Counted from the stretch's first letter, positions 1-64,000 are shown. The stretch: DNA of 64,000 nt from Candidatus Thorarchaeota archaeon (GCA_963726195.1 CAVSBO010000003.1:544001-608000), one strand, 5' to 3'. Notes: a model not told the origin generated them from the sequence alone. Numbers and translations: made by a program.

Positions 1-476
1 TTCTTTGTAATGAGTTTCTCAATGTCCTCGGCGCGGACTGCAAAGTCGTTTTCCTTCTTTAGCTGAACAGGAACTGGAACGCCGCCAGCGAGCATGATGT
101 GAGCATAATGACTAACAAAGCCGGGGTCGGGATAGATGACTTCGTCGCCCGGGTTCACGAGAACAAGATTGGCGAGTAAAAGAGAGCCCATGCCACCAGC
201 AGTACAGATAATCTCTTTCTCCGGATTGGCCTCGATTCCATTCTCCTTCTTGGCTTTCTTTGCGAGTGCTTCCCGAACCTCGATAAGTCCAGCGTTGTGA
301 GTGTATTTGGTGTAGCCATCGTCAATGGCTTTCTTGGCTGCCGCCTTGATGAAGTCAGGCGTGTCAAAGTCTGGCTGACCCACGGTCAGATCGAGGATGT
401 TCGGGCGGCCTCGCGCCATGTTGTACATCTTGCGGATTTCAGAAGCGGGGACAAGCTTGGTTCTGTCTGCGAGCAT
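1..476 (-). CDS. PLP-dependent aminotransferase class I/II (AspC-like), runs off window start
   Basis: Not in ORF track. Manual translation from ATG 476: MLADRTKLVPASEIRKMYNMARGRPNILDLTVGQPDFDTP...KYTHNAGLIEVREA...VNPGDEVIYPDPGF, a typical Asp-aminotransferase N-terminus. Confidence 0.9.
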   Translation of the reverse strand, partial: MLADRTKLVPASEIRKMYNMARGRPNILDLTVGQPDFDTPDFIKAAAKKAIDDGYTKYTHNAGLIEVREALAKKAKKENGIEANPEKEIICTAGGMGSLLLANLVLVNPGDEVIYPDPGFVSHYAHIMLAGGVPVPVQLKKENDFAVRAEDIEKLITK

Positions 477-640
477 GGCTCATACCTACCTAGAATTGAT
501 GTGTGAGCCCGCTTTCAACGCCCTCTTAAAGATACTCGATTGTGACACCGAGGACAGGCGGTCTAGGCGGCCTCTCACAAAGCCTTCATTCCATAGCAGA
601 TTTAAGAAAGCCAGTATCACACCGTGCAAAGCGCGAACAC

Positions 641-1124
641 ATGGTGAAACACTACGGCGTCTCCAACGGCAGATAATGTGCGAAAAGTTAGCATGGTTAC
701 TCTTGCCAGCGCACACGCAATATACGTGGAAGCAGTACGGAAGTCGATGGGAGGGAAAGGCCTCACCACCATAGGCGAAGCCAATCGACTTCACGGCATC
801 GAACTCGGAAAAGCGGGCATCAAGGAAGGCGGTCTCCGAAAAGGCGACCTCAAGTCGATTATTGAGTTCTTCATTGCGGCACATCCGTACTTCGGTTTTG
901 AAATTGAACTTCAGAAAGCAACGGACAAGGAACTCGAGATGAAGGTCACCTACTGCCCTTGGATAGACACGTTCAAGGCCGAACATGCGGGACAAGATAT
1001 CTGTGATTGGGTCACGAAGATGGATGAAGGAATTGGTCAGGCAGTTGACCCCAAGGCGAAGATGACATTGCCTAAGTGCATGATGCGCGGCGATGAGTAC
1101 TGTGTGTATCGTTACTCAAAGTGA
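641..1124 (+). CDS. V4R-like / ATC-hydrolase-like small ligand-binding protein
   Basis: ORF 678..1124 with CPW...C...C..RGDEYC pattern. True start probably ATG 641 (TTTAAG box at 601) joined by a 1-nt insertion near 668; alternative ATG 693. Confidence 0.65.
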
Positions 1125-1159
1125 CCAGTATATGATTCATGGTCTTCAGGTGATGACTA

Positions 1160-1825
1160 ATGAGCAAGAAAGCAAGCATAATTGACCGATGCAAGAAGCT
1201 GTACGTGCCTGCGCTTTCCGATGGCGCAGACGAGATTGGACTGCGCAACGTCTGCATGGATAGCAGAATTGCACCCGTAACCAAGAATAGGATTGTCGTG
1301 GGTTTCGCCAGACCGGCCAAGCTCGTGCCCACAGCCCCTCGAATCCCCTACAATGAAGTTCAATTGGAGGCTTTCATGAAGATAGCGACCGAGGCCAAGA
1401 AGGATGATGTCGTGGTCATCCAGATGTCTGGGGCCACAGACTGCTCAGGTTGGGGTCAGATAATGACCAAGATTAGCATTTCGCGCGGGCTGCGTGGGGC
1501 TGTCGTTGACGGCACGGTAAGAGACGTAGATGAGACGGACAAGCTCGGTTTTGCGGTGTTTGCGAGGGGTCGTCATCCTGGAACCATGCGGGCAAGGTTA
1601 GACATCGAGTCTATTGGCGAGCCGACAGTGTGCGGCGGAGTGACCGTGCATCAGGGAGACCTCCTCTTTGGAGATGGAGACGGTATTGTTCTGATTCCAG
1701 AGAACAGAACAGAAGAGGTCTTGGCAGCGGCTGAACGCGTGGTTGCAACGGACAAGTGGTGGGGGAGTATGCTTGACCAAGGCAAGGACCCACAGGAACT
1801 TCACAAGCAGAAACCCATCCCTTAG
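1160..1825 (+). CDS. RraA family / HMG-CHA aldolase-like protein
   Basis: GWGQIM..GAVVDGTVRD, VHQGDLLFGDGDGIVLIP motifs. Confidence 0.9.
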   Translation: MSKKASIIDRCKKLYVPALSDGADEIGLRNVCMDSRIAPVTKNRIVVGFARPAKLVPTAPRIPYNEVQLEAFMKIATEAKKDDVVVIQMSGATDCSGWGQIMTKISISRGLRGAVVDGTVRDVDETDKLGFAVFARGRHPGTMRARLDIESIGEPTVCGGVTVHQGDLLFGDGDGIVLIPENRTEEVLAAAERVVATDKWWGSMLDQGKDPQELHKQKPIP

Positions 1826-1960
1826 GACAGTGGACACGTATGGTCTGCAGACTCATCTGATGGGCCTGCCACTTTCGTCCTCACATGAGAAGAGTACTCC
1901 GTTCGTTATGCGGTCACTGAATTAGATGCGAACGACGACTTGCTCTGGCAGAATGGCACC

Positions 1961-3089
1961 CTAGGAGATGGGGTAAGTGCCCTTCTTCTCGGCGTAGTCG
2001 TACAGGTACACTATCTTCTCGGGTGTAGAGTCATCCTGAATATTGTGGGCCGGCGCCAATATGTAGCCGCCGCCCGGTGCTAGAGCCTTGAGCCTCTTGT
2101 CCACTTCTGCTCGAAGGTCATTCTTTGTACCTTGTGAGGACATTGCATGCTGCAAGTCAATTGCTCCGTGGAAAGTCAGCCTGCTGCCGTACTTCTTCTT
2201 GAGTTCTGCAGAGTCCATACCTTTTGCCAGCGGCTCGAATTGGATTCAGGATGTCAACGCCCACCTCTATGAGGTCGTTGATCATCGGTTCTATTGCTCC
2301 ACAGCTGTGATACAGAATCTTGACATTGGGTGCTCTCCTGTGAATGTCTTGGTATATCCGCACATGTCTCGGCTTAACCAACCGTCGGTACATGGCCGGA
2401 CTCATAATGAGCCCATTCTGGTGCCCAAGGTCGTCACCCACTTGCACCACATCTAAGTACTCTCCAACTTCGTCCAAGAAGACGCGATTCATCTCCAAAG
2501 CTAGGTCCATGCATTTGCCCATCATAGCCTCAGCGAGCTTCGTGTGCTCGACCAAGTCTACAAGAAACTTATCGAAGCCTCTCATGAAATGAGCACACAT
2601 CTCGAAGACACCCCAAGGACCCCCGACCATACCGACAACTGCATACTCACCTTTCTCGTGCAGCTGCTTGGCCCATTCGACCACACCTTCCATTCTTGAT
2701 GGATCGTCAGGGTCCATCCATTCGTACTCTTCTATCTGCTCGACTTCTGTGGCGTCTGCCCAAGGGTAGTACACGACCTCCCAGTACGGGCCATACCATT
2801 TTCCTCGGAAACCCATCTCACTATCCGTCGAGCCGTCCGGATAGGTCTTCGACTTGAAGGACGATGCTTCGTTCATATAGACACGTCTGAAATCCAAGTG
2901 GAGTCGGCGCAGCATTTCCTCAGATATCTTCCAAGAACTCATTATGCCCCATTCTTGGGTCTCAGGGGCCGTAATCTTGAGATAGTCGCGGACTTTCGCA
3001 TACGCGGCTGGGGTGATCCAGAAGTCCAATGGAACCCTGTCCGGTTCCTCATGGTCGACTATCTTGTAGTATCTCTCTCGAGGCTTCAT
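1961..3089 (-). CDS. Uroporphyrinogen decarboxylase / MtaA-CmuA methyltransferase family protein (frameshift ~2236)
   Basis: EEPDRVP, GDDLG, HSCG, GGGYILAPAHNIQ motifs split between ORFs 2157..3113 and 1961..2218. Removing one G restores NPIQPLAKGMD. Confidence 0.88.
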
Positions 3090-3244
3090 CAGGAGGACCC
3101 GACGGAAATCCACTATTAAAAGAGCTGCATACGAAACAATGCCGTCTTTAACAAGACTATTCCCGCGGATTTAATAACTGGGAGTTTTCCTTGCTCGACC
3201 AACGTTATCCCATGTAAGGGGAGCATCATCTGGAGAGACATGCG

Positions 3245-4627
3245 ATGGTTGATGTTTCGAAAGTAACGCAGCTGCTCAAGCAGGCCGTGGATCCGAAACG
3301 CGTCACTGACCGGGATTTTGACCTAGTGGCATATAGCAGGGACTTGAGCCCTGCGAGACAGAAGATGGCCACACATATCGTAATGCCTGAGAGTCGTGAC
3401 GAGGTTCGCCGGATTCTTCGAGTTGCATCTGACAGCAACGTCCCTGTCTACATTCGGGGAGGAGGCACGTCACACTGGGATGCTTATCTTCCTCAGGAGC
3501 CTGGAATACTCCTGGACATGAGCCTCATGAACCAGATACTCGAAATCAATGATAGAGATTTGACAGCAACCGTCCAGCCGAACTGCACTTGGGCGAAGCT
3601 AGACGAAGAGCTTAGGAAGAAGGGTCTGACCTATCTTTGCAGCGAAGCGGGCGGCCCGGCAATGACAATCGGAGGTTCAGTGATGAAAGCCGGCGGCGGT
3701 CCGCACGGCACTGCGAAGTTTGGGTTCCATGGCAATCAGGATGTCATAAGCCTCGAGATGGTATTGCCCAATGGCGACATCGTAGAAACCGGGTCAGCAG
3801 CTTGGCCATCAGCCGGTAAGTTCAAGCGGCAGTGTGTCGGACCCGACCTAGCTGGTCTCTTCATCGGTGCAGAAGGAATCCTCGGCATATGCACGGAGAT
3901 TACTCTGAGAATCCGTCCAGCAACTGACATCAAAGAAAGGTTGGTTATGACAATGAAGACCCTTGATGATGTCATCGAGTGAGGCCATTTCGTCAACCAT
4001 TTTGTGGGCGATGAGTATCTTCAAGGCTTCTATCTCTGGGTGGATCCAAATTCACCTGAAACCTTCCTCGTGATGATGGACATTTTTGGCTACGAGAAAG
4101 AAATAGTTGACCACAGGAAAGCACGCATCTTGGAGAAAATCGAAGAGCTAGGAGGAACACTCGGTGACAGAGCTCCGGCCGATGACTATTATGGAAGAAT
4201 TCTGACTGGGCTCACCGACATCTTCACTGCCGGTGTCTGGCATTTCTTCGGCTCGGGTTCACTGAGAATAGATGACATAAAGTTCCTCTATCGTGTATGG
4301 CGCGAGGAGCTCATTGAGAAAAGAGGTTACAAGAAGGCGGGATTTGGAGGCCAGGTGCTTCCGAGAGATTGGTTGGCATTCATGGTAACGAACTACAAAG
4401 AGCCCGCAGAATGGGACGAAATCATCAAAATCTCGGACGAAATCAATGATATTGTTCTGAACGGGCCCGTCGCTCCGTACGGAATCGGCGGTCGCGATGG
4501 CCTTCGACCGTTCCTTGAGAAACGAGACACCGGATACTACCGTCTACTGAAGACTATCAAGAAAGCGGTTGATCCGAAGGATATTCTGCAACGCGGCATG
4601 TTTATTCGAAAGGAGGATTTGATGTGA
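3245..4627 (+). CDS. FAD-linked oxidoreductase (GlcD / D-lactate dehydrogenase-like), interrupted by in-frame TGA at 3980
   Basis: RGGGTS, GPDLAGLFIGAEGILGICTEITL; C-terminal IKKAVDPKDILQRG. ORFs 3245..3982 and 4004..4627 are in the same frame. Confidence 0.85.
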
Positions 4628-5820
4628 GGATCGAGCAATATCGTGACATGATTTACGCCTGCGGAAGATGTGAGTTCTGCCGAGGCACAGAGTTTAGTGA
4701 TAGGTGTCCGCAGATCTTCACCCAGCGATGGGAGTCTTCGACGGCCCGAGGACGAATGGCCATCGCTCGCGCTATTCTCGAGGGCAAGCTCGATTATACA
4801 AAAGACCTCAGAGAGCGAGTCTTCGGATGTTTTCTATGTGGACGGTGCAGAGAGGAGTGCAAGAAAGCAGCTAAGATAGACATCGTTGCGATAACGAAAG
4901 CCATGCGTGCTGATTTCGTTGACAAGGGAATCGGCGCTCCTGAAGATGGCAGCAAGATGACAAATACGATGTCTCAGAAGGGCAACATCTTTGCAGACCC
5001 GGCCGCTGAACATACAAAGTGGGCTCAAGGTATCAAGTTCCAAAAAGGATCTGGCACCTTGTTCTTTCCAGGTTGCCTCGCTAGTCACAGATTCAAAGAG
5101 AAGACCCGCATCGTTGTTCAGGTGCTACAGGCGGCTGGTTACAAGCTGGACTTTCTTGGAGATGACCAGAAGTGCTGCGGCACACCCATGTGGATTACAG
5201 GCGATGTCAAGGCGGCAAAGCAATGGGCCCAGGATTACGTCAAGAAGTTGAAGGCACGAGGAGTCAAGGAGATAATCACGCCATGTCCAAGCTGCTTCAG
5301 AGCCTTCGATGAGGAGTACACTCAGCTGCTTGGCTTGAAAGAACCTCCATTCAAGGTGAGACATACTAGCCAAGTGCTCGAGGAGATTGTGACTCAGAAG
5401 CGACTTCCACTGAAGACTAGTGTAGCAAAGGTTGTCACATATCACGACCCGTGTGAAATCGGTCGCTACAGGGGAATGTACGACCAAGCTCGGAAAGTAC
5501 TAACAGCGATTCCGGGCGTTCAGTTCAAGGAAATGTCTCGCATCAGGGAACAAGCGTTCTGCTGTGGCGGCGGAGGCAGCTTGAAGATAATGTACCCCGA
5601 TTACTCGCAACAGGTCTCTGAAGAACGGCTGAAGGATGCCCTTCAGACGACTGCTTCTGTCCTTGCGACCATATGTCCAGCCTGCGAACTCAATCTGACT
5701 CATGCAGCGTACAAAGCTGACGCTCCGCTGCGAGTAGCTGATGTTGCAGAGATTGTTGCGGTATCAGCGGGGCTAGCAGACAAGGCGATTCTTGAGTCGG
5801 ACTATGTCTCTGAGGACTGA
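4624..5820 (+). CDS. Fe-S oxidoreductase, GlcF/HdrD-like (4Fe-4S + two CCG domains)
   Basis: CGRCEFC, CFLCGRCREEC, KCCG, CPSC, YHDPC, CCGGGG, CPAC. GTGA overlap with upstream gene. Confidence 0.9.
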   Translation: MRIEQYRDMIYACGRCEFCRGTEFSDRCPQIFTQRWESSTARGRMAIARAILEGKLDYTKDLRERVFGCFLCGRCREECKKAAKIDIVAITKAMRADFVDKGIGAPEDGSKMTNTMSQKGNIFADPAAEHTKWAQGIKFQKGSGTLFFPGCLASHRFKEKTRIVVQVLQAAGYKLDFLGDDQKCCGTPMWITGDVKAAKQWAQDYVKKLKARGVKEIITPCPSCFRAFDEEYTQLLGLKEPPFKVRHTSQVLEEIVTQKRLPLKTSVAKVVTYHDPCEIGRYRGMYDQARKVLTAIPGVQFKEMSRIREQAFCCGGGGSLKIMYPDYSQQVSEERLKDALQTTASVLATICPACELNLTHAAYKADAPLRVADVAEIVAVSAGLADKAILESDYVSED

Positions 5821-5913
5821 AGGCGAACGGACCGTCCCCAACTTGTCGCTGAGTGAATCGACAGACCTCATGCCAAATGAGCAGATAGAGATGTAAACGA
5901 GGACAGGAAGCCA

Positions 5914-6210
5914 CTACCCGCCGACGGCTGCAATCATGAAAACGACGAGGTCTCCATCAGAGAGTTTCGTCTTCTCCCCCTTGCGTGCCACCATATTCAT
6001 GCCGTTGACAATCACTATCGTCTCTCTCTTCAGTGTCCTGTTCTCCGTATCGCTCAAGTAGATCCTGAACCTCTGAGGTTGGTCCTCATACAGCTCGTCA
6101 ATTAGGTCTCGTACCGTCGCATCTTGTCCTGTCTCGAAAGGAAACTTGTCATGCTCGGTTGACTTTAACCCCTTGGCCATGAGCTTTACGAAGACCTGAG
6201 CCATACTCAC
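5914..6210 (-). CDS. moaD: MoaD/ThiS/SAMP ubiquitin-like sulfur carrier
   Basis: Beta-grasp pattern IVIVNG..LSDGD.V, C-terminal VGG. Confidence 0.85.
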   Translation of the reverse strand: MSMAQVFVKLMAKGLKSTEHDKFPFETGQDATVRDLIDELYEDQPQRFRIYLSDTENRTLKRETIVIVNGMNMVARKGEKTKLSDGDLVVFMIAAVGG

Positions 6211-6487
6211 TCAGCTCCTTCTCTACAGTCCTCTCTCTTCTTAAAGTTTATATTAAGCATTTGGTGAACACTTAACTACCTGTACTGCGCAAGAGCAAGT
6301 GAGCAGGACGACTGGAGAACGAGGCAGAACTCCCTCAAGCACGCAATCCTTGCTCGCCTGAGGACGACAGACTAGCTCGTTTTCCGCCGCGAAATCATCG
6401 ACATGTGTAGCGGTATGATTTGAATCCACTGAAACTCCTGATGCACATGAGAGGGCCCAACAATAGAAACCACGGCGGTGTCACACA

Positions 6488-7258
6488 ATGGAAGCAAGAG
6501 AGCAAAAACGAACCCTCAAGCAATGGCTGGCAGAGAATGCACGAGTGAAACCGGTGCACTACAAGGAAATAGCGGGAGCACTTGGAAGAGATCCCGGTTC
6601 TGTGTCTGCGTCCTTGTCAATCGAGTGGAAACAGGCCCAGATGGATAAGCGTCCTGCGTATTTCATGAGAGTGGGTCCAGGTCTGTATCGCTACAACGAT
6701 ATTTGCGAGGGAGCCGTGGACGAAGACCTCATCGTAGAGGTAAGAGACCGAGCGGAAGAATTCAATGCGGTTACTCGGAGGGACATGGGAGAGGCCATTG
6801 CAGCACTGGATGTCAGAGCCTTCGAGAGGCTAGCGGAGATAGTCTTGACCAATATACGCGCTAGAGTTGAGGAGATGGAAGTAATCGGGCGCGAAGAAAA
6901 CACGGTCATGATGAGGATTTCTTGGCGAGATGACGGTGGCCGCTCTCCGGTACTGGTATACGCGATTAAGTGCGAGCTCGAGGAAGAGATCGAGACTAGT
7001 ACCATCCTGCAGATAAGAGGAGCTCTTCCGATATACGAAGCCAATCAAGGAGTATTGATTTCCAATGGCCGAGTCAGCGAACAAGCCCGGAAAGCGGCGC
7101 TCGGCTATAATAACCATGACAAGAGAGTTTCAGTTCCGCCAATTCACTTAATGGACATCGACATTATCTTGAATGTCTTGCTCGAAAGCAGGACCGGCGT
7201 GAGAACCAAGCAAGTCGAGGTCTTGGTCCTAGACACTGATTTCTTCAAGAGATTATAG
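6488..7258 (+). CDS. HARE-HTH + Mrr-like (restriction endonuclease fold, degenerate) protein
   Basis: N-terminal PVHYKEI...F.RVGPGLY (HARE-HTH); C-terminal FERL...IRGAL..GVLISNGRVSEQARKAA (Mrr_cat-like). Confidence 0.75.
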   Translation: MEAREQKRTLKQWLAENARVKPVHYKEIAGALGRDPGSVSASLSIEWKQAQMDKRPAYFMRVGPGLYRYNDICEGAVDEDLIVEVRDRAEEFNAVTRRDMGEAIAALDVRAFERLAEIVLTNIRARVEEMEVIGREENTVMMRISWRDDGGRSPVLVYAIKCELEEEIETSTILQIRGALPIYEANQGVLISNGRVSEQARKAALGYNNHDKRVSVPPIHLMDIDIILNVLLESRTGVRTKQVEVLVLDTDFFKRL

Positions 7259-7492
7259 TACAAACCGCGCCTTTTCGATACCGTTCATGTCCGCACCAGA
7301 TGAAAATTCGATTGAGTGCGGCGAAACTGGTAACCACACGGTGCCGCTTTGGTGTTGCGGCTGGAAGAAGGAGCCAGTTACTCCTTTAATCTGTGGCCTG
7401 TCCTAAGCTTTAAGTACCAGTATTTGCAGATTGTCTTCATCACGGAACTCGGACAAAGAGTTCGTGAATGTAAAAATGGAGAAACGCGCAAG

Positions 7493-9043
7493 ATGAGCGA
7501 CAGTAAACTCCTCTTCGTGCGAGAGAGTTCCGGTCTAGTCAAGGAAGTTAACACAGGCTTTGCCTTGTTGCTTCCTATTGCCTTGACTTTAGGGCCATGG
7601 TTCGCGTACGGTGGTCCACAGATTTCAACGTGGTTCCCGGGCACGACCCTAGTGATAATGTTCGCCTTAGGATCATTCGCTGTGTTCTTTGAGGCGATCG
7701 CACTAATGGTCCTGATGCTCTCAATGCCGAGGTCAGGAGCTTCCTACTACTTTACAGGAAGAGGCCTCTCACCAATCTTCGGTGTTATGGAAGGTTGGCG
7801 AAGCGTAATCACAAACCCTGTCTTCAGAGGAATTGGAAGCTTCCTAGCTGTGGAGGTATTCGCAGGCGGACTCTATGTTATGGGTAGCGCAGCCGGCGAC
7901 GCTGGACTTATAGCTCTTTCAGCTTTCATGTTCCAGCCAGTACCGCTGTTTGCATTCGCTGCAGCAAGCATCTTCATAGGGTTCATCTTTGGTTACCTAA
8001 GCGTCAAGTGGCTAGGTTGGTTTGTGATAATACTGGGCTTAGTGAACATTCTGGCAATCGTGATTTCCGATGTTGCCTTGCTGACTACACCTATAGGAGG
8101 TGCAGCTGGCCAGGCAAACTGGGATGCAGTCTTCGGCGCAGGAAACTACGCTTCCCTCCAAGCACTACACCCTGACGTGTCTGCATGGACGACCTTCAAC
8201 TGGGGTTCAGTTGGACCAGCACTCATCCTCACTGTAGGAATGATGTGGCCCTATTTGATCATGCCAGTTGCCGGTGAGGTTGCACAGCCAAGCAGGAACA
8301 TCCCGCTTAGCAACCTAGGTGGTTGGCTGGGCATTGCTGTATTCTTCATTCTCTCAGGCTATGCACTCGAGAGCAGCATGGGCTCATTCCTCTACCAGAA
8401 CAACCTCGCAGCTACCGGTGTGTTCCCAGGTTGGGGTAACTTCGCCGCAGTTGCAATGAGAGGTGGAGCAGCTGGTTGGTTCGTAATCTTCAGCCCGATC
8501 TATGCAAGCATCCTTGACTCACCAAGCAATGCGCTATGGGTGACAAGGCCATTCCACTCAATGGCTATGGACCGGTTCTGTCCTGAGGTGTTCGCAAGCG
8601 TTCATCCCAAGTACCATGTGCCACACGTCAGCCTGTACTTCTGGCTGATACTCTCGTTGGGCACACTGACCTACGCATCCCTTCTGCAGATCTTCTTCGG
8701 CACTGCCTTGTCTGCACTCGTGGGTGTCGGATACACCTACGTCTTCATCAGATGGCAGATGGCCCTCGCTGCAGTCGGACTGCCGTACTATCGGCCGACC
8801 CTCTGGGAGCGCAGTGGTGCATGGAAGCTCTTTGGCATTCCACTGGTTTCAATCGGTGGTATTGTATCAGGCTCCGTGTTCTTCTGGGCAATAGTCGCCT
8901 ATGTGCCAACATTGCCCTTTGAGGTGGCATTCACAGTCTTCGTTTACCTGTGGGGCCAGCTCATGTACCTGTACTACGGTGCTAAGAACAAGGCCAAGGG
9001 CATTGAGATGTCTGCTATATTCGGACAGCTTCCACCAGAGTAA
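7493..9043 (+). CDS. APC family amino acid/amine permease
   Basis: LFVRESSGLVKE start, MPRSGASY, AGEV, AMDRFCPEVFASVHPKYHVP; about 12-14 hydrophobic segments. Confidence 0.9.
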   Translation: MSDSKLLFVRESSGLVKEVNTGFALLLPIALTLGPWFAYGGPQISTWFPGTTLVIMFALGSFAVFFEAIALMVLMLSMPRSGASYYFTGRGLSPIFGVMEGWRSVITNPVFRGIGSFLAVEVFAGGLYVMGSAAGDAGLIALSAFMFQPVPLFAFAAASIFIGFIFGYLSVKWLGWFVIILGLVNILAIVISDVALLTTPIGGAAGQANWDAVFGAGNYASLQALHPDVSAWTTFNWGSVGPALILTVGMMWPYLIMPVAGEVAQPSRNIPLSNLGGWLGIAVFFILSGYALESSMGSFLYQNNLAATGVFPGWGNFAAVAMRGGAAGWFVIFSPIYASILDSPSNALWVTRPFHSMAMDRFCPEVFASVHPKYHVPHVSLYFWLILSLGTLTYASLLQIFFGTALSALVGVGYTYVFIRWQMALAAVGLPYYRPTLWERSGAWKLFGIPLVSIGGIVSGSVFFWAIVAYVPTLPFEVAFTVFVYLWGQLMYLYYGAKNKAKGIEMSAIFGQLPPE

Positions 9044-9054
9044 AACTATGGTCA

Positions 9055-9095
9055 AGAAGAGAGCATCGATGCTCTCTTCTCTCCTTTTCTTTTCA
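9055..9095 (+). terminator. Perfect 26-bp palindrome followed by pyrimidine tract
   Basis: AGAAGAGAGCATC|GATGCTCTCTTCT (9055-9080) then CTCCTTTTCTTTTC, just after the permease stop. Confidence 0.6.
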
Positions 9096-9158
9096 TACTT
9101 GTTCGCACAAGATAGCAATAGGCCTGACAACGAACCAATGCAGACTACCACATGAAAC

Positions 9159-10167
9159 CTATTCCGGTTCCTCAAAATCATATATAGGCGGGAATCTGTT
9201 TCTGCTGGCCTTGCATCCAAAAGGCTCCAGATTGTCCCAGCTTCTGTGCAAAGATGAAGGAAATGACCAAGGCCTTATCGTCAGGACCTGCTTAACATCG
9301 TCCGAAGATCTGTATGCCTTTAGCGCCTCTAGTGCTCCAGCGAGAATTGCATCGCGGAGTTCCTTCTCCCAGACCTGCTGCCTATAGATGAAGGTATCTT
9401 CAAACCATTGGTAAGAAACCTCAATATCGTCTAAGAAGATGTTGTTGATGATTCGCCAGGGCCAGAATGTTGACATCTGCTCAAGCTGCTCGCTCGCACC
9501 ATAGAAATCGATACCCATCCCCTCCAAACAGAACCAGTAGGTGGGCCCTATTTCCCTGAGCTTCTCGCGTGGTGAGCTCATGGGTGCGTTAGGAGACTTG
9601 TGCAGCCAGTCCGTCCAATCCGTCTTAAAGGTCGACAGGACATTACAGTGATTCACGACATACCTCACGACTGCAGCCGTACCATGATGAGCAAGGCCCG
9701 GGGTGAGGGGCGCGCCAATGTACCTCTCCGCGAGTTCCTTGACTATGTCCACATCCTCCGACGGAAAATAGGACCAAATCTGAAAATCAGCCTGGCGTTC
9801 AATCATTAAGTACACGAATAGCATGCCAGCTTGTCCAATCACATGGTAGTCAGGAGGAAGTTCCTCATCCGCCGGCCAGGACTTCTCATCCTTGCAGATA
9901 TTGACCTTGCAGCAGTCATATGACACCACCTCAGGCCACTTAAGTTCAAACGACACCTTGATACGAGCGCGTCTTTCTCTCTCGTGGCAGGACAAACCTA
10001 GCGCCACCGGAACCCAGCATCAGCTGGGCAGGCGACTTGCTGTACGGGTCGTTGCCTTCGTACTCAAAGCCACTCAGCTGCAAATCCCTATACAATTTCC
10101 TTTTGTCATCGCTCTGCAATCGCATTACCTTCAAAGAGCCAAAGACGCTGTTTCGCAGATTGCCCAA
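9159..10167 (-). CDS. Hypothetical protein (probably ORFs 9946..10167 + 9159..10007 joined by a frameshift)
   Basis: Two overlapping same-strand ORFs; no recognisable motif. Confidence 0.5.
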
Positions 10168-10265
10168 CCAGGTGTACTCTTAAACGAAACGGTTGGTCAT
10201 ATCCCAAGAAACATAAACGTTAACTGTGCATCGCGGCGACAAGATTTCCCAGAGGACTGAACACA

Positions 10266-10965
10266 ATGAGCCAAGCACCTAAGAGCAGAAAGGAGCCTCC
10301 GGCCCCGGACCTGGAGAGCTTCGAGTTCGATCCCGCCGGACTAGACATGAAGTGGAGCAAGAACCTGATCAGCGTATTCGATGGCTATCGCATTCACAGG
10401 TGCTATGATCTCGCCTTCATCGAAAAGGCCATTGGACGCGGCGACGTTCCGAAGAGTTTCATAAAGCAATGGGGAACAATCCGGCCCCTCCTGCACAAAC
10501 TCGCCGCGGTCGGACCGAAGGTTCCAGGGAGTACAGAAGCTCATGACTCGTAGGCAGACTGTGAATCTGCTTTCGACCGTTCTCCTGACGATTGCATTTC
10601 CTCTGGTTGTGCTTGTCTGGGTATTCCACGTTGAATTCCTCTCATGGTTCACGACTCCTTTCACCGTAATTACCCTTCTTCTCTTTTTGGGAGCATTCAT
10701 TACTAGTGCATGGTACAACCGAAAAGTGGCATGGGTCATCTACCACTACATTGAGGAGAACGGGTCAATGTTCGATACAGAATGCGGATATCTCAAGAAA
10801 TGGGTCCAGACTCTCATATTCTATCTATCGAGGACTATGCGCAGAGACCAGCTCAAGGCCGAAAAGAACCTAGTGAAGTTTTGGAATACTGACTATGATG
10901 GGATAGAGGTTTTCAAAAGCCCGAACTGGTTCAGAAAGAACTACGTCGTCCAACTCAAGGACTAG
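10266..10965 (+). CDS. Hypothetical membrane protein (2 TM; frameshift ~10529)
   Basis: Removing one G of GGG joins ...GPKVPG-VQKLMTRRQ...; two hydrophobic helices. Confidence 0.6.
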
Positions 10966-10986
10966 ATACAATCATCACGCTAGGTT

Positions 10987-11020
10987 GGCGGGAAAAACTC
11001 CCGCCTTCTAGCACAAAAAA
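10987..11020. terminator. Hairpin between convergent genes
   Basis: GGCGGGA-AAAAC-TCCCGCC stem with adjacent A/T tract. Confidence 0.6.
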
Positions 11021-11062
11021 GTTTCCACGTAGAGCCCGTTGTGTTCGTGGCCCTCAGTGTTT

Positions 11063-12178
11063 CTACACAAGGCTCTCGATTGGTTTGTATGGTAAGTCAA
11101 AACCAAAGTGCTTCGGTCCAAGCACCTCAAGCCCTTTGGGCTCCCTGAAGACCGGAACACCCTTCATTCCAATCACTGTAACGTTACGTCCGTTGTCCAG
11201 ATCAGTATTCGTAATTGGTTCGCCAGTCTTTGAGTCAATGACCTCGATTATGTCGGGGCTGGTGACCCAAGGCTTGTCATCAAGCCAAGATACATGGTTT
11301 TCATTCTTGAAGAAGATTCTCATCTTGCTGCCGGGCTTCAGTCCGCTGCCCTTTATCGTGGTTTCGCCCCACATGTATCCTTCTCTGTTCTCCCACTTCT
11401 TGGCAATGACTTGGCCCTTGAACAGGATCCAGCCGCCCACGCTTTCCACTATTTTCGCTGCGGCATCATCACCGGACTGTTTGCTCTCCCGGATGATTTT
11501 TCCAACCTTGTAGCTCTTACTCAGAGTTCCTGGGATAATTGCGCGACGGAAATCAGATCCCTTCACGGGGAAAGCGACATTGCCCACGCGTCCCCAAGCC
11601 ACCTCGCTCAAGGCTTTCGATATGCGTTCGCCCATCTCATAGTTGATGATCTTCGTGATTATGCTCGTGTTGCCGTACCAATCAATCAGGGCCAAAGGAG
11701 CCATCGAGTAACCAAGCACACAGACAGTATTCTGACAAATCTCTGGGACTGCACGGCCAGAGTAGTCTCCGTCAACACAAGGCACGCCATGCTTTACAGC
11801 GGCGTCGATAGGTGCGGGCGTGTTGACTCCACCTAGTTCGAAAGGTGCCACAGCAGTGAACTTCACACCCATGTGCTTCTCAAGAATATCGAGCCCCTGT
11901 GCAAGCTCCTTCTCGAATGACGACCAAGGAAACCTCTTTCTAGTCTTCTCAATTTCGGGAGTGGGCGGTGCAATCGTGCCTGAGTAATAGGCGCATGCAA
12001 CCCAGTCATTGTCCTTTACCTTCGCCGTGTCGACAATCTCGATTTTCTTTCCCGCGTCGACGTGAGGATAAAGCATGTCCAGGCCGATTTGCCTTGTGCC
12101 TCCGCCGCCAGTGCCAAAGAATGAACATCCGGCGGTGAGATCTTCAACGTCAGTTCTTGATTTGAGTATCAACGCCAT
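11063..12178 (-). CDS. DUF917 family protein (paralog 1)
   Basis: FFGTGGGG, ELGGVN, VDGDYSGRAVPE, FKNEN, SPDII motifs. Confidence 0.9.
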   Translation of the reverse strand: MALILKSRTDVEDLTAGCSFFGTGGGGTRQIGLDMLYPHVDAGKKIEIVDTAKVKDNDWVACAYYSGTIAPPTPEIEKTRKRFPWSSFEKELAQGLDILEKHMGVKFTAVAPFELGGVNTPAPIDAAVKHGVPCVDGDYSGRAVPEICQNTVCVLGYSMAPLALIDWYGNTSIITKIINYEMGERISKALSEVAWGRVGNVAFPVKGSDFRRAIIPGTLSKSYKVGKIIRESKQSGDDAAAKIVESVGGWILFKGQVIAKKWENREGYMWGETTIKGSGLKPGSKMRIFFKNENHVSWLDDKPWVTSPDIIEVIDSKTGEPITNTDLDNGRNVTVIGMKGVPVFREPKGLEVLGPKHFGFDLPYKPIESLV

Positions 12179-12317
12179 GATTAAACACCTTTAAGCTGGT
12201 TGGATGAAGTTTAAACAGCGGCCTCTATATATTCTCGATGGAGGGTGTTGTGGAACCGGACGTTCAGGCTGATGGCGTCACGTCACTTGTTCACTGACTT
12301 CTGCAAATCACTTTCAA

Positions 12318-12348
12318 AAGAAGAAGGGGGAGTGCACAGGCACTTCCC
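12318..12348 (-). terminator. Hairpin + U-tract after metallophosphoesterase
   Basis: GGGAGTGC-ACAG-GCACTTCCC; the minus strand continues CTTCTTCTTTTG. Confidence 0.5.
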
Positions 12349-12362
12349 AGATTCAATTCTCC

Positions 12363-13322
12363 CTAGAGTTCAACACGACCGGCTGAAGCCTTTCCACCGT
12401 CGATGTTTATGATCATGCCCTTGAGAATTCCCTCTCTGTACTCGGAGCCAGGATTCACACAGAGGGTCCTTCCTATATTCCTGAAACCCACAGATTCATG
12501 GATGTGACCGAACATTCCAACAAGAGGCTGGTACTTCTCGATGCATGCTCGAACAGACTTGCTGCCGACAGGTCCTACAAGTTCCATTGCTCCTGCTTTC
12601 GTAACGGCCTGTTGCGTTGCTCCTGTTTTTGAGACAACGTTCCTGAGCGTAGGTGCAGTGTCCAATCCTGAGTCAAATGGTGGGTCATGAAAGTTGCACA
12701 AGAGGTTCGTATAGTCGCTGACTCGCGCGAATTCTTCCTCTAGTTTGCCCATCAACTGATCATCAGGACACTCCCTGTAGGTCGACCAAGGTGTCTTACT
12801 CACCCATTCCATGCTGATCAGGGGGTATCCGTGAACATCTACTACCCTCTTCAGCGGATATATGATTCTTGGATGATTCTTGATGACTTCATCAATTACG
12901 AAATCATCATCGTTGCCCGGGTTCACTATGATATCAACATTCTTCGAGATCTTCTCTGTGGCCATGTCAAGCCACTCAGCAATCCGTTCCCTCATCAGCT
13001 TCGCGAAGATCTCTTTTACCAAGCTCTCGCTCGCTCTCATCTCTGCGAGCTCATCAGGGGTAATGACGTATGGATAGAACCCTTCGTCCTTCGTAAACTT
13101 GACGAAGTGGTCCAAATCGCTCTGTTTCTTGAAGGTCTTCTTGCTCCCGTAAGGAGTCGCATACCACTGGCCTTCCTTCTCCTTGATAATCGGCAGTATG
13201 GCCTTGCCCGTCAGGTCGCCGCACATCATTGCCACGTCAGCCTTGAAGACATCGGGGGCTCTACACATACCTTCCCACGTCTTTTGGCTTCCGTGAGCGT
13301 CTGCTGCTAGGAAGATTCTCAA
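12363..13322 (-). CDS. Calcineurin-like metallophosphoesterase (Icc-related)
   Basis: DAHG, CGDLTGK, PGNDD, FHDPP, GHIHES, NPGS motifs. Confidence 0.9.
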   Translation of the reverse strand: MRIFLAADAHGSQKTWEGMCRAPDVFKADVAMMCGDLTGKAILPIIKEKEGQWYATPYGSKKTFKKQSDLDHFVKFTKDEGFYPYVITPDELAEMRASESLVKEIFAKLMRERIAEWLDMATEKISKNVDIIVNPGNDDDFVIDEVIKNHPRIIYPLKRVVDVHGYPLISMEWVSKTPWSTYRECPDDQLMGKLEEEFARVSDYTNLLCNFHDPPFDSGLDTAPTLRNVVSKTGATQQAVTKAGAMELVGPVGSKSVRACIEKYQPLVGMFGHIHESVGFRNIGRTLCVNPGSEYREGILKGMIINIDGGKASAGRVEL

Positions 13323-13618
13323 TCATACTTCACCTGTTTGTTATGCGCCATCTGTTCATGAACGCGTTAAGCTCTTGCGCCTGACGGGGTTTAAGAGCTT
13401 GGCGGTGTAGCTTAAGATGGCAGGGCGAGATGTTGACACCGTGGGTTCCGTAGCAATCCTTGAAGACAGCCCGACTCACAAGTCCCCGTTGCGGAGCCTC
13501 AAAACTCGCCCTACCTCCCTTCTCTGCGTGTCGCAGTATTGACCTAAAGATATTAAAGACATATTCGACACGCGGCGATAAAGTCCTTTGTGACAGTTGA
13601 CATAGGTGAGGAACCCGA

Positions 13619-14440
13619 ATGCCGGGAAAATACGGTGAAATAATCGATGACCTCGTGCAGGAAGCCCTAAGGATACATGACGCGGCTGAGCAGATTGGCT
13701 TGCCACTTCGAATTATGGGATGTATTGCTTATCGAATCAAGTCGCCACAATATGTTCAGTTGCATGAGGCAATGGGCCGAGAGATTACGGACATTGATTT
13801 TATCGGCTACTACAAGAATCAGCACAAGATAATCAATCTCTTCCGAGACGACTTGGGATATCAGTACGTAATGCCGGGATTCATCCGGGCCACAATGATG
13901 CGCGAACTGTTCACCAATCCCAAGACAGGCGGCCATGTAGACGTATTCTACGATGTGCTTGATTTCTGCCATAAAATCGAATTCAAGAAGTCTGACCGTC
14001 TGTCCAAGGATAATCCCACCATAACACTCGGCGACCTCTTCTTAGAGAAAACCCAGATAGTTGAGATCAATGCGAAGGACCTCAAGGACTTGGTAATCTT
14101 GTTCCTCGCGAATGACATCAGCGATACCGATGATGATACAAAGATCAACGGTTCGTATATTACTAACATAATGAGTGATGATTGGGGATTCTACTACACT
14201 TGTACAACAAACCTCAAGAAACTGCTCGACTTCGTGCCCACCGTTAATGTACTATCCCAAGCGCAAAGACAGTTGGTCGTGTCACGCTCTCAGAAGCTTC
14301 TAGACATGATTGAAGCTGTTCCAAAGACTGGCGCTTGGAAGAGAAGAGCAACAGTTGGCACTTCCAAACGTTGGTACCAAGTGGTGCACGACATTGGCGG
14401 TAGGATCGACTCAGAGAGCAAGACAATGAAAGGCCATTGA
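13619..14440 (+). CDS. Putative nucleotidyltransferase-fold protein
   Basis: IMGCIAY...REITDIDF (hG.xA...TxDxD), VDVF, KDLKDL. Confidence 0.65.
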   Translation: MPGKYGEIIDDLVQEALRIHDAAEQIGLPLRIMGCIAYRIKSPQYVQLHEAMGREITDIDFIGYYKNQHKIINLFRDDLGYQYVMPGFIRATMMRELFTNPKTGGHVDVFYDVLDFCHKIEFKKSDRLSKDNPTITLGDLFLEKTQIVEINAKDLKDLVILFLANDISDTDDDTKINGSYITNIMSDDWGFYYTCTTNLKKLLDFVPTVNVLSQAQRQLVVSRSQKLLDMIEAVPKTGAWKRRATVGTSKRWYQVVHDIGGRIDSESKTMKGH

Positions 14441-14451
14441 GAGAGACGACT

Positions 14452-15570
14452 ATGAAGCTTACAAAACAAAACGCATATGACATGCTCACCGGCGTAGGCA
14501 TACTGGGCACTGGCGGGGGTGGCGACCCCGTCGGATTCGGGAAGCCACTAGTGGATTGGGACTACAACAAAGGCAGGGTCTACGAAATAACGGATCCTAA
14601 GGACATCAGAGATGATGCCTTCATTGTTTGCGGTGGATACATGGGGTCCGTGAAGGCCTTCACATCCGTAGGCGACATGCTGGAGAAGTGGGAGAAGCGA
14701 TTCGAGCTCTTTGAAGTCACGAAGATAACCGAGAAACTGACCGGCAAGAAGGTCAATCACGTTGTGCCCTTCGAACTCGGCGGCCTCAACACAACTGTTA
14801 TGCTCTCGCTGGCAGCCCGAGCCAAGATCACCTCGGTGGATGGTGATGGTCTTGGAAGGTCCGCTCCCGAGACACAAATGATCTCGTTCGTCGGTTATGG
14901 TATCTCTCTTTGTCCCATGCCAGTCGTGACAAAGGGCGGAAGCGTCGTAATAGTGCAAGAAGCCAGCATACCTGCTCTTGCAGATGAGATTGGCCGTTTT
15001 GCCGTTGTACAAGACGGAGGCGCTGGTGCGAACAATCATTACTACCAGTCGGGCGCACAGCTCAAGAAGAGCGTCGTGGCAAACAGCATCTCAAAATCGA
15101 TCCGACTGGGAGAAGCTATTCGCGATGCTAATACAAACCGCAAGAACCCCATCGACGCCTTCCTAGATATAATGGGCGGTCGCGTCCTAACAACAGGCAC
15201 GATTAAGGAAGTGAAAGGTGAAGATCGTGCTGGACACTTGCATGAGCTCGTTACTATCAAGCCTGAGGACATCAAGGGCAAGTTCCAGATTGTGGTGAAG
15301 AACGAGTACATGATGGCCATGTGCGATGATAAGCCAGTCGTCATGTTCCCGGACTTGGTTTGCATGCACGACCCTAAGACGGGCCACGGCATAATGAGTT
15401 CCGACCTTAAGGAAGGGCTCAGAGTCACGGTTACTGCTCTGCCTGCACCTGAGAGAGTTCGTTACGCTGGAAACACCGAAATCGGGCGCAAAGCCTTTGG
15501 TCCGGAGAGATATGCTCATCCAGAGCTTCAGTACAAGCCAATGGAAGAGATAATCAAGAACCTTCACTAG
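14452..15570 (+). CDS. DUF917 family protein (paralog 2)
   Basis: ILGTGGGG, ELGGLN, VDGDGLGRSAPE, KNEY, FPDL. Confidence 0.9.
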   Translation: MKLTKQNAYDMLTGVGILGTGGGGDPVGFGKPLVDWDYNKGRVYEITDPKDIRDDAFIVCGGYMGSVKAFTSVGDMLEKWEKRFELFEVTKITEKLTGKKVNHVVPFELGGLNTTVMLSLAARAKITSVDGDGLGRSAPETQMISFVGYGISLCPMPVVTKGGSVVIVQEASIPALADEIGRFAVVQDGGAGANNHYYQSGAQLKKSVVANSISKSIRLGEAIRDANTNRKNPIDAFLDIMGGRVLTTGTIKEVKGEDRAGHLHELVTIKPEDIKGKFQIVVKNEYMMAMCDDKPVVMFPDLVCMHDPKTGHGIMSSDLKEGLRVTVTALPAPERVRYAGNTEIGRKAFGPERYAHPELQYKPMEEIIKNLH

Positions 15571-15626
15571 GAATAGCTTGGCGAAAACCAGAAGGGTACC
15601 TTCGATTCGGCGGCTACGGTGAGTGA

Positions 15627-16397
15627 TTGAACTTGAAACGAATTGCTCTCATTGGTGTGACTGGCATCGACTGGTGGGTTGACCCTAAGAAGAAGAACTT
15701 CGTCCGTGCGGTCACCCCTCCAGGCTTTGTCATTGAGAATCTTCATGCCAGATATGGGACTCACAGTGTTGAGTCGCACTCTGATGAGGCCTACAATGCT
15801 CCTTTCATACTGGAACAGGTCGTCAAGGCGAACAAGGATGGTATGGATGTCATCGTGATTGACTGCGCCTGCGATCCAGTCTTGGAGGCAGCGAGAGAGG
15901 TCTCCAGTATACCTGTCGTTGGTGTAAGGAACACTGCTCTTCATCTGGCTCTCACACTTGGAACCAAGTTCGGAGTGATTACTGTCCAAGGGCAATCATT
16001 AGTCAGGTGCATGGAATGGGGGGTTCGCAAGGAGGGCCTAGAGAGCTTCTGCACAGGTGTCAGATGTCTAAGAATGCCAGTTCTTGAGATCGCCAAGAGG
16101 CCTGATGAAGCCCAGAGAGAACTCCTAGAGGAATGCCGAAAGGCTGTTTCGGAGGATGGAGCCGACGTGATCGTGCTGGGATGCACGGGACTTTCACACG
16201 AGATTGACCTCAAGCCGATAATGAATGAAATGGGTGTGCCCGTAATCGATCCTTTTGTTGTGGCCGTGAGAACTGCTGCCATGCTCGTAGACGCGGGTCT
16301 CAGTCACAGCAAGGTGGCCTATCCATTTCCACCTAAGAAACCAATTGTCGAAGACCCGAGCATCAAGGGAGCATTCGACAAAGTGCTCAAGGACTGA
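15627..16397 (+). CDS. Asp/Glu/hydantoin racemase family protein
   Basis: IDCACDP and VLGCTG two-cysteine catalytic motifs; GVPVIDP. Confidence 0.9.
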   Translation: MNLKRIALIGVTGIDWWVDPKKKNFVRAVTPPGFVIENLHARYGTHSVESHSDEAYNAPFILEQVVKANKDGMDVIVIDCACDPVLEAAREVSSIPVVGVRNTALHLALTLGTKFGVITVQGQSLVRCMEWGVRKEGLESFCTGVRCLRMPVLEIAKRPDEAQRELLEECRKAVSEDGADVIVLGCTGLSHEIDLKPIMNEMGVPVIDPFVVAVRTAAMLVDAGLSHSKVAYPFPPKKPIVEDPSIKGAFDKVLKD

Positions 16398-16414
16398 ATC
16401 ACAGGCCAAGGGAC

Positions 16415-17665
16415 CTATTGTCTTCTTGAAGCTCTGAGCGCAGCTGCAACTAGAATGACAGTAATGATGCCGTATATCAGTGAAAGCCGGTATGGGAGCG
16501 TGAAACCAAACCCGGCAACCCAGCCGCCAGCCATGGGCCCTGCAAAGAAACCTACTCCTGCGAGACTCTCAACAATCCCGGCATGTGCGCCTTTCTCCTC
16601 ATCGCTCGCGGAGACCACGATGTAGAGAGCGCCCAAATAGCTGAAACCTGCTCCTATGCCGCAGAGCACCATCGCAATCATGAGAGATGTCAAGTCCGTC
16701 AAGAACGAAATCGGGAACATCGACGCTGTGATGAAAACAGTTCCTGCTATGATCGCACGGCCCATCCATTTGTGTGGAAACTTGGAACAGGCTAGAAACG
16801 CAAGGGTCCTGGTCACATTCCAAACAACGAGGAGGTTGCCAAAGGTCTGGGGACCATATCCCGGAAGCCCCTGAATGTATGTTGGAAACAGCGAGAGTAT
16901 CACCGTGGAGACGAATCCAAACAGGGCAAGAGAGAGATAGCTCGCGACGAAACGAGTGCTCGTTCTCAGACTCCTGTGCCCTCCTATATTACCCGAATCC
17001 GGACCGGAATCCAACCGCGATTCGGATTTCGCGGCCGTCACAGGGGTAGTCTTTGTCAGCCGATAGTCTTTCACGGCGAAGCCTATCAAACCCAAAGTAA
17101 CGATCTCGATTGCCAGAGCGACGTAGATGCTTGTTACGCTACCGAAGTTGGTAGCCATGTAGGCAAGGACGAATGGACTCATAATCATCCCGGCACTCCA
17201 CGAAGTGGAGAAGTTGCCAAGCACAGCTGCTTGACTTCCGGGACACAGCTCAGCTACCATTGCTTCTACTGTCGGATTGAACAGCCCAAAGAACAGACCC
17301 TCCAACGCTCGTATTAGAATCAAATGCAGGGGAATGATGAAAGGCTGCGGGTAGAGCAACAGCAGACAAATGTACGCGCCAGTCGCAATCATTAGGGACT
17401 TCTTTCTCCCGATTCGGTCGGAAATCTTGCCGCCTATTGCAGGAGAGAACATGTACACAATCCCGAAGGAGCCCATTGCCAAACCCATTTCAAAAGGTGT
17501 GGCCCCCAGTTTCCCAGCGTACCAAGAAGCGAAAATCTCTGTTATCCCAAGTGAGAACGTGGACAGGAAGGTCGCTGAGTATGCTACTATTCTGACATGT
17601 CTCTTCCGTGGTTCTGAGAGACACTCAGCCAATGTCCGGCCTTCAGTCTGTGTTCCTGCTGTCAT
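16415..17665 (-). CDS. MFS transporter
   Basis: GKISDRIGRK motif A; 12 TM pattern. Confidence 0.9.
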   Translation of the reverse strand: MTAGTQTEGRTLAECLSEPRKRHVRIVAYSATFLSTFSLGITEIFASWYAGKLGATPFEMGLAMGSFGIVYMFSPAIGGKISDRIGRKKSLMIATGAYICLLLLYPQPFIIPLHLILIRALEGLFFGLFNPTVEAMVAELCPGSQAAVLGNFSTSWSAGMIMSPFVLAYMATNFGSVTSIYVALAIEIVTLGLIGFAVKDYRLTKTTPVTAAKSESRLDSGPDSGNIGGHRSLRTSTRFVASYLSLALFGFVSTVILSLFPTYIQGLPGYGPQTFGNLLVVWNVTRTLAFLACSKFPHKWMGRAIIAGTVFITASMFPISFLTDLTSLMIAMVLCGIGAGFSYLGALYIVVSASDEEKGAHAGIVESLAGVGFFAGPMAGGWVAGFGFTLPYRLSLIYGIITVILVAAALRASRRQ

Positions 17666-17714
17666 TTGCGGTCACCCTATCTCAGAGGCATCGCTATGTG
17701 AGGGAGTGAGTTGT

Positions 17715-18722
17715 TTACCGAAGGTGAGGAATCACGTTTTTGGACAGGACCTTCATGGTCTGCTGCAAATCAACGCCAGGCATTGGAAAGAGAACAGGCG
17801 TATTCGCTCCTGCGTCTATGAATTGCCTGAGGTACTTGATGCACGATTCAGCATCACCAACGACTCCCAATGTCTGCACCATTTTGTCTGTAATCATGCT
17901 CGCCACATCTCCTCCTTCAGTGGCCGCTTTCATCATGGCTTTGGTAAGATCAGCTGGGACACCAGCATGCTCCATGAGGGGTCCACCAGGTTGAGAGTGT
18001 GGCAGATAGAGTTTCATTAGGTTCCGGGCAAGTCTTATCGCTTTGTCAACATCATCATCAATTGCCATGGGAATGTAGGAAACCATCTCGAAGCTATCGA
18101 GATTCTTGCCAGCCTTCTTAGCACCCTCCTTCACCCGATCCCACGCGAATTTGATGTATGATGGCGTGTTGAATATCGATAGGATGGCACCATCACCAAT
18201 TTCGCCTGCAAGCTCGAGGCCCATCTTACCCTCGAAAGCCAGATAGATTGGAATGGACTTGCGTACTGGATCGAAAATCAGCTTGACGTCTTTGGTCTTG
18301 AAGAACTCTCCTTCATGCGTGACATTCTGACCAGTCATGATCTTGCGAACGAGTTCGATGCATTCCCTAGTTCGTGACAAGGGTTTGTCAACGGTGTATC
18401 CCATCTGTGACATCCAGTAGGGAACACCTGCGCCGAGACCGAATACTAATCGCTTGTTCGCCATCTCATCAAGCGCTCCAAACTCCATTGCAATTAGCGC
18501 AGGATGACGGGAGTAAGGATTGATCACTCCTAGTCCTATTCTGATACGCTCTGTTGCCATGCTAGCCGCTGCAATGTAGGGTATTCCGCCCCTGAAGAAG
18601 TAGTCCTCAGCGAACCATGCAGAACCGAGTCCAGCCTTCTCAGCGCCTTTTGCTAACGTGACAGCTTCTTTGACAGGAAACACACCTGTCATTGCGACAC
18701 CAAATTCCTTGAATCCTTTCAT
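17715..18722 (-). CDS. LLM-class flavin/F420-dependent oxidoreductase (Mer-like)
   Basis: AEKAGLGSAWFAED, GVINPYSRHP, LGAG, PIYLA..G..LELAGEIGDG. Confidence 0.9.
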   Translation of the reverse strand: MKGFKEFGVAMTGVFPVKEAVTLAKGAEKAGLGSAWFAEDYFFRGGIPYIAAASMATERIRIGLGVINPYSRHPALIAMEFGALDEMANKRLVFGLGAGVPYWMSQMGYTVDKPLSRTRECIELVRKIMTGQNVTHEGEFFKTKDVKLIFDPVRKSIPIYLAFEGKMGLELAGEIGDGAILSIFNTPSYIKFAWDRVKEGAKKAGKNLDSFEMVSYIPMAIDDDVDKAIRLARNLMKLYLPHSQPGGPLMEHAGVPADLTKAMMKAATEGGDVASMITDKMVQTLGVVGDAESCIKYLRQFIDAGANTPVLFPMPGVDLQQTMKVLSKNVIPHLR

Positions 18723-18824
18723 GTCAGAAACACACCAACCGCGATTTGTAGCCTGAATAAATGAGTTACTAAACGACACAAATGCTCGCTTTGAACAAAA
18801 GAGAAGAGGAGGGAAGTAATCCCT

Positions 18825-20751
18825 CTACTTCTTTGGTAGCTTGCCCATCTTACCGAGATAGTCCGCTACGTCTTTCAGTTGGAGCTTCTCCAGAGTCTCT
18901 CTGTATGGCCAGCTCGTCTTCAGGTCCCACTCATGAAGAGTATAGTACCTGTCCAGCATGCCATCAAGCTCAGCACGGGAGTTCATCGCACCCTTTAGAG
19001 GACCCGAGGCTGCCCCCTCGTTCATGAGACGCCAAGGCAGATCATCATGCTGTCGGGTTGCGCCTCTTGTTATATTGAAGGCCTTTTCAAGATTAACGAC
19101 CCTGCGACCTGTTAGCATAATGTCTTTCTCAGTCATAGGTATTCCCGTGGCTGCCTCGTAGAGCCGAGCCATGTTGTCCGGGTTCACACCGAATGCCGCC
19201 GTCGATGTGAATACACAGAACCCGAGAGCCTCTGTGATCTCGTAGCAGTCTTCGTGCCAACGCACAATCTCTGCTCTATATTCGGTGAAGTGAGGAGATG
19301 CCCACTTCTTATCACCCGTCACCTTCTCGATCAGTGCCACGGCTTCAGGACTTGAACCGAATTCAGCGAAGGTCTCCGTCATCAAGTGATCATTTCCTCG
19401 CGGGTTGACAGCGAATGCAAGAGCGTATGCTTTTGCGGAACGTGTCTCAACGTTCGACTGCTCAAGACCTTTCGAGTTCATGATGGCCCACTTGTATGAA
19501 TCTTTGCCGACCTTCTTCGTCGCAATCTTGAGACCATCAGCGAGCAGATTTCCAAGCTTTCCCTTGCGGAGTGCCAGTGCCTCAAGCATCTTCAGGAGTT
19601 CAGGTAGTTTTCCCCAACCCAGCTCAAGACCGTCGGTATCCGCCTTTGTAAGAACACCTCGCTCGTATGATTCTATGGCCCACTGGCATACCCCACCAGC
19701 CGTAATCGTGTCGAGACCTAGGCGGTTGCAGATCTCATTTGCGAGTATCACACCCTCAGTATCGACAACACACGGACCGTTTCCCAAAGCCCCGAAAGTC
19801 TCGTACTCTGGGCCACCACTCGCTATGCCGGCGTGAGGACCTTTCTCAATGGCTGAATATCGGTGGCAGCCAATCGTACATCCAAAACACGCAACCCTCC
19901 TCTTGAGGTACCCCTTCTCTACGAGTGCTTGACCTGTGATTGGGTATACACTCGGAGTGTAGCCTGTTTGCCAGTTTTTGCCTGGAAGAGCATGAAGCTC
20001 GTTCACTGCTGCTACAGAAGCCGAGGTTCCAAAGTCGTGAAGCCCGATTGACCCGCTATCCTTGCGGAGAGAATCCCTCATCTCTTTCGCAACTGCCCGC
20101 GAACTTCTTGGGATCCTTCACCCTAACTGCCTTAGTTCCCTTGACGGATATGGCCTTCAAGTTCTTCTTTGCCATTACCGCGGCGCCTCCACCCCGGCCA
20201 GCAGCATGATACACTGAACACTGAATTGAACCAGCGCGCACAAGCTTCTCACCTGCAGGGCCGATATAGAGACCCCTCGAGTCGTCACCGTGCTTCTTCT
20301 TGAGCAAGAGATCGGTCTGAATCATGTCCTTGCCCCACAAGTCCTTAGCATCAAGAATGTCCACGTGGTCATCCTCGATGTAAATGTAGGAGGGCTTGGG
20401 AGCGACCCCGTGCACTACCAAGTGATCGTAGCCAGCAAACTTCAACTCTGCTCCCCAGTGACCACCGGTGTTAGTCTTGAGATACATCCCGGTTGTGCAT
20501 CCAACCGTTGTGACCGAAGTTCGACCAGAGGCTGGAGCAGTTGTGCCAGTCAACGCACCTGGAGCGTATATTATCACGTTCTTCGGATCATCCCATGTTA
20601 TGGTTGGATCCTTGCAGTAGTCCCACAGGATTTTAGCGTTGATTCCTCTGCTGCCAATGTACAACTTCCGCCATTCTTCTGGCAGCTCTTGATTCCAAAT
20701 CTTGTTGGTGCTCAAATCAACATGCAGTATCTTACCCTGATGTGCATACAT
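18825..20751 (-). CDS. aor: Tungsten/molybdopterin aldehyde:ferredoxin oxidoreductase (frameshift ~20098)
   Basis: KILHVDLS, GGHWGAELKFAGYD, AAGRGG, CFGCTIGC, GPEYET, LGLDTI. ORFs 20056..20751 and 18825..20081 join on removing one base. Confidence 0.92.
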
Positions 20752-20754
20752 TTC

Positions 20755-21222
20755 TCAAGCAGCCTCCTTCGTGAGCTCACGGTACATAGACATTCTTGCA
20801 GTTCGCATCTTCTTCTTTTCCTTGAGACTCGCATCGGTCTGATCCACCCATTGCAGTGCACCTGGCACGCAATGATCGACGCAGTAGGGGTTGCCCGCAC
20901 ATAAATCGCAGACCAACGGATACTTGGCTTCCGGATGAAGCCGGATTCCATGATAGGGACAAGCAGGAACACAATCGCCGCACCCGTTGCATGCTTTCCT
21001 GTCAACCAGAATCACTCCTGACTTCTTGTCTTTTGAGAGAGCCTTTGTAGGACAGGATTCAATGCACGGATGTGGCTCGCACTGCTCGCACAATAACTGG
21101 ATTCCAAGAGCAATGTCCTCTCGTTTCATAATCTTCAGTCGTCCACGATGTGTGTCGAACAGTTCTTCCTTCGTGAGAGAACAAGCGATAGTACATTGCT
21201 TGCATCCTGTGCACTTCTCCAT
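20755..21222 (-). CDS. 4Fe-4S dicluster protein (AOR partner subunit)
   Basis: Four CxxCxxCxxxC-type motifs. Frame stays open to ~21312, so the start may be upstream. Confidence 0.88.
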   Translation of the reverse strand: MEKCTGCKQCTIACSLTKEELFDTHRGRLKIMKREDIALGIQLLCEQCEPHPCIESCPTKALSKDKKSGVILVDRKACNGCGDCVPACPYHGIRLHPEAKYPLVCDLCAGNPYCVDHCVPGALQWVDQTDASLKEKKKMRTARMSMYRELTKEAA

Positions 21223-21547
21223 GTCTACAAGCAGAATCCTAGCAGGGGATGGGCCCGCCTTGCTTGTACTAGGTGCAGCAGGTTGTGGCTTGCCTTTCTG
21301 TGAGTACGTTTTCTAGACTGCCTCCTTCATTCGGACAGATTGTTAAAGTTGGGAGTGGGCTATCAGCCCTCCATTTTAACTCTACTCTCTGCGTTATGTT
21401 CTGCGCTGCATGTCGGTGGTTCTGGGAAAGGATTCATAACCAGCTGGGGCCAAAAGTGGCCGGTAGGCACTAGGTAAATTCCTCTTCCACTCTGCGGCTG
21501 TGGGAAAAGCCCTGACGCAGGCAACTATGACTTAATCTTGTTAAAGA

Positions 21548-23813
21548 ATGGCGGATGTAAATACATTGAGACAGCTTGGTGGAATTGAGCGGCAAGTTCA
21601 CAGGTTGGCTACATTAGTAGATGCGACGCTGTCCGAACCCGACTTTCCACGTGAGCACGCCGAGCAGGTGAACCTCGCAGTAATGAGAATGCTCCTCGTC
21701 CATGCCCTGTCACAATATGACATAGCCACTTCCATTCCTCTGACAGAGCTTCTGTCAGAGCGTTGTTCACGTGCTGGTGAATCTTACACGCAGTTCCTAA
21801 ATATGTTCAGCACAAGACAGCGACGGCCAATCCAGAAACGTAGCCTCGAAGAACCATTGGACTATGAGGATTGCTTGAGTCTCAGCCCTCTCGCTCTGGA
21901 CGTATCTGAAGGTTACGTTGGACACCTCCTTTCAGACAACCAACTACTGGAATTCGCGACTGTCATCGACAGAATGAATCTCGCCGGATACGGAAAGAGA
22001 GATCCAGTTAGCAAAGCTACTCTGCTCGGAAATGTCTACGAGTTTCTGAAGGACCGCACCAGCAAGAAAGAGCATGGAATATTCTATACTCCAGACCCAG
22101 TTGCGAGCTTGATATGTGACCTGAGTCTGAGTACATATCATCCGACTTGGGGACAAACTGATGAGACTATCGATCTGGAGTCACTCGAGTGCTTGTTAGA
22201 CCTACGCGTGTTAGACAACGCATGTGGGTCTGGTGTTTTTCTCTTGAACATGCTCAAGAAAATTGTCGGACTACTCCAAAGAGCGGCACAGGATAATCCA
22301 AAAGCCTGTCACACGCTAGAAGGTCGAGGGGCTTACCCGGATGATACGTCCACTCTCGCAAGGCATGTTGTCAAGAGTAATTTGCATGGTAGGGACTTGG
22401 ACAAGGCAGCCTTGCGAATCGCCAAGACTCAGCTCTGGCTGGCCATCTGCTCGATGGATCCGGAACGCATGCCACTTCCATTGCCAGGAGCAGACCTCGT
22501 TGCCATGGACTCGCTTCTCGTGGATACGCAACAGGCGAGTGCATTCGATATAGTTGTGGGAAACCCGCCGTACATGAAGGCATCATCCCTTCCAGAGAGC
22601 GTCAGGGACCATCTGCGGGACAAGTATCCAATCCATGGAGAATACAACTCTCATGCTCTCTTCGTACAATCTGCTCTGCGTCAGCTCAAGAGAGACGGAG
22701 TATTGGCATACATAGTTCATAAGAACATCTTCACCTTGGATAGTTTCCGTGATTTGCGTCATCTGCTGTTGGATTCGTATGAGTGCACCAATCTGGTCGA
22801 CTGTGGTCCGGGCATCTTCAGGCGCGTGACGGCAGAGACCGGCATCATGGTTGTTAGAAACTCGCATCCAGCTGAAGATTCAAGTATCAGACTCTCGAAA
22901 TACGTAAGGTCGACATCTCGCCTGCTACCCGCGGTTACGTTCTCACAGGCGGAATACTTGAGAGTGGTACGTCCGTGGGAATATCGTTATGTCTTGAGCA
23001 TAAGTGAAGAAGACAGAGCCGTCTTGAGTCTCCTTGAGAACACTGCCACGTCTAGACAAGTTTGTGTCGATCAGACGTGGAATAGAAACAGGAAGGAACA
23101 AGAGATACCTTTCCTCGTCTCCGGATGAACAAGGGAACTGGATTCCGGTCTTGCGTGGAAAGGACATCTCCGCCTTCAGAGCCAGACATCGGTTTTACTT
23201 GAACTATCGCAGAGATGAACTATCGAAGCCTGGCCCGGTGGATCTGCTTCAAACACCAAAGCTGGTCGTACAGCAGAACTCTAGACGACCGATTGCCTAC
23301 TTCGATGAGGGACGCTTTCTAGTATTGAACTCTGCCACGTATGTATCGGAAGCTCCTCCTGACTTCCTGAAGTCAGTTTGCGTCTTTCTCAACTCTGGTC
23401 TAGTCGGTTGGTTCTTCCGAAAGGTCGTAACCAACGACGCGGGGTTGACTGTCAACATTTTACCTAACAATCTCGGACTCATTCCTCTTCCCGCGCATTT
23501 CGACACGAGAGTTTTCGCCTGGCTATGTGACATGCTGACTTCACTAAACGGTGAGTCGGAACATATCATCTTCGCAGAGAAGGAATCACTCCAAAATGCT
23601 GCGGACGCCGCCGTATTAGAGTCCTACTTCCCCCAGCAGTTTCCGCGGATGCGTGTGACTCGGATTCTGTCATCTGCTGCAAGGAGACCCGTGATAGGAC
23701 AGCCATTTCCGGCTTGTGTGAGTGAAAAGAAGCTCAGGGCAGAAGCCATCCGAAATGCCTTCGACACTCCACTGGTGAAAGTAATTGCAGACCTTTCGGA
23801 CCAGACACACTAA
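21548..23813 (+). CDS. N6-adenine DNA methyltransferase, Eco57I/TaqI-like with TaqI_C recognition domain (frameshift ~23040)
   Basis: GIFYTP, VLDNACGSGVFL, DIVVGNPPY; downstream frame RGIETG..PVLRGKDI..PKLVVQQ..FLNS. Confidence 0.88.
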
Positions 23814-23904
23814 CGGTTCAACCGTTGCGGGAAGGGGTGAGAAGAGAGCAAGGTCACAACGATAACGGACATAAGTGATGAGTTCCTTGTGAATCCAATA
23901 ACCA

Positions 23905-24515
23905 TGACGGATTCTGAAGTCTCATCGAGGCGAGAAATGCACCCTGATGAGATTGAGTTTGACGATTTGTTGTGGAGTAGGCAACGTGAAATAAAAGAGA
24001 GCATCCACACGCTGATTTCTCATCATCCGCCCTCACTCTACGGACATTGCCTTCGAGTCTCTCTCAGGGGCCACTCAGTTTACTTCTGTGGTCGGTGCAC
24101 TGGGATCTACGGTGGACTAGCTCTAGGCATTCTCATTCTCGTCGCTGTGAACGTCCGCCTCGAACCATCGTGGGCTTGGTTCTTCGCGGCAGTTGCAGTA
24201 GGATTCGCCACCGTAATTGATTGGACTACGCAGAGATTGACTTCCCGAAAGACCACCGTGAATGCTAGAGCAGTGACTGGCCTCATGAGCGGTTTGTCGT
24301 TGGCTGTCATATTCGTACTCGCCGACTTGATCTACATGCTGGTCGCCCTCAGTGTCATGATGGGAACTATCGGGATAGTCAGCATAATCGAGAGTCGCAC
24401 AAGGAACGTCAGCTGTCCGCTCATGATACAGAGCCGAAGGACATGTTTCGCGCCTCGCCCATTCATCGAGACTGGCTCCTGTGTCGGGCTCAAGGCAAGC
24501 ATTTTAACCGAATGA
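23905..24515 (+). CDS. DUF2085 family membrane protein
   Basis: FCGRCTGIYGG, DWTTQ, R.VTG motifs. Confidence 0.8.
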
Positions 24516-24540
24516 CACTGCTCCGAAGCCCGGTGACGGT

Positions 24541-25677
24541 ATGATTCCTGTGGCTAAACCGATTGTTGGAAAAGAAGAGATTGAAGCAGTCAGGAAGGTT
24601 TTGGAATCCGGAATGCTTGCCGAAGGAACTGTTGCTCATGAGCTTGAACATCAATTTGCAGCGTATGTCGGAGCAAAGTTCGCTGTTGCCACTTCAAACG
24701 GCACCACTGCGCTAAGCACCGCTCTTGACGCTATGAATATACAGCCGGGAGATGAGGTCATAACTACACCATTCACTTTCATCGCTTCGGCAAACACCAT
24801 AGCAATGCTCGGCGCCATCCCTGTGTTTGTCGATGTCCAACGAGACACGTACAACATTGACCCAGATTTGATTGAGAAGGCAATCACCAAGAAGACCAAG
24901 GCAATAATGCCTGTCCACATTTTCGGCATGCCTTGTGACATGAAGCGCATAATGGAAATTGCGAAAGCCCATGACCTGCTCGTTATCGAAGATGCGGCCC
25001 AGGCTCACGGAGCCGCCATTGACGGCAAGAAGGTTGGGTCGTTCGGTCATACAGCCGCATTCTCCTTCTATGCCACCAAGAACATGATGACGGGTGAGGG
25101 CGGCATGATCATGACCAATGATGAGGAGATTTATGATAAGGCTAACATGATCAAGAACCACGGTAGAGGCAAAGAGGGAGGCTACAGTCATCATCGTATT
25201 GGTTACAACAGTCGAATGATGGATCTGGTTGCTGCAATCGGCTTGGAACAACTGAAGAGACTACCAAGTGTCTTGGCAGCCAGACGAAAGAACGCACAGG
25301 CATACGACAAGATGTGCTCTGAGCTGAAAGGGATTCGTCCGCAGGCAGTCAAGAAAGGCTTCGAGTCAGCATACCACGTGTACGCGCCGTGCTTGAATTC
25401 TCCAAAAATGAATCGTGACAAGATGATAGAGTACCTCAAGCAGAATGAGGTTGGATCTCGCACTGTCTATGCTCTGCCTTGCCACAAGCAAGACACCTAC
25501 CTCAACATAAAGGACTGGCGCTGGGCGAAGTTCGTCAAGTACCCCAATTATGCAGCGTTGAAGCTGCCAAACTCCGAAGAGATAGGGGCACAGCATTTCG
25601 AGATTCCAGTACATCCATCAGTGACCGACCAAGACCGAGCCCGGATTGACCAGCTGATCAGAAAGGCGCTCGCTTAG
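24541..25677 (+). CDS. DegT/DnrJ/EryC1/StrS aminotransferase
   Basis: SNGTTAL, IEDAAQAHGA, FSFYATKNMMTGEGG. Confidence 0.95.
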   Translation: MIPVAKPIVGKEEIEAVRKVLESGMLAEGTVAHELEHQFAAYVGAKFAVATSNGTTALSTALDAMNIQPGDEVITTPFTFIASANTIAMLGAIPVFVDVQRDTYNIDPDLIEKAITKKTKAIMPVHIFGMPCDMKRIMEIAKAHDLLVIEDAAQAHGAAIDGKKVGSFGHTAAFSFYATKNMMTGEGGMIMTNDEEIYDKANMIKNHGRGKEGGYSHHRIGYNSRMMDLVAAIGLEQLKRLPSVLAARRKNAQAYDKMCSELKGIRPQAVKKGFESAYHVYAPCLNSPKMNRDKMIEYLKQNEVGSRTVYALPCHKQDTYLNIKDWRWAKFVKYPNYAALKLPNSEEIGAQHFEIPVHPSVTDQDRARIDQLIRKALA

Positions 25678-26312
25678 TCCTTCTTGAAATATGGCAGAAT
25701 TGTTCTGAGGTCCTTTGATCGGATGGTGACAGAAGCAGCACTGCCAACCCTTTCTGTTTGCGGGTTGAATGCAATGCTAAGTGACGACGACTTGAACAGC
25801 TCTAGGTCGTTCTCGCCGTCACCTACACTTGCCAAGTTCCGAGAAGAGAGCTTCTTCGCCTTTAGGTACTGAAGGACCTTCTCAGCTTTCTGAGGCCCCT
25901 GCATCACGTACTGCACTGTGCCATCATGCTTCCCGTTCTTCTCACCCAGCACGTTCGAAAAGGCAAAATCAAGGCCAAGCCTGCGAGCAAAGGGCTTCAT
26001 GAAGAACTGACTAACACCACTGGACACGCAGCCCACTTCATAACCGAGCCCCTTCAAAGACACTACGGTCTCTTCGGCACCTGACATCAGCGGGATTGTC
26101 TCAACAAGCGGGTCAAGCGTGCCGTCAACGGGAACGCCAGCCCATATCTTGGCTCCTTCAACGATGGAGTCTTTGAGCGACAACCGTCTCTTGACAACGC
26201 CCAGGAATGCTTGTTCCAGTCCCAGCTGCTTAGCAAGTGGGTATGCCGCGCTCGGTCCATCAAAAAGGACTCCGTCCAGATCCAGCACAACCACAGTAAT
26301 CTGACTTCGCAT
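25674..26312 (-). CDS. HAD-superfamily phosphatase, phosphoserine phosphatase (SerB)-like
   Basis: DLDGVL, VSSG, K, VGDGENDL. Confidence 0.85.
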   Translation of the reverse strand: MRSQITVVVLDLDGVLFDGPSAAYPLAKQLGLEQAFLGVVKRRLSLKDSIVEGAKIWAGVPVDGTLDPLVETIPLMSGAEETVVSLKGLGYEVGCVSSGVSQFFMKPFARRLGLDFAFSNVLGEKNGKHDGTVQYVMQGPQKAEKVLQYLKAKKLSSRNLASVGDGENDLELFKSSSLSIAFNPQTERVGSAASVTIRSKDLRTILPYFKKD

Positions 26313-26695
26313 TAATCCTTCACGTCGCTCAGGTCATATAGAGATGGAACGAAAAGGCGAGACCGTATTATCGGTTTTGGTTGCGTGCCGTGTCGCAACC
26401 GTGTGCATGAGCTGGCCTGAAGTGTGAGACGGACATGAAGTGGTCAAGCATGCCCTTCGTATGAAGGCAGCATTTCTTAGTACGGGACTCCTAGAGGTCG
26501 TGTCTCAGGGGATTTGACACCGTGGAAAATGAACTTAGAATGAATGAGTGTCTCAATGTGACCAAATCGGGCTCTCTAGGCCCGCGGAGGGTCTGCTGTC
26601 TTATGAAAGACATGGACAAATGGTTAAAATACGCTAGTGCATCAAAGAACCGTAGCTACTACGCACGCAAGCAGCAGTAGTGTGAGGCGACTAAT

Positions 26696-26791
26696 GTGAG
26701 CGAAAACAAAGACAAGATTGTTCCCAAGGTTCATGGTCCGAAGAATCCCTTCAAGGGTGGAAACCCATACAAGAAGGGCGACAAGAAGTAG
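26696..26791 (+). CDS. 31-aa basic micro-protein
   Basis: GTGAGG RBS, GTG start, MSENKDKIVPKVHGPKNPFKGGNPYKKGDKK, T-tract immediately after the stop. Confidence 0.55.
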   Translation: MSENKDKIVPKVHGPKNPFKGGNPYKKGDKK

Positions 26792-26898
26792 AGGTTTTTT
26801 TCACTGCATGGGAGTATCTGCCTGGCCAAAGCCTGCGCAGATACTTGTCCTTGCAACATTGCTTCTGAATGCTCTCAGACCCCGGATGCTAGCTGCGA

Positions 26899-27849
26899 AT
26901 GACTCTGACTTTGCAAGTTCCTGAGAGTTACGATTTGCTTTCCTCCATTCACGCTTGGATCTACCCGGACATCCAGCCCGTTCCGGAAATCACATGGAAT
27001 GCTGGTTTTGGAAGGGTGTTTACATTCGATGAGACACGAGCGCCTGTGATGATAACGCAGGATTCGCCGGGCAACAGACTGCATGTGCAATACTGCAGCG
27101 AAGAAGTGAGTGCCTCCGAGGTTCGGCGCAAGATAAAGCGAATCTTGGGTTTCAGCATTGACACCAAGAATGCACTGAGACACATTGCAGACGATTCGGT
27201 CATACATCCCATCGAATCAACTGTCAGAGGAATCCACCCCTACTGCACGGATACTGTGTTCGAGGCACTGGTCAAATCCATCATCCAGCAGGAGGTATCG
27301 TATCGAGCGGCGAACACTCTCACGAAACGCATGATATGTGATTTGGGATTGCCATCTGCACTCGGAAACCGTCTTCTCTATTCATTTCCTGCTCCCATGG
27401 CCATAGTGAACGCAGGAACAAGGAAGCTATCTGAATACGGACTCGGATTCAAGGCGGGTTACGCATATGGTGTCTGTTCGGCAATAGACTCCGGGTCACT
27501 AGATGTCGAGCATCTATGGGGCAAGACCGCCGACGATGCAAGGGGAGTACTCACATCACTGCGCGGCATAGGGGATTGGACCGTTGACGCCCTTGCCATA
27601 TCGGGTCTTGGAGATTTCTCTGTCTATCCTTCTGGGGACTTGGGTATGAGGAATCTTCTCGGTAGACTATACAACAAAGGAGTACCGATGAAAGAGAGCC
27701 AAGTTGTCCAGAGAGCGGATTCGTGGGGTAAAGACGGCCCGATGGTGCTTTACCTGCTTATGTGTGCTAATGTTCTCGGGGCGATTGGCCCAGCAGGAAG
27801 TCCGAAAACGCATAAAAGGGAACCACTGAAGACCCAACCAGAATCCTAG
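26899..27849 (+). CDS. alkA: DNA-3-methyladenine glycosylase II (HhH-GPD)
   Basis: FEALVKSIIQQEVS, LRGIGDWT HhH, PSGDLG. Confidence 0.88.
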   Translation: MTLTLQVPESYDLLSSIHAWIYPDIQPVPEITWNAGFGRVFTFDETRAPVMITQDSPGNRLHVQYCSEEVSASEVRRKIKRILGFSIDTKNALRHIADDSVIHPIESTVRGIHPYCTDTVFEALVKSIIQQEVSYRAANTLTKRMICDLGLPSALGNRLLYSFPAPMAIVNAGTRKLSEYGLGFKAGYAYGVCSAIDSGSLDVEHLWGKTADDARGVLTSLRGIGDWTVDALAISGLGDFSVYPSGDLGMRNLLGRLYNKGVPMKESQVVQRADSWGKDGPMVLYLLMCANVLGAIGPAGSPKTHKREPLKTQPES

Positions 27850-29025
27850 GTGAAGTCCTTGTCTCAGAGCCCTCCTCCCAAGCGGAAGAAGAATACCAAG
27901 ACTTGGCGAATATGGTCGATGCTCCTGAAAGAGCTAAGGCTAATCGCGATTGATAAATTCGCATTACTGATGGTATTCGCCCTGCCCGGAATGATCATGG
28001 GGACGCTTTGGGTTGCTAGACTGCAGGCTAACGTCTCGACAATCGGCACAGGTACTGGTAAGAATTCGGGCGCTCTTACCATAGGAGTCGTGGACCTAGA
28101 CCCTACTGATACTTACCCAGGCCAAGACTTGTCTGCAAACTTCACTTGGTATTTGCAAAAAAACCCTGACTTCATCGTTGTCAATTTCGCTACAGAGCAA
28201 GATGCTCTTAACGCACTGTATGACGACTCAATTACAGCGTATGCAGTAATTCCCTACGGATTCGAGGGCAACATAACTGGGGACATTCCGGCATTCATAC
28301 CGATACATATCAGTAGCACCAACTTTCAAAAGGAAGCAGCTGTGTTCGGACCGTTTGAGACTGCAGTTGCTGATTTCCGCTCTGACCACGGGTGGGTGAA
28401 GGGTGAGATTGATGTGAAAACCATCCGTGAATTCCAGCCTGTGGGAGACTACTCTGCGGCATCATTTGGTGTGTTCTTGATTGTCTTTTCGTCGTTCATA
28501 GCAGTCGCAGCGACCGCTGCCCAAGCAATCGTGGGTGATGTGCCTTTGAACAGAATGCTTCTGACACCCGCCACAAAGATGGAAGCGATTCTGGCGAAGG
28601 TTCTCGCATACTTCGTATTGGGCATGGTTCAGGCTCAGTTCCTGCTTCTGCTTTGGATGGGTCTATTTGGCATTGTTCCAAACGCAGACTACCTGACGCT
28701 CAACGGCGTGTTGGCTTTGATGTCAATTTCGGGGTCCGCTCTCGGAGTTTTCATATCAACGCTGTGCAGGACACGACTGCAGGCAAATCAGTCATTTCTG
28801 CTTCTCCTATTCAGCTCCTTCATCGTGGGCACGGGGTTTCTCGACGTCGGCCAAATTGATCAGTACTATCCCTTGAACCTTGGGCGGATTATGATAATCG
28901 ATACTGCGTTCAAGGGAGTATCGCTCTCAACGTTCTCAAGTGAGATAATCCGCATATTCGCCTTCACGTTGATCTTGATCATCCTCGCTTGGGCTGTTTT
29001 GGCAAAGAGAACCACGCTTGCATGA
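27850..29025 (+). CDS. ABC-2 type transporter permease
   Basis: KELRLI, RMLLTPAT..AILAK, 6 TM plus extracellular loop. Confidence 0.88.
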   Translation: MKSLSQSPPPKRKKNTKTWRIWSMLLKELRLIAIDKFALLMVFALPGMIMGTLWVARLQANVSTIGTGTGKNSGALTIGVVDLDPTDTYPGQDLSANFTWYLQKNPDFIVVNFATEQDALNALYDDSITAYAVIPYGFEGNITGDIPAFIPIHISSTNFQKEAAVFGPFETAVADFRSDHGWVKGEIDVKTIREFQPVGDYSAASFGVFLIVFSSFIAVAATAAQAIVGDVPLNRMLLTPATKMEAILAKVLAYFVLGMVQAQFLLLLWMGLFGIVPNADYLTLNGVLALMSISGSALGVFISTLCRTRLQANQSFLLLLFSSFIVGTGFLDVGQIDQYYPLNLGRIMIIDTAFKGVSLSTFSSEIIRIFAFTLILIILAWAVLAKRTTLA

Positions 29026-29137
29026 AGATGCCTCAGTAGGCTCAACGACTGGCGTCCACCGTGGTTCTGATTCGACCCGCGCAATCAGAATCAAGTGCTT
29101 GACTCATCTCTCCTCTGATTCCTAGTCCCAAATTCAG

Positions 29138-30013
29138 CTAGTAACCCAAGCTAGCAAGGACAACAACCATCGCATTGTTGAAACCATGTGCGACTGCCGG
29201 TCCGAGTATGGAGTATCGTCTCTTGTCAGCAAGGTACCCCAAGAATAAGCTGAGAGCGAATAAGGATGGAAGTCCAGTCAAATCAAGATGAACAGCCGCG
29301 AAGATTAGCGAAGTGAGCGCAATCGCTATCGCTCTGCTTCTCTTTGAGCGAACCCGGAAGTACATCTGCACTCTCCGTTGCAGAAAACCTCTGAACACAG
29401 TCTCCTCGCTGAGCCCCACGACCACGAACATCACGACAATCCACGCTATGAGCTCCTGCGGACCTGACGCGGCAAACATGTTTGAGCCTGTTGAGATTGG
29501 TCTCCCAGTCACAGTGTAGATCATCCAGTTGATTAAGCCTGTCACTCCGATGTTCACCAAAAGCATGACCATGCCTACTCCAAGGCCCAAGGCTATGTCG
29601 GTTACAGGAGCAGATGACTTCAGCCCGACGGATGCAAGAGGCAAATGGCGCCTCCTAGCGTAGAGCACAGGAGGAATAATGAATCCAAACTCTGAGAGAG
29701 AAAGCAAGAGAAGCGCCCACGGGGCATAGCGTATTTCAACCGAGATTAGGTCGACTACTATCATCCTTGACACAATCAGAGGTATCATGATGACTACCAC
29801 TAGGGCCATCGTGAAAATGAACGAGGCTCCAGTGAAGAGCAGCACACGAAAGAGACTGTCCCAGTCAATCTCACGCTCGACTTGTGTGCCCGGCTCGTAA
29901 ATCTCAATCCCCCTATACTCTTCGAACTCGTAACGATCGGGATCTTCAATGACCAATGGCACAACCTGAGCGGAGTGGCCGGGGGTTTCGTGATAAAGTT
30001 GCTGATGTGCCAT
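29138..30013 (-). CDS. CPBP (CAAX/Abi, Rce1-like) intramembrane glutamic endopeptidase
   Basis: SEETVFRG, FAAVH, AHGFNN. Confidence 0.92.
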   Translation of the reverse strand: MAHQQLYHETPGHSAQVVPLVIEDPDRYEFEEYRGIEIYEPGTQVEREIDWDSLFRVLLFTGASFIFTMALVVVIMIPLIVSRMIVVDLISVEIRYAPWALLLLSLSEFGFIIPPVLYARRRHLPLASVGLKSSAPVTDIALGLGVGMVMLLVNIGVTGLINWMIYTVTGRPISTGSNMFAASGPQELIAWIVVMFVVVGLSEETVFRGFLQRRVQMYFRVRSKRSRAIAIALTSLIFAAVHLDLTGLPSLFALSLFLGYLADKRRYSILGPAVAHGFNNAMVVVLASLGY

Positions 30014-30067
30014 TCTTTATCAGTGTGCCAACAATTCTCCTCACGCGCAATTGCTGAAGGGAGAATT

Positions 30068-32092
30068 GTGGTCTCGAACAACGAAGACTACGAAATGCCT
30101 GCGAGGCCCAGAAGAGGAACTGCACTGCTCGTGAGCACCATCGTAGTTGTTGCCATGTTCACCTTCGCTTTCGTAGCCCCGGGTGGTATCGGTCCAGCGG
30201 GAAGGACTGTCAGAGTAGCGGTCATCGACTCCGGTATAGATGCAGAGGGGATTCTCTGGGATAAGGTCGTGGCTGTGAGGAGCTTCGTAGACGTGAAGTA
30301 TGGGTACTCCAACACCGACAACTCCACCGAAGATAGTGCTCCTCACGGGTTTCTGCATGGTTCCTACGTGGCCAAGATTATTATCGAAAACGCCGCTAGT
30401 GCATTGTTTGTTAATGCGAAAGTCGTTGATGCAAGCAACACAGCACTTGAACTGGCGATCGTCGCGGCAATACATTGGGCGGTGATGGAACAGGATTGTA
30501 ATGTAATCAACCTGAGTCTAGGAGGTCTCGCGTCCAGTCAAGACATACTCCGTGATGAAGTGAAGTGGGCATTCGAGAGAGGAGTCACGGTTGTTGCTGC
30601 TGCAGGCAACAACGGTCAAGGAGGAATCGCAGGCAGTTCAGTGGAGTCGCCAGCAGCCTATATCCAAGCAATTGCCGTTGGAGCGGTCGATGATAAGGGA
30701 CTTCCGTACGTATTCTCAGGACGGGGGCCCCTAAGAAACGGCACAGCAAAACCGGATGTCTCAGCAGATGGATGGTATACGGACCGTGACACATCGACGA
30801 CGGTGCTCGGAACGAGCTTCGCGGCACCACGTGTCACTGCTGCCGCTGTCTCTTTGATTAGCCACTGCAAGGAAAAAGGATGGAAATGGACACCGGGAAT
30901 GGTCAAGGCCACGTTGATAGTTAGCGCACGCCATTCGTTGTCAGACTCTTGGGAAGTGGGAGCAGGCTACCTAGACACAGAATCAGCAATGACATACTTA
31001 GATGCTTTGCCTAGAGCGAACAACCTTCCTCTGGTTGCTTGTGTCCTGCCCGCCAATAGACCGTACAGCTTCGAGAAATGGTTTGTGAACTCTACGAGCA
31101 TCGTAGACTTCTCCGTATTCACGAGCAGCAATGCCACCCTCAATGTAGTTTACGGGGGTTCAGCAGCACCTTGGGTCACTGGGCCCGAGAGTATTGCAGT
31201 CAACCAGACTTCCTCCCTTTCCTTAAGAGTGTGTGTGGTCTCAAGCAGTCCAATTCATAACCTCAGAGCCTTGGTTACCCTTACTGCCCCCGAGTACCCG
31301 CCTGTTCATGCCCAGCTCAAGTTCAATGCGTCAGTTGGGATGGGCGTCGTCGCTTTCGACACAAGCCACACTCCATGGTGGATTGATTCTATTTTCGGTC
31401 AATTCAGGAAATTCTACGAGCTGCTCACTACATTGGGCATAGCTGTGGAGGAGATAACGAGCTCCGAACAACTACAGCTTAGCTCGATGCTGAAATACGA
31501 CGCTATCGTGATTCTGGATCCTTGTGCATGGAACTTTGTGACGGTGGATAACTGGTCGGTGGTTACGGGCTCCGCTTCGTACTCACAACAGGAGATTGAG
31601 TCATATTCCTCATATTGGAAAGCTGGGCGAGGGCTCTTGGTCGTGGGTCTGCAGAATTCGAGCATTGATGTTCAGAGTGTCAACCAGCTTCTTTCGCCTT
31701 TCAATGTCAGTATGAACTTTGACAGCATTCCGCCCATCACGATCGTTGTGAACGGGATTGCATCTACTATTGCTGTGACAAACCTGATAAATCATAATGT
31801 CACTCGCGGTGTAGAATCATTCGATTACAATGGCTGCTCTCTTAATCTCTCTGGCCAATGTTTTCGGCTTGCGTGGTCCGAGCTGAATTGGACTGATTCG
31901 AAGCGTATTTCCCATAGCGAGAACAAGACGGTAGTTGTCGGCCTTGAAGGAACGAATGGTAGCAGGCTACTGGTGATCGGCACCAACTACCTCTTTGATA
32001 ACTGGGGAATAATGGGTCTGTACAAATCAACACAGAACTCAAAACTAGCCCTTCAAATGATTCTCTGGTTGACCAAGCTCAAATGGCCCTAG
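30068..32092 (+). CDS. Membrane-anchored S8 subtilase with C-terminal GATase/GIFT-like domain (site-1 protease-like architecture)
   Basis: IDSG, HGSYVA, AAGNNG, GTSFAAP triad; N-terminal TM; C-terminal AFDTSH...KYDAIVILDP...GRGLLVVG...NSKLALQMILWL. Confidence 0.85.
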   Translation: MVSNNEDYEMPARPRRGTALLVSTIVVVAMFTFAFVAPGGIGPAGRTVRVAVIDSGIDAEGILWDKVVAVRSFVDVKYGYSNTDNSTEDSAPHGFLHGSYVAKIIIENAASALFVNAKVVDASNTALELAIVAAIHWAVMEQDCNVINLSLGGLASSQDILRDEVKWAFERGVTVVAAAGNNGQGGIAGSSVESPAAYIQAIAVGAVDDKGLPYVFSGRGPLRNGTAKPDVSADGWYTDRDTSTTVLGTSFAAPRVTAAAVSLISHCKEKGWKWTPGMVKATLIVSARHSLSDSWEVGAGYLDTESAMTYLDALPRANNLPLVACVLPANRPYSFEKWFVNSTSIVDFSVFTSSNATLNVVYGGSAAPWVTGPESIAVNQTSSLSLRVCVVSSSPIHNLRALVTLTAPEYPPVHAQLKFNASVGMGVVAFDTSHTPWWIDSIFGQFRKFYELLTTLGIAVEEITSSEQLQLSSMLKYDAIVILDPCAWNFVTVDNWSVVTGSASYSQQEIESYSSYWKAGRGLLVVGLQNSSIDVQSVNQLLSPFNVSMNFDSIPPITIVVNGIASTIAVTNLINHNVTRGVESFDYNGCSLNLSGQCFRLAWSELNWTDSKRISHSENKTVVVGLEGTNGSRLLVIGTNYLFDNWGIMGLYKSTQNSKLALQMILWLTKLKWP

Positions 32093-32481
32093 AGCAATGG
32101 AGCTATTCTATCACAGGCAGTCTTCGCGGCGTAAACGAGAAGACCTGTCTTCAGGCTCTTAGCAGCAGCCAACACGAGAATGGCCTTGTCTCCTGCGCTC
32201 TTCAACAGCATCATTCCATTCTCGTTGGTCACTAGGACTTCCTCTAGCGACCCTTGTTCTAATCTTTCTGCAGCAAGGTCAGCGACTCCAAGAATCGCGG
32301 CAGACATCGCTGCAATCTCGGCTTCCTCCAGTCCCTGTGGTACGGCAGATGCAATGGGCAGACCCTCCTTTGATAGGAGCATCCAAGCGCGCACCCCAGA
32401 GGCCATGGATGTGGCTTCCTCCATGATTTGTCTCAGCTTGCCCTGCAGTTTTTCAAACTCGGGGTTTAGGATGGCTGCCAC
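32089..32481 (-). CDS. Roadblock/LC7 domain protein
   Basis: LLSKEGLPIAS..EIAAMSAAIL..LEEVLV..AILVL. Confidence 0.9.
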   Translation of the reverse strand: MAAILNPEFEKLQGKLRQIMEEATSMASGVRAWMLLSKEGLPIASAVPQGLEEAEIAAMSAAILGVADLAAERLEQGSLEEVLVTNENGMMLLKSAGDKAILVLAAAKSLKTGLLVYAAKTACDRIAPLL

Positions 32482-32649
32482 TCTCCGAAATCGGCGTACT
32501 GGTCGCTGATTTAGATTTGCGCGTTAATAAAGTTTGGTTGATGGACAATCGAAAGTGCACAAACCAGAATGCACACTCAGAGTAATAAGCCGTCCATCCA
32601 CTAATAAGCTTACCATCATGTTGGAAGACCTCATTCCAGGTGTGGACCC

Positions 32650-33270
32650 ATGACCGATGACGTACACGACCTTGGATCATCCGAAGTTCACGAAGACACA
32701 ACCGGATGGAAGATCGGTGCCCGAGCCCTTGGCATTGCAGAGAGCTTCGAGCAATCAGATGAATGCAGCACTGTCGCAGGAGTCGTGATGCGGGGTGACA
32801 TGAGAATCGACGGTTATGGTTTCTGCCGTCCATCGATAGGCGGGGCCAACGCAACGGAGGAGCTGATATCCATGTATCATTCACTCAACAGGCAGGATAT
32901 CAGAGCTTGGATGTTGGGTGGAAGCGTAATCTCTTGGTTCAATATCGTAGACATTCAAGAACTGCACGAAAGAACGGATACACCGGTTGCATGCGTATCG
33001 TATCGTCCGTCAGAGGGCATCGAGAAGTACCTGAAGGAGTATTTCCCAGACGACTGGCAAAAGAGAGCAGACGTGCTTGAACGGACTGGCGAGCGGGTCG
33101 AGATACACCTGAACACAGGCCACTCAGTATTCCTATCTGTGGCGGGAATAAGCATCAACAAGGGCCGCCGATTGATAGACATGTTTACCTTGGATGGTGC
33201 AGTGCCAGAGCCTATCAGAGCAGCGCGAATCCTCGCCGCTTCAATACGCCATTCAGGTTGCTTCCAATAG
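32650..33270 (+). CDS. DUF99 family (endonuclease V-like fold) protein
   Basis: ALGIAESF, GVVMRGD, ISWFNIVD, VPEPIRAA. Confidence 0.85.
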   Translation: MTDDVHDLGSSEVHEDTTGWKIGARALGIAESFEQSDECSTVAGVVMRGDMRIDGYGFCRPSIGGANATEELISMYHSLNRQDIRAWMLGGSVISWFNIVDIQELHERTDTPVACVSYRPSEGIEKYLKEYFPDDWQKRADVLERTGERVEIHLNTGHSVFLSVAGISINKGRRLIDMFTLDGAVPEPIRAARILAASIRHSGCFQ

Positions 33271-33272
33271 TC

Positions 33273-33905
33273 CTAGCCAGAGCGGCCGAGCCTGTTCCTG
33301 TGCATATCGTACAGCTGCTCAAATAGAGATTGGGCCACGTCCAAGTGGAGATTGGTGATTTCGGCTTTCGCATGTTCGAAGAATTCCTCGAGGTTTTGAG
33401 AAGGAAAGCCAGAACTCTCAAGACGAACTGCATGTGCTAACATGTCAAGCTTGTCAGCGGCAACGACGACCCTTGCTTCAAGGGTCTTGGAATCCTCAAA
33501 CTCATCCCATTGCTTTCTCAGCGTCTCCCCAGCTGCTCCGAGTGGACGAAGCATCAGCCTCATTGCGCTCCGCTCGGTCTCTCTCTTTCCCGATTTCATT
33601 GTCGTGCCGCCCAGTTCGACGGCTTTGTGTGGGATATCCGATATCATGGCTTCGGGCAAGTCATGAAGGACTGCCATTGTCAAGAGCCTCTCAATGTCGA
33701 CACTCGTTCCTTGGGATTTGATATGGTGCGCTAAGAGGAGAGCAATGAACACAGTCCCCCAGCAATGAGATGCGACGGTCTCGCACTCCGGAGGGTTCTG
33801 TCCAGCTAGAATCCAGCCAGTGCGCGAAAGTCGTTTGAGAGACTCCGATTTCAGGCAGACTTCAATAATCTCTTCTGCATTCATATAAGACGCCTCCCAC
33901 TCCAT
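33273..33905 (-). CDS. HD domain 5'-deoxynucleotidase (YfbR/HDDC2-like)
   Basis: LKRLSRTGW, ETVASH, LHDLPEA..DIP, ADKLD. Confidence 0.9.
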   Translation of the reverse strand: MEWEASYMNAEEIIEVCLKSESLKRLSRTGWILAGQNPPECETVASHCWGTVFIALLLAHHIKSQGTSVDIERLLTMAVLHDLPEAMISDIPHKAVELGGTTMKSGKRETERSAMRLMLRPLGAAGETLRKQWDEFEDSKTLEARVVVAADKLDMLAHAVRLESSGFPSQNLEEFFEHAKAEITNLHLDVAQSLFEQLYDMHRNRLGRSG

Positions 33906-33948
33906 TGGGGCTGAGCACTTTTCGTTTGCCCTGTGACCATAATGCTAC

Positions 33949-35047
33949 TCATGGAGTGACGGTGATGGTGCCATTGACAATCATATCTTTGTAAATGCGA
34001 ATGACGTTGAATATGTTCGCAGATATGTACGTGTTACTGTACGAGAATGCTGTTACATTAGCACCACCGTTGGCCAAGTTGTATTGGAACTGATTATTGG
34101 GTGGGGCTGGGAACGCGTTCCACAGTGTCGCGTTGATTATCCAAGATACTGCCCAGTCTATGCGAGGAACGACACTGGTTGGAATCCAGCTCGGCGCAAC
34201 GGGCGCTAGAATATTGGCACAACCAAGGTAGTCTAGGTTGCCATCAGCAGCTATCACGAGAGGCATCCTGTGTTTGAGATGAAGAATCGTGCTGTTGGCC
34301 AAGAGCATTCCGTTGCGCACTCCGATGATGCTAGCACGGACAGGCGCGAACAACACGGATATTCCGGTTGCGGTGAACAAATGAAATGTTGCATTGCCGG
34401 CAGCAGAGTTGTTGTTGTAGCTGCCCACGTACTCTGTTGGCGCAAGTGTCACGTTCAACACATAGGTGGTATTCGCGGCAATGACGCCCTGCACGAAACC
34501 GTTGATTAGACTCGTGACCGCTGGATCATCACTCATCGATGCAAGAATCCCAACCACCTTAGTGTAGTTCGTGCTAGCGGAAAGGAGTGCTGCAAGAACA
34601 CCCGCAAGGAAAGGCGGCCTGTTCGGAATGGAATATGCCGCACGCAACATTAGGCAAAGTGACATTACCACCAATCATGGCAAACTTCTGGTGCGGGTAT
34701 GCTGCGGCAGTACTATTCAGCGCAGATGTAAGTTTCTGCCCAATGACCACAATAAGGTTGTACTGGCCTGAAGATGCAAGACTCCGCATCAAGGTCTCAG
34801 CCTCAACAGCCGTCTTCGGATATGGACTAGGTATGACATACTGAACAGTGAAGTTGCCAGAGATTTGATTCATCCCAATCTGGGCTTGGTCTGCCATGCT
34901 GAGGTCGCCGAAGCCAGGGTCCAGTACGACAATTGCAATCTGAGGAGGTCGGTACTGATTCGTGACATAGAGAAAAGCGCCCACAGAACCGAAGATCACA
35001 ATCACAATCACAAGTGAAGTAAGCAATGAGGTCCTTGTGCTCGGCAT
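33949..35047 (-). CDS. BMP family substrate-binding protein (frameshift ~34612)
   Basis: GFGDLSMAD, YPHQKFAMI, EQAAF-LAGVLAA, GFVQGV; N-terminal TM anchor. Confidence 0.8.
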
Positions 35048-35267
35048 TATACTTCCCTCAGCGTCGAACGGGAGCCGAGCACCTCGGGGTTGATTTAAAC
35101 TTGTTGTTCAAAGAATCTTGGAACATGAATACTACATGGGTACGACGAGAAAGATACCACGAGTCTTTTCGCTCAATCAAGTGCGAATGACTACTTTTTC
35201 ATCGTCCTGCGGTTGACCACAGCTTATATAGCGGCAGTTGGTTACACGCTCGCAATAGAGGTTCAAG

Positions 35268-35996
35268 GTGATGGCTGGAGAAATACTTGGGAAAGTTGCA
35301 GACCTTCTCGCAGACGCATTGAAGGTCCACCGCTCCGTTAAGGATGTGATACTGTGCACTAAAGAGGGAGTGGTCGTAGCGGCGGTCTCCAGGAAGAATG
35401 AGAGCATCGACCCGAAAGTCCTGTCTACTGTATCAGCTGCACTTGTATGGGCTGGAACAAACGTACTCGGCCAAGTGGGCAAGGCCAAGCCGACGCATCT
35501 AATGCATTCCACACAGGGTGAGACCATACTCACGGTACTGCAACCACACTATCAACTGGTCGTTGTTTTGGCGAGAGCTGAGCAGACAGGAGTGGATTCT
35601 GCCACACTGGTTTCCAGGTTCCAGTCTGTCGCCACACGTATTGAGCTGCTCATGGGTTCAAGTGCCGCACCCTCAAGAGAGACGCTTCTTGGGAACATTG
35701 TGAAAGCATTCCCAGAGATAACTCAGGCCATGCTTCTCACGGCTGAGGGGTTGCCTCTTGGCTCGGTTGGTCTCGAGAATTACGTAGAGATTGCCGCGTT
35801 GGTCAGTTCCATCTTCGCGAACGGACTCACGTACTCGAATCGCACCGAGAGCATACTGATCAATTCTGAACAGGTTGACCTGTTAGTAACTCGAGTTGAC
35901 GAAACGCGCCTGCTCGCAGTTGTCTGCAGAGGCACTCAGCCCGATGTTCTGTCCAAAAAGGTGATGGCATTCATTCAGGAAAACTTGGCGCTCTAG
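35268..35996 (+). CDS. Tandem roadblock/LC7 domain protein
   Basis: Two repeats: ILCTKEGVVVAA..LSTVSAAL and LLTAEGLPLGS..IAALVSSI. Confidence 0.8.
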   Translation: MMAGEILGKVADLLADALKVHRSVKDVILCTKEGVVVAAVSRKNESIDPKVLSTVSAALVWAGTNVLGQVGKAKPTHLMHSTQGETILTVLQPHYQLVVVLARAEQTGVDSATLVSRFQSVATRIELLMGSSAAPSRETLLGNIVKAFPEITQAMLLTAEGLPLGSVGLENYVEIAALVSSIFANGLTYSNRTESILINSEQVDLLVTRVDETRLLAVVCRGTQPDVLSKKVMAFIQENLAL

Positions 35997-36706
35997 TGAA
36001 CCTTGGTTGGTTCGGCAATCTCGGGGGGGACTGTATCATCTTCGCTGACTAAATCGAGTTGCCACTCCCTTAGATTAATCTTTATGTAGCAGTCTTTGCC
36101 TCTCTCGGGGCAGTCAATCCGAATGGTCACATGGTCCTGCGTCTTCTCTTTGATTTCCGGATTCAGACAACCGCCCTCCAACTTCTCCATCAACCACATA
36201 ACATACGCTTCTGTTATTGAGTTCAGGCTGCCGTCCAAAAGGGCTTGGCCCAGATGAGCCAGATAATGCCTCTTCTTCCGTCCTTGCTTTTCAACACTAA
36301 CCAGTCCAACCTCTTCCATGCGTGAGATGTGCCAACGGACTGTGTCGTGATGGACACCAAGAGTCTCAGCCATTTGTTCTTGATAACACCCGGGGTTGTT
36401 CACAATGTATGAGAATATTCTTCTGGCGGTCTCGCTGCGCATCGTCAGGTATGCCATTTCTGCTTCTTGAGACCTTAACATTCTAGGGTAGTAGAGTCTC
36501 TTTCCTGCGAACTTGATTGACTTTACGAGCCCTTCCCGTTCAAGAATCCTGAGATGCCATGTCAAAGTGCCAAGAGGACTCTCGAGCATCGACACAAGCT
36601 CGAGAAGGTAGGTGCCGGGATTCTCGCAGAGGACCTGATAGAGGTCCCGCCTAAACGGGTGAAGAAGCAACGTCAAGCGTTTTTGCTTTTTGCTTTTTGC
36701 TTGCAT
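35993..36706 (-). CDS. Double winged-HTH (ArsR-like) transcriptional regulator
   Basis: RRDLYQVLCENPG..TWHLRILEREGLV and RIFSYIVNNPG..WHISRMEEVGLV. Confidence 0.88.
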   Translation of the reverse strand: MQAKSKKQKRLTLLLHPFRRDLYQVLCENPGTYLLELVSMLESPLGTLTWHLRILEREGLVKSIKFAGKRLYYPRMLRSQEAEMAYLTMRSETARRIFSYIVNNPGCYQEQMAETLGVHHDTVRWHISRMEEVGLVSVEKQGRKKRHYLAHLGQALLDGSLNSITEAYVMWLMEKLEGGCLNPEIKEKTQDHVTIRIDCPERGKDCYIKINLREWQLDLVSEDDTVPPEIAEPTKVH

Positions 36707-36866
36707 CAGCCAGTCCTCTTGCGTCGGCGTTCATTCAAATGGGCTGAAAGGTCATAAAAGGTCTTCGACAAGTTGAGTGCCACGGAACATTAGACCTAAG
36801 CTTCGGAACCTTTTTCGGCGTATTGTGACATCCAAACGGTAGAATCTCGGCTTAGAAGGTCTTGAC

Positions 36867-38699
36867 TTGTGCGGCATAACTGGTATTGTGAGCCTCAACC
36901 GGGAGGACATTGGTGAAGTTCTTGTCAAGTGCGGCCGCAAGTTGACGTACCGAGGTTACGACTCCGTGGGGCTCGCAGCTGTTCATAATGGCACAGTTGA
37001 CCTCAGGAAAGACGTAGGGACAATCGATGCAGTGGACAAGTTGCTCGGATTGTCAAAAATGAAAGGAGACAGAGGCATCGTCCAACTTAGATGGGCGACC
37101 TACGGTCCGCCAACAAAGCTCAATGCGCAGCCACATTTCGGATGCGACGAGTCAATCTACGGGGCTCACAATGGCAACATCCACAATTATGTGGAGTATC
37201 GGAAGGAACTCGTGGAGACAGGTCATATCGTACGCTCTGAGAATGACGGGGAGCTTTGTGTCCACGCTGTCGACAAGTACTATGAACAGACTGGCGATAT
37301 GCTAGAGGCCGTAAGGCTTTCTACGCGGGACCTGAAGGGTGCGTTCTCGTTCGCCGTGGGCAGAGCGGATAGCAAAGAGATCTATGCCGTCAAGATGGGA
37401 TCCTCACTCGTTGCAGGAGTCGGCAATGGCGAGACAATTGCATCAAGTGACCTTCCCTCGATTCTGCCAGTCACAAACAATGTGATTTACCTTGCAGATG
37501 GCGAGATGCTAGCGCTTTCTCCAGATAGGGTTGAGGTCTACAGAATCGAAGATGGAAAGCGGCTGCAGCGAAAACCGGAGCCCACTACGATCGACGTACA
37601 CTCAGCCGAGAAGGGCGGCTTCCCACACTTCATGCTGAAGGAGATAAACGAACAACCAAAGGTTGCACAAGACGTGATGGGAGTTCTTCAGGGAGCGAAG
37701 TCTGACGAATGGCTCAAGTTGATAGAGGAAGCAAAGAGCCTCTACCTTGTGGCGTGCGGCTCGTCCTACAATGCGGGTATCGTCGGAGCGTACTACTTCA
37801 ATCGACTAGCCGGCATACCTCTAGTTCCCTCAATCGGCGGCCAATTCGAGCCTATGTACGGCCGGACTCTAGATGAAGATAGCTTATGCATCCTTGTTTC
37901 CCAAAGCGGAGAGACCAAGGACATACTGAACGTCCTGAATCTCGTGAAAGGTCAGGGCACCGGCAAGACTCTGGGCATCGTCAATGTCATCGGCAGCACC
38001 TTGATGTTCAACGCAGACGCGTACGTACCAATGGTCTGCGGATACGAGGTCAGCGTCCCTGCCACAAAGACCTACTTCTCTCAGACAGTCATCTTTGCAT
38101 ACCTTGCTGCGGTGCTAGGCGAGAGAAACGGTCGCCTTGACCGGAAGGAAGCAAGATCCATTGTTCGATTGTTGAGCCAAGACTTGCCAGTACTGGCTCA
38201 ATCAACAATCGACCGCACGGGAATCCTTGCAAAGAACCTCGCGAGGACATTGACCGGCACTAAGGACCTTTACTGTCTCGGTTATGGTATGACTGACGGC
38301 GTAGCGCATGAAGGGGCACTCAAGATCAAAGAGATATGTTACAACCATTGCGAAGGAATGTATAGCTCAGAGTTCAAGCATGGACCTCTAAGCATAGTCA
38401 CGAAGGATTACCCCGTGATATTCGTAACAACGCCAGAAGATAGCTGGATGGTCATTAATCATATCAACGAAGTCAAGTGCAGATTTGGTCGTGCCATAAT
38501 CGTGGGTGAACGGGAGAGCACTCTTGAGCCGTACGTGGCAAATGAGACCGACTACTTGGAAGTCCCAAAGGCGAATATCATTCTCAATCCTATGTTGGAT
38601 GTCATCCCGCTCCAGCTACTAAGCTATTTCCTCTCTGTTGACTTAGGAATTGACCCAGACTTGCCGCGCAATCTCTCTAAGACGCTAACCGTTGACTGA
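36867..38699 (+). CDS. glmS: Glutamine-fructose-6-phosphate transaminase (isomerizing)
   Basis: MCGITG, YRGYDS, RWAT, HNG, SQSGET, EFKHGP, PRNLSKTLTVD. Confidence 0.97.
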   Translation: MCGITGIVSLNREDIGEVLVKCGRKLTYRGYDSVGLAAVHNGTVDLRKDVGTIDAVDKLLGLSKMKGDRGIVQLRWATYGPPTKLNAQPHFGCDESIYGAHNGNIHNYVEYRKELVETGHIVRSENDGELCVHAVDKYYEQTGDMLEAVRLSTRDLKGAFSFAVGRADSKEIYAVKMGSSLVAGVGNGETIASSDLPSILPVTNNVIYLADGEMLALSPDRVEVYRIEDGKRLQRKPEPTTIDVHSAEKGGFPHFMLKEINEQPKVAQDVMGVLQGAKSDEWLKLIEEAKSLYLVACGSSYNAGIVGAYYFNRLAGIPLVPSIGGQFEPMYGRTLDEDSLCILVSQSGETKDILNVLNLVKGQGTGKTLGIVNVIGSTLMFNADAYVPMVCGYEVSVPATKTYFSQTVIFAYLAAVLGERNGRLDRKEARSIVRLLSQDLPVLAQSTIDRTGILAKNLARTLTGTKDLYCLGYGMTDGVAHEGALKIKEICYNHCEGMYSSEFKHGPLSIVTKDYPVIFVTTPEDSWMVINHINEVKCRFGRAIIVGERESTLEPYVANETDYLEVPKANIILNPMLDVIPLQLLSYFLSVDLGIDPDLPRNLSKTLTVD

Positions 38700-38700
38700 T

Positions 38701-39083
38701 TCAGTCTTGACCTGTCTCGCCGATTCTGATGACTCTCATGGCGGAAGAAGATACATTCCCTGCATCAAAGCCCTCTCTGATGTTGACCAACTCGTCGTCA
38801 CCAACTTGGAATACGCCAGTCAGCTTGGTCTCATCAGCCAGAGCCCACTGGCCAAAGATGTCGAGATTGGTGTCAGTCTTGCATTCGAGAAGACCAGTAG
38901 TCCCTGAGCTCGACCACCAGCTGAACACCTGCCACATTGGCCAAGACTGGCAAGCATCTCCCTCCACAGTTTCTTGAGCCGCGTAGGACCGTGACTGTTG
39001 AAGAATGTTATCACAACGTTGCCTTTTCGTCCTTCGAGCTCTTGACGGATTGTCCCCATCTCTGACTCTGAAAACAGCATCAT
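38701..39083 (-). CDS. Hypothetical protein (probably frameshifted)
   Basis: Overlapping ORFs 38820..39083 and 38701..38967 fill the gap between glmS and the RimK gene. Confidence 0.45.
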
Positions 39084-39161
39084 TTGACTGTGTGCCTAAG
39101 CCCGGTCCGTTAAAAGCTCCGCGCTACGGATAAAAGGAGAAGCAGGACCCGTTGAATCGAG

Positions 39162-40067
39162 TTGGACATTTTGCCGAAAGTATACTCCGAAGTCGGACTC
39201 TTTTCGTCCGATCCATACTCTCCTCGCGTGCAAAGCTTAACCACGGCATTTCAAAGCTTGGGAGTTGATACAACCCAGGTAATGCCCTGGAAGGTTGCAC
39301 GGACCGGCTCGACAAATATGCATAGTATCATGATAGACGGCAAGGACCTGACGGACCTAGACTTGATGCTCGTGCTAGACCTTGGCGCTACTGATATCGG
39401 GGCATTTTTCAATCGCGTGGGATTACTCTCGGCCTTGGCAGAACTAGGTGTGGAGATTGTGAACTCGGTTTCTTCGATACTTCTCATGCGGAACAAAGCC
39501 GAGACTATGCGGAAGCTAGTTTCTGCTGGGCTCCCCGTTCCGGAGACCCTCATCACGGAGTCAATCGACCACGCAGCTGAGTTCGCGAAATCGCACATCC
39601 CCTGCGTACTGAAACCCATAACTGGCTTCGGAGGGGAGGGCGTTCAGCTCATTGAACGCGAGTTCGACCTTGAGAACATCCATGACTACCTCAAGGTTCA
39701 CAACCAGTATCATGGAAAAGGAGCCTTTCTTCTTCAAGAGTACATCCGAAATTCCGGGTACGATATTCGCGCCCTCGTTGTCGAGAATGAGGTTATCGCG
39801 ACAATGCAGAGAGTAGGAGGAGAGGGCATCACTAGAAACATCCATGCAGGCGGCTTGCCGCGTCGAAATGAGGTAGATGTCACGGACCTGGCAGTTAGGG
39901 CGGCGAAGTCGGTTCGGGGTAGGCTCGTAGGAGTCGATCTCATTCCAGATGTCGACGGCCAACTCTGGGTCTTGGAAGCAAACGCCACACCGGGCTGGTC
40001 AGGCTTGCAGCAAGTTACGAATTTCGACATTTCAAGAAGGATAGCCCAAGTCTTTTGTCGCCGCTAG
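39162..40067 (+). CDS. RimK-family ATP-grasp ligase (CofF/MptN/LysX-like)
   Basis: NKA, PVPET, VLKP..GFGGEGV, LQEYI, DIR, NIHAGG, GVDL, LEANATPG. Confidence 0.92.
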   Translation: MDILPKVYSEVGLFSSDPYSPRVQSLTTAFQSLGVDTTQVMPWKVARTGSTNMHSIMIDGKDLTDLDLMLVLDLGATDIGAFFNRVGLLSALAELGVEIVNSVSSILLMRNKAETMRKLVSAGLPVPETLITESIDHAAEFAKSHIPCVLKPITGFGGEGVQLIEREFDLENIHDYLKVHNQYHGKGAFLLQEYIRNSGYDIRALVVENEVIATMQRVGGEGITRNIHAGGLPRRNEVDVTDLAVRAAKSVRGRLVGVDLIPDVDGQLWVLEANATPGWSGLQQVTNFDISRRIAQVFCRR

Positions 40068-40207
40068 CCCGTTATTTCCATAAGCTTAAAAGCAGGCCAG
40101 ATGGCGTGCCATTCGTCCGGTCCAGAGGGTAACCTCTGCCCGGCGGAATATCGTGGAATCCGTCCTGCTTTGCAGGACAGCAAGACGAAATTCTGAGGTT
40201 CAATTGG

Positions 40208-41227
40208 TTGACAGAAGCCGCTGAAACAGTTCCAGAAGACCTCGAGTTTCTGAGAACCAAGCTCAGAGAACTCAAAACCCAAGCACGTGAAGACCTAGAG
40301 CAGTTGCGTAGAGACCGCGACAAGATGCGGGAATACAAGACCATCCGCGACGAGCACAACAAGGAAGTGCGTGCCCTCATTGAATCGGTGAAGGCTGAAC
40401 GCGAGGAACGTGACCGCATCAACGCAGAAATCACCGAAGCTAAAGATAAGCGAACCGCAATTCACGCACAGCTCAAGAGCGTCTATGACGAGATCCGCGA
40501 CTTGAGGGACAAAATCGTGGGCAGTCCCTCAACAGATCAGAGAAGAATGATGCGGAGAGTCGAGGAACTGGAGTGGAGACAGCAAACAGAGCAGCTGTCC
40601 ATGGACGAAGAACGACAGATTGTCGATGAGATTGCAAAGATTGAAGCACAGCTTGTCAAGATAGGCCAGGAGAAGGAGAAGCAGGACAAGATAAGTGAAC
40701 TCCGACGAATGGCCCGAAGACTAAAGGAGGAGGCCACAGAAGCTCACCAGAAGGTGCTTACTCTTTCTGAGCAATCACAGGTACACCATCAAGAAGTCGT
40801 GAGAATCAGACCACAACTGGAACAATACAAGAAGTCTGCTGACACGGCGCACCAGAACTTCGTGGAATGGCTCAAGAAGGTCAAGGATGGAGAGACTAAA
40901 CTCAAGGACGCCCGCACTCAGATTGACGATATTCACGAGAAAATCAGGAAGCAGATGTCTGAAAGAAGAGAATCTGAGAAGACTGGCAAGAAGGCACAGT
41001 GAAGAGAACAAGACAAAGAACGTGCTGATCTCGCAGTCGAAAAGATGACCACTGGCAAGAGAATGACATTCGATGAGTTCATTCTTGCTCAGCGAGTCGT
41101 TAGTGATGACAAGAAGCGGGCAGATAAGAAGAAGAGAGCAACAGCAGACGAAACCGAAGAAACAACTGCGGAAACAACAGAATCAGAGCCAACCAAGGAT
41201 GAACCAGCCGAGGAAGATAAGGAGTAG
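40208..41227 (+). CDS. Archaeal coiled-coil protein (COG1340-like), interrupted by TGA at 41000
   Basis: LEWRQQT..LSMDEERQIV, ADTAHQ; C-terminal EKMTTGKRMTFDEF in ORF 41045..41227, same frame. Confidence 0.75.
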
Positions 41228-41276
41228 CTGAGACTGTCTCTCGTCACGTGCATGAAAGACCGAGGCGACCAAAGCT

Positions 41277-42560
41277 TTGAGTAGCACAAGCGAGAGGCCT
41301 GTCAGCCGCCATTCTGCTGTTACAATCTTCTACTTTCTGGCTCTCGGTTCCGGAGTGATGCGTACATTCTCCGTCGGTTTTGACATTGTCGCTCTCAACA
41401 CTGTGATTGACCCTAAAATCGATGCATCCTACGCCTTTGCGTACGGTTTCATGGCACAGTGGGTCAGCTTCGTGGCCACAAGCCTACTCGTATTAGTCCT
41501 GAGTGCGAAGAAGAGAATCGACGAAAAGCCAAGGGCGCTAGGTTACTTGGTCGACCCCGACTTTGGCAGAATAGGTTTCCTCCCGAAGAAAGCCATGATG
41601 TACACTTTCATTGGCGGTGTCTTCGCAGGCATCTCGACCTACTCCTATTACTGGTTGATAGGGACCACCACAGACGCATCTGCTGTCCTACCTTTTGGTC
41701 AACTCGCCGTCATCTATCTTCTGATGGGAGACTTGATGGCCGAAAAAGACACGCCCACGATCATCGAAGTTCAATGCATTATGTCCATAATGTTCGGAGT
41801 GCTTCTTGTGGGAGTCTCTCCTCAAGGAGGGTTCAATATCGGTACATTGCTCGTAGTGCTCGTGCCAATGAACATGTCATCTGCAGTATTAACCTATTAT
41901 CAACGGAAGACAAAGCGCTACGAAATCAGGCCAGGACTTCAGGTCGACACAATCAATATGCGTCTCTGGTCACTGCTATTTCTAAACACGGTATACACTA
42001 TACTCGCCATTCCCTCGATGTCAGCAAGCTTCTGGCAGATAATGAATGTGACATTTGTGCCCTTGCTGTGGATAACCGTCGGCGGGTCTCTCACGGCATT
42101 CTTCTCAATCGTGATGTATTCAAGGGCGCTTGGACGGGGATCGATGGCTATCGTCAACTCATTGTCCTCGATTTCAGTCGTGCTCGGGATCCCCTTGATG
42201 CTGATTGGGAACCTAATTGTCCCCGGATCCTTTGGAGCAATTAGCGCCAATGTTTCCCAATGGATTTTCAAGATGTTTGGTGTTTCCCTTGTCATGATCG
42301 GAGTAATTGCTCTACAGGCATCAGATGTGAGAGCGATTGTCATAATCAGAGTGAGACCAGAAACCGGAGACCTACTGCCCCTGCTCTTCAATATCAAGGG
42401 AGTTGAGAGCGCTTCTGGGGTCGCAGGTGATCTTGATTACCTTCTGAGCATCAAGGCTCGCAGCCTCGCGAAGACACGGACTCAGATACTGAATCGGGTT
42501 CAGGAGGTTCCCGGTGTTCAGAGCGTTCACACGCTCATTGTCCTTAAGGATTACAGATAA
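41277..42560 (+). CDS. DMT/EamA-like membrane protein fused to C-terminal Lrp/AsnC ligand-binding domain
   Basis: About 10 TM, then VIIRVRP..GVAGDLDYLLSI..VQEVPGVQSVHTLIVL. Confidence 0.75.
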   Translation: MSSTSERPVSRHSAVTIFYFLALGSGVMRTFSVGFDIVALNTVIDPKIDASYAFAYGFMAQWVSFVATSLLVLVLSAKKRIDEKPRALGYLVDPDFGRIGFLPKKAMMYTFIGGVFAGISTYSYYWLIGTTTDASAVLPFGQLAVIYLLMGDLMAEKDTPTIIEVQCIMSIMFGVLLVGVSPQGGFNIGTLLVVLVPMNMSSAVLTYYQRKTKRYEIRPGLQVDTINMRLWSLLFLNTVYTILAIPSMSASFWQIMNVTFVPLLWITVGGSLTAFFSIVMYSRALGRGSMAIVNSLSSISVVLGIPLMLIGNLIVPGSFGAISANVSQWIFKMFGVSLVMIGVIALQASDVRAIVIIRVRPETGDLLPLLFNIKGVESASGVAGDLDYLLSIKARSLAKTRTQILNRVQEVPGVQSVHTLIVLKDYR

Positions 42561-42601
42561 CAATGTGGATATGATTGGTCAAACCAGTTCGAGGTGGAAA
42601 G

Positions 42602-42857
42602 ATGGGTAACTCAATTCAAGCGTACGTGCTTATGGACATCGAAATAGGGCAGTTGGACAAAGTTGTTGAAAAGCTGAGACTCATTCAAGAAGCCAACAAG
42701 ATTGCCGTGGTAACAGGACATTACGACATCATAATGCGGCTTCAGGTCGAAAGCCTGGAGCGAACTCTACGATATCACTATCCAAAGAATCCATACGATA
42801 CCAGGAATTAGAGAAACAACCACGGCAGTGATTGAAAAAATATACGTAGTGCACTAG
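42602..42857 (+). CDS. Stand-alone Lrp/AsnC ligand-binding (RAM) domain protein (frameshift ~42761)
   Basis: AYVLMDIEIG..VVTGHYDII; the corrected frame continues LEELYDITIQRIHTIPGIRETTTAVI. Confidence 0.8.
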
Positions 42858-42962
42858 TTCATTGTTAGAGCGGCGCCAGTGCTGTTGCGACCCAACACCT
42901 TTTATGTCGACGACCCTCGCTCCTGACGTCGGCATGCCACCACAACGTAGTATTGGCACGCC

Positions 42963-43934
42963 ATGTCATGGTCTCTCATGGTGGTCTGTTTGTCAGAAGA
43001 AGTCGAAATACTTGGATTGACAAAGAACTTCGGGAAACTTGTCGCTCTCGACCACATTGAAGCCTCCATTCCTCAAGGGTCCATCTTCGGACTCCTTGGT
43101 CCCAACGGAGCAGGGAAGAGCACAACCATTCGGCTCCTATGCACACTGTTGAGGCCTACTGATGGAACGGCGAGAGTCTCTGAGTTCGACGTTATAGAGA
43201 ACCCCGTCAAGGTGAGAGAGATTACTGGTGTCCTCCCTGAAGAGGGAAATCACACTCTGTACCCCTCGCTGACTGTCTACGCCAATCTTGAGTACTTTGC
43301 GCGACTGTATGGAGTCCCAGAAGAAGAAATCCCCATCAGAATACAGGACCTTCTGAATTTCATGGAACTCTGGGAAAGAAAAGACGACAAGGCCGGGAAA
43401 CTGAGCACCGGCAACAGACAGAGGGTCGCTCTGTGCCGAGCCATGCTTCACAAGCCGAAAGTTCTGTTGCTAGACGAACCGACATCTGCTCTTGACCCTG
43501 TCGCGGCAAAGAGAGTTCGTGAACTGATTCTCAATCTCTCTCGAAAGTACAAACAGACGTTCTTCATCAACTCGCACAACCTAGCCGAGGTCCAACGTAT
43601 CTGCGATAGAATCGCGATAATAGACGAAGGGAAGATTCTACTGACAGGAATGACGACGGAGCTTCGTGAGAAACTCCATGGACAGCAGGAGTATAGGATA
43701 AGAGTCGTGGGCGACGTAGGCAAGGCTGAGTCAATAGTCCGGTCTGTCGACTTCGTGGAGTCTACAAGCACCGAGATTGATACGATTGTTGTGAAAGTCA
43801 AGGACCCACTGCAAAACAACTCAAAGCTCATTCGCAAGCTGGTCGATAGTGGTGTTAACGTCGTCGAGTTCTCCGAAGAGGAAGCAAGTCTAGAGGACTT
43901 GTATTTGCAGACAATCAAAGGAGGCACCAAGTGA
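42963..43934 (+). CDS. ABC transporter ATP-binding protein
   Basis: GPNGAGKST, LSTGNRQ, LLLDEP, NSH. Confidence 0.95.
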   Translation: MSWSLMVVCLSEEVEILGLTKNFGKLVALDHIEASIPQGSIFGLLGPNGAGKSTTIRLLCTLLRPTDGTARVSEFDVIENPVKVREITGVLPEEGNHTLYPSLTVYANLEYFARLYGVPEEEIPIRIQDLLNFMELWERKDDKAGKLSTGNRQRVALCRAMLHKPKVLLLDEPTSALDPVAAKRVRELILNLSRKYKQTFFINSHNLAEVQRICDRIAIIDEGKILLTGMTTELREKLHGQQEYRIRVVGDVGKAESIVRSVDFVESTSTEIDTIVVKVKDPLQNNSKLIRKLVDSGVNVVEFSEEEASLEDLYLQTIKGGTK

Positions 43935-44698
43935 TGGCTCGTCGGAAGGCAATGCTGGTCGCGAGAACAGACTTAAAGATGGCTCTTCAAGTTAGATACG
44001 TAAAGCTCAGCCTGATTGCCATGGGAGCTTTGGGGCCCTTCATCGTGCTGTTTCTGATTGGTCTAATGGCAGCGGCCGTGCCGTTAGGGGCGGAATATGA
44101 TGTTCTCATGTCTATATTCCCACAAATCGGATCAACAATGATCGCTATGTTCTCGGTGATACCTGCTACGATGATAGCCGCGAACGCTCTAGTCGGTGAG
44201 AGGGAGCAGAACACATTGGAAGCAATCTTGTCCACGCCTCTTACAGACCGCGAACTCCTGCTCGGCAAGACACTCAGTTCGTTCATTCCGAGCATAGTTC
44301 TCCTCTTGAGTGGAACAGCCGCAGTCATGATAGGGACCACGGTTGAATTCTTCTTTGCGCATAAGCCTTGGATGATGATTCCAGGTGTCGAAGGCCTTTT
44401 CGTAATCCTAGCCGCAGCGCCCCTCGTAATCTTGGCTGCTGTATCCATAAACATCCTGATTAGCGGGAAGGTGAAGAGAGTCTACGAGGCATATCAGTCG
44501 TCAGGAGTGGTTATACTGGTTCTCATGATTCCCATGTTCATTCCTATCATCGGCCTCAATCCAAGCGGGGTTCCAAATCCAAACATCATTTGGTTTGGCA
44601 ACTTACTGACTTTCCTTGTCAGCGCGGTGCTCGTAACAGTCACTTGGGCAGTCGCACTTAGGCGGTTCAATAGGGATGCCATGGTTTCCCGAAGATAG
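43931..44698 (+). CDS. ABC-2 transporter permease
   Basis: VGEREQNTLEAILSTPLTDRELLLGK. Confidence 0.92.
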   Translation: MMARRKAMLVARTDLKMALQVRYVKLSLIAMGALGPFIVLFLIGLMAAAVPLGAEYDVLMSIFPQIGSTMIAMFSVIPATMIAANALVGEREQNTLEAILSTPLTDRELLLGKTLSSFIPSIVLLLSGTAAVMIGTTVEFFFAHKPWMMIPGVEGLFVILAAAPLVILAAVSINILISGKVKRVYEAYQSSGVVILVLMIPMFIPIIGLNPSGVPNPNIIWFGNLLTFLVSAVLVTVTWAVALRRFNRDAMVSRR

Positions 44699-44781
44699 GA
44701 AGAAGATGATGTACCACGCCTCTGTCTCTTTCTCAAGGTTGTTCGCAGCGAAGAGGAGAGTTGCCTACAGGGCTATGTGAA

Positions 44782-45309
44782 CTAATCACGTAAGAGCTTC
44801 AGACCCGTTGGATACCTTAAGGCTAGGTCTCTGTAGATTGCCTTGAACTTTGAGAGCTCTTCCTTGTGACGTTGCTGTACGTCGCCGATCACTTTCGCAG
44901 GCACACCGACTGCAATCTTCTCGTCAGGCACCTGAAGGCCCTGAGTAATGACCGTCCCTTCTCCAACAATGGCCCAGCGTCCGACAACGGCATAGTCCGA
45001 TACTATTGCGCCCATACCGATTACGGCTTCGTCTTTGACCGTGGCATTGTGGACAATACATCCATGTCCCAGCGTCACGTTCTTGCCAATGGTTGTCTTC
45101 TCTCCGGGCCTTGCGTGCACAACCACATTATCCTGAACACTCGTGCCATCACCTATCGTCACTTCCCCGTAGTCGCCCTTGACAACGGCCCCAGGAGCGA
45201 CATAGCAGAGACTCCCGATCGAGACCTTTCCAATCACTGTCGCAGAGTGACTGATGTACGCCTTGTCACTAATCGCAGGGACCCTACCTTCGAATTCGTA
45301 CACTGTCAT
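44782..45309 (-). CDS. Gamma carbonic anhydrase family (hexapeptide repeat) protein
   Basis: VQDNVVVH, GHGCIVH, GVPAK. Confidence 0.92.
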   Translation of the reverse strand: MTVYEFEGRVPAISDKAYISHSATVIGKVSIGSLCYVAPGAVVKGDYGEVTIGDGTSVQDNVVVHARPGEKTTIGKNVTLGHGCIVHNATVKDEAVIGMGAIVSDYAVVGRWAIVGEGTVITQGLQVPDEKIAVGVPAKVIGDVQQRHKEELSKFKAIYRDLALRYPTGLKLLRD

Positions 45310-45442
45310 GGAGAATCACGAGAATAGCAGGTGCCAACCTCGATATTAGTGTGAAGGTCAGTATTGCCTTTACAGGCGTATCTGGCGAAACGTTAAATGC
45401 CAGCGCGGCTGATTGATTACTGATTATATTCCAACGATAGGG

Positions 45443-45850
45443 ATGGCGTACATGACAAAGAAGACATCGAAGAGTGAAGAGCCACACGAGTTTCCCATCC
45501 TCAGGGGCGAATCGGTTGGACGAAGTGGCGAGTTCACTGGTCGAGTAGTCATTGTTGCCGATCCCAAGAACCTGAAACGGCGCTGGGCATCGGACGAAAT
45601 CGCGGTTTTGGGGATGAATCTCGAAAAGCACTTCAAAACAAACGCGCAGGACATGAAGAATCTGTTCAGCAAGGTGTCAGCGATACTAGCTGAGTTCGGT
45701 GAACCAATTGGTGAGTTCGCATCAATGGCCTACGCTCACCAAACAATGGGCATAATAAACGTCCGCGACGCAACGCACGTACTCGAAACCGACATGCACA
45801 TTCGCTTGCTGTCCTCAGAGAATCAGGGTGAAGTCTTCTTTATCTCATGA
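45443..45850 (+). CDS. Stand-alone PEP-utilising mobile (swivel) domain, phospho-His absent
   Basis: TGRVVIV..SAILAEFGEPIGEFASMA..VRDATHVL..GEV aligns by eye with GxVxVV..AIVTDEGGxTSHAAIVA..GNAT. Confidence 0.65.
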   Translation: MAYMTKKTSKSEEPHEFPILRGESVGRSGEFTGRVVIVADPKNLKRRWASDEIAVLGMNLEKHFKTNAQDMKNLFSKVSAILAEFGEPIGEFASMAYAHQTMGIINVRDATHVLETDMHIRLLSSENQGEVFFIS

Positions 45851-45909
45851 ATGATGGAAACTGAAAGCCCTTATCGAGAGCAACCCTTGAGGCCTCTTGG
45901 AGACAAGTG

Positions 45910-45969
45910 ATGCCCAAGCCAGAGGAACCAAAGAAGCAGTTAACGATGCTCGACCTCTTCACGTCCTAG
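45910..45969 (+). CDS. 19-aa micro-peptide carrying a PIP-box-like motif
   Basis: GGAG RBS; MPKPEEPKKQLTMLDLFTS; GC-rich hairpin 45974-46014 downstream. Confidence 0.5.
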   Translation: MPKPEEPKKQLTMLDLFTS

Positions 45970-46094
45970 TCTACGTGCCCTCCGTGTCGCCGCCTAGACG
46001 GGAGGCAGAGCACGAAGGAAATGGGCAGGCTGAGTGGACTGCTTGTCGCTAGATTCAATAAGACCCTTAGAACGTAAGTCTTCTGACAGTCAAA

Positions 46095-47288
46095 ATGGCA
46101 AGAACCATCGGCATAATCGGCAACGGCGTGACTGCAGTCACTGCAACACGTGAAATCGCACGTATTGATTCGAGTGCGAAAATCGACGTTTTCACTGACG
46201 AACGGCATGCATACTATCCCAGACCTAGACTCATAGACTACATAGCTGGTCACGTGAACGAACAGGACATAATTCAGTACGATCAGGATTGGTACGAGAA
46301 GCATGGCGCACACCTTCATCTCTCTCAAGCAGCTGTGAAAGTGGACCCCCAGACAAGAAGCATAGTCACCGAGTCCTCCAGTCATTCGGGCTACGATGCT
46401 GTTCTGATTGGAGTTGGAAGCTATCCATTTGTGCCCCCGATTCAGGGCATGGACAAACGAGGTGTGCACGTCCTCAGGACCTTAGACGATGCAATAACGA
46501 TTCGGGACACAGTAGCGAGTTCAAGGCAGGTGATCGTAGTCGGAGGAGGAATCCTTGGAATAGAACTCGCCGCTGCAATTAAAGAATCGGGTCAGGAGCC
46601 GATTGTTGTCACGAACATAGACACACTGCTACCCGCACAGTTAGATCGAAACGCAAGCGACCTGCTCGCGAAAAGACTCGAGAAGTTGGGCATAAGGGTG
46701 CTAACGAACTTCGCTTGCAAGCAGGTAACAGGAAATGAACAGGCTAGTGGTGTCATCTCAACAGCTGGGGGCACAGTTGATGGCGACATGATAGTTGCTG
46801 CTACGGGCGTCAAGCCGAATGTTGAGCTGGCGAAGACAACAGGTATTGGGATCGGCAAAGGCATAATCGTCGATGAAACAATGCAGACCTCCATTCCAAA
46901 GATCTTTGCGGCAGGCGACTGTATCGAATGGAAAGGAACCTACTACGGAATCATACCTGTAGCATTGGAGACCGCGAAAACCGCTGCACAGAACATGCTC
47001 AAGCTGGGTTCCAAGAAATACGAAGGCACTATTCCATCAAACACTCTGCAAGTTGCTGGCATAGACTTGACTTCTATGGGTGTGTTCAATCCACAGACAC
47101 CGGAGTACGAATCGTCAGTGCGAACCGACCCAAAGAGGGGAACATATCTCAAAGTTGTTAGCAAGGATGGTATTGCAGTTGGCGGCATTGCCTATGGTGA
47201 CAGGAAGTTCGCCATCAAACTGAGAGGCTTGGTGATGAACCACAGGGACATATCAAAGCTCAAGAATACCATATTCGATACGGAATGA
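46095..47288 (+). CDS. FAD-dependent pyridine nucleotide-disulfide oxidoreductase (NADH:rubredoxin reductase/NirB-like)
   Basis: IIGNGVTA, VVGGGILGIE, ATGVKPN, IFAAGDC. Confidence 0.92.
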   Translation: MARTIGIIGNGVTAVTATREIARIDSSAKIDVFTDERHAYYPRPRLIDYIAGHVNEQDIIQYDQDWYEKHGAHLHLSQAAVKVDPQTRSIVTESSSHSGYDAVLIGVGSYPFVPPIQGMDKRGVHVLRTLDDAITIRDTVASSRQVIVVGGGILGIELAAAIKESGQEPIVVTNIDTLLPAQLDRNASDLLAKRLEKLGIRVLTNFACKQVTGNEQASGVISTAGGTVDGDMIVAATGVKPNVELAKTTGIGIGKGIIVDETMQTSIPKIFAAGDCIEWKGTYYGIIPVALETAKTAAQNMLKLGSKKYEGTIPSNTLQVAGIDLTSMGVFNPQTPEYESSVRTDPKRGTYLKVVSKDGIAVGGIAYGDRKFAIKLRGLVMNHRDISKLKNTIFDTE

Positions 47289-47446
47289 TATTTCACTCTT
47301 GGGTTTCAGCCAAAGGCTGACGCCCTTTGTCTCCTTCAGAGTTTCCACATAACTCACGGAAACGGGACTATTGCTGACTGTCATGAAATCTAGTAGTGAG
47401 AGCGGCATGCGTTCTAGTATTTCCATATCTCTCCCATGAAGTGCAC

Positions 47447-47499
47447 AAAGAAAAAGAAACGCGGAGGAAGCGTGCTCACTCGATGACTACATCCTCCGC
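47447..47499 (-). terminator. Hairpin + U-tract after GH3 gene
   Basis: GCGGAGGA (47461-68) / TCCTCCGC (47492-99); the minus strand then reads GTTTCTTTTTCTTT. Confidence 0.45.
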
Positions 47500-47578
47500 T
47501 TTGCCCGTTCTCACGAATTGCGAGACCGGGAGGAAGACCGAGCGACAAACCAACTCAACGCAGACGATGTAAATCGCA

Positions 47579-49117
47579 TCAATCAGATGTGGCAAGTACC
47601 TGAGTATCGGTGGTCAGCGTCACGGGTTTGGCCTGTATGTGCGTTGCTCGAACAACCTTCTCGGAGTATGAAGACTTCATGAGTGCAAGAGTCGTGGGAC
47701 CAAGTGCACCCGACTCCCTTACTATGCGAAACTCCTCGCTATCCGCCATCAGCGCCTCTTCAAGAGCCATCAGGAATTGAACCGTGTCGATATTCCTGTT
47801 ACCCAGCATCAGAGCCAGTGTGTAGTGTGGAACCCCGTTCTCGACTAGACCTACCATGCAATAATCGGAGACCTGAACACCAGTCATTGAACATGCTGTG
47901 GCCATTGCTTTCGCAACATGCTTGTCGGAGAGCTTTTCGCCCGACATGCTCACAACCTTGCCTTTTCTTCCTATCGATCGAATCGTGTATGGGTCAGTGC
48001 TCGAGAACGTCACCATGTCACCAAGTCTGTACCTATAACATCCCGCATTGGTTGTCAGGACAATCTCGTAACGGAAACCCTTCCTAACCTCCAACAATGG
48101 TACGACCGTGGGGTCCGGTACGTCAACGTCACTCTCAGGAATAAACTCAAAGTAATTGAGGTTCGGAAGTAGCTGTACCCCAAGTTCTTCAAAGAGCTGA
48201 CCTCCATAGACCCCTTCGGACCCTCCATACATATCAAGAAGCGTTGTTGTGGGGAGAGTCTTACTGATCCATTCTCTGTAGGGTGCGCAGTCTATTCCTG
48301 TTGCTGTCATCAATCGGAGGTTAGGCCACAAACCTTGCACGTCCAAAGTGCCATCATCGTCAATGAAACGACGAATTCTCTCTTCATGACGAGTCCCCCT
48401 TAGGGTTTCGAGCAACCACGGACCATATTGGCTCTGCATCCGGCGAATCAATGCAAGCAATAGTGTGGTTATGCCCATTAGGGCAGTCACATTCTCCGTG
48501 GCAAGGAGTGTAGCGAAACGCCTCATTTTCTCATCAATATCCATGATATTGAAGACATCTTCGCCTGGTTTCATTAGTCGCTTCATTATTGGGTTCAGGT
48601 TCCGGGCTATGGCACCAGTCATGTAACCTACTGGGACGCCATTCATATAATCAACGACAGCCGGAGCGCCGAGTGTCACAAGGGATCCTTCAAACATCTT
48701 CGCATTTGCAGGGTCTCTGTTCACAAATGACAACAGAATGAGCATTGTCGCCTTGGACGAATCATCGGCTCCCCCTGTCGTCACGGGAATACACTTCGGC
48801 TTGCCCGTGGTTCCCGAAGTCTTATAGTAATGGATTACCGGGTCGGCCGTCAGAATATGTCCCTTTGGATTGTCATATGTCATCTTCCAGTACGGTTCCA
48901 TATCGTGGCAGTCGAACAGCGGGACCTTCGAAGAATACTCATCAGGATTTCTCAAAGAATCAAACCCGTATCTCTTGCCAAAGACGGTCTCTTTGTGGCG
49001 AGCAAGCACCGACATCAGCTTCTCTTCAGTGAGCTCGATTGGATTACTGAGGATTCGCTCGATTTCTCTTGCCTTCCTCTTGGCCATTGTTGAAACAAGT
49101 TGTCTCATAATCGACAT
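47579..49117 (-). CDS. GH3 family acyl-adenylate/amido synthetase
   Basis: KTSGTTGKPKCIP, YGGSEG, YFEFIP, YRYRLGD, GEKL. Confidence 0.9.
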   Translation of the reverse strand: MSIMRQLVSTMAKRKAREIERILSNPIELTEEKLMSVLARHKETVFGKRYGFDSLRNPDEYSSKVPLFDCHDMEPYWKMTYDNPKGHILTADPVIHYYKTSGTTGKPKCIPVTTGGADDSSKATMLILLSFVNRDPANAKMFEGSLVTLGAPAVVDYMNGVPVGYMTGAIARNLNPIMKRLMKPGEDVFNIMDIDEKMRRFATLLATENVTALMGITTLLLALIRRMQSQYGPWLLETLRGTRHEERIRRFIDDDGTLDVQGLWPNLRLMTATGIDCAPYREWISKTLPTTTLLDMYGGSEGVYGGQLFEELGVQLLPNLNYFEFIPESDVDVPDPTVVPLLEVRKGFRYEIVLTTNAGCYRYRLGDMVTFSSTDPYTIRSIGRKGKVVSMSGEKLSDKHVAKAMATACSMTGVQVSDYCMVGLVENGVPHYTLALMLGNRNIDTVQFLMALEEALMADSEEFRIVRESGALGPTTLALMKSSYSEKVVRATHIQAKPVTLTTDTQVLATSD

Positions 49118-49733
49118 CTGCGTGACTAGCCTCCAGACGCTTGGAACAGGGAGTCCCAAGCAGTGCTGCGGAATGCGACACACCCTGACAAATATCCCCA
49201 GCGCATCACGCGGAGCAGTATAATGCGAATCTCTACCAGCGTCTTGGATACTATGGAGCTCCCGAAATAGAAAATGCACTCTATTATTATGAATTCTTGA
49301 CACCAACAGGTTATGACATGCGTTACGATATACTCATTACGGAGTTCCTCGATTATTCAGCATTCAGTCGTGATTACTAGAGTGTGAAGTCAGGAGATCC
49401 ATGAAAACAACTCAAAATACCTACTAGCCCAGGCGCGCTTCTACGGCCTCAATGCACCGTAGGGCAGCACGCTAGCGATATGCCCACAGACTCTGCAAAC
49501 CCTTTCGATTCTCCGAATGCAAGGTGGTATCACAGGGCCTGCACTTCTCCGTAATCCCGTTGTTTGTACGGCCATCTTGTACCCCCGATGCTATGAAAAA
49601 GCATCCTAATGACTCTACTGCATCTCAGCGTTCCTTTGGCATTCGCTTGGGTCTTCTCTGGTTCTATACATGTCCACGACGTTGCATCCTAACACCCAAG
49701 AATCCAGTAAGGAGTTGTGATCATGGTGAAGAA

Positions 49734-50486
49734 ATGATAGCCAAGTTAGAGGCTCAGCTGCTTTCGCTCAGCGCAGTTCGCAGAAACGGCGTCGGCACGG
49801 TGGATGTCACAGGCCCACTTCAAGTGATGTTGAACAACGGAGACCGTTGCATCGTCAATGCAAGACTCCGATATCATGGGCCAGACACTAGTTCGTGGCT
49901 TGCGGTGGTAGTCGGTCTCAGGAGTCGAATTCTCGCCCCATTCAGCAGGTTCGACAGCGAGAGAAACCAGTTCTTGCCTTGTGACATCCCCGGTCTGGTC
50001 CCCGCTTTAGCTCTCACGGTGGCCCATCAGGATTGCGGACTCGCAGTGAGTGCCATAGCACATGATACATTCACCCACCTTGTCCTTGTGTTCGAAGGAG
50101 ATGTAGCCGCCAAGGGAGGTAATCTGAGATCGCTCGCCACGTCTGTTTGGAGCTTCATGAAACGTTGGACAGACTGGACGGATGTATTGCTGGCCACTGC
50201 TTCGCGTGATCCATCAGTAGCTCAGTGGAACGTGGACTGGCGTGAATTCCTCGCTGGAGAGTCAGGGTTCGTGACCATGCCCTGGTTCAAACCGATGAAT
50301 TACTCAGAGAGAGCTCTTGGGCTAGAGACAATCGTGGCGGCCTCTAAGTCTCTCTTGGCATCTGTTCTCAGCCAAGCTCAGATGGAGGATTCTGCAATTC
50401 GAACACTCACTTCTTGGCTGTATCAACTCGCACCACTTGTAGAGATTGTCGGGGGAATGGAAGCGGCAGAGGAGGCTGAAGTCTAA
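49734..50486 (+). CDS. Hypothetical protein, first gene of DNA-processing operon
   Basis: GGTGA RBS before ATG 49734; Trp-rich C-half; no known motif. Confidence 0.75.
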   Translation: MIAKLEAQLLSLSAVRRNGVGTVDVTGPLQVMLNNGDRCIVNARLRYHGPDTSSWLAVVVGLRSRILAPFSRFDSERNQFLPCDIPGLVPALALTVAHQDCGLAVSAIAHDTFTHLVLVFEGDVAAKGGNLRSLATSVWSFMKRWTDWTDVLLATASRDPSVAQWNVDWREFLAGESGFVTMPWFKPMNYSERALGLETIVAASKSLLASVLSQAQMEDSAIRTLTSWLYQLAPLVEIVGGMEAAEEAEV

Positions 50487-50487
50487 C

Positions 50488-50955
50488 ATGATGTGTGAAG
50501 ATGAATGTCGAAACCTTCCGAGATTGACTGTAGAGATCATGGGGCCCTCATGGATAGCCGGAGCAGTGACCGGCATCAAAGCGTCCAGAAGACGAAGCAC
50601 GGATTGGATTTGGGAATGTTTCGTCGAGGAGTTGTATGACACAGTCGAGCGGATGGGAGGAATTCAACCAGCCGAACCAGCCAGCTCACCGGCGGACGAG
50701 GACGGCTTCGCGGGCTCAGCATACGACACGCTGGGGGGTTACGTGAGCACAGCAGGCGAAATCCGTTCTCAGGGACTCTACTTCAGTCTCTCTCCGAAAC
50801 ACTATGAGAACGTTATGAGCCTGCTTCCGGACTTTGTGATGCTCAGGGCAAGAGGTGGTCTCATTGTGCCACACTATGAACTACGTTCCTTCCTGAATCT
50901 CGTGCCTGTGAACGGGCCGTTGTTGGACCAACTAGCCGAGGGGGGCATGCAATGA
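50488..50955 (+). CDS. Hypothetical protein
   Basis: GGAGG RBS, 1-nt gap to upstream gene, ATGA overlap with radA paralog. Confidence 0.7.
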   Translation: MMCEDECRNLPRLTVEIMGPSWIAGAVTGIKASRRRSTDWIWECFVEELYDTVERMGGIQPAEPASSPADEDGFAGSAYDTLGGYVSTAGEIRSQGLYFSLSPKHYENVMSLLPDFVMLRARGGLIVPHYELRSFLNLVPVNGPLLDQLAEGGMQ

Positions 50956-52028
50956 CAGAGCTTGAGGCGGTATCAGGAGTCGGGCCTGCAGTTGCCAAGA
51001 AACTGCGAGAAGTGTTTGTGACAACAGCTGAACTTCTAGCTGTGCAGAATCATGTGGACTTGCAGAACAAGACCAAGATGGGAGAAGGCACCGCTCTGAA
51101 GATCATACGAAACGCCAGACAATTGGTTGGGCTTTGCGGTTTCAAATCCGGTCTCGAAATCGAGCAAGAGATGTCGAGCAAGCCTAGGTTGAGTGTGGGA
51201 ATCGACAAGGCAAATGCAGCACTTCTTGGCGGAATTGAAACAGGTTCGGTCGTGGAGTTCTACGGTGCTGCCCGAAGTGGGAAGACACAGTGGTGCGGTC
51301 AACTTGCTGTTATGGTTCAGCTACCCAAGGAAAAGGGAGGACTTGAAGGCCGTGTGCTTTGGCTGGACACGGAGAGCTCCTTCAAACCATGGATTATCCG
51401 GGCAAACGCAGTGCGGTTTGGTCTGGACCCGGATGTTGCCTTGGGAAACATAGGTCATGCTCACATCGTAATGACTGAACAGATGACGCAGCTGTTTGAG
51501 AATATACCGCAGCTGTGCGCGGAGCAAGACTACAAGCTCGTAGTGATTGACTCATTGACTGGACTGTTCAGAGCTGAATACACCGGGCTTGAGCTACTGA
51601 GAGTGAGGCAGCAGGAAATGAACAGCCTCCTCAATCTGATGAGACGAACTGGTACCGCGACTGGCACAATCTTCTGCTACACCAACCAGGTCATGGCGAG
51701 CATGGGGACATTCAGGTCGAACCCGAACTCGCCCGTTGGCGGGCACATACTCTCGCACGCTTCTGACTATAGGTTCTACGTCAAGAAGAAGCTGAAGGAT
51801 GTGAGGGGTCTTCAGCTTCAAGATAATGCTGGAATACCCGAATTCGATCTTGATGTTGTCATTGGTTGGGGAGGGTTTTACACAGATGCGAAAACGAAGA
51901 AGAAACTCGAAGCAGACGTTCTAGAGTATCTTAGGAAAACCGGCTGGAACCCTGAGATCGCAGAGAGTGGCGAGGACTCTGAGGAAGTAAAGGAAGAGAC
52001 TGAGGAGATTGCGGAGGAAAACGAATAG
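50952..52028 (+). CDS. radA: RadA/Rad51 recombinase paralog
   Basis: HhH GVGP, GGIETG, GAARSGKTQ, LDTE, VIDSL..FRAEY..RQQ, TNQV, GGHILSHAS. Confidence 0.9.
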   Translation: MTELEAVSGVGPAVAKKLREVFVTTAELLAVQNHVDLQNKTKMGEGTALKIIRNARQLVGLCGFKSGLEIEQEMSSKPRLSVGIDKANAALLGGIETGSVVEFYGAARSGKTQWCGQLAVMVQLPKEKGGLEGRVLWLDTESSFKPWIIRANAVRFGLDPDVALGNIGHAHIVMTEQMTQLFENIPQLCAEQDYKLVVIDSLTGLFRAEYTGLELLRVRQQEMNSLLNLMRRTGTATGTIFCYTNQVMASMGTFRSNPNSPVGGHILSHASDYRFYVKKKLKDVRGLQLQDNAGIPEFDLDVVIGWGGFYTDAKTKKKLEADVLEYLRKTGWNPEIAESGEDSEEVKEETEEIAEENE

Positions 52029-52474
52029 TGCTGGCCAAAGAGAGAGGCATGTTCCGCATATATCAGTGCCCTCGATGTCGAAACATTGGATTTGCCCAAG
52101 TCGAAAGCGAGGAGTGTGTTTCACGATGCAGCCTGTGTCAAGGGCCCATTGTGCATATGCCCGCCATGCAGTATGCTGCGACCATTCAGGAGGCAGAGTC
52201 GTACGTCAAAGAGGCCGTAGCCGGATCGAAGCTGAAGCCAAGATCCGCAGGCAGCCTACGAACGATAGGGCTGAAGAAGCGAGTGTTCAACATAATTGAA
52301 GCTCTCGTGGACATGAACAGGGGTTTCCCAGTAACGCTGGACGAGGTTCTTCGTGAATGCACAGATGCCGGCATAGATACGGATAGGGCAACGGACTTCA
52401 TTGAAGCGCTTCTCACTGAAGGAACTCTCAGTGGAGACAAGCTCGGAATGAAACCAGCAGGGAGGCCTTCGTGA
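52028..52474 (+). CDS. Zn-ribbon + winged-helix protein
   Basis: CPRC..CSLC; C-terminal VTLDEVLRECTDAGI..FIEALLTEG (MCM C-terminal WH-like). Confidence 0.7.
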   Translation: MLAKERGMFRIYQCPRCRNIGFAQVESEECVSRCSLCQGPIVHMPAMQYAATIQEAESYVKEAVAGSKLKPRSAGSLRTIGLKKRVFNIIEALVDMNRGFPVTLDEVLRECTDAGIDTDRATDFIEALLTEGTLSGDKLGMKPAGRPS

Positions 52475-52475
52475 G

Positions 52476-53102
52476 ATGTCCGACACCGAGCATACAACGA
52501 CACCCATCTGGGTAGCGCCCACGCCCCCGAATGTCGCAGGAAGCTCTCTCATAAACTTGGCCAACCTGCTTCTAAGAGAGACAAACAACCGGGTCACAAC
52601 GCTCCGACAATGCGATGGCCCGAATCCGGAGCTCTTCATCGTTTCAAGAGTAGATTGGAAGGATTCCGACCCAGAGAAGCCCATGCTGCCTCAGTTGCCA
52701 AAGATTCTTTCTCTGCTTGAGACTTTGCGTGAGACGAAAGGCGTGCCTCACGAGATATTCTTGGATAGTAATGATGGTGTCGCAGTCTACTTGCCAACTG
52801 GATCAAGGGTTTCTGACCTGCCGCGGAACCCAAAAGAAGCCCTTCGGGTTCTCATGGCTCTCGTCCATGACACCGTCGCGAATATGCTCTCAACAATGCA
52901 AGATGTAGAAAACTGCTTCTGGATTGCCGCTCGCAGAAAGGGGTTCAGCCCTGAGATAGTCCAGAGAATGGCACTGAAGGAGCAACACTACGACTCGCCT
53001 GCGCTGGTTAGGGAGTTTCATAGAATATTGAGGAAGTACTTCTCGATTCGTTTTCACATTCAGAGGAGCGAGTCATGCCTGTACGTTGAGGAGGAAGACT
53101 GA
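52476..53102 (+). CDS. Hypothetical protein
   Basis: GGAGG RBS; coupled to both neighbours. Confidence 0.75.
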   Translation: MSDTEHTTTPIWVAPTPPNVAGSSLINLANLLLRETNNRVTTLRQCDGPNPELFIVSRVDWKDSDPEKPMLPQLPKILSLLETLRETKGVPHEIFLDSNDGVAVYLPTGSRVSDLPRNPKEALRVLMALVHDTVANMLSTMQDVENCFWIAARRKGFSPEIVQRMALKEQHYDSPALVREFHRILRKYFSIRFHIQRSESCLYVEEED

Positions 53103-55058
53103 TGGCAACTGTGAACGGTCCTCTCCGATACTTTCCATATACGCCCAGGCCGTACCAGGACCGGGCCGTTGCATTCGCCGCTCAAGTATTCTCATCCAAA
53201 TCGGTGGGACTTCTCTCTGCAGATTGTGGAGTGGGAAAGACCATCGCATCTCTTTCAGGCTACCTCGCTGCGCGTGCAGACGATGGCGAATCAAGGTTGA
53301 TTGTTCTCACCCGGACACACTCACAAGCTCGCGTATTCGAGAATGAACTAGTGACACTAAGACGCCTTCTTCCTTCTCTGACTGCCACGACAATCCAGTC
53401 GAGGGTCCATACCTGTCCAATAAAGGAGCAGGTTGGGTCAGTGTCTCTCACGGGGTTCATGAGAGCATGTGCGAATCTGATCAGGACAGGCAATTGTACT
53501 CATTACTGGGCCTTCTACAGGAAAGGGGATGGTAGAACTCAGATAAGGGACGGGGTTCAGCACGAAGTAGACGACCTGCTCGACTCCGGTGTTGTCACCC
53601 GGGACATTGTCGATGATCGTGCACGTGACATGGCTGTTTGCCCATATGAACTGATGAAACATTGTGCTAGGGAGAGCCGCATCGTGATAGGCCCCTATAG
53701 CTACCTGTTTCGCGCCCGTGTACGTGATGCGACTCTCAGTTCGCTGGCTACGAGCCTAGAGAAGCTCGACGTCATAGTCGATGAAGCTCACAATCTTCCA
53801 GGTCATATTCTGGAATCAGAAGCGGCCAAATTGAGTTGGGACGATCTCAAATGGCTGAAAGAGAACTCTGCTGAAATTGCCAAGGATTCTAGCGTGAAGT
53901 GGTTGGCCCAAGCCACGAACTTCCTCTGGGAGACAGTGACGATTGCCCTTGACGGATTGAATTCACGCAATGAGAAGGTACTTGACAAATGGGACGTGGC
54001 TCCAAGGTTCGTGGACGAGAACGGCTTGCGGCTTGTGAGTGCGGCTGACACGCTACTTGGAGACCCGGATGCTCTGTCGACCGTTGAGACTCCCTTCGAC
54101 AGACTGATTGAGTTTCTACTCGCAGCATTACGGGCGGCGAAGAGCGACGACTGGCACATATCAGTCGAAACTCGAAAATCGTTTCAGGAAGAACAGAGCC
54201 ATCCGGCTTGCGAACTCGTGATCAGGCCGCTGAACTCTGCCGGTCTTGCCGCGCCCGTGTTGAGGGGTGCGCGTTCTGCCCTTCTAATATCCGGCACTCT
54301 GAGACCTCTCGAGTACTATGCGAGACAGCTAGGTATAGCCAAACCACTCTCAGAGGACCTAGCGAGTCCCTATCGACGTGGGACAAGACTCATACTGGTT
54401 GACAAGAGTGTGACTACCAAATATGAAGCTTAGAAACGATGAACTCTGGCGTCGAATGGCTCAACGAATCCAAACCGCTCTCTTGTCACTGCCCGCAAAC
54501 AAGAGCGCTCTCATAGCCTTCCCGAGTTATGCGATTCTGCATGAAGTCCTCAGCTATGGGATAGACACAGGATATCGGGGGACGATTGTAGAGAGTCCGC
54601 GAGAGCGAATAGAGAACCTTGTGGAAGCAATCCTTGAAGGTCCAAAGGCCGTTTTTTGCGTCTATGGCGGGAAGTTCAGCGAGGGCGTGGATTTGGCTCG
54701 AGACGGTTCGAGCCTACTCGAAATGATAGTCGGTGTGGGGTTACCGTTTACGCCACCTAGTAGCTACTTGGAGGCACAGCGGAATTGGCTCGACGCAAGA
54801 TTCGGTGAGGGCACGGGGTACTTCTATGGCTCAGTCATTCCGTCCGTAAGGCAGGTTCTGCAGCTGATTGGCCGATTGAGAAGATCGCCGGAGGATTCAG
54901 GCGTAGTAATCCTACTTGACAATCGTTTCCTAAGGTACACATCTGTCTTGGGCGAGGACATGGTATCTGACATCTGGCCATTTGCAGACCTCGAAGAAAT
55001 GAGACTAGCTATTTCTGAGTTCCAGAGACAGAGGGAGGTATGCACGATTGCGTCTTGA
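53102..55058 (+). CDS. xpd: XPD/Rad3/DinG Fe-S DNA helicase (frameshift ~54427)
   Basis: RPYQ, ADCGVGKT, TRTHSQ, four Fe-S Cys, DEAH, SGTL, FPSY, GKFSEGVD, QLIGRLRR. Confidence 0.9.
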
Positions 55059-55650
55059 TTCAGTTCGAAATGAGTGGGTCCTGCTGTCGGTGCTACTCTT
55101 GTTTTGGTCCTACAAGTCAGTCACAGAGACTGGCATTCCCATCTCGGAACTAGTGTGGCTTGCCGGTCTAACAATCACAGTGGCAATCATGGTGATTCTC
55201 AAAGGGACGAACCGGAAACCACTCGTTTTGTGGAACGACCCCGATGGAATCCTGATGCTGGTGAGACCTTGGAGAGTAGAAGCATGCGCCGCCAGACTGA
55301 TGACAAGCGTCCCGTTGGGAATAGACCTCACTCGTTCTGCCTGGCGGGTATTGCAGTCAATGCATCCCGCAATGTCGGATGGCAGGAGTCGTTCACTGAG
55401 ATTCTTTGTTTGCAGGCCTCTAGGACAAGGGCCTTCACGTGTTGGCATCATCGTGGCGCGATCAAGATTCAGAATCGGTAACAGTGGAAGAAGGAGCGCG
55501 GCACTTTCGGATAGTGTTCTGCAAGATGCGAGAATCCTTGAGGGTGCAATGAAGGCAGCTTATCCACATATGCCCATCGAGAAAGCCGGCTTGCCCGATA
55601 TCATGATGGTTGTCCAAGGAGGAGTCCAATCCGTTGCAGAGCTCGAGTAG
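55048..55650 (+). CDS. Membrane protein (2 N-terminal TM + soluble domain)
   Basis: Two hydrophobic helices; LEGAMKAAYP segment resembles LESALKAAVP in the ATPase-like gene. Confidence 0.7.
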   Translation: MRLDSVRNEWVLLSVLLLFWSYKSVTETGIPISELVWLAGLTITVAIMVILKGTNRKPLVLWNDPDGILMLVRPWRVEACAARLMTSVPLGIDLTRSAWRVLQSMHPAMSDGRSRSLRFFVCRPLGQGPSRVGIIVARSRFRIGNSGRRSAALSDSVLQDARILEGAMKAAYPHMPIEKAGLPDIMMVVQGGVQSVAELE

Positions 55651-55942
55651 TCAGAGAACCGGGTTGACCCTGCCTCACAACGTGAAACCCGAGGCATTGA
55701 TGGATGCCCTCACAAAAGGTCATGGGTATCAATGGATTACCCTCGCAAGGCGGCCCGTCCTGTTAGTGTACGGTGAAGCGACTTCTCAAGAAATGCCCCA
55801 GCTTCTCTTTACGGGAAACACCACGCTCGTTGTTTCGAGTGCTGACCCAGCTTATGTGGAGCGTCTAAGAAGAATGCTGCAAGTACTCGAGCAGCAGGAA
55901 GAGAAGCAGTTCCTAGCACAGGAGGCCAAGAGCGGTGAGTAA
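55634..55942 (+). CDS. Small hypothetical protein
   Basis: GGAGG RBS + TTG; overlaps both neighbours. Confidence 0.6.
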   Translation: MQSSSSQRTGLTLPHNVKPEALMDALTKGHGYQWITLARRPVLLVYGEATSQEMPQLLFTGNTTLVVSSADPAYVERLRRMLQVLEQQEEKQFLAQEAKSGE

Positions 55943-58271
55943 AGGGTTAGTGGTGGGTCCCAAGCCCGAATATGACCCCTTTGGCGAAAGGACACAGTCT
56001 CCACAGGAGACATCTCCAACCGGAGAAATCAGGTGGGACAACAGAACTGCAGGCAGGTCCTTCAGACAATTAGGTGCAATGGGAATACTCATAGCTGTGC
56101 TTGGCACCGCATATCCTGAAGGTCTTCTCATTGGAACCGCGGCGATTCTCGCAGGCATCTTCTTACTATCTCGATTGAACGGACCTATGAAGATCGATGG
56201 CTGGATAACGTTGCAGCAGGGCGACGTTAGTCTTTCTTCGTCTGCTGGCAACCTTGAAGTCACCGATGTGAGGGGACGCAAGTATGCTGTCGGCATGACC
56301 TTGGACTCTGCTGGTGTCCACCTACTCGGAGACATGGGAGCACTCGTGCGGGCCGCGGACGACTCTAGCGGACTGTGTCTGTTGGTGAGTTTGAAGCCGA
56401 AAGATGGCAAAGCAATCCTGCAGGAAGACAAGATTAGCAGGTCCACTTGCAGGTTCTTGAATTCTCTTTCTGAAGAGGCGCTCAAGGGGTACTTCGATTC
56501 TCGTGGGGGTCTGTGGGCAGTCCATGCGACACTTATCGGATACGCAAGAGAACAAATCGGATTGCCTGTTCTTGAGTCCGCTTTGAAAGCGGCTGTGCCC
56601 GACCGCGGCTGGCAGACCATGAAGCCATTCGAATTACGTTCGCACATTGAAGAGGATGATGTCGTCGCCGACAATTCATCTTTCTATGGGACCGGGGAGG
56701 AGTTGTCCAAATGGCTGGTCCAGATGGCGACAGAACTATCGTCAGAAGTGGGCACAAACGTCCCGGCGGAATTCGTTGCGCCAATCAGAGAAAGAGAAGC
56801 AGACTACAAGCTAGGGTTCGTAATCAATCCTGAGACATTGCGGCTAGGTCCTCGAGTTGGGCTGTCCCACGGGGATCTCCTAGGCGGACTGATGGTTTGC
56901 GGGGGAACCCAGCCCGAAAGAGGGCTTGTATTGTCCCTTCTCACGGCGGAACTCCTGCAATCAGGCAAGAGAATCATCCTTGTGACCAATGACCGTGGCA
57001 CATTATCCTTGACAGGTCTGTGTGATGGCGCAGTCGGCCTTGAGCTTGGAAAGGACTTGGTGTTGAATCCTGCAGACCCAGAAGGAATGCAGAGAACAGA
57101 GTACGTGCCGCAGCTCATCGCGGCGCTCGAAGTGCTGTGTGGCACTGAGCTACGAACTGCAGTCGAGCTTGAGATTGCCGTCAACAGGGCGGCGAGTCTA
57201 GGAAACGGAACTGTGGCCGACATTGCGATGGCTGATTCCGCGGCAATGGGCACGACCACTGAGACTGATGCTTCGATTGGGACCACTGTGTCGAAGGCAT
57301 CACTGCTCGGCTTTGATGCTGTCCGCTCATTGCGTCAAGGCTCAGGGGCCAATGCATTCTATGGCACACAGACTGTATCGCTCCAGACGATGGCTCAAAC
57401 ACCCCTAGTTGTCATCGTGATGTCCCTGGAATCTTCGGCACTTCAGAGATTCGCTTGGGACCTGTTGTCAATAAAGGTCAGTGGAATGAAACCAGACTCC
57501 GATTTGGTTGTCATCCTTGATAACCCAGAGAACCTGCGAGTCAGGAATAGACCATTTGGAAATCGTGATGTTCGAAGCGAGAACATAATTCGCAAGCTGA
57601 TAATCAGAGGACCATTACTTGTTGCTTTGGACCATCCTGCTGACATGGCCGTCGGAGCCATCGGCAACCTTTCTTCATGTCTATCACTTCGACTCCGCGA
57701 TAGTGCAGACCTGAAAGTTGCTTCCGATCTTTTGGGTCTTGGAGTCATCGCCACGGGACTACACAGCAAGGCCAGACAATCATCCAGAGAGACATCCTTC
57801 CTGCGTGTCATGCCGCCGGACGTGGCGGTTCTGTCACGCGGCAGATCGGAGATTGGTATCCCAATTAGGTTGGACAAGACACCAACATCCCTCGGAACAC
57901 CTCCTCCACAGGAATTGTCGCGCAGGATATCTCGGTTTTCGCCGAGCTCCAAGGACAAAGAGACTCAGGCCAAGACTCTGCTTGAACAAGTCGCAGGCGG
58001 AGACACGGAGTTGGCCCGGAGTGTCCTCCGTTTGTTGATGAGGTACGAGCCTCTCACTGAGGAGGCCGTTCGGAAATTCATTAGGTCGGACAAGCGTCAT
58101 GAGAATGCGGACGTCGAGGGAATCTTGGCCCGCTTGGAAAGGGCGAACATGATTCTTCGTGGGCACGAAGTGCACGGCGGTGTATCTTACACTAACTTCC
58201 GTGTTACGATGAAAGGAACAATGGCAATGCGGCAAGAAGTCCCAGAAGGTGGTCGCGATGTTGGTCACTGA
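55935..58271 (+). CDS. Membrane-anchored HerA/VirB4/FtsK-fold pseudo-ATPase with C-terminal winged helix
   Basis: 2 TM; fold-level matches LMVCGGTQPERG (Walker A site), VVILDNPENL (Walker B site), LVALDHPAD, NLSSCLSLRL..DL..LLG, LRVMPPDVA. Confidence 0.7.
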   Translation: MSKGLVVGPKPEYDPFGERTQSPQETSPTGEIRWDNRTAGRSFRQLGAMGILIAVLGTAYPEGLLIGTAAILAGIFLLSRLNGPMKIDGWITLQQGDVSLSSSAGNLEVTDVRGRKYAVGMTLDSAGVHLLGDMGALVRAADDSSGLCLLVSLKPKDGKAILQEDKISRSTCRFLNSLSEEALKGYFDSRGGLWAVHATLIGYAREQIGLPVLESALKAAVPDRGWQTMKPFELRSHIEEDDVVADNSSFYGTGEELSKWLVQMATELSSEVGTNVPAEFVAPIREREADYKLGFVINPETLRLGPRVGLSHGDLLGGLMVCGGTQPERGLVLSLLTAELLQSGKRIILVTNDRGTLSLTGLCDGAVGLELGKDLVLNPADPEGMQRTEYVPQLIAALEVLCGTELRTAVELEIAVNRAASLGNGTVADIAMADSAAMGTTTETDASIGTTVSKASLLGFDAVRSLRQGSGANAFYGTQTVSLQTMAQTPLVVIVMSLESSALQRFAWDLLSIKVSGMKPDSDLVVILDNPENLRVRNRPFGNRDVRSENIIRKLIIRGPLLVALDHPADMAVGAIGNLSSCLSLRLRDSADLKVASDLLGLGVIATGLHSKARQSSRETSFLRVMPPDVAVLSRGRSEIGIPIRLDKTPTSLGTPPPQELSRRISRFSPSSKDKETQAKTLLEQVAGGDTELARSVLRLLMRYEPLTEEAVRKFIRSDKRHENADVEGILARLERANMILRGHEVHGGVSYTNFRVTMKGTMAMRQEVPEGGRDVGH

Positions 58272-60463
58272 GACTGACATACCAAGCTACGTTCAGAAAG
58301 TGCTTGGTGGCATCGGCCTAGCACCGCGGGGCGTCCAAAAGGCGGCCATTGACAACGGGTTGCTCGAAGGAAAGAGCATCATGGTATGCAGTCCGACTGG
58401 TTCAGGCAAGACTCTCGTTGGCGAAATGGGTGTTCTTCGAGCTGTGGTTTCTGGTCGAAAGGGGCTGTATATGGTACCACTTCGGGCTCTTGCGCTTCAG
58501 GTCGCATCGATATTCAGAGAGAGGTACGGAAGAATCGGCATCAGAGTCGGAATGAGCACTGGAGACTATCAGACCGACGGATCGGAGTTGGCAGAATGTG
58601 ACGTTGTTGTTACAACATATGAAAGAGCCGACTCTCTCCTGAGGCATCAAGCGTCTTGGATAACCGAGATAGGCACGATCGTGATTGACGAGGTTCAGAG
58701 TATTTCAGAACCAAGAAGAGGAGCCCGCCTCGAGAGCACGATTATTCGATTCAACCGGCTTGTCGACGACCTACAAATCATAGCTCTCTCGGCTACGATA
58801 GCAGCTCCCGATGAACTGGCAGAATGGCTTCGATGCGATCTTATCGAGAGTGACGAGAGGCCCGTTCCGCTCCACTGCAAAGTCCTATGCTGCAATAGCA
58901 AACAGGGAATGGTCAAGGACCTAGTTATGACTACTGTGCAAGGGAACGGACAAGCAATCGTTTTCCATCGAACCCGAAGAGAAGCTGAAGTTGAGGCGTT
59001 CCGTCTAGCGTCAGATGTAGGCCGTCAGACTCACAATAGCAGAGAGGAACCGCCTCGACACCGAGCTGGAGTCTCTCGAGAACTGGGCAGTCAGAGTACC
59101 GTCGGAATTGAAGACTGTGATGCACGATGGTACCGGCTTCCACCATGCGGGTCTCAACGCTAGAGTCCGTGATGTTGTTGAACGGCTGTTTCGCACCGGG
59201 CTCATTAGGGTGGTTTGTGCCACAACAACTCTCGCCGCCGGCATGGACCTGCCAGCTCGCACAGTCATAGTCACATCAGTGATTTCGCCTGAGAACAACG
59301 GAGAACTCCTAAACGCCAATAGGGTGCACCAGATGCTCGGCAGAGCAGGACGCCCGAGCCATGACAAGATTGGAGTCGGCATCATACTTGCAGGAAGCGA
59401 GGGCGAAGCTGACGAGCTTGAAGTGAGGTACTTTGAAGACAGAACTGGAGAAGCTGCCGAAGAAGTTCTAATCCCGAAGTATGACAGAGCCAGAAGTGTC
59501 CTAGGTTCTCCGAGTTCGACCACTGAGCAGCTTTTGGTTGCCCTCGATGCAATGGGAGAAGCGTCACTGCAGGAAGTCGAGGACGGAATAATGAGCCAGT
59601 CATTCTTGACGTATTGCGGTATTAGGGACACCCATTCTCCCGCGCGCCTGATCAATCTCGGGGAAATTACGGCTCAGGCCGCAATTGAACACCATGCTCT
59701 GCCCGATTCGCTTCGTGCAGCCAGACAGAAGCTGCTGGGTGCTGTGACTTTCAGAGAGAAGGACGAGACCGCCATAGGTGCCATAGTCACGGACTGGGAC
59801 CGCACTCAATACACATGTCGGTATTCCACTCGGCTATCAAGCAGTGGACTTGTGGATGGCCCACAATGCTCCTGCGGCCGGCCCATTGACCCCCAAGGCA
59901 TACTCTGTACGCACCTGCTTGTGTTGGGTCTGTCAGCGGCCGCGGAGCTGGGTAGCTTGGCAGACTATGTCATTCCCTTGTCTCTCAGCGAATCAAGTCC
60001 ACTTGGTGTCTTGACCAAGCTCGGACTAGTGGAGGGCGCGGAAGAGGGAAAGCTTAGGCCAACTAAGCTTGGGCGTTTGGTCAACCGGTTGTATCTAGGT
60101 CTGCCAACAGCCAGGGAAATGATTGCCCTTCTGCCTACAGTGGAGGACAGTACTTCCCTGCTCTGGCTCGTCAGGCACTTGGTTTCACTGGAAACGGGCA
60201 TGGCGCTAACCGAGCAATTCGAACAGCTAATCGCTGCATTAGCGTCTACTGACACAACAATCGCGGATTTGGCAAGGATTGCGGAACTTCACGAAGGAGA
60301 CGTATACGGTCTCATAGAGACAGTGCGATGGTTGCTGCATTCCATTGACGCCGTTGCGGCCCTCGGTGGATTGTCGAATGTCTGCGGAATGACAACCCGG
60401 TTGTCAGATGCTATCGAATCTAGAATGAAAAAGGGTGAATCCAATGACAACAACGGAAGCTGA
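58258..60463 (+). CDS. Hel308/Ski2-like SF2 helicase with SWIM Zn finger (frameshift ~59029)
   Basis: SPTGSGKT, PLRALA, TTYE, DEVQ, LSAT, FHHAGL, TTTLAAGMDLPA, QMLGRAGRP; CSC..LCTH. Confidence 0.9.
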
Positions 60464-62219
60464 CACACCAATGGATATTCCCGAGAAGACCAAGCAATCT
60501 CCTGGAACAGCCAATCAAACGGCAGCGCAGGAAGAGACCAGACGAGAAGCCAGTGACATCACTGCCATCCTAAAGAGCTCGGGTCACAGGGTTCATGTCT
60601 ACTCAAATGGGATCATACTAGGAGTCCGACTAGAGGCAATTCCCGGGACCCACAGCGTGCATGTTGACATCGCGCACGTGGTTGACCTGCGTTCAGGGAA
60701 AGTCTGGAAGACCACTACCGCTATGATGGCTGCGGTATTGGGACTTGTTAACAAATCGCTCCAAAGCATTCTCGAGGACATCGGTCTTGAGGAATCGCTG
60801 AAAGAGAAGCTATTGACTATGCCTTGGGGTCGAATTCGCCTGTCCACGCTTTTGGCACAATCAGGGAAGACCTCCTCGATAGCAATTGAGACGAGATGGG
60901 CGTATGTTATCTACAACGAAGTCCGACCCAAAGCAGACCTTTCCTGGCTGACAGATACAAAGAGAGTACTGAGTATCACCGACTTTGCTCTTTCGCGCCA
61001 GAGCGACATAAGGGCGTCAGCTGCGAAGCTGAGAACCATAATAGCCACTAACAAGACCAGCATGATTCGGGGTGCTGTGGGAAACGGGTGGTATGGCGTG
61101 CTAGCCCTTGTCGCCTCATTGGGTGGACTGATGACTGCCTCAGCGGTCGGCCTAACGCATCCAACCGGAATGGCCATTCCGCTCGTCTTTGCAGGAGTGG
61201 CGGGAGCCGTTGCCATCGACCTTCTATTCACATCAAGAAAGAGGTTCAAAAAACTCGTAAGCGTATTGAAGACCGAGAACCTACGTGCGTCTGAAGTGGG
61301 AGACTCTGTCAGAGCCAAGGAATCGGCTGCAAAGAACCGAGATCTGCTAGAGCTATTGGAAGACCTCACTTTCGTGGTTTCTCCCCTGATGGTGATGGCG
61401 GCTGAAGCACTGCAAGCAGGAGAAGTTGACCGCGCTGTTTCGTCAGCCTCTTGCGTTCTGGATGAGTGTGTACGGCTCGCGCCTTACTCTGGAGACAACG
61501 TGGAACCTATCCTTGGGAGAACAGACGAAGGCCTGAGGAGGTTTCTCGGATTCATGAAACGTCTCGGGGCCACATCAGAAGAAGAGACCTTGGCGGTTGC
61601 CTACGTGGGACTCACGGGACATCTATCGAGTCCGATTGGATTCAGTGAGGTTGTCGCCCACATGACATCACTGACCAATGCGCTCTATGATGTTGGAGTG
61701 CTCAGCCAAGAAGCAAAGGACAAACTCGACAACGTCATGAACACGTGGGCCATGAAGAAGTACGCTGGTGAACTTGAAAATAGCCTTCGAGAACCAGATG
61801 AACCCGAGCCGGTTCCATCTTCGACGCGGGCAGAAGTAGGGACTCAACCAGAACTCACCCACCCTGTGGCGCGCAAGAGGCAAACCGACAGACAAGGTGA
61901 TGTCAAACAGACGTTTGGGCTCATCCGTGATTCTACAACCACTCCTGAAGACTCGCCGCCCATAGAGAAAGTGAAAACACCTGTTGTGTTGCCGATGCAG
62001 GAGTCGCTTGACAGAGCGGATCCTATGAAGTCTACCGGCCGCGACGACCGAGGTCCATCTGAGAAGGGAGGCGAAGTTGTCAAGGTTACGATTCGCAAGA
62101 GAGACAACAGGATTACTCAACTGCAGAGTCAGAAGCCTCTCGCAGAGGCTGTGGTCGGACAGCCTGCCAGCGGACATGCCGCGAAAGGAGAAGAAAGCAA
62201 TGAGGACCCAGACGTGTAG
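60444..62219 (+). CDS. Membrane protein (central TM hairpin, helical domain, disordered tail)
   Basis: GGTGA RBS; two hydrophobic helices near aa 215-265; low-complexity C-terminus. Confidence 0.75.
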   Translation: MTTTEADTPMDIPEKTKQSPGTANQTAAQEETRREASDITAILKSSGHRVHVYSNGIILGVRLEAIPGTHSVHVDIAHVVDLRSGKVWKTTTAMMAAVLGLVNKSLQSILEDIGLEESLKEKLLTMPWGRIRLSTLLAQSGKTSSIAIETRWAYVIYNEVRPKADLSWLTDTKRVLSITDFALSRQSDIRASAAKLRTIIATNKTSMIRGAVGNGWYGVLALVASLGGLMTASAVGLTHPTGMAIPLVFAGVAGAVAIDLLFTSRKRFKKLVSVLKTENLRASEVGDSVRAKESAAKNRDLLELLEDLTFVVSPLMVMAAEALQAGEVDRAVSSASCVLDECVRLAPYSGDNVEPILGRTDEGLRRFLGFMKRLGATSEEETLAVAYVGLTGHLSSPIGFSEVVAHMTSLTNALYDVGVLSQEAKDKLDNVMNTWAMKKYAGELENSLREPDEPEPVPSSTRAEVGTQPELTHPVARKRQTDRQGDVKQTFGLIRDSTTTPEDSPPIEKVKTPVVLPMQESLDRADPMKSTGRDDRGPSEKGGEVVKVTIRKRDNRITQLQSQKPLAEAVVGQPASGHAAKGEESNEDPDV

Positions 62220-62883
62220 TCATTCCTTTCCGACCTTATTGAAAATCACAGGGCTGGTCCATGTTTGGGGTCCTGCAGGTGCTGGCAAGAGCCTGCTCGC
62301 CATCGCAATTGCGGCCGAGGCATCTCTCGACTCTCGTGTCGAGTGGATCAGCACAGATGGCAAATCATCTTTCATATCTCATCTGAAAAGAAACGTGCAA
62401 CACCGTGGGAGTGCTGCCAATGTTTTCGTCACAATGACGCACAACCACAATGAGGTGCGGCAGACCATTCTCGACCTTGTCACCTCTCTTGAAGGCATGA
62501 GTGCGTTGATTGTGGTCGACCCCTTGACACGTGTCGTGGACATGGCACGTTCCGAGCCTGTAATGTGGGGCCAAGAACTCATCGAAGAAGCCTTGCCAAC
62601 TCTAGCAGCCCTCGCAGCTGGCGGATCAATTGTGCTTGTTACGAGCGAGTGCAGGTCACTTGAGGAAGGAGAGAAGACGCCTGTTCATCACAAGACCATC
62701 AGACGCTGGGCGGACAACGAAATCCTCGTGCAGAGGGAAAAGGCCAGCATGTACTCGACAATCACCAGCATTGATCCGAAGTCTGGTGCACAGAAAGAAG
62801 TCGGCCGACTAAGACTCCTGGAAACAGGATTGATTGAGATTAGTATCTGTCAGCCCGGGTCAGAAACAAGGAGGAGCACTTAG
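62200..62883 (+). CDS. RadB-like RecA-family ATPase
   Basis: HVWGPAGAGKS, WISTD, LIVVD, VLVTSE. Confidence 0.8.
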   Translation: MRTQTCSHSFPTLLKITGLVHVWGPAGAGKSLLAIAIAAEASLDSRVEWISTDGKSSFISHLKRNVQHRGSAANVFVTMTHNHNEVRQTILDLVTSLEGMSALIVVDPLTRVVDMARSEPVMWGQELIEEALPTLAALAAGGSIVLVTSECRSLEEGEKTPVHHKTIRRWADNEILVQREKASMYSTITSIDPKSGAQKEVGRLRLLETGLIEISICQPGSETRRST

Positions 62884-62886
62884 GAC

Positions 62887-63858
62887 ATGTTTGGAGGCAT
62901 TCTATGGAAAGGAATTGTGTTCGGCATGGCAGTCATGCTGGTCTTGACTGTCGGGACCGAACTCTTGGCATCAGTCGTGTCCGTCGTGGTGTCTGCCCGC
63001 CGCGGCGACCTAATTCCTATTGTCACGGTCTTTCTCGGTACTCTCTTCATTTCCCTAATCCTGCGGCGACTCAAGAAGCACTCTCCGACCAAGTTACTCT
63101 TGTCAATCTTGGTCTACGGAACAATCGGATACGCAGCCGTGGTTTCATTCATAGCTGTTCTTCCATGGGGCCTTCTTCCATCTCTCATGTCCGCGTCGAT
63201 GACAATACTTGGCTTCTCGGTTGCAGCGACTCCCACGCGGTTTGGAGCGTATCGTTCGCAGACCAAGCTTCGTTCTCTGGCACTGCGTACAGACAACCCA
63301 TCAGGTCGAATTACATCATCGGCGATTGCTGCTCTGTCCGACGCCCTCACGGAACAGGCAAGGGTTGTAATCATTCAGGAAGGGGACAGGGACAAGGTCG
63401 TTCAGCTCATGAAGGAGCGACCCCTTCTGCCCGTATCGATTACTCGCCTTGCCGACTGTTATGCAGTTGTCGTCACGTCCCCAAATTCCGACGAGGTTGT
63501 CTTTCGCAGAGCAATCGACACATTGTCAGAGTTTGGCATATCCCGTGTGAAGCGCGCACGGCATTTGCTCGCAGAGGCTATCCTCATGCTTCCGCTCATT
63601 GACGAGTCATATGGTTTCAGCATGCGTGAGTACCGAGTTGTAAGGGACGACACGACGATGACGCACGTGATTTCTCAATGGCCCGAAAGACTGACTATCT
63701 TTGCGACCAAAGAAGGTCTCGGGGCTCTGGTTCCGGAACGGGCCGCCACAGGTCTGAAGACTGAGCAACTCCCGCGCGGCCTTGAAACCGACGTGGTTCT
63801 GTTTAGGAATTACTCTCTGCTCCAAGGAGATGATGAGTCTGGATCACAAGCCGCTTGA
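62887..63858 (+). CDS. Membrane protein (4 N-terminal TM + soluble domain)
   Basis: AGGAG RBS; four hydrophobic segments. Confidence 0.75.
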   Translation: MFGGILWKGIVFGMAVMLVLTVGTELLASVVSVVVSARRGDLIPIVTVFLGTLFISLILRRLKKHSPTKLLLSILVYGTIGYAAVVSFIAVLPWGLLPSLMSASMTILGFSVAATPTRFGAYRSQTKLRSLALRTDNPSGRITSSAIAALSDALTEQARVVIIQEGDRDKVVQLMKERPLLPVSITRLADCYAVVVTSPNSDEVVFRRAIDTLSEFGISRVKRARHLLAEAILMLPLIDESYGFSMREYRVVRDDTTMTHVISQWPERLTIFATKEGLGALVPERAATGLKTEQLPRGLETDVVLFRNYSLLQGDDESGSQAA

Positions 63859-64000
63859 AGAGATTGAAGTGGACACTACTCCTCGTTTTTCGTTAGTGCC
63901 CAAAACACTAGACGCGGTGTTGGGAAGACTGCTCGCGCCTAGCCAAGTCAGCCTGCTGCATGGTCCCAACCGTGCGCCACTGACAGCGCTTGCACACTTG
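63833..64000 (+). CDS. Inactivated RecA/RadA-fold protein (ImuA-like), runs off window end
   Basis: Manual translation MSLDHKPLEEIEVDTTPRFSLVPKTLDAVLGRLLAPSQVSLLHGPNRAPLTALAHL matches LD.hLGG....h..hhG pre-P-loop, but GKT is replaced by PLT. Confidence 0.6.
   Translation, partial: MSLDHKPLEEIEVDTTPRFSLVPKTLDAVLGRLLAPSQVSLLHGPNRAPLTALAHL

Follow-up and report, generated by a model that had tools for sequence, protein, structure and literature searches.

ATP-driven translocation is what defines motors of the VirB4/HerA type, and the question raised by this locus is what such a scaffold does once its catalytic residues are gone. The window analysed here is a 64,000-nucleotide stretch of a Candidatus Thorarchaeota archaeon genome (GCA_963726195.1 CAVSBO010000003.1:544001-608000), one ORF of which had been read in an earlier note as a membrane-anchored HerA/VirB4-fold protein with every catalytic motif eroded and a C-terminal winged helix. 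All the strings quoted for this ORF, which starts with GTG, were located in its 778-aa translation: the presumed catalytic positions (VCGGTQPERG, residues 321-330; ILDNPENL, 527-534; ALDHP, 564-568), the structural segments (VLNP, 376-379; NLSSCLSLRL, 578-587; DLKVASDLLG, 592-601; MPPDVA, 626-631) and the C-terminal string EPLTEEAV...ILARLERANMI...FRVTMKG. A homolog search returned 129 full-length homologs, all from Thorarchaeota and none with a protein name, and the gene is present in one copy in its own genome. The features discussed below are listed in Table 1.

Table 1 Position of the VirB4-like gene, its parts and its flanking genes, counted from the first letter of the window.
Feature	Residues	Position	Strand	Basis or remark
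Upstream gene, 200-aa protein with TM hairpin		55048..55650	+	Syntenic in all Thor loci
Upstream gene, soluble protein of about 100 aa		55610..55942	+	Syntenic; in Pfam only sub-threshold Secretin_N
VirB4-like pseudo-ATPase gene	778 aa	55935..58271	+	ORF and translation; membrane-anchored, C-terminal winged helix
N-terminal peptide, cytoplasmic, conserved	5-37	55947..56045	+	Ortholog alignments; low pLDDT (AF2)
TM hairpin	43-81	56061..56177	+	AF2 helices, hydropathy, ortholog alignment
VirB4-type N-terminal alpha/beta domain	about 94-262	56214..56720	+	Fold search
Inter-domain linker, strongly conserved	254-285	56694..56789	+	Ortholog alignment; pLDDT partly low
VirB4/HerA-type RecA-like core	281-655	56775..57899	+	VIA, Foldseek, hhalign
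P-loop remnant G-L-M-V-C-G-G-T-Q-P-E-R-G-L	318-331	56886..56927	+	No GK[ST]
Walker B remnant LVVILD-N-P-E-N-L	524-534	57504..57536	+	Asp kept, catalytic Glu gone
Sensor remnant LLVALDHPAD	561-570	57615..57644	+	Gln replaced by Asp/Glu
Family signature G-x-H-S-K-A-R-x-S-x-R-E-x-S-F-L-R-x-M	608-626	57756..57812	+	Alignment, dN/dS
PadR-like winged helix-turn-helix	684-770	57984..58244	+	VIA, sub-threshold Pfam, dN/dS
Downstream Hel308/Ski2-like helicase		58258..60463	+	Pfam DEAD and Helicase_C

The membrane anchor was borne out by two AF2 helices (residues 43-59 and 61-81) with Kyte-Doolittle peaks at 57 and 69-73, and this region is hydrophobic in 40/40 orthologs. It is preceded by a short peptide in which G8, P11, D14, P15, W34 and R37 are invariant or nearly so, a candidate partner-binding motif on the strength of this conservation. 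Invariant residues are also frequent in the linker between the two main domains (W260, L261, Q263, E267, L268, E271, G273, P277 and F280), and its segment P-[AG]-[EQ]-F-[IV]-x-P is retained in distant homologs too.

The AF2 model of the whole protein (pLDDT 77) agreed with a HerA/VirB4-type fold and refined it to a VirB4-like one. By VIA, the core matched VirB4 best (4ag5_A, Z 28.4, rmsd 2.9, 326 aa), then DndH-C (Z 25.0), HerA (4d2i, Z 23.9) and TrwB (Z 19.5), so that a fold of the HerA/FtsK kind is indeed predicted. In Foldseek, TrwK was the top match at 5e-14 (to full-length TrwK) and HerA was found at 5e-11, while hhalign matched the family profile to two ATPases of the same genome, one of the AAA_10/DUF87 type (E 2e-10) and one HerA-like (5e-6); at least 8 true DUF87 ORFs are present in this genome. 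With residues 1-285 modelled on their own (pLDDT 76.6), the best 14 Foldseek matches of the N-domain were all TrwK/VirB4 (E 3e-4 to 1e-2, 177-204 columns), and VIA gave 7o42_A with Z 9.0 (179 aligned, rmsd 6.2) against Z 6.5 for the next fold. HerA chains were found in neither of these N-domain match lists (Foldseek, VIA), in which the only clear matches were to the TrwK N-domain, and the modelled domain is alpha/beta; its assignment to the VirB4 type is a match of moderate strength. Since the N-domain matches only TrwK/VirB4 and the core finds its best match in VirB4, the protein as modelled is VirB4-like rather than HerA-like.

VirB4/TrwK (PDB 4ag5, 7o42, 7o43, 8rtd), the ATPase that serves type IV secretion and conjugation at the inner membrane, is thus the best structural match for both domains, with the same two-domain build, the same helical insertions in the core and an association with the membrane in both proteins. 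Unlike VirB4, the Asgard protein has no Walker A GK[ST], catalytic Glu or sensor Gln and matches neither Pfam CagE_TrbE_VirB nor AAA_10; it carries a TM hairpin of its own and a C-terminal PadR-like winged helix, and its gene is archaeal and lies within a recombination cassette, not among recognisable VirB2-B11 genes. With HerA, of the HerA-NurA end-resection helicase (PDB 4d2i, 9x1l), and with the SIR2-HerA and DUF4297-HerA scaffolds, it shares a core of the FtsK-HerA superfamily, and with HerA also a DNA-repair context and a weak profile match from Walker B to sensor. It differs from HerA in having an N-domain that is apparently of VirB4 type rather than a HAS barrel, in lacking a NurA neighbour and any DUF87/HerA_C match, and in the loss of its catalytic residues.

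At the sequence level, neither the protein nor any of 40 orthologs matched a Pfam family at E <= 0.1, CagE_TrbE_VirB, AAA_10, DUF87 and HerA_C included, and direct searches with the 778-aa protein returned nothing in NCBIfam, the PDB (phmmer) or PHROGs and only a weak JetA winged-helix match in PADLOC. The family is therefore invisible to annotation, no Pfam, NCBIfam, PADLOC or PHROGs model covering it.

We mapped the catalytic positions on the hhalign alignment of the family profile with the intact AAA_10/DUF87 ATPase named above (Prob 96.9, E 2e-10, 314 columns). The Walker A GSTGSGKT of this ATPase aligns to G324-T-Q-P-E-R329-G330-L331, its Walker B D-E to D529-N530, and its T-Q-x-P to L565-D566-H567-P568. 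The last two remnants also align to HerA, Walker B to the EEAH of 8j4u and the sensor to TQxP; in the comparison of the family profile with PDB sequences, the HerA matches, which cover the Walker B to sensor segment, were non-significant (E 0.09-0.24) and consistent in register. In the P-loop remnant, C322, G323 and R329 are present in 40/40 orthologs (R329 also in 20/23 distant homologs), the Walker A Lys position (330) is variable in the 40 orthologs, and position 331 is variable or hydrophobic. The Walker B Asp, D529, is kept in 38/40 orthologs; the position of the catalytic Glu, 530, reads G in 18, D in 8, N in 4 and E in 3 of the 40, and an acidic residue (E/D) occupies position 532, at +3, in 34/40 orthologs and 20/23 distant homologs. 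At sensor position 566, E (21) and D (13) prevail in the Thor orthologs and Q is found in 9/23 distant homologs, P568 being present in 39/40 orthologs. Downstream of the sensor lies the family signature, whose residues R614, S616, R618, E619, S621, L623 and M626 occur in 40/40 orthologs, R614 and L623 also in 22/23 and 23/23 distant homologs, respectively. Conservation across the family thus extends to R329, R614 and an acidic D-x-x-[DE] motif, whereas the residues that have been replaced are the Lys/Thr of Walker A, the catalytic Glu of Walker B and the Gln of the sensor. The statement that every catalytic motif is eroded consequently holds for the catalytic residues, but not for the glycines of the P-loop, nor for the Asp of Walker B and the acidic residue at +3; these retained residues and the invariant arginines could form some ligand site.

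The loss of the motifs is common to the 40 Thorarchaeota orthologs (down to 38% identity) and to distant Loki and Baldr homologs. None of 59 further homologs contains GK[ST], and a canonical Walker A occurs in no homolog, so that orthologs with intact Walker motifs, which would have pointed to decay in one strain, were not found. The gene is under purifying selection, with a dN/dS of 0.11 overall and 0.095 in the core (dS 0.74); the signature has the lowest value in the gene (0.03), and the winged helix is the most constrained whole domain (0.06). Compared with a 99%-identical strain, there were 9 synonymous and 3 non-synonymous codon changes. Since the motif loss is shared by orthologs and maintained under purifying selection, it is not strain-specific decay, a reading also rejected on the comparison with the 99%-identical strain. 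Matches at E <= 1e-5 were obtained in 282/301 Asgard genomes, a count inflated by cross-matches to true ATPases and not a prevalence.

From the loss of the VirB4/HerA-type motifs we infer that ATP is no longer hydrolysed, and we propose, with moderate confidence, that this protein is a VirB4-derived pseudo-ATPase acting as a non-catalytic membrane hub, which docks DNA and holds a helicase and small membrane partners. From N- to C-terminus, it consists of the conserved cytoplasmic peptide, the TM hairpin, the VirB4-type N-domain, the RecA-like core and the PadR-type winged helix. The nucleotide site of the core has been rebuilt, with R329, R614 and D-x-x-[DE] in place of the Walker A Lys/Ser-Thr, the catalytic Glu and the sensor Gln, and ATP hydrolysis has presumably been abandoned. 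The hub would probably be oligomeric, as VirB4 is, and DNA might be docked by the winged helix, by the conserved HSKAR loop or by both; a winged helix may also mediate protein contacts instead of DNA contacts. The hub would keep the helicase, whose gene is translationally coupled to its own, and the small membrane partners at the membrane, the energy-requiring work being done by the co-encoded helicases and RecA-fold ATPases. Ring formation, DNA binding or channelling and borrowed motor activity, all suggested in the earlier note, are inferences here as well, drawn from fold, context and gene overlap. The family would then represent a conserved non-motor use of the VirB4/HerA scaffold, whose two-domain body has been kept very long across Thor, Loki and Baldr while catalysis was dropped and a hairpin and a winged helix were added. 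A bacterial parallel is RvhB4-II of Rickettsiales, a strictly conserved VirB4 paralog without ATPase active sites that is thought to assemble non-catalytically (PMC4676284). Unlike the Asgard protein, RvhB4-II lacks a winged helix and accompanies an active RvhB4-I in a recognisable T4SS; the Asgard cassette, in turn, has no active VirB4-type partner.

The surrounding genes are arranged as a compact cassette: a second RadA, XPD, a 200-aa TM protein, a 100-aa protein, the VirB4-like gene and a Hel308-like helicase, followed by a TM protein, a RadB-like protein, a TM protein, a Rad51-like protein and XPG/FEN (the membrane proteins having 200, 594 and 323 aa). The 100-aa gene ends 8 nt inside the VirB4-like gene, whose own stop is overlapped by the helicase gene over 14 nt. 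The same gene order was found at five loci, in Thorarchaeota and one related lineage, and the Loki and Baldr homologs have a helicase, small ORFs and a KaiC/RadB-like ATPase nearby. The cassette is accessory and its RadA is a second copy: three cassette markers are jointly absent from three Thor genomes (85-92% complete), and a RadA elsewhere in the genome scores stronger than the cassette RadA. Membrane proteins are combined in it with a second recombinase, two repair helicases, Rad51-like paralogs and a flap nuclease; to our knowledge, archaeal repair genes are not otherwise arranged in such cassettes. No NurA, Mre11 or Rad50 family was found among the cassette genes of the window and the related loci. 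In this assembly a 1-nt insertion at 59029 splits the helicase (intact in relatives, with 730-735 aa), and another 1-nt insertion, at 54430, shifts the frame of the XPD gene. The 99%-identical strain has neither frameshift; should they be genuine, the strain analysed here may lack a fully working cassette. As a separate observation, the VirB4-like family is apparently absent from one same-genus genome, in which other cassette genes lie on separate contigs, and this absence is probably an assembly gap.

Several TM proteins interleaved in the operon, together with the VirB4-type N- and C-domains, the membrane hairpin and the accessory distribution, are also consistent with a T4SS-derived part for DNA import or exchange, the Asgard counterpart of crenarchaeal Ced/Ted, a reading that we hold to be possible but unlikely. 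The catalytically dead protein would then, at the same low likelihood, gate the cytoplasmic side of a membrane conduit for DNA that it forms together with the TM proteins encoded nearby, and the DNA taken in might, no more probably, be handed directly to the co-encoded RadA, helicases and nuclease. CedB and TedB are archaeal, chromosomally encoded VirB4/HerA-like proteins that act with small TM proteins and are tied to recombinational DNA repair; the Ced/Ted systems are VirB4/VirB6/VirB2-derived importers defined by an active VirB4-like ATPase, a VirB6-like channel and a VirB2-like pilin, and Ted loci also contain Rad50 and HerA (PMC9905601). However, the published description of CedB and TedB is one of ATPases powering translocation (PMC9905601), whereas the Asgard protein lacks the catalytic residues. 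Furthermore, no neighbour matches VirB6/CedA, VirB2 or another T4SS part (VirB3, VirB8-B11, VirD4) in Pfam, NCBIfam, PADLOC or PHROGs, and genes for a pilus or for aggregation were not seen in the window. Extended to the whole cassette, and equally unlikely, this reading would describe a T4SS-descended Asgard machine for DNA uptake or exchange, in which DNA is recombined on the spot at the membrane, the VirB4 motor has become a passive winged-helix dock, and SF2 helicases and RecA-fold paralogs give the energy. The cassette allows the Ced/Ted idea to be tested in Asgard archaea, that is, whether DNA is handled at the membrane or not.

The C-terminal winged helix raises another alternative. Its presence was supported by VIA matches of residues 684-778 to PadR-like folds (3elk, Z 12.2; RosR and VanR, both 11.5; PadR entries, 10.5-11.2), and distant homologs give sub-threshold Pfam matches to PadR, HTH_34 and HTH_24. 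The last 90 residues thus have the fold of PadR regulators (PDB 3elk, 5x11, 7wjp; Z 10.5-12.2), including the L-x-R-L-E-x-x-x-[IL] helix and the R-x-T-x-K-G wing; unlike free-standing PadR, they are fused to a 680-residue membrane protein and have no Pfam match at E <= 0.1. Consistently with this fold, with the strong constraint on the domain and with the fact that the gene always accompanies the cassette, the protein might be a membrane-tethered transcription regulator, its PadR-type helix binding a cassette operator and its VirB4-like body serving as a sensor or sequestration domain, which we consider quite improbable; release or activation of the helix upon a membrane or DNA-damage signal would be just as improbable. 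With its HSKAR loop and a core under strong constraint, a 650-residue two-domain VirB4 body that is conserved across Asgard lineages would be a costly sensor, and the gene lies mid-operon, overlapping structural genes on both sides, and is not divergent.

Somewhat more doubtful is a deviant nucleotide-binding or hydrolysing enzyme, in which R329 would take the phosphate-contact role of the Walker A lysine (330) and, with equally slight probability, R614 would be an arginine finger and D529 and E532 metal ligands. These four residues are indeed the most conserved of the core family-wide, distant homologs included, and the P-loop still has its glycines and its beta1-loop-helix geometry. However, R329 falls on the last Gly of GxxGxGK and not on its Lys, positions 330 and 331 are variable or hydrophobic, the AF2 helix begins at 326 and leaves a post-strand loop of only about 3 residues, and neither the catalytic Glu nor the sensor Gln is present.

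A role in defence against mobile elements, with the dead ring as an assembly platform as in SIR2-HerA, DUF4297-HerA or Hachiman-type helicase systems, appears less probable again. The presence of the cassette is accessory and patchy, HerA-scaffolded defence complexes occur among the structural matches, and the neighbouring helicase matches HamB models, but such matches are expected of any Hel308/Ski2-like helicase; PADLOC found no system match for the VirB4-like protein or the other unknown neighbours, and recombination-type proteins (RadA, RadB-like, XPD, FEN/XPG) in a fixed gene order are atypical of defence islands. Finally, a decaying remnant of an integrated conjugative element, a pseudogene in the making, would agree with the VirB4 ancestry and the two frameshifted neighbours in this assembly, but is highly improbable given the intact 778-aa frame, the dN/dS of about 0.1, the same motif state in orthologs, Loki and Baldr, and the lack of both frameshifts in the 99%-identical strain.

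We found no description of this family in the literature on Asgard VirB4/HerA, CedB and Asgard repair-gene operons; it is an undescribed, conserved family adjoining recombination genes. Its N-domain may have a relative within the cassette. The N-domain profile did not match the 1263-aa long form, and the family of the upstream 200-aa protein matched the first module of that form at hhalign Prob 27; its match to the N-domain of the VirB4-like protein was stronger, if still weak (Prob 45, E 2e-4, 106 columns), and tentatively points to the 200-aa protein as a paralog of this domain.

The gene is a single open frame, and its GTG start is taken as correct because orthologs open with the same N-terminal motif (M-x-[KR]-x-L-[IV]-L-G-x-K-P-E-x-D-P). 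All the strings quoted in the earlier note were found in the translation, and the TM anchor claimed there corresponds to a hydrophobic hairpin. Direct sequence searches returned no family in Pfam, NCBIfam or PHROGs and no match among PDB sequences, PADLOC returned a weak winged-helix match only, and we found no paper describing this protein family. Two near-invariant segments of low AlphaFold2 confidence, an N-terminal peptide and an inter-domain linker, look like partner-docking motifs.

Coordinates of the VirB4-like gene, its protein segments and the surrounding cassette (genes in order)
Feature	Position	Residues or size	Content
N-terminal peptide	55947-56045	5-37	G8, P11, D14, P15, W34, R37
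Hydrophobic hairpin		43-81	
Inter-domain linker	56694-56789	254-285	W-L-V-Q-L-x-S-E-L-x-x-E-V-G-x-N-V-P
Walker A position		321-330	VCGGTQPERG
Retained segment		376-379	VLNP
Walker B position		527-534	ILDNPENL
Sensor position		564-568	ALDHP
Retained segment		578-587	NLSSCLSLRL
HSKAR loop (family signature)		608-626	
Retained segment		626-631	MPPDVA
C-terminus			EPLTEEAV...FRVTMKG
Plus-strand gene run	49524-63858	about 14 genes	consecutive, overlapping or abutting
Cassette 1			two unknown genes
Cassette 2	50952-52028		RadA
Cassette 3			two small unknown genes
Cassette 4	53102-55058		XPD; extra T at 54430-54431
Cassette 5	55048-55650	200 aa	TM protein
Cassette 6	55610-55942	approximately 100 aa	protein
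Cassette 7	55935-58271 (+)	778 codons	VirB4-like gene
Cassette 8	58258-60463		Hel308/Ski2-like helicase; extra A at 59029
Cassette 9		approximately 560-594 aa	TM protein
Cassette 10			RadB-like ATPase
Cassette 11		approximately 320 aa	TM protein
Cassette 12			Rad51-like protein
Cassette 13			XPG/FEN nuclease
Stronger RadA, same contig	C3:520799-521515		
Unannotated Lokiarchaeota ORF	L005:7694-10141	815 aa	contig WJJF01000499.1

In an AlphaFold2 model built with a 40-sequence ortholog alignment (mean pLDDT 77), the core (residues 281-655) matched the VirB4 C-domain 4ag5_A (Z 28.4, rmsd 2.9, 326 aligned), DndH-C (Z 25.0), Sulfolobus HerA 4d2i (Z 23.9) and TrwB (Z 19.5), bearing out the proposed HerA/VirB4-type fold; a HerA/FtsK fold is indeed predicted. 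Foldseek ranked full-length TrwK/VirB4 of R388 first for the full-length model (5e-14, about 615 columns), against 5e-11 for HerA. Because the N-terminal part was hardly covered in the full-length match lists, residues 1-285 were folded on their own (pLDDT 76.6): the best 14 Foldseek matches were TrwK/VirB4 chains without exception (E 3e-4 to 1e-2, 177-204 columns), with noise beyond, and VIA-align gave Z 9.0 for TrwK and 6.5 for the next, unrelated fold. The C-terminus (residues 684-775) matched PadR-type winged helices (Z 10.5-12.2), as the earlier note had read it, and distant homologs gave sub-threshold Pfam matches to PadR, HTH_34 and HTH_24 in this region. The modelled architecture is a TM hairpin, a VirB4 N-domain, a VirB4/HerA core and a winged helix. 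Because of its N-domain the protein is VirB4-like rather than HerA-like; the original HerA/VirB4 assignment stands for the core, common to both, and is refined by the N-domain match to TrwK/VirB4.

Profile comparison reveals sequence homology to real ATPases: the family profile aligns with an intact AAA_10/DUF87 ATPase encoded in the same genome (Prob 96.9, E 2e-10, 314 columns) and with a HerA-like ORF (E 5e-6). The register places GSTGSGKT of Walker A on G324-T-Q-P-E-R329-G330-L331, D-E of Walker B on D529-N530 and T-Q-x-P of the sensor on L565-D566-H567-P568; HerA of PDB 8j4u and 8ziq matched weakly in the identical register. Residue counts cover 40 orthologs from Thorarchaeota, 38-85% identical, together with 23 distant homologs. 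Position 330, aligned to the Walker A Lys, is variable in the orthologs (R9, L7, M4, K4, G3, N3) and hydrophobic in distant homologs; position 530 (catalytic Glu) is G18, D8, N4, E3 in the former and not conserved in the latter (D6, S3, E3); and position 566 (sensor Gln) is E21, D13, with Q in 9/23 distant homologs. R329 (40/40 and 20/23), R614 (40/40 and 22/23), L623 (40/40 and 23/23), D529 (38/40 and 17/23) and an acidic residue at the +3 position 532 (34/40 and 20/23) are kept, as are C322 and G323 in all 40 orthologs, of which G323 extends to 20/23 distant homologs and C322 does not. Given these counts, and since the core of none of 59 further homologs carries a canonical Walker A, the catalytic residues are absent family-wide. 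The pocket is not drifting but has been remodelled, with two invariant arginines and an acidic pair at its centre. The earlier claim of eroded motifs therefore holds for the catalytic residues and not for D529, G323 and acidic 532, which are largely kept.

Five loci, spread over Thorarchaeota and a related lineage, share exactly this cassette order; the order of the plus-strand run is kept in Thorarchaeota loci L001, L003, L007 and L021, with the Rad51-like protein and XPG/FEN nuclease downstream. Both ends of the VirB4-like gene overlap a neighbour, by 8 nt on the upstream side and by 14 nt with the helicase. The helicase and small ORFs also accompany the Loki and Baldr homologs, and the Baldr one has a KaiC/RadB-like ATPase alongside. 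RadA in the cassette is an additional copy that scores 182 bits with the Rad51 model and is more divergent than the one about 74 kb upstream (313 bits), and Thorarchaeota genomes without the cassette have the strong copy only. The 200-aa upstream protein has its own TM hairpin and a domain (motifs S-V-P-L-G-I-D-L and A-A-Y-P-H-x-P) that aligns weakly with the VirB4-like N-domain (hhalign Prob 45, E 2e-4), of which it may be a paralog. In Baldrarchaeia the N-terminal part is encoded by a separate gene (about 219 aa), and two modules of this type appear to be combined in a ~1263-aa protein of one Asgard family. The ~100-aa protein, lying between two TM-bearing genes and conserved in every Thorarchaeota locus examined, has a sub-threshold match to Pfam Secretin_N, a ring-building-type small domain (residues 72-97, E 4e-5, 24 bits; cut-off 28).

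Two neighbouring genes are interrupted. The XPD gene has one extra T (GCTTAG vs GC-TAG in relatives), giving 443-aa and 211-aa ORFs. L036, a 99.0%-identical independent assembly, and orthologs L020 and L021 lack it and have a single ORF for a protein of about 651-655 aa; the extra base is either an error in the assembly or a frameshift peculiar to this strain. The helicase gene has one extra A (CAGACTC vs CAG-CTC), giving 304-aa and 451-aa ORFs, and is intact (734-735 aa) in the 99%-identical L036 and orthologs.

Searched exhaustively, 1.84 billion representatives yielded no more than 65 matches. Named homologs of the family come from Thorarchaeota, MAGs labelled Promethearchaeota, Hodarchaeota and Odinarchaeota, Lokiarchaeota and Baldrarchaeia. 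Three forms were seen: about 780 aa in Thorarchaeota; about 520-535 aa in Baldrarchaeia and others, with the TM hairpin and N-domain on a separate upstream gene (~220 aa); and one large family of about 1235-1345 aa, whose single inspected copy also lacks a P-loop. The gene is single-copy in its own genome, which has at least 8 true DUF87-type ATPase ORFs elsewhere. It is accessory: together with the 594-aa membrane protein and second RadA it is absent from three Thorarchaeota genomes (85-92% complete), while its apparent absence from a fourth is probably an assembly gap. In Lokiarchaeota, an 815-aa ORF of family-like size, next to an XPG-like gene, lies on the strand opposite to an 814-aa family member and 3.5 kb away from it; this ORF is possibly a second paralog.

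The structurally closest known proteins are VirB4/TrwK, from which this one departs in Walker A, catalytic Glu, sensor Gln and Pfam models. Among conserved VirB4 proteins that are catalytically dead, the closest precedent is RvhB4-II of Rickettsiales, described as 'lack[ing] conserved ATPase active sites' (PMC4676284). It is a bacterial protein that lacks a winged helix and belongs to a T4SS that also includes an active paralog. HerA resembles our protein in its core; its N-domain and its NurA context are not shared.

VirB4 acts at the membrane as an oligomer; the most economical reading is therefore a hub whose VirB4-like body would still oligomerise and dock to small TM partners, whose winged helix and/or HSKAR loop would contact DNA, and whose enzymatic work would come from the translationally coupled helicase and RecA-fold proteins. 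We lean modestly towards such a non-catalytic membrane hub, and the earlier interpretation is partly supported: fold, motif loss, hairpin and winged helix were all recovered. A narrower version, Ced/Ted-like DNA import, is unlikely, because no channel or pilin was recognised in the cassette and because CedB/TedB, as described (PMC9905601), are active ATPases. A membrane-tethered regulator is quite improbable, and that the rebuilt pocket is a deviant but active nucleotide site is slightly more doubtful. Membership of a defence system is very unlikely. A decaying remnant is contradicted by an overall dN/dS of 0.11 against an 85%-identical ortholog (dS 0.74) and by the few changes from the 99.0%-identical strain (9 synonymous and 3 non-synonymous codon differences, none in motifs); the family-wide motif loss is thus shared under purifying selection. 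Neither outcome that the earlier note named as counting against its reading, a missing HerA/FtsK fold or intact motifs in orthologs, was observed. The winged helix (0.06) and above all the HSKAR loop (0.03) gave lower dN/dS values than the core (0.095).
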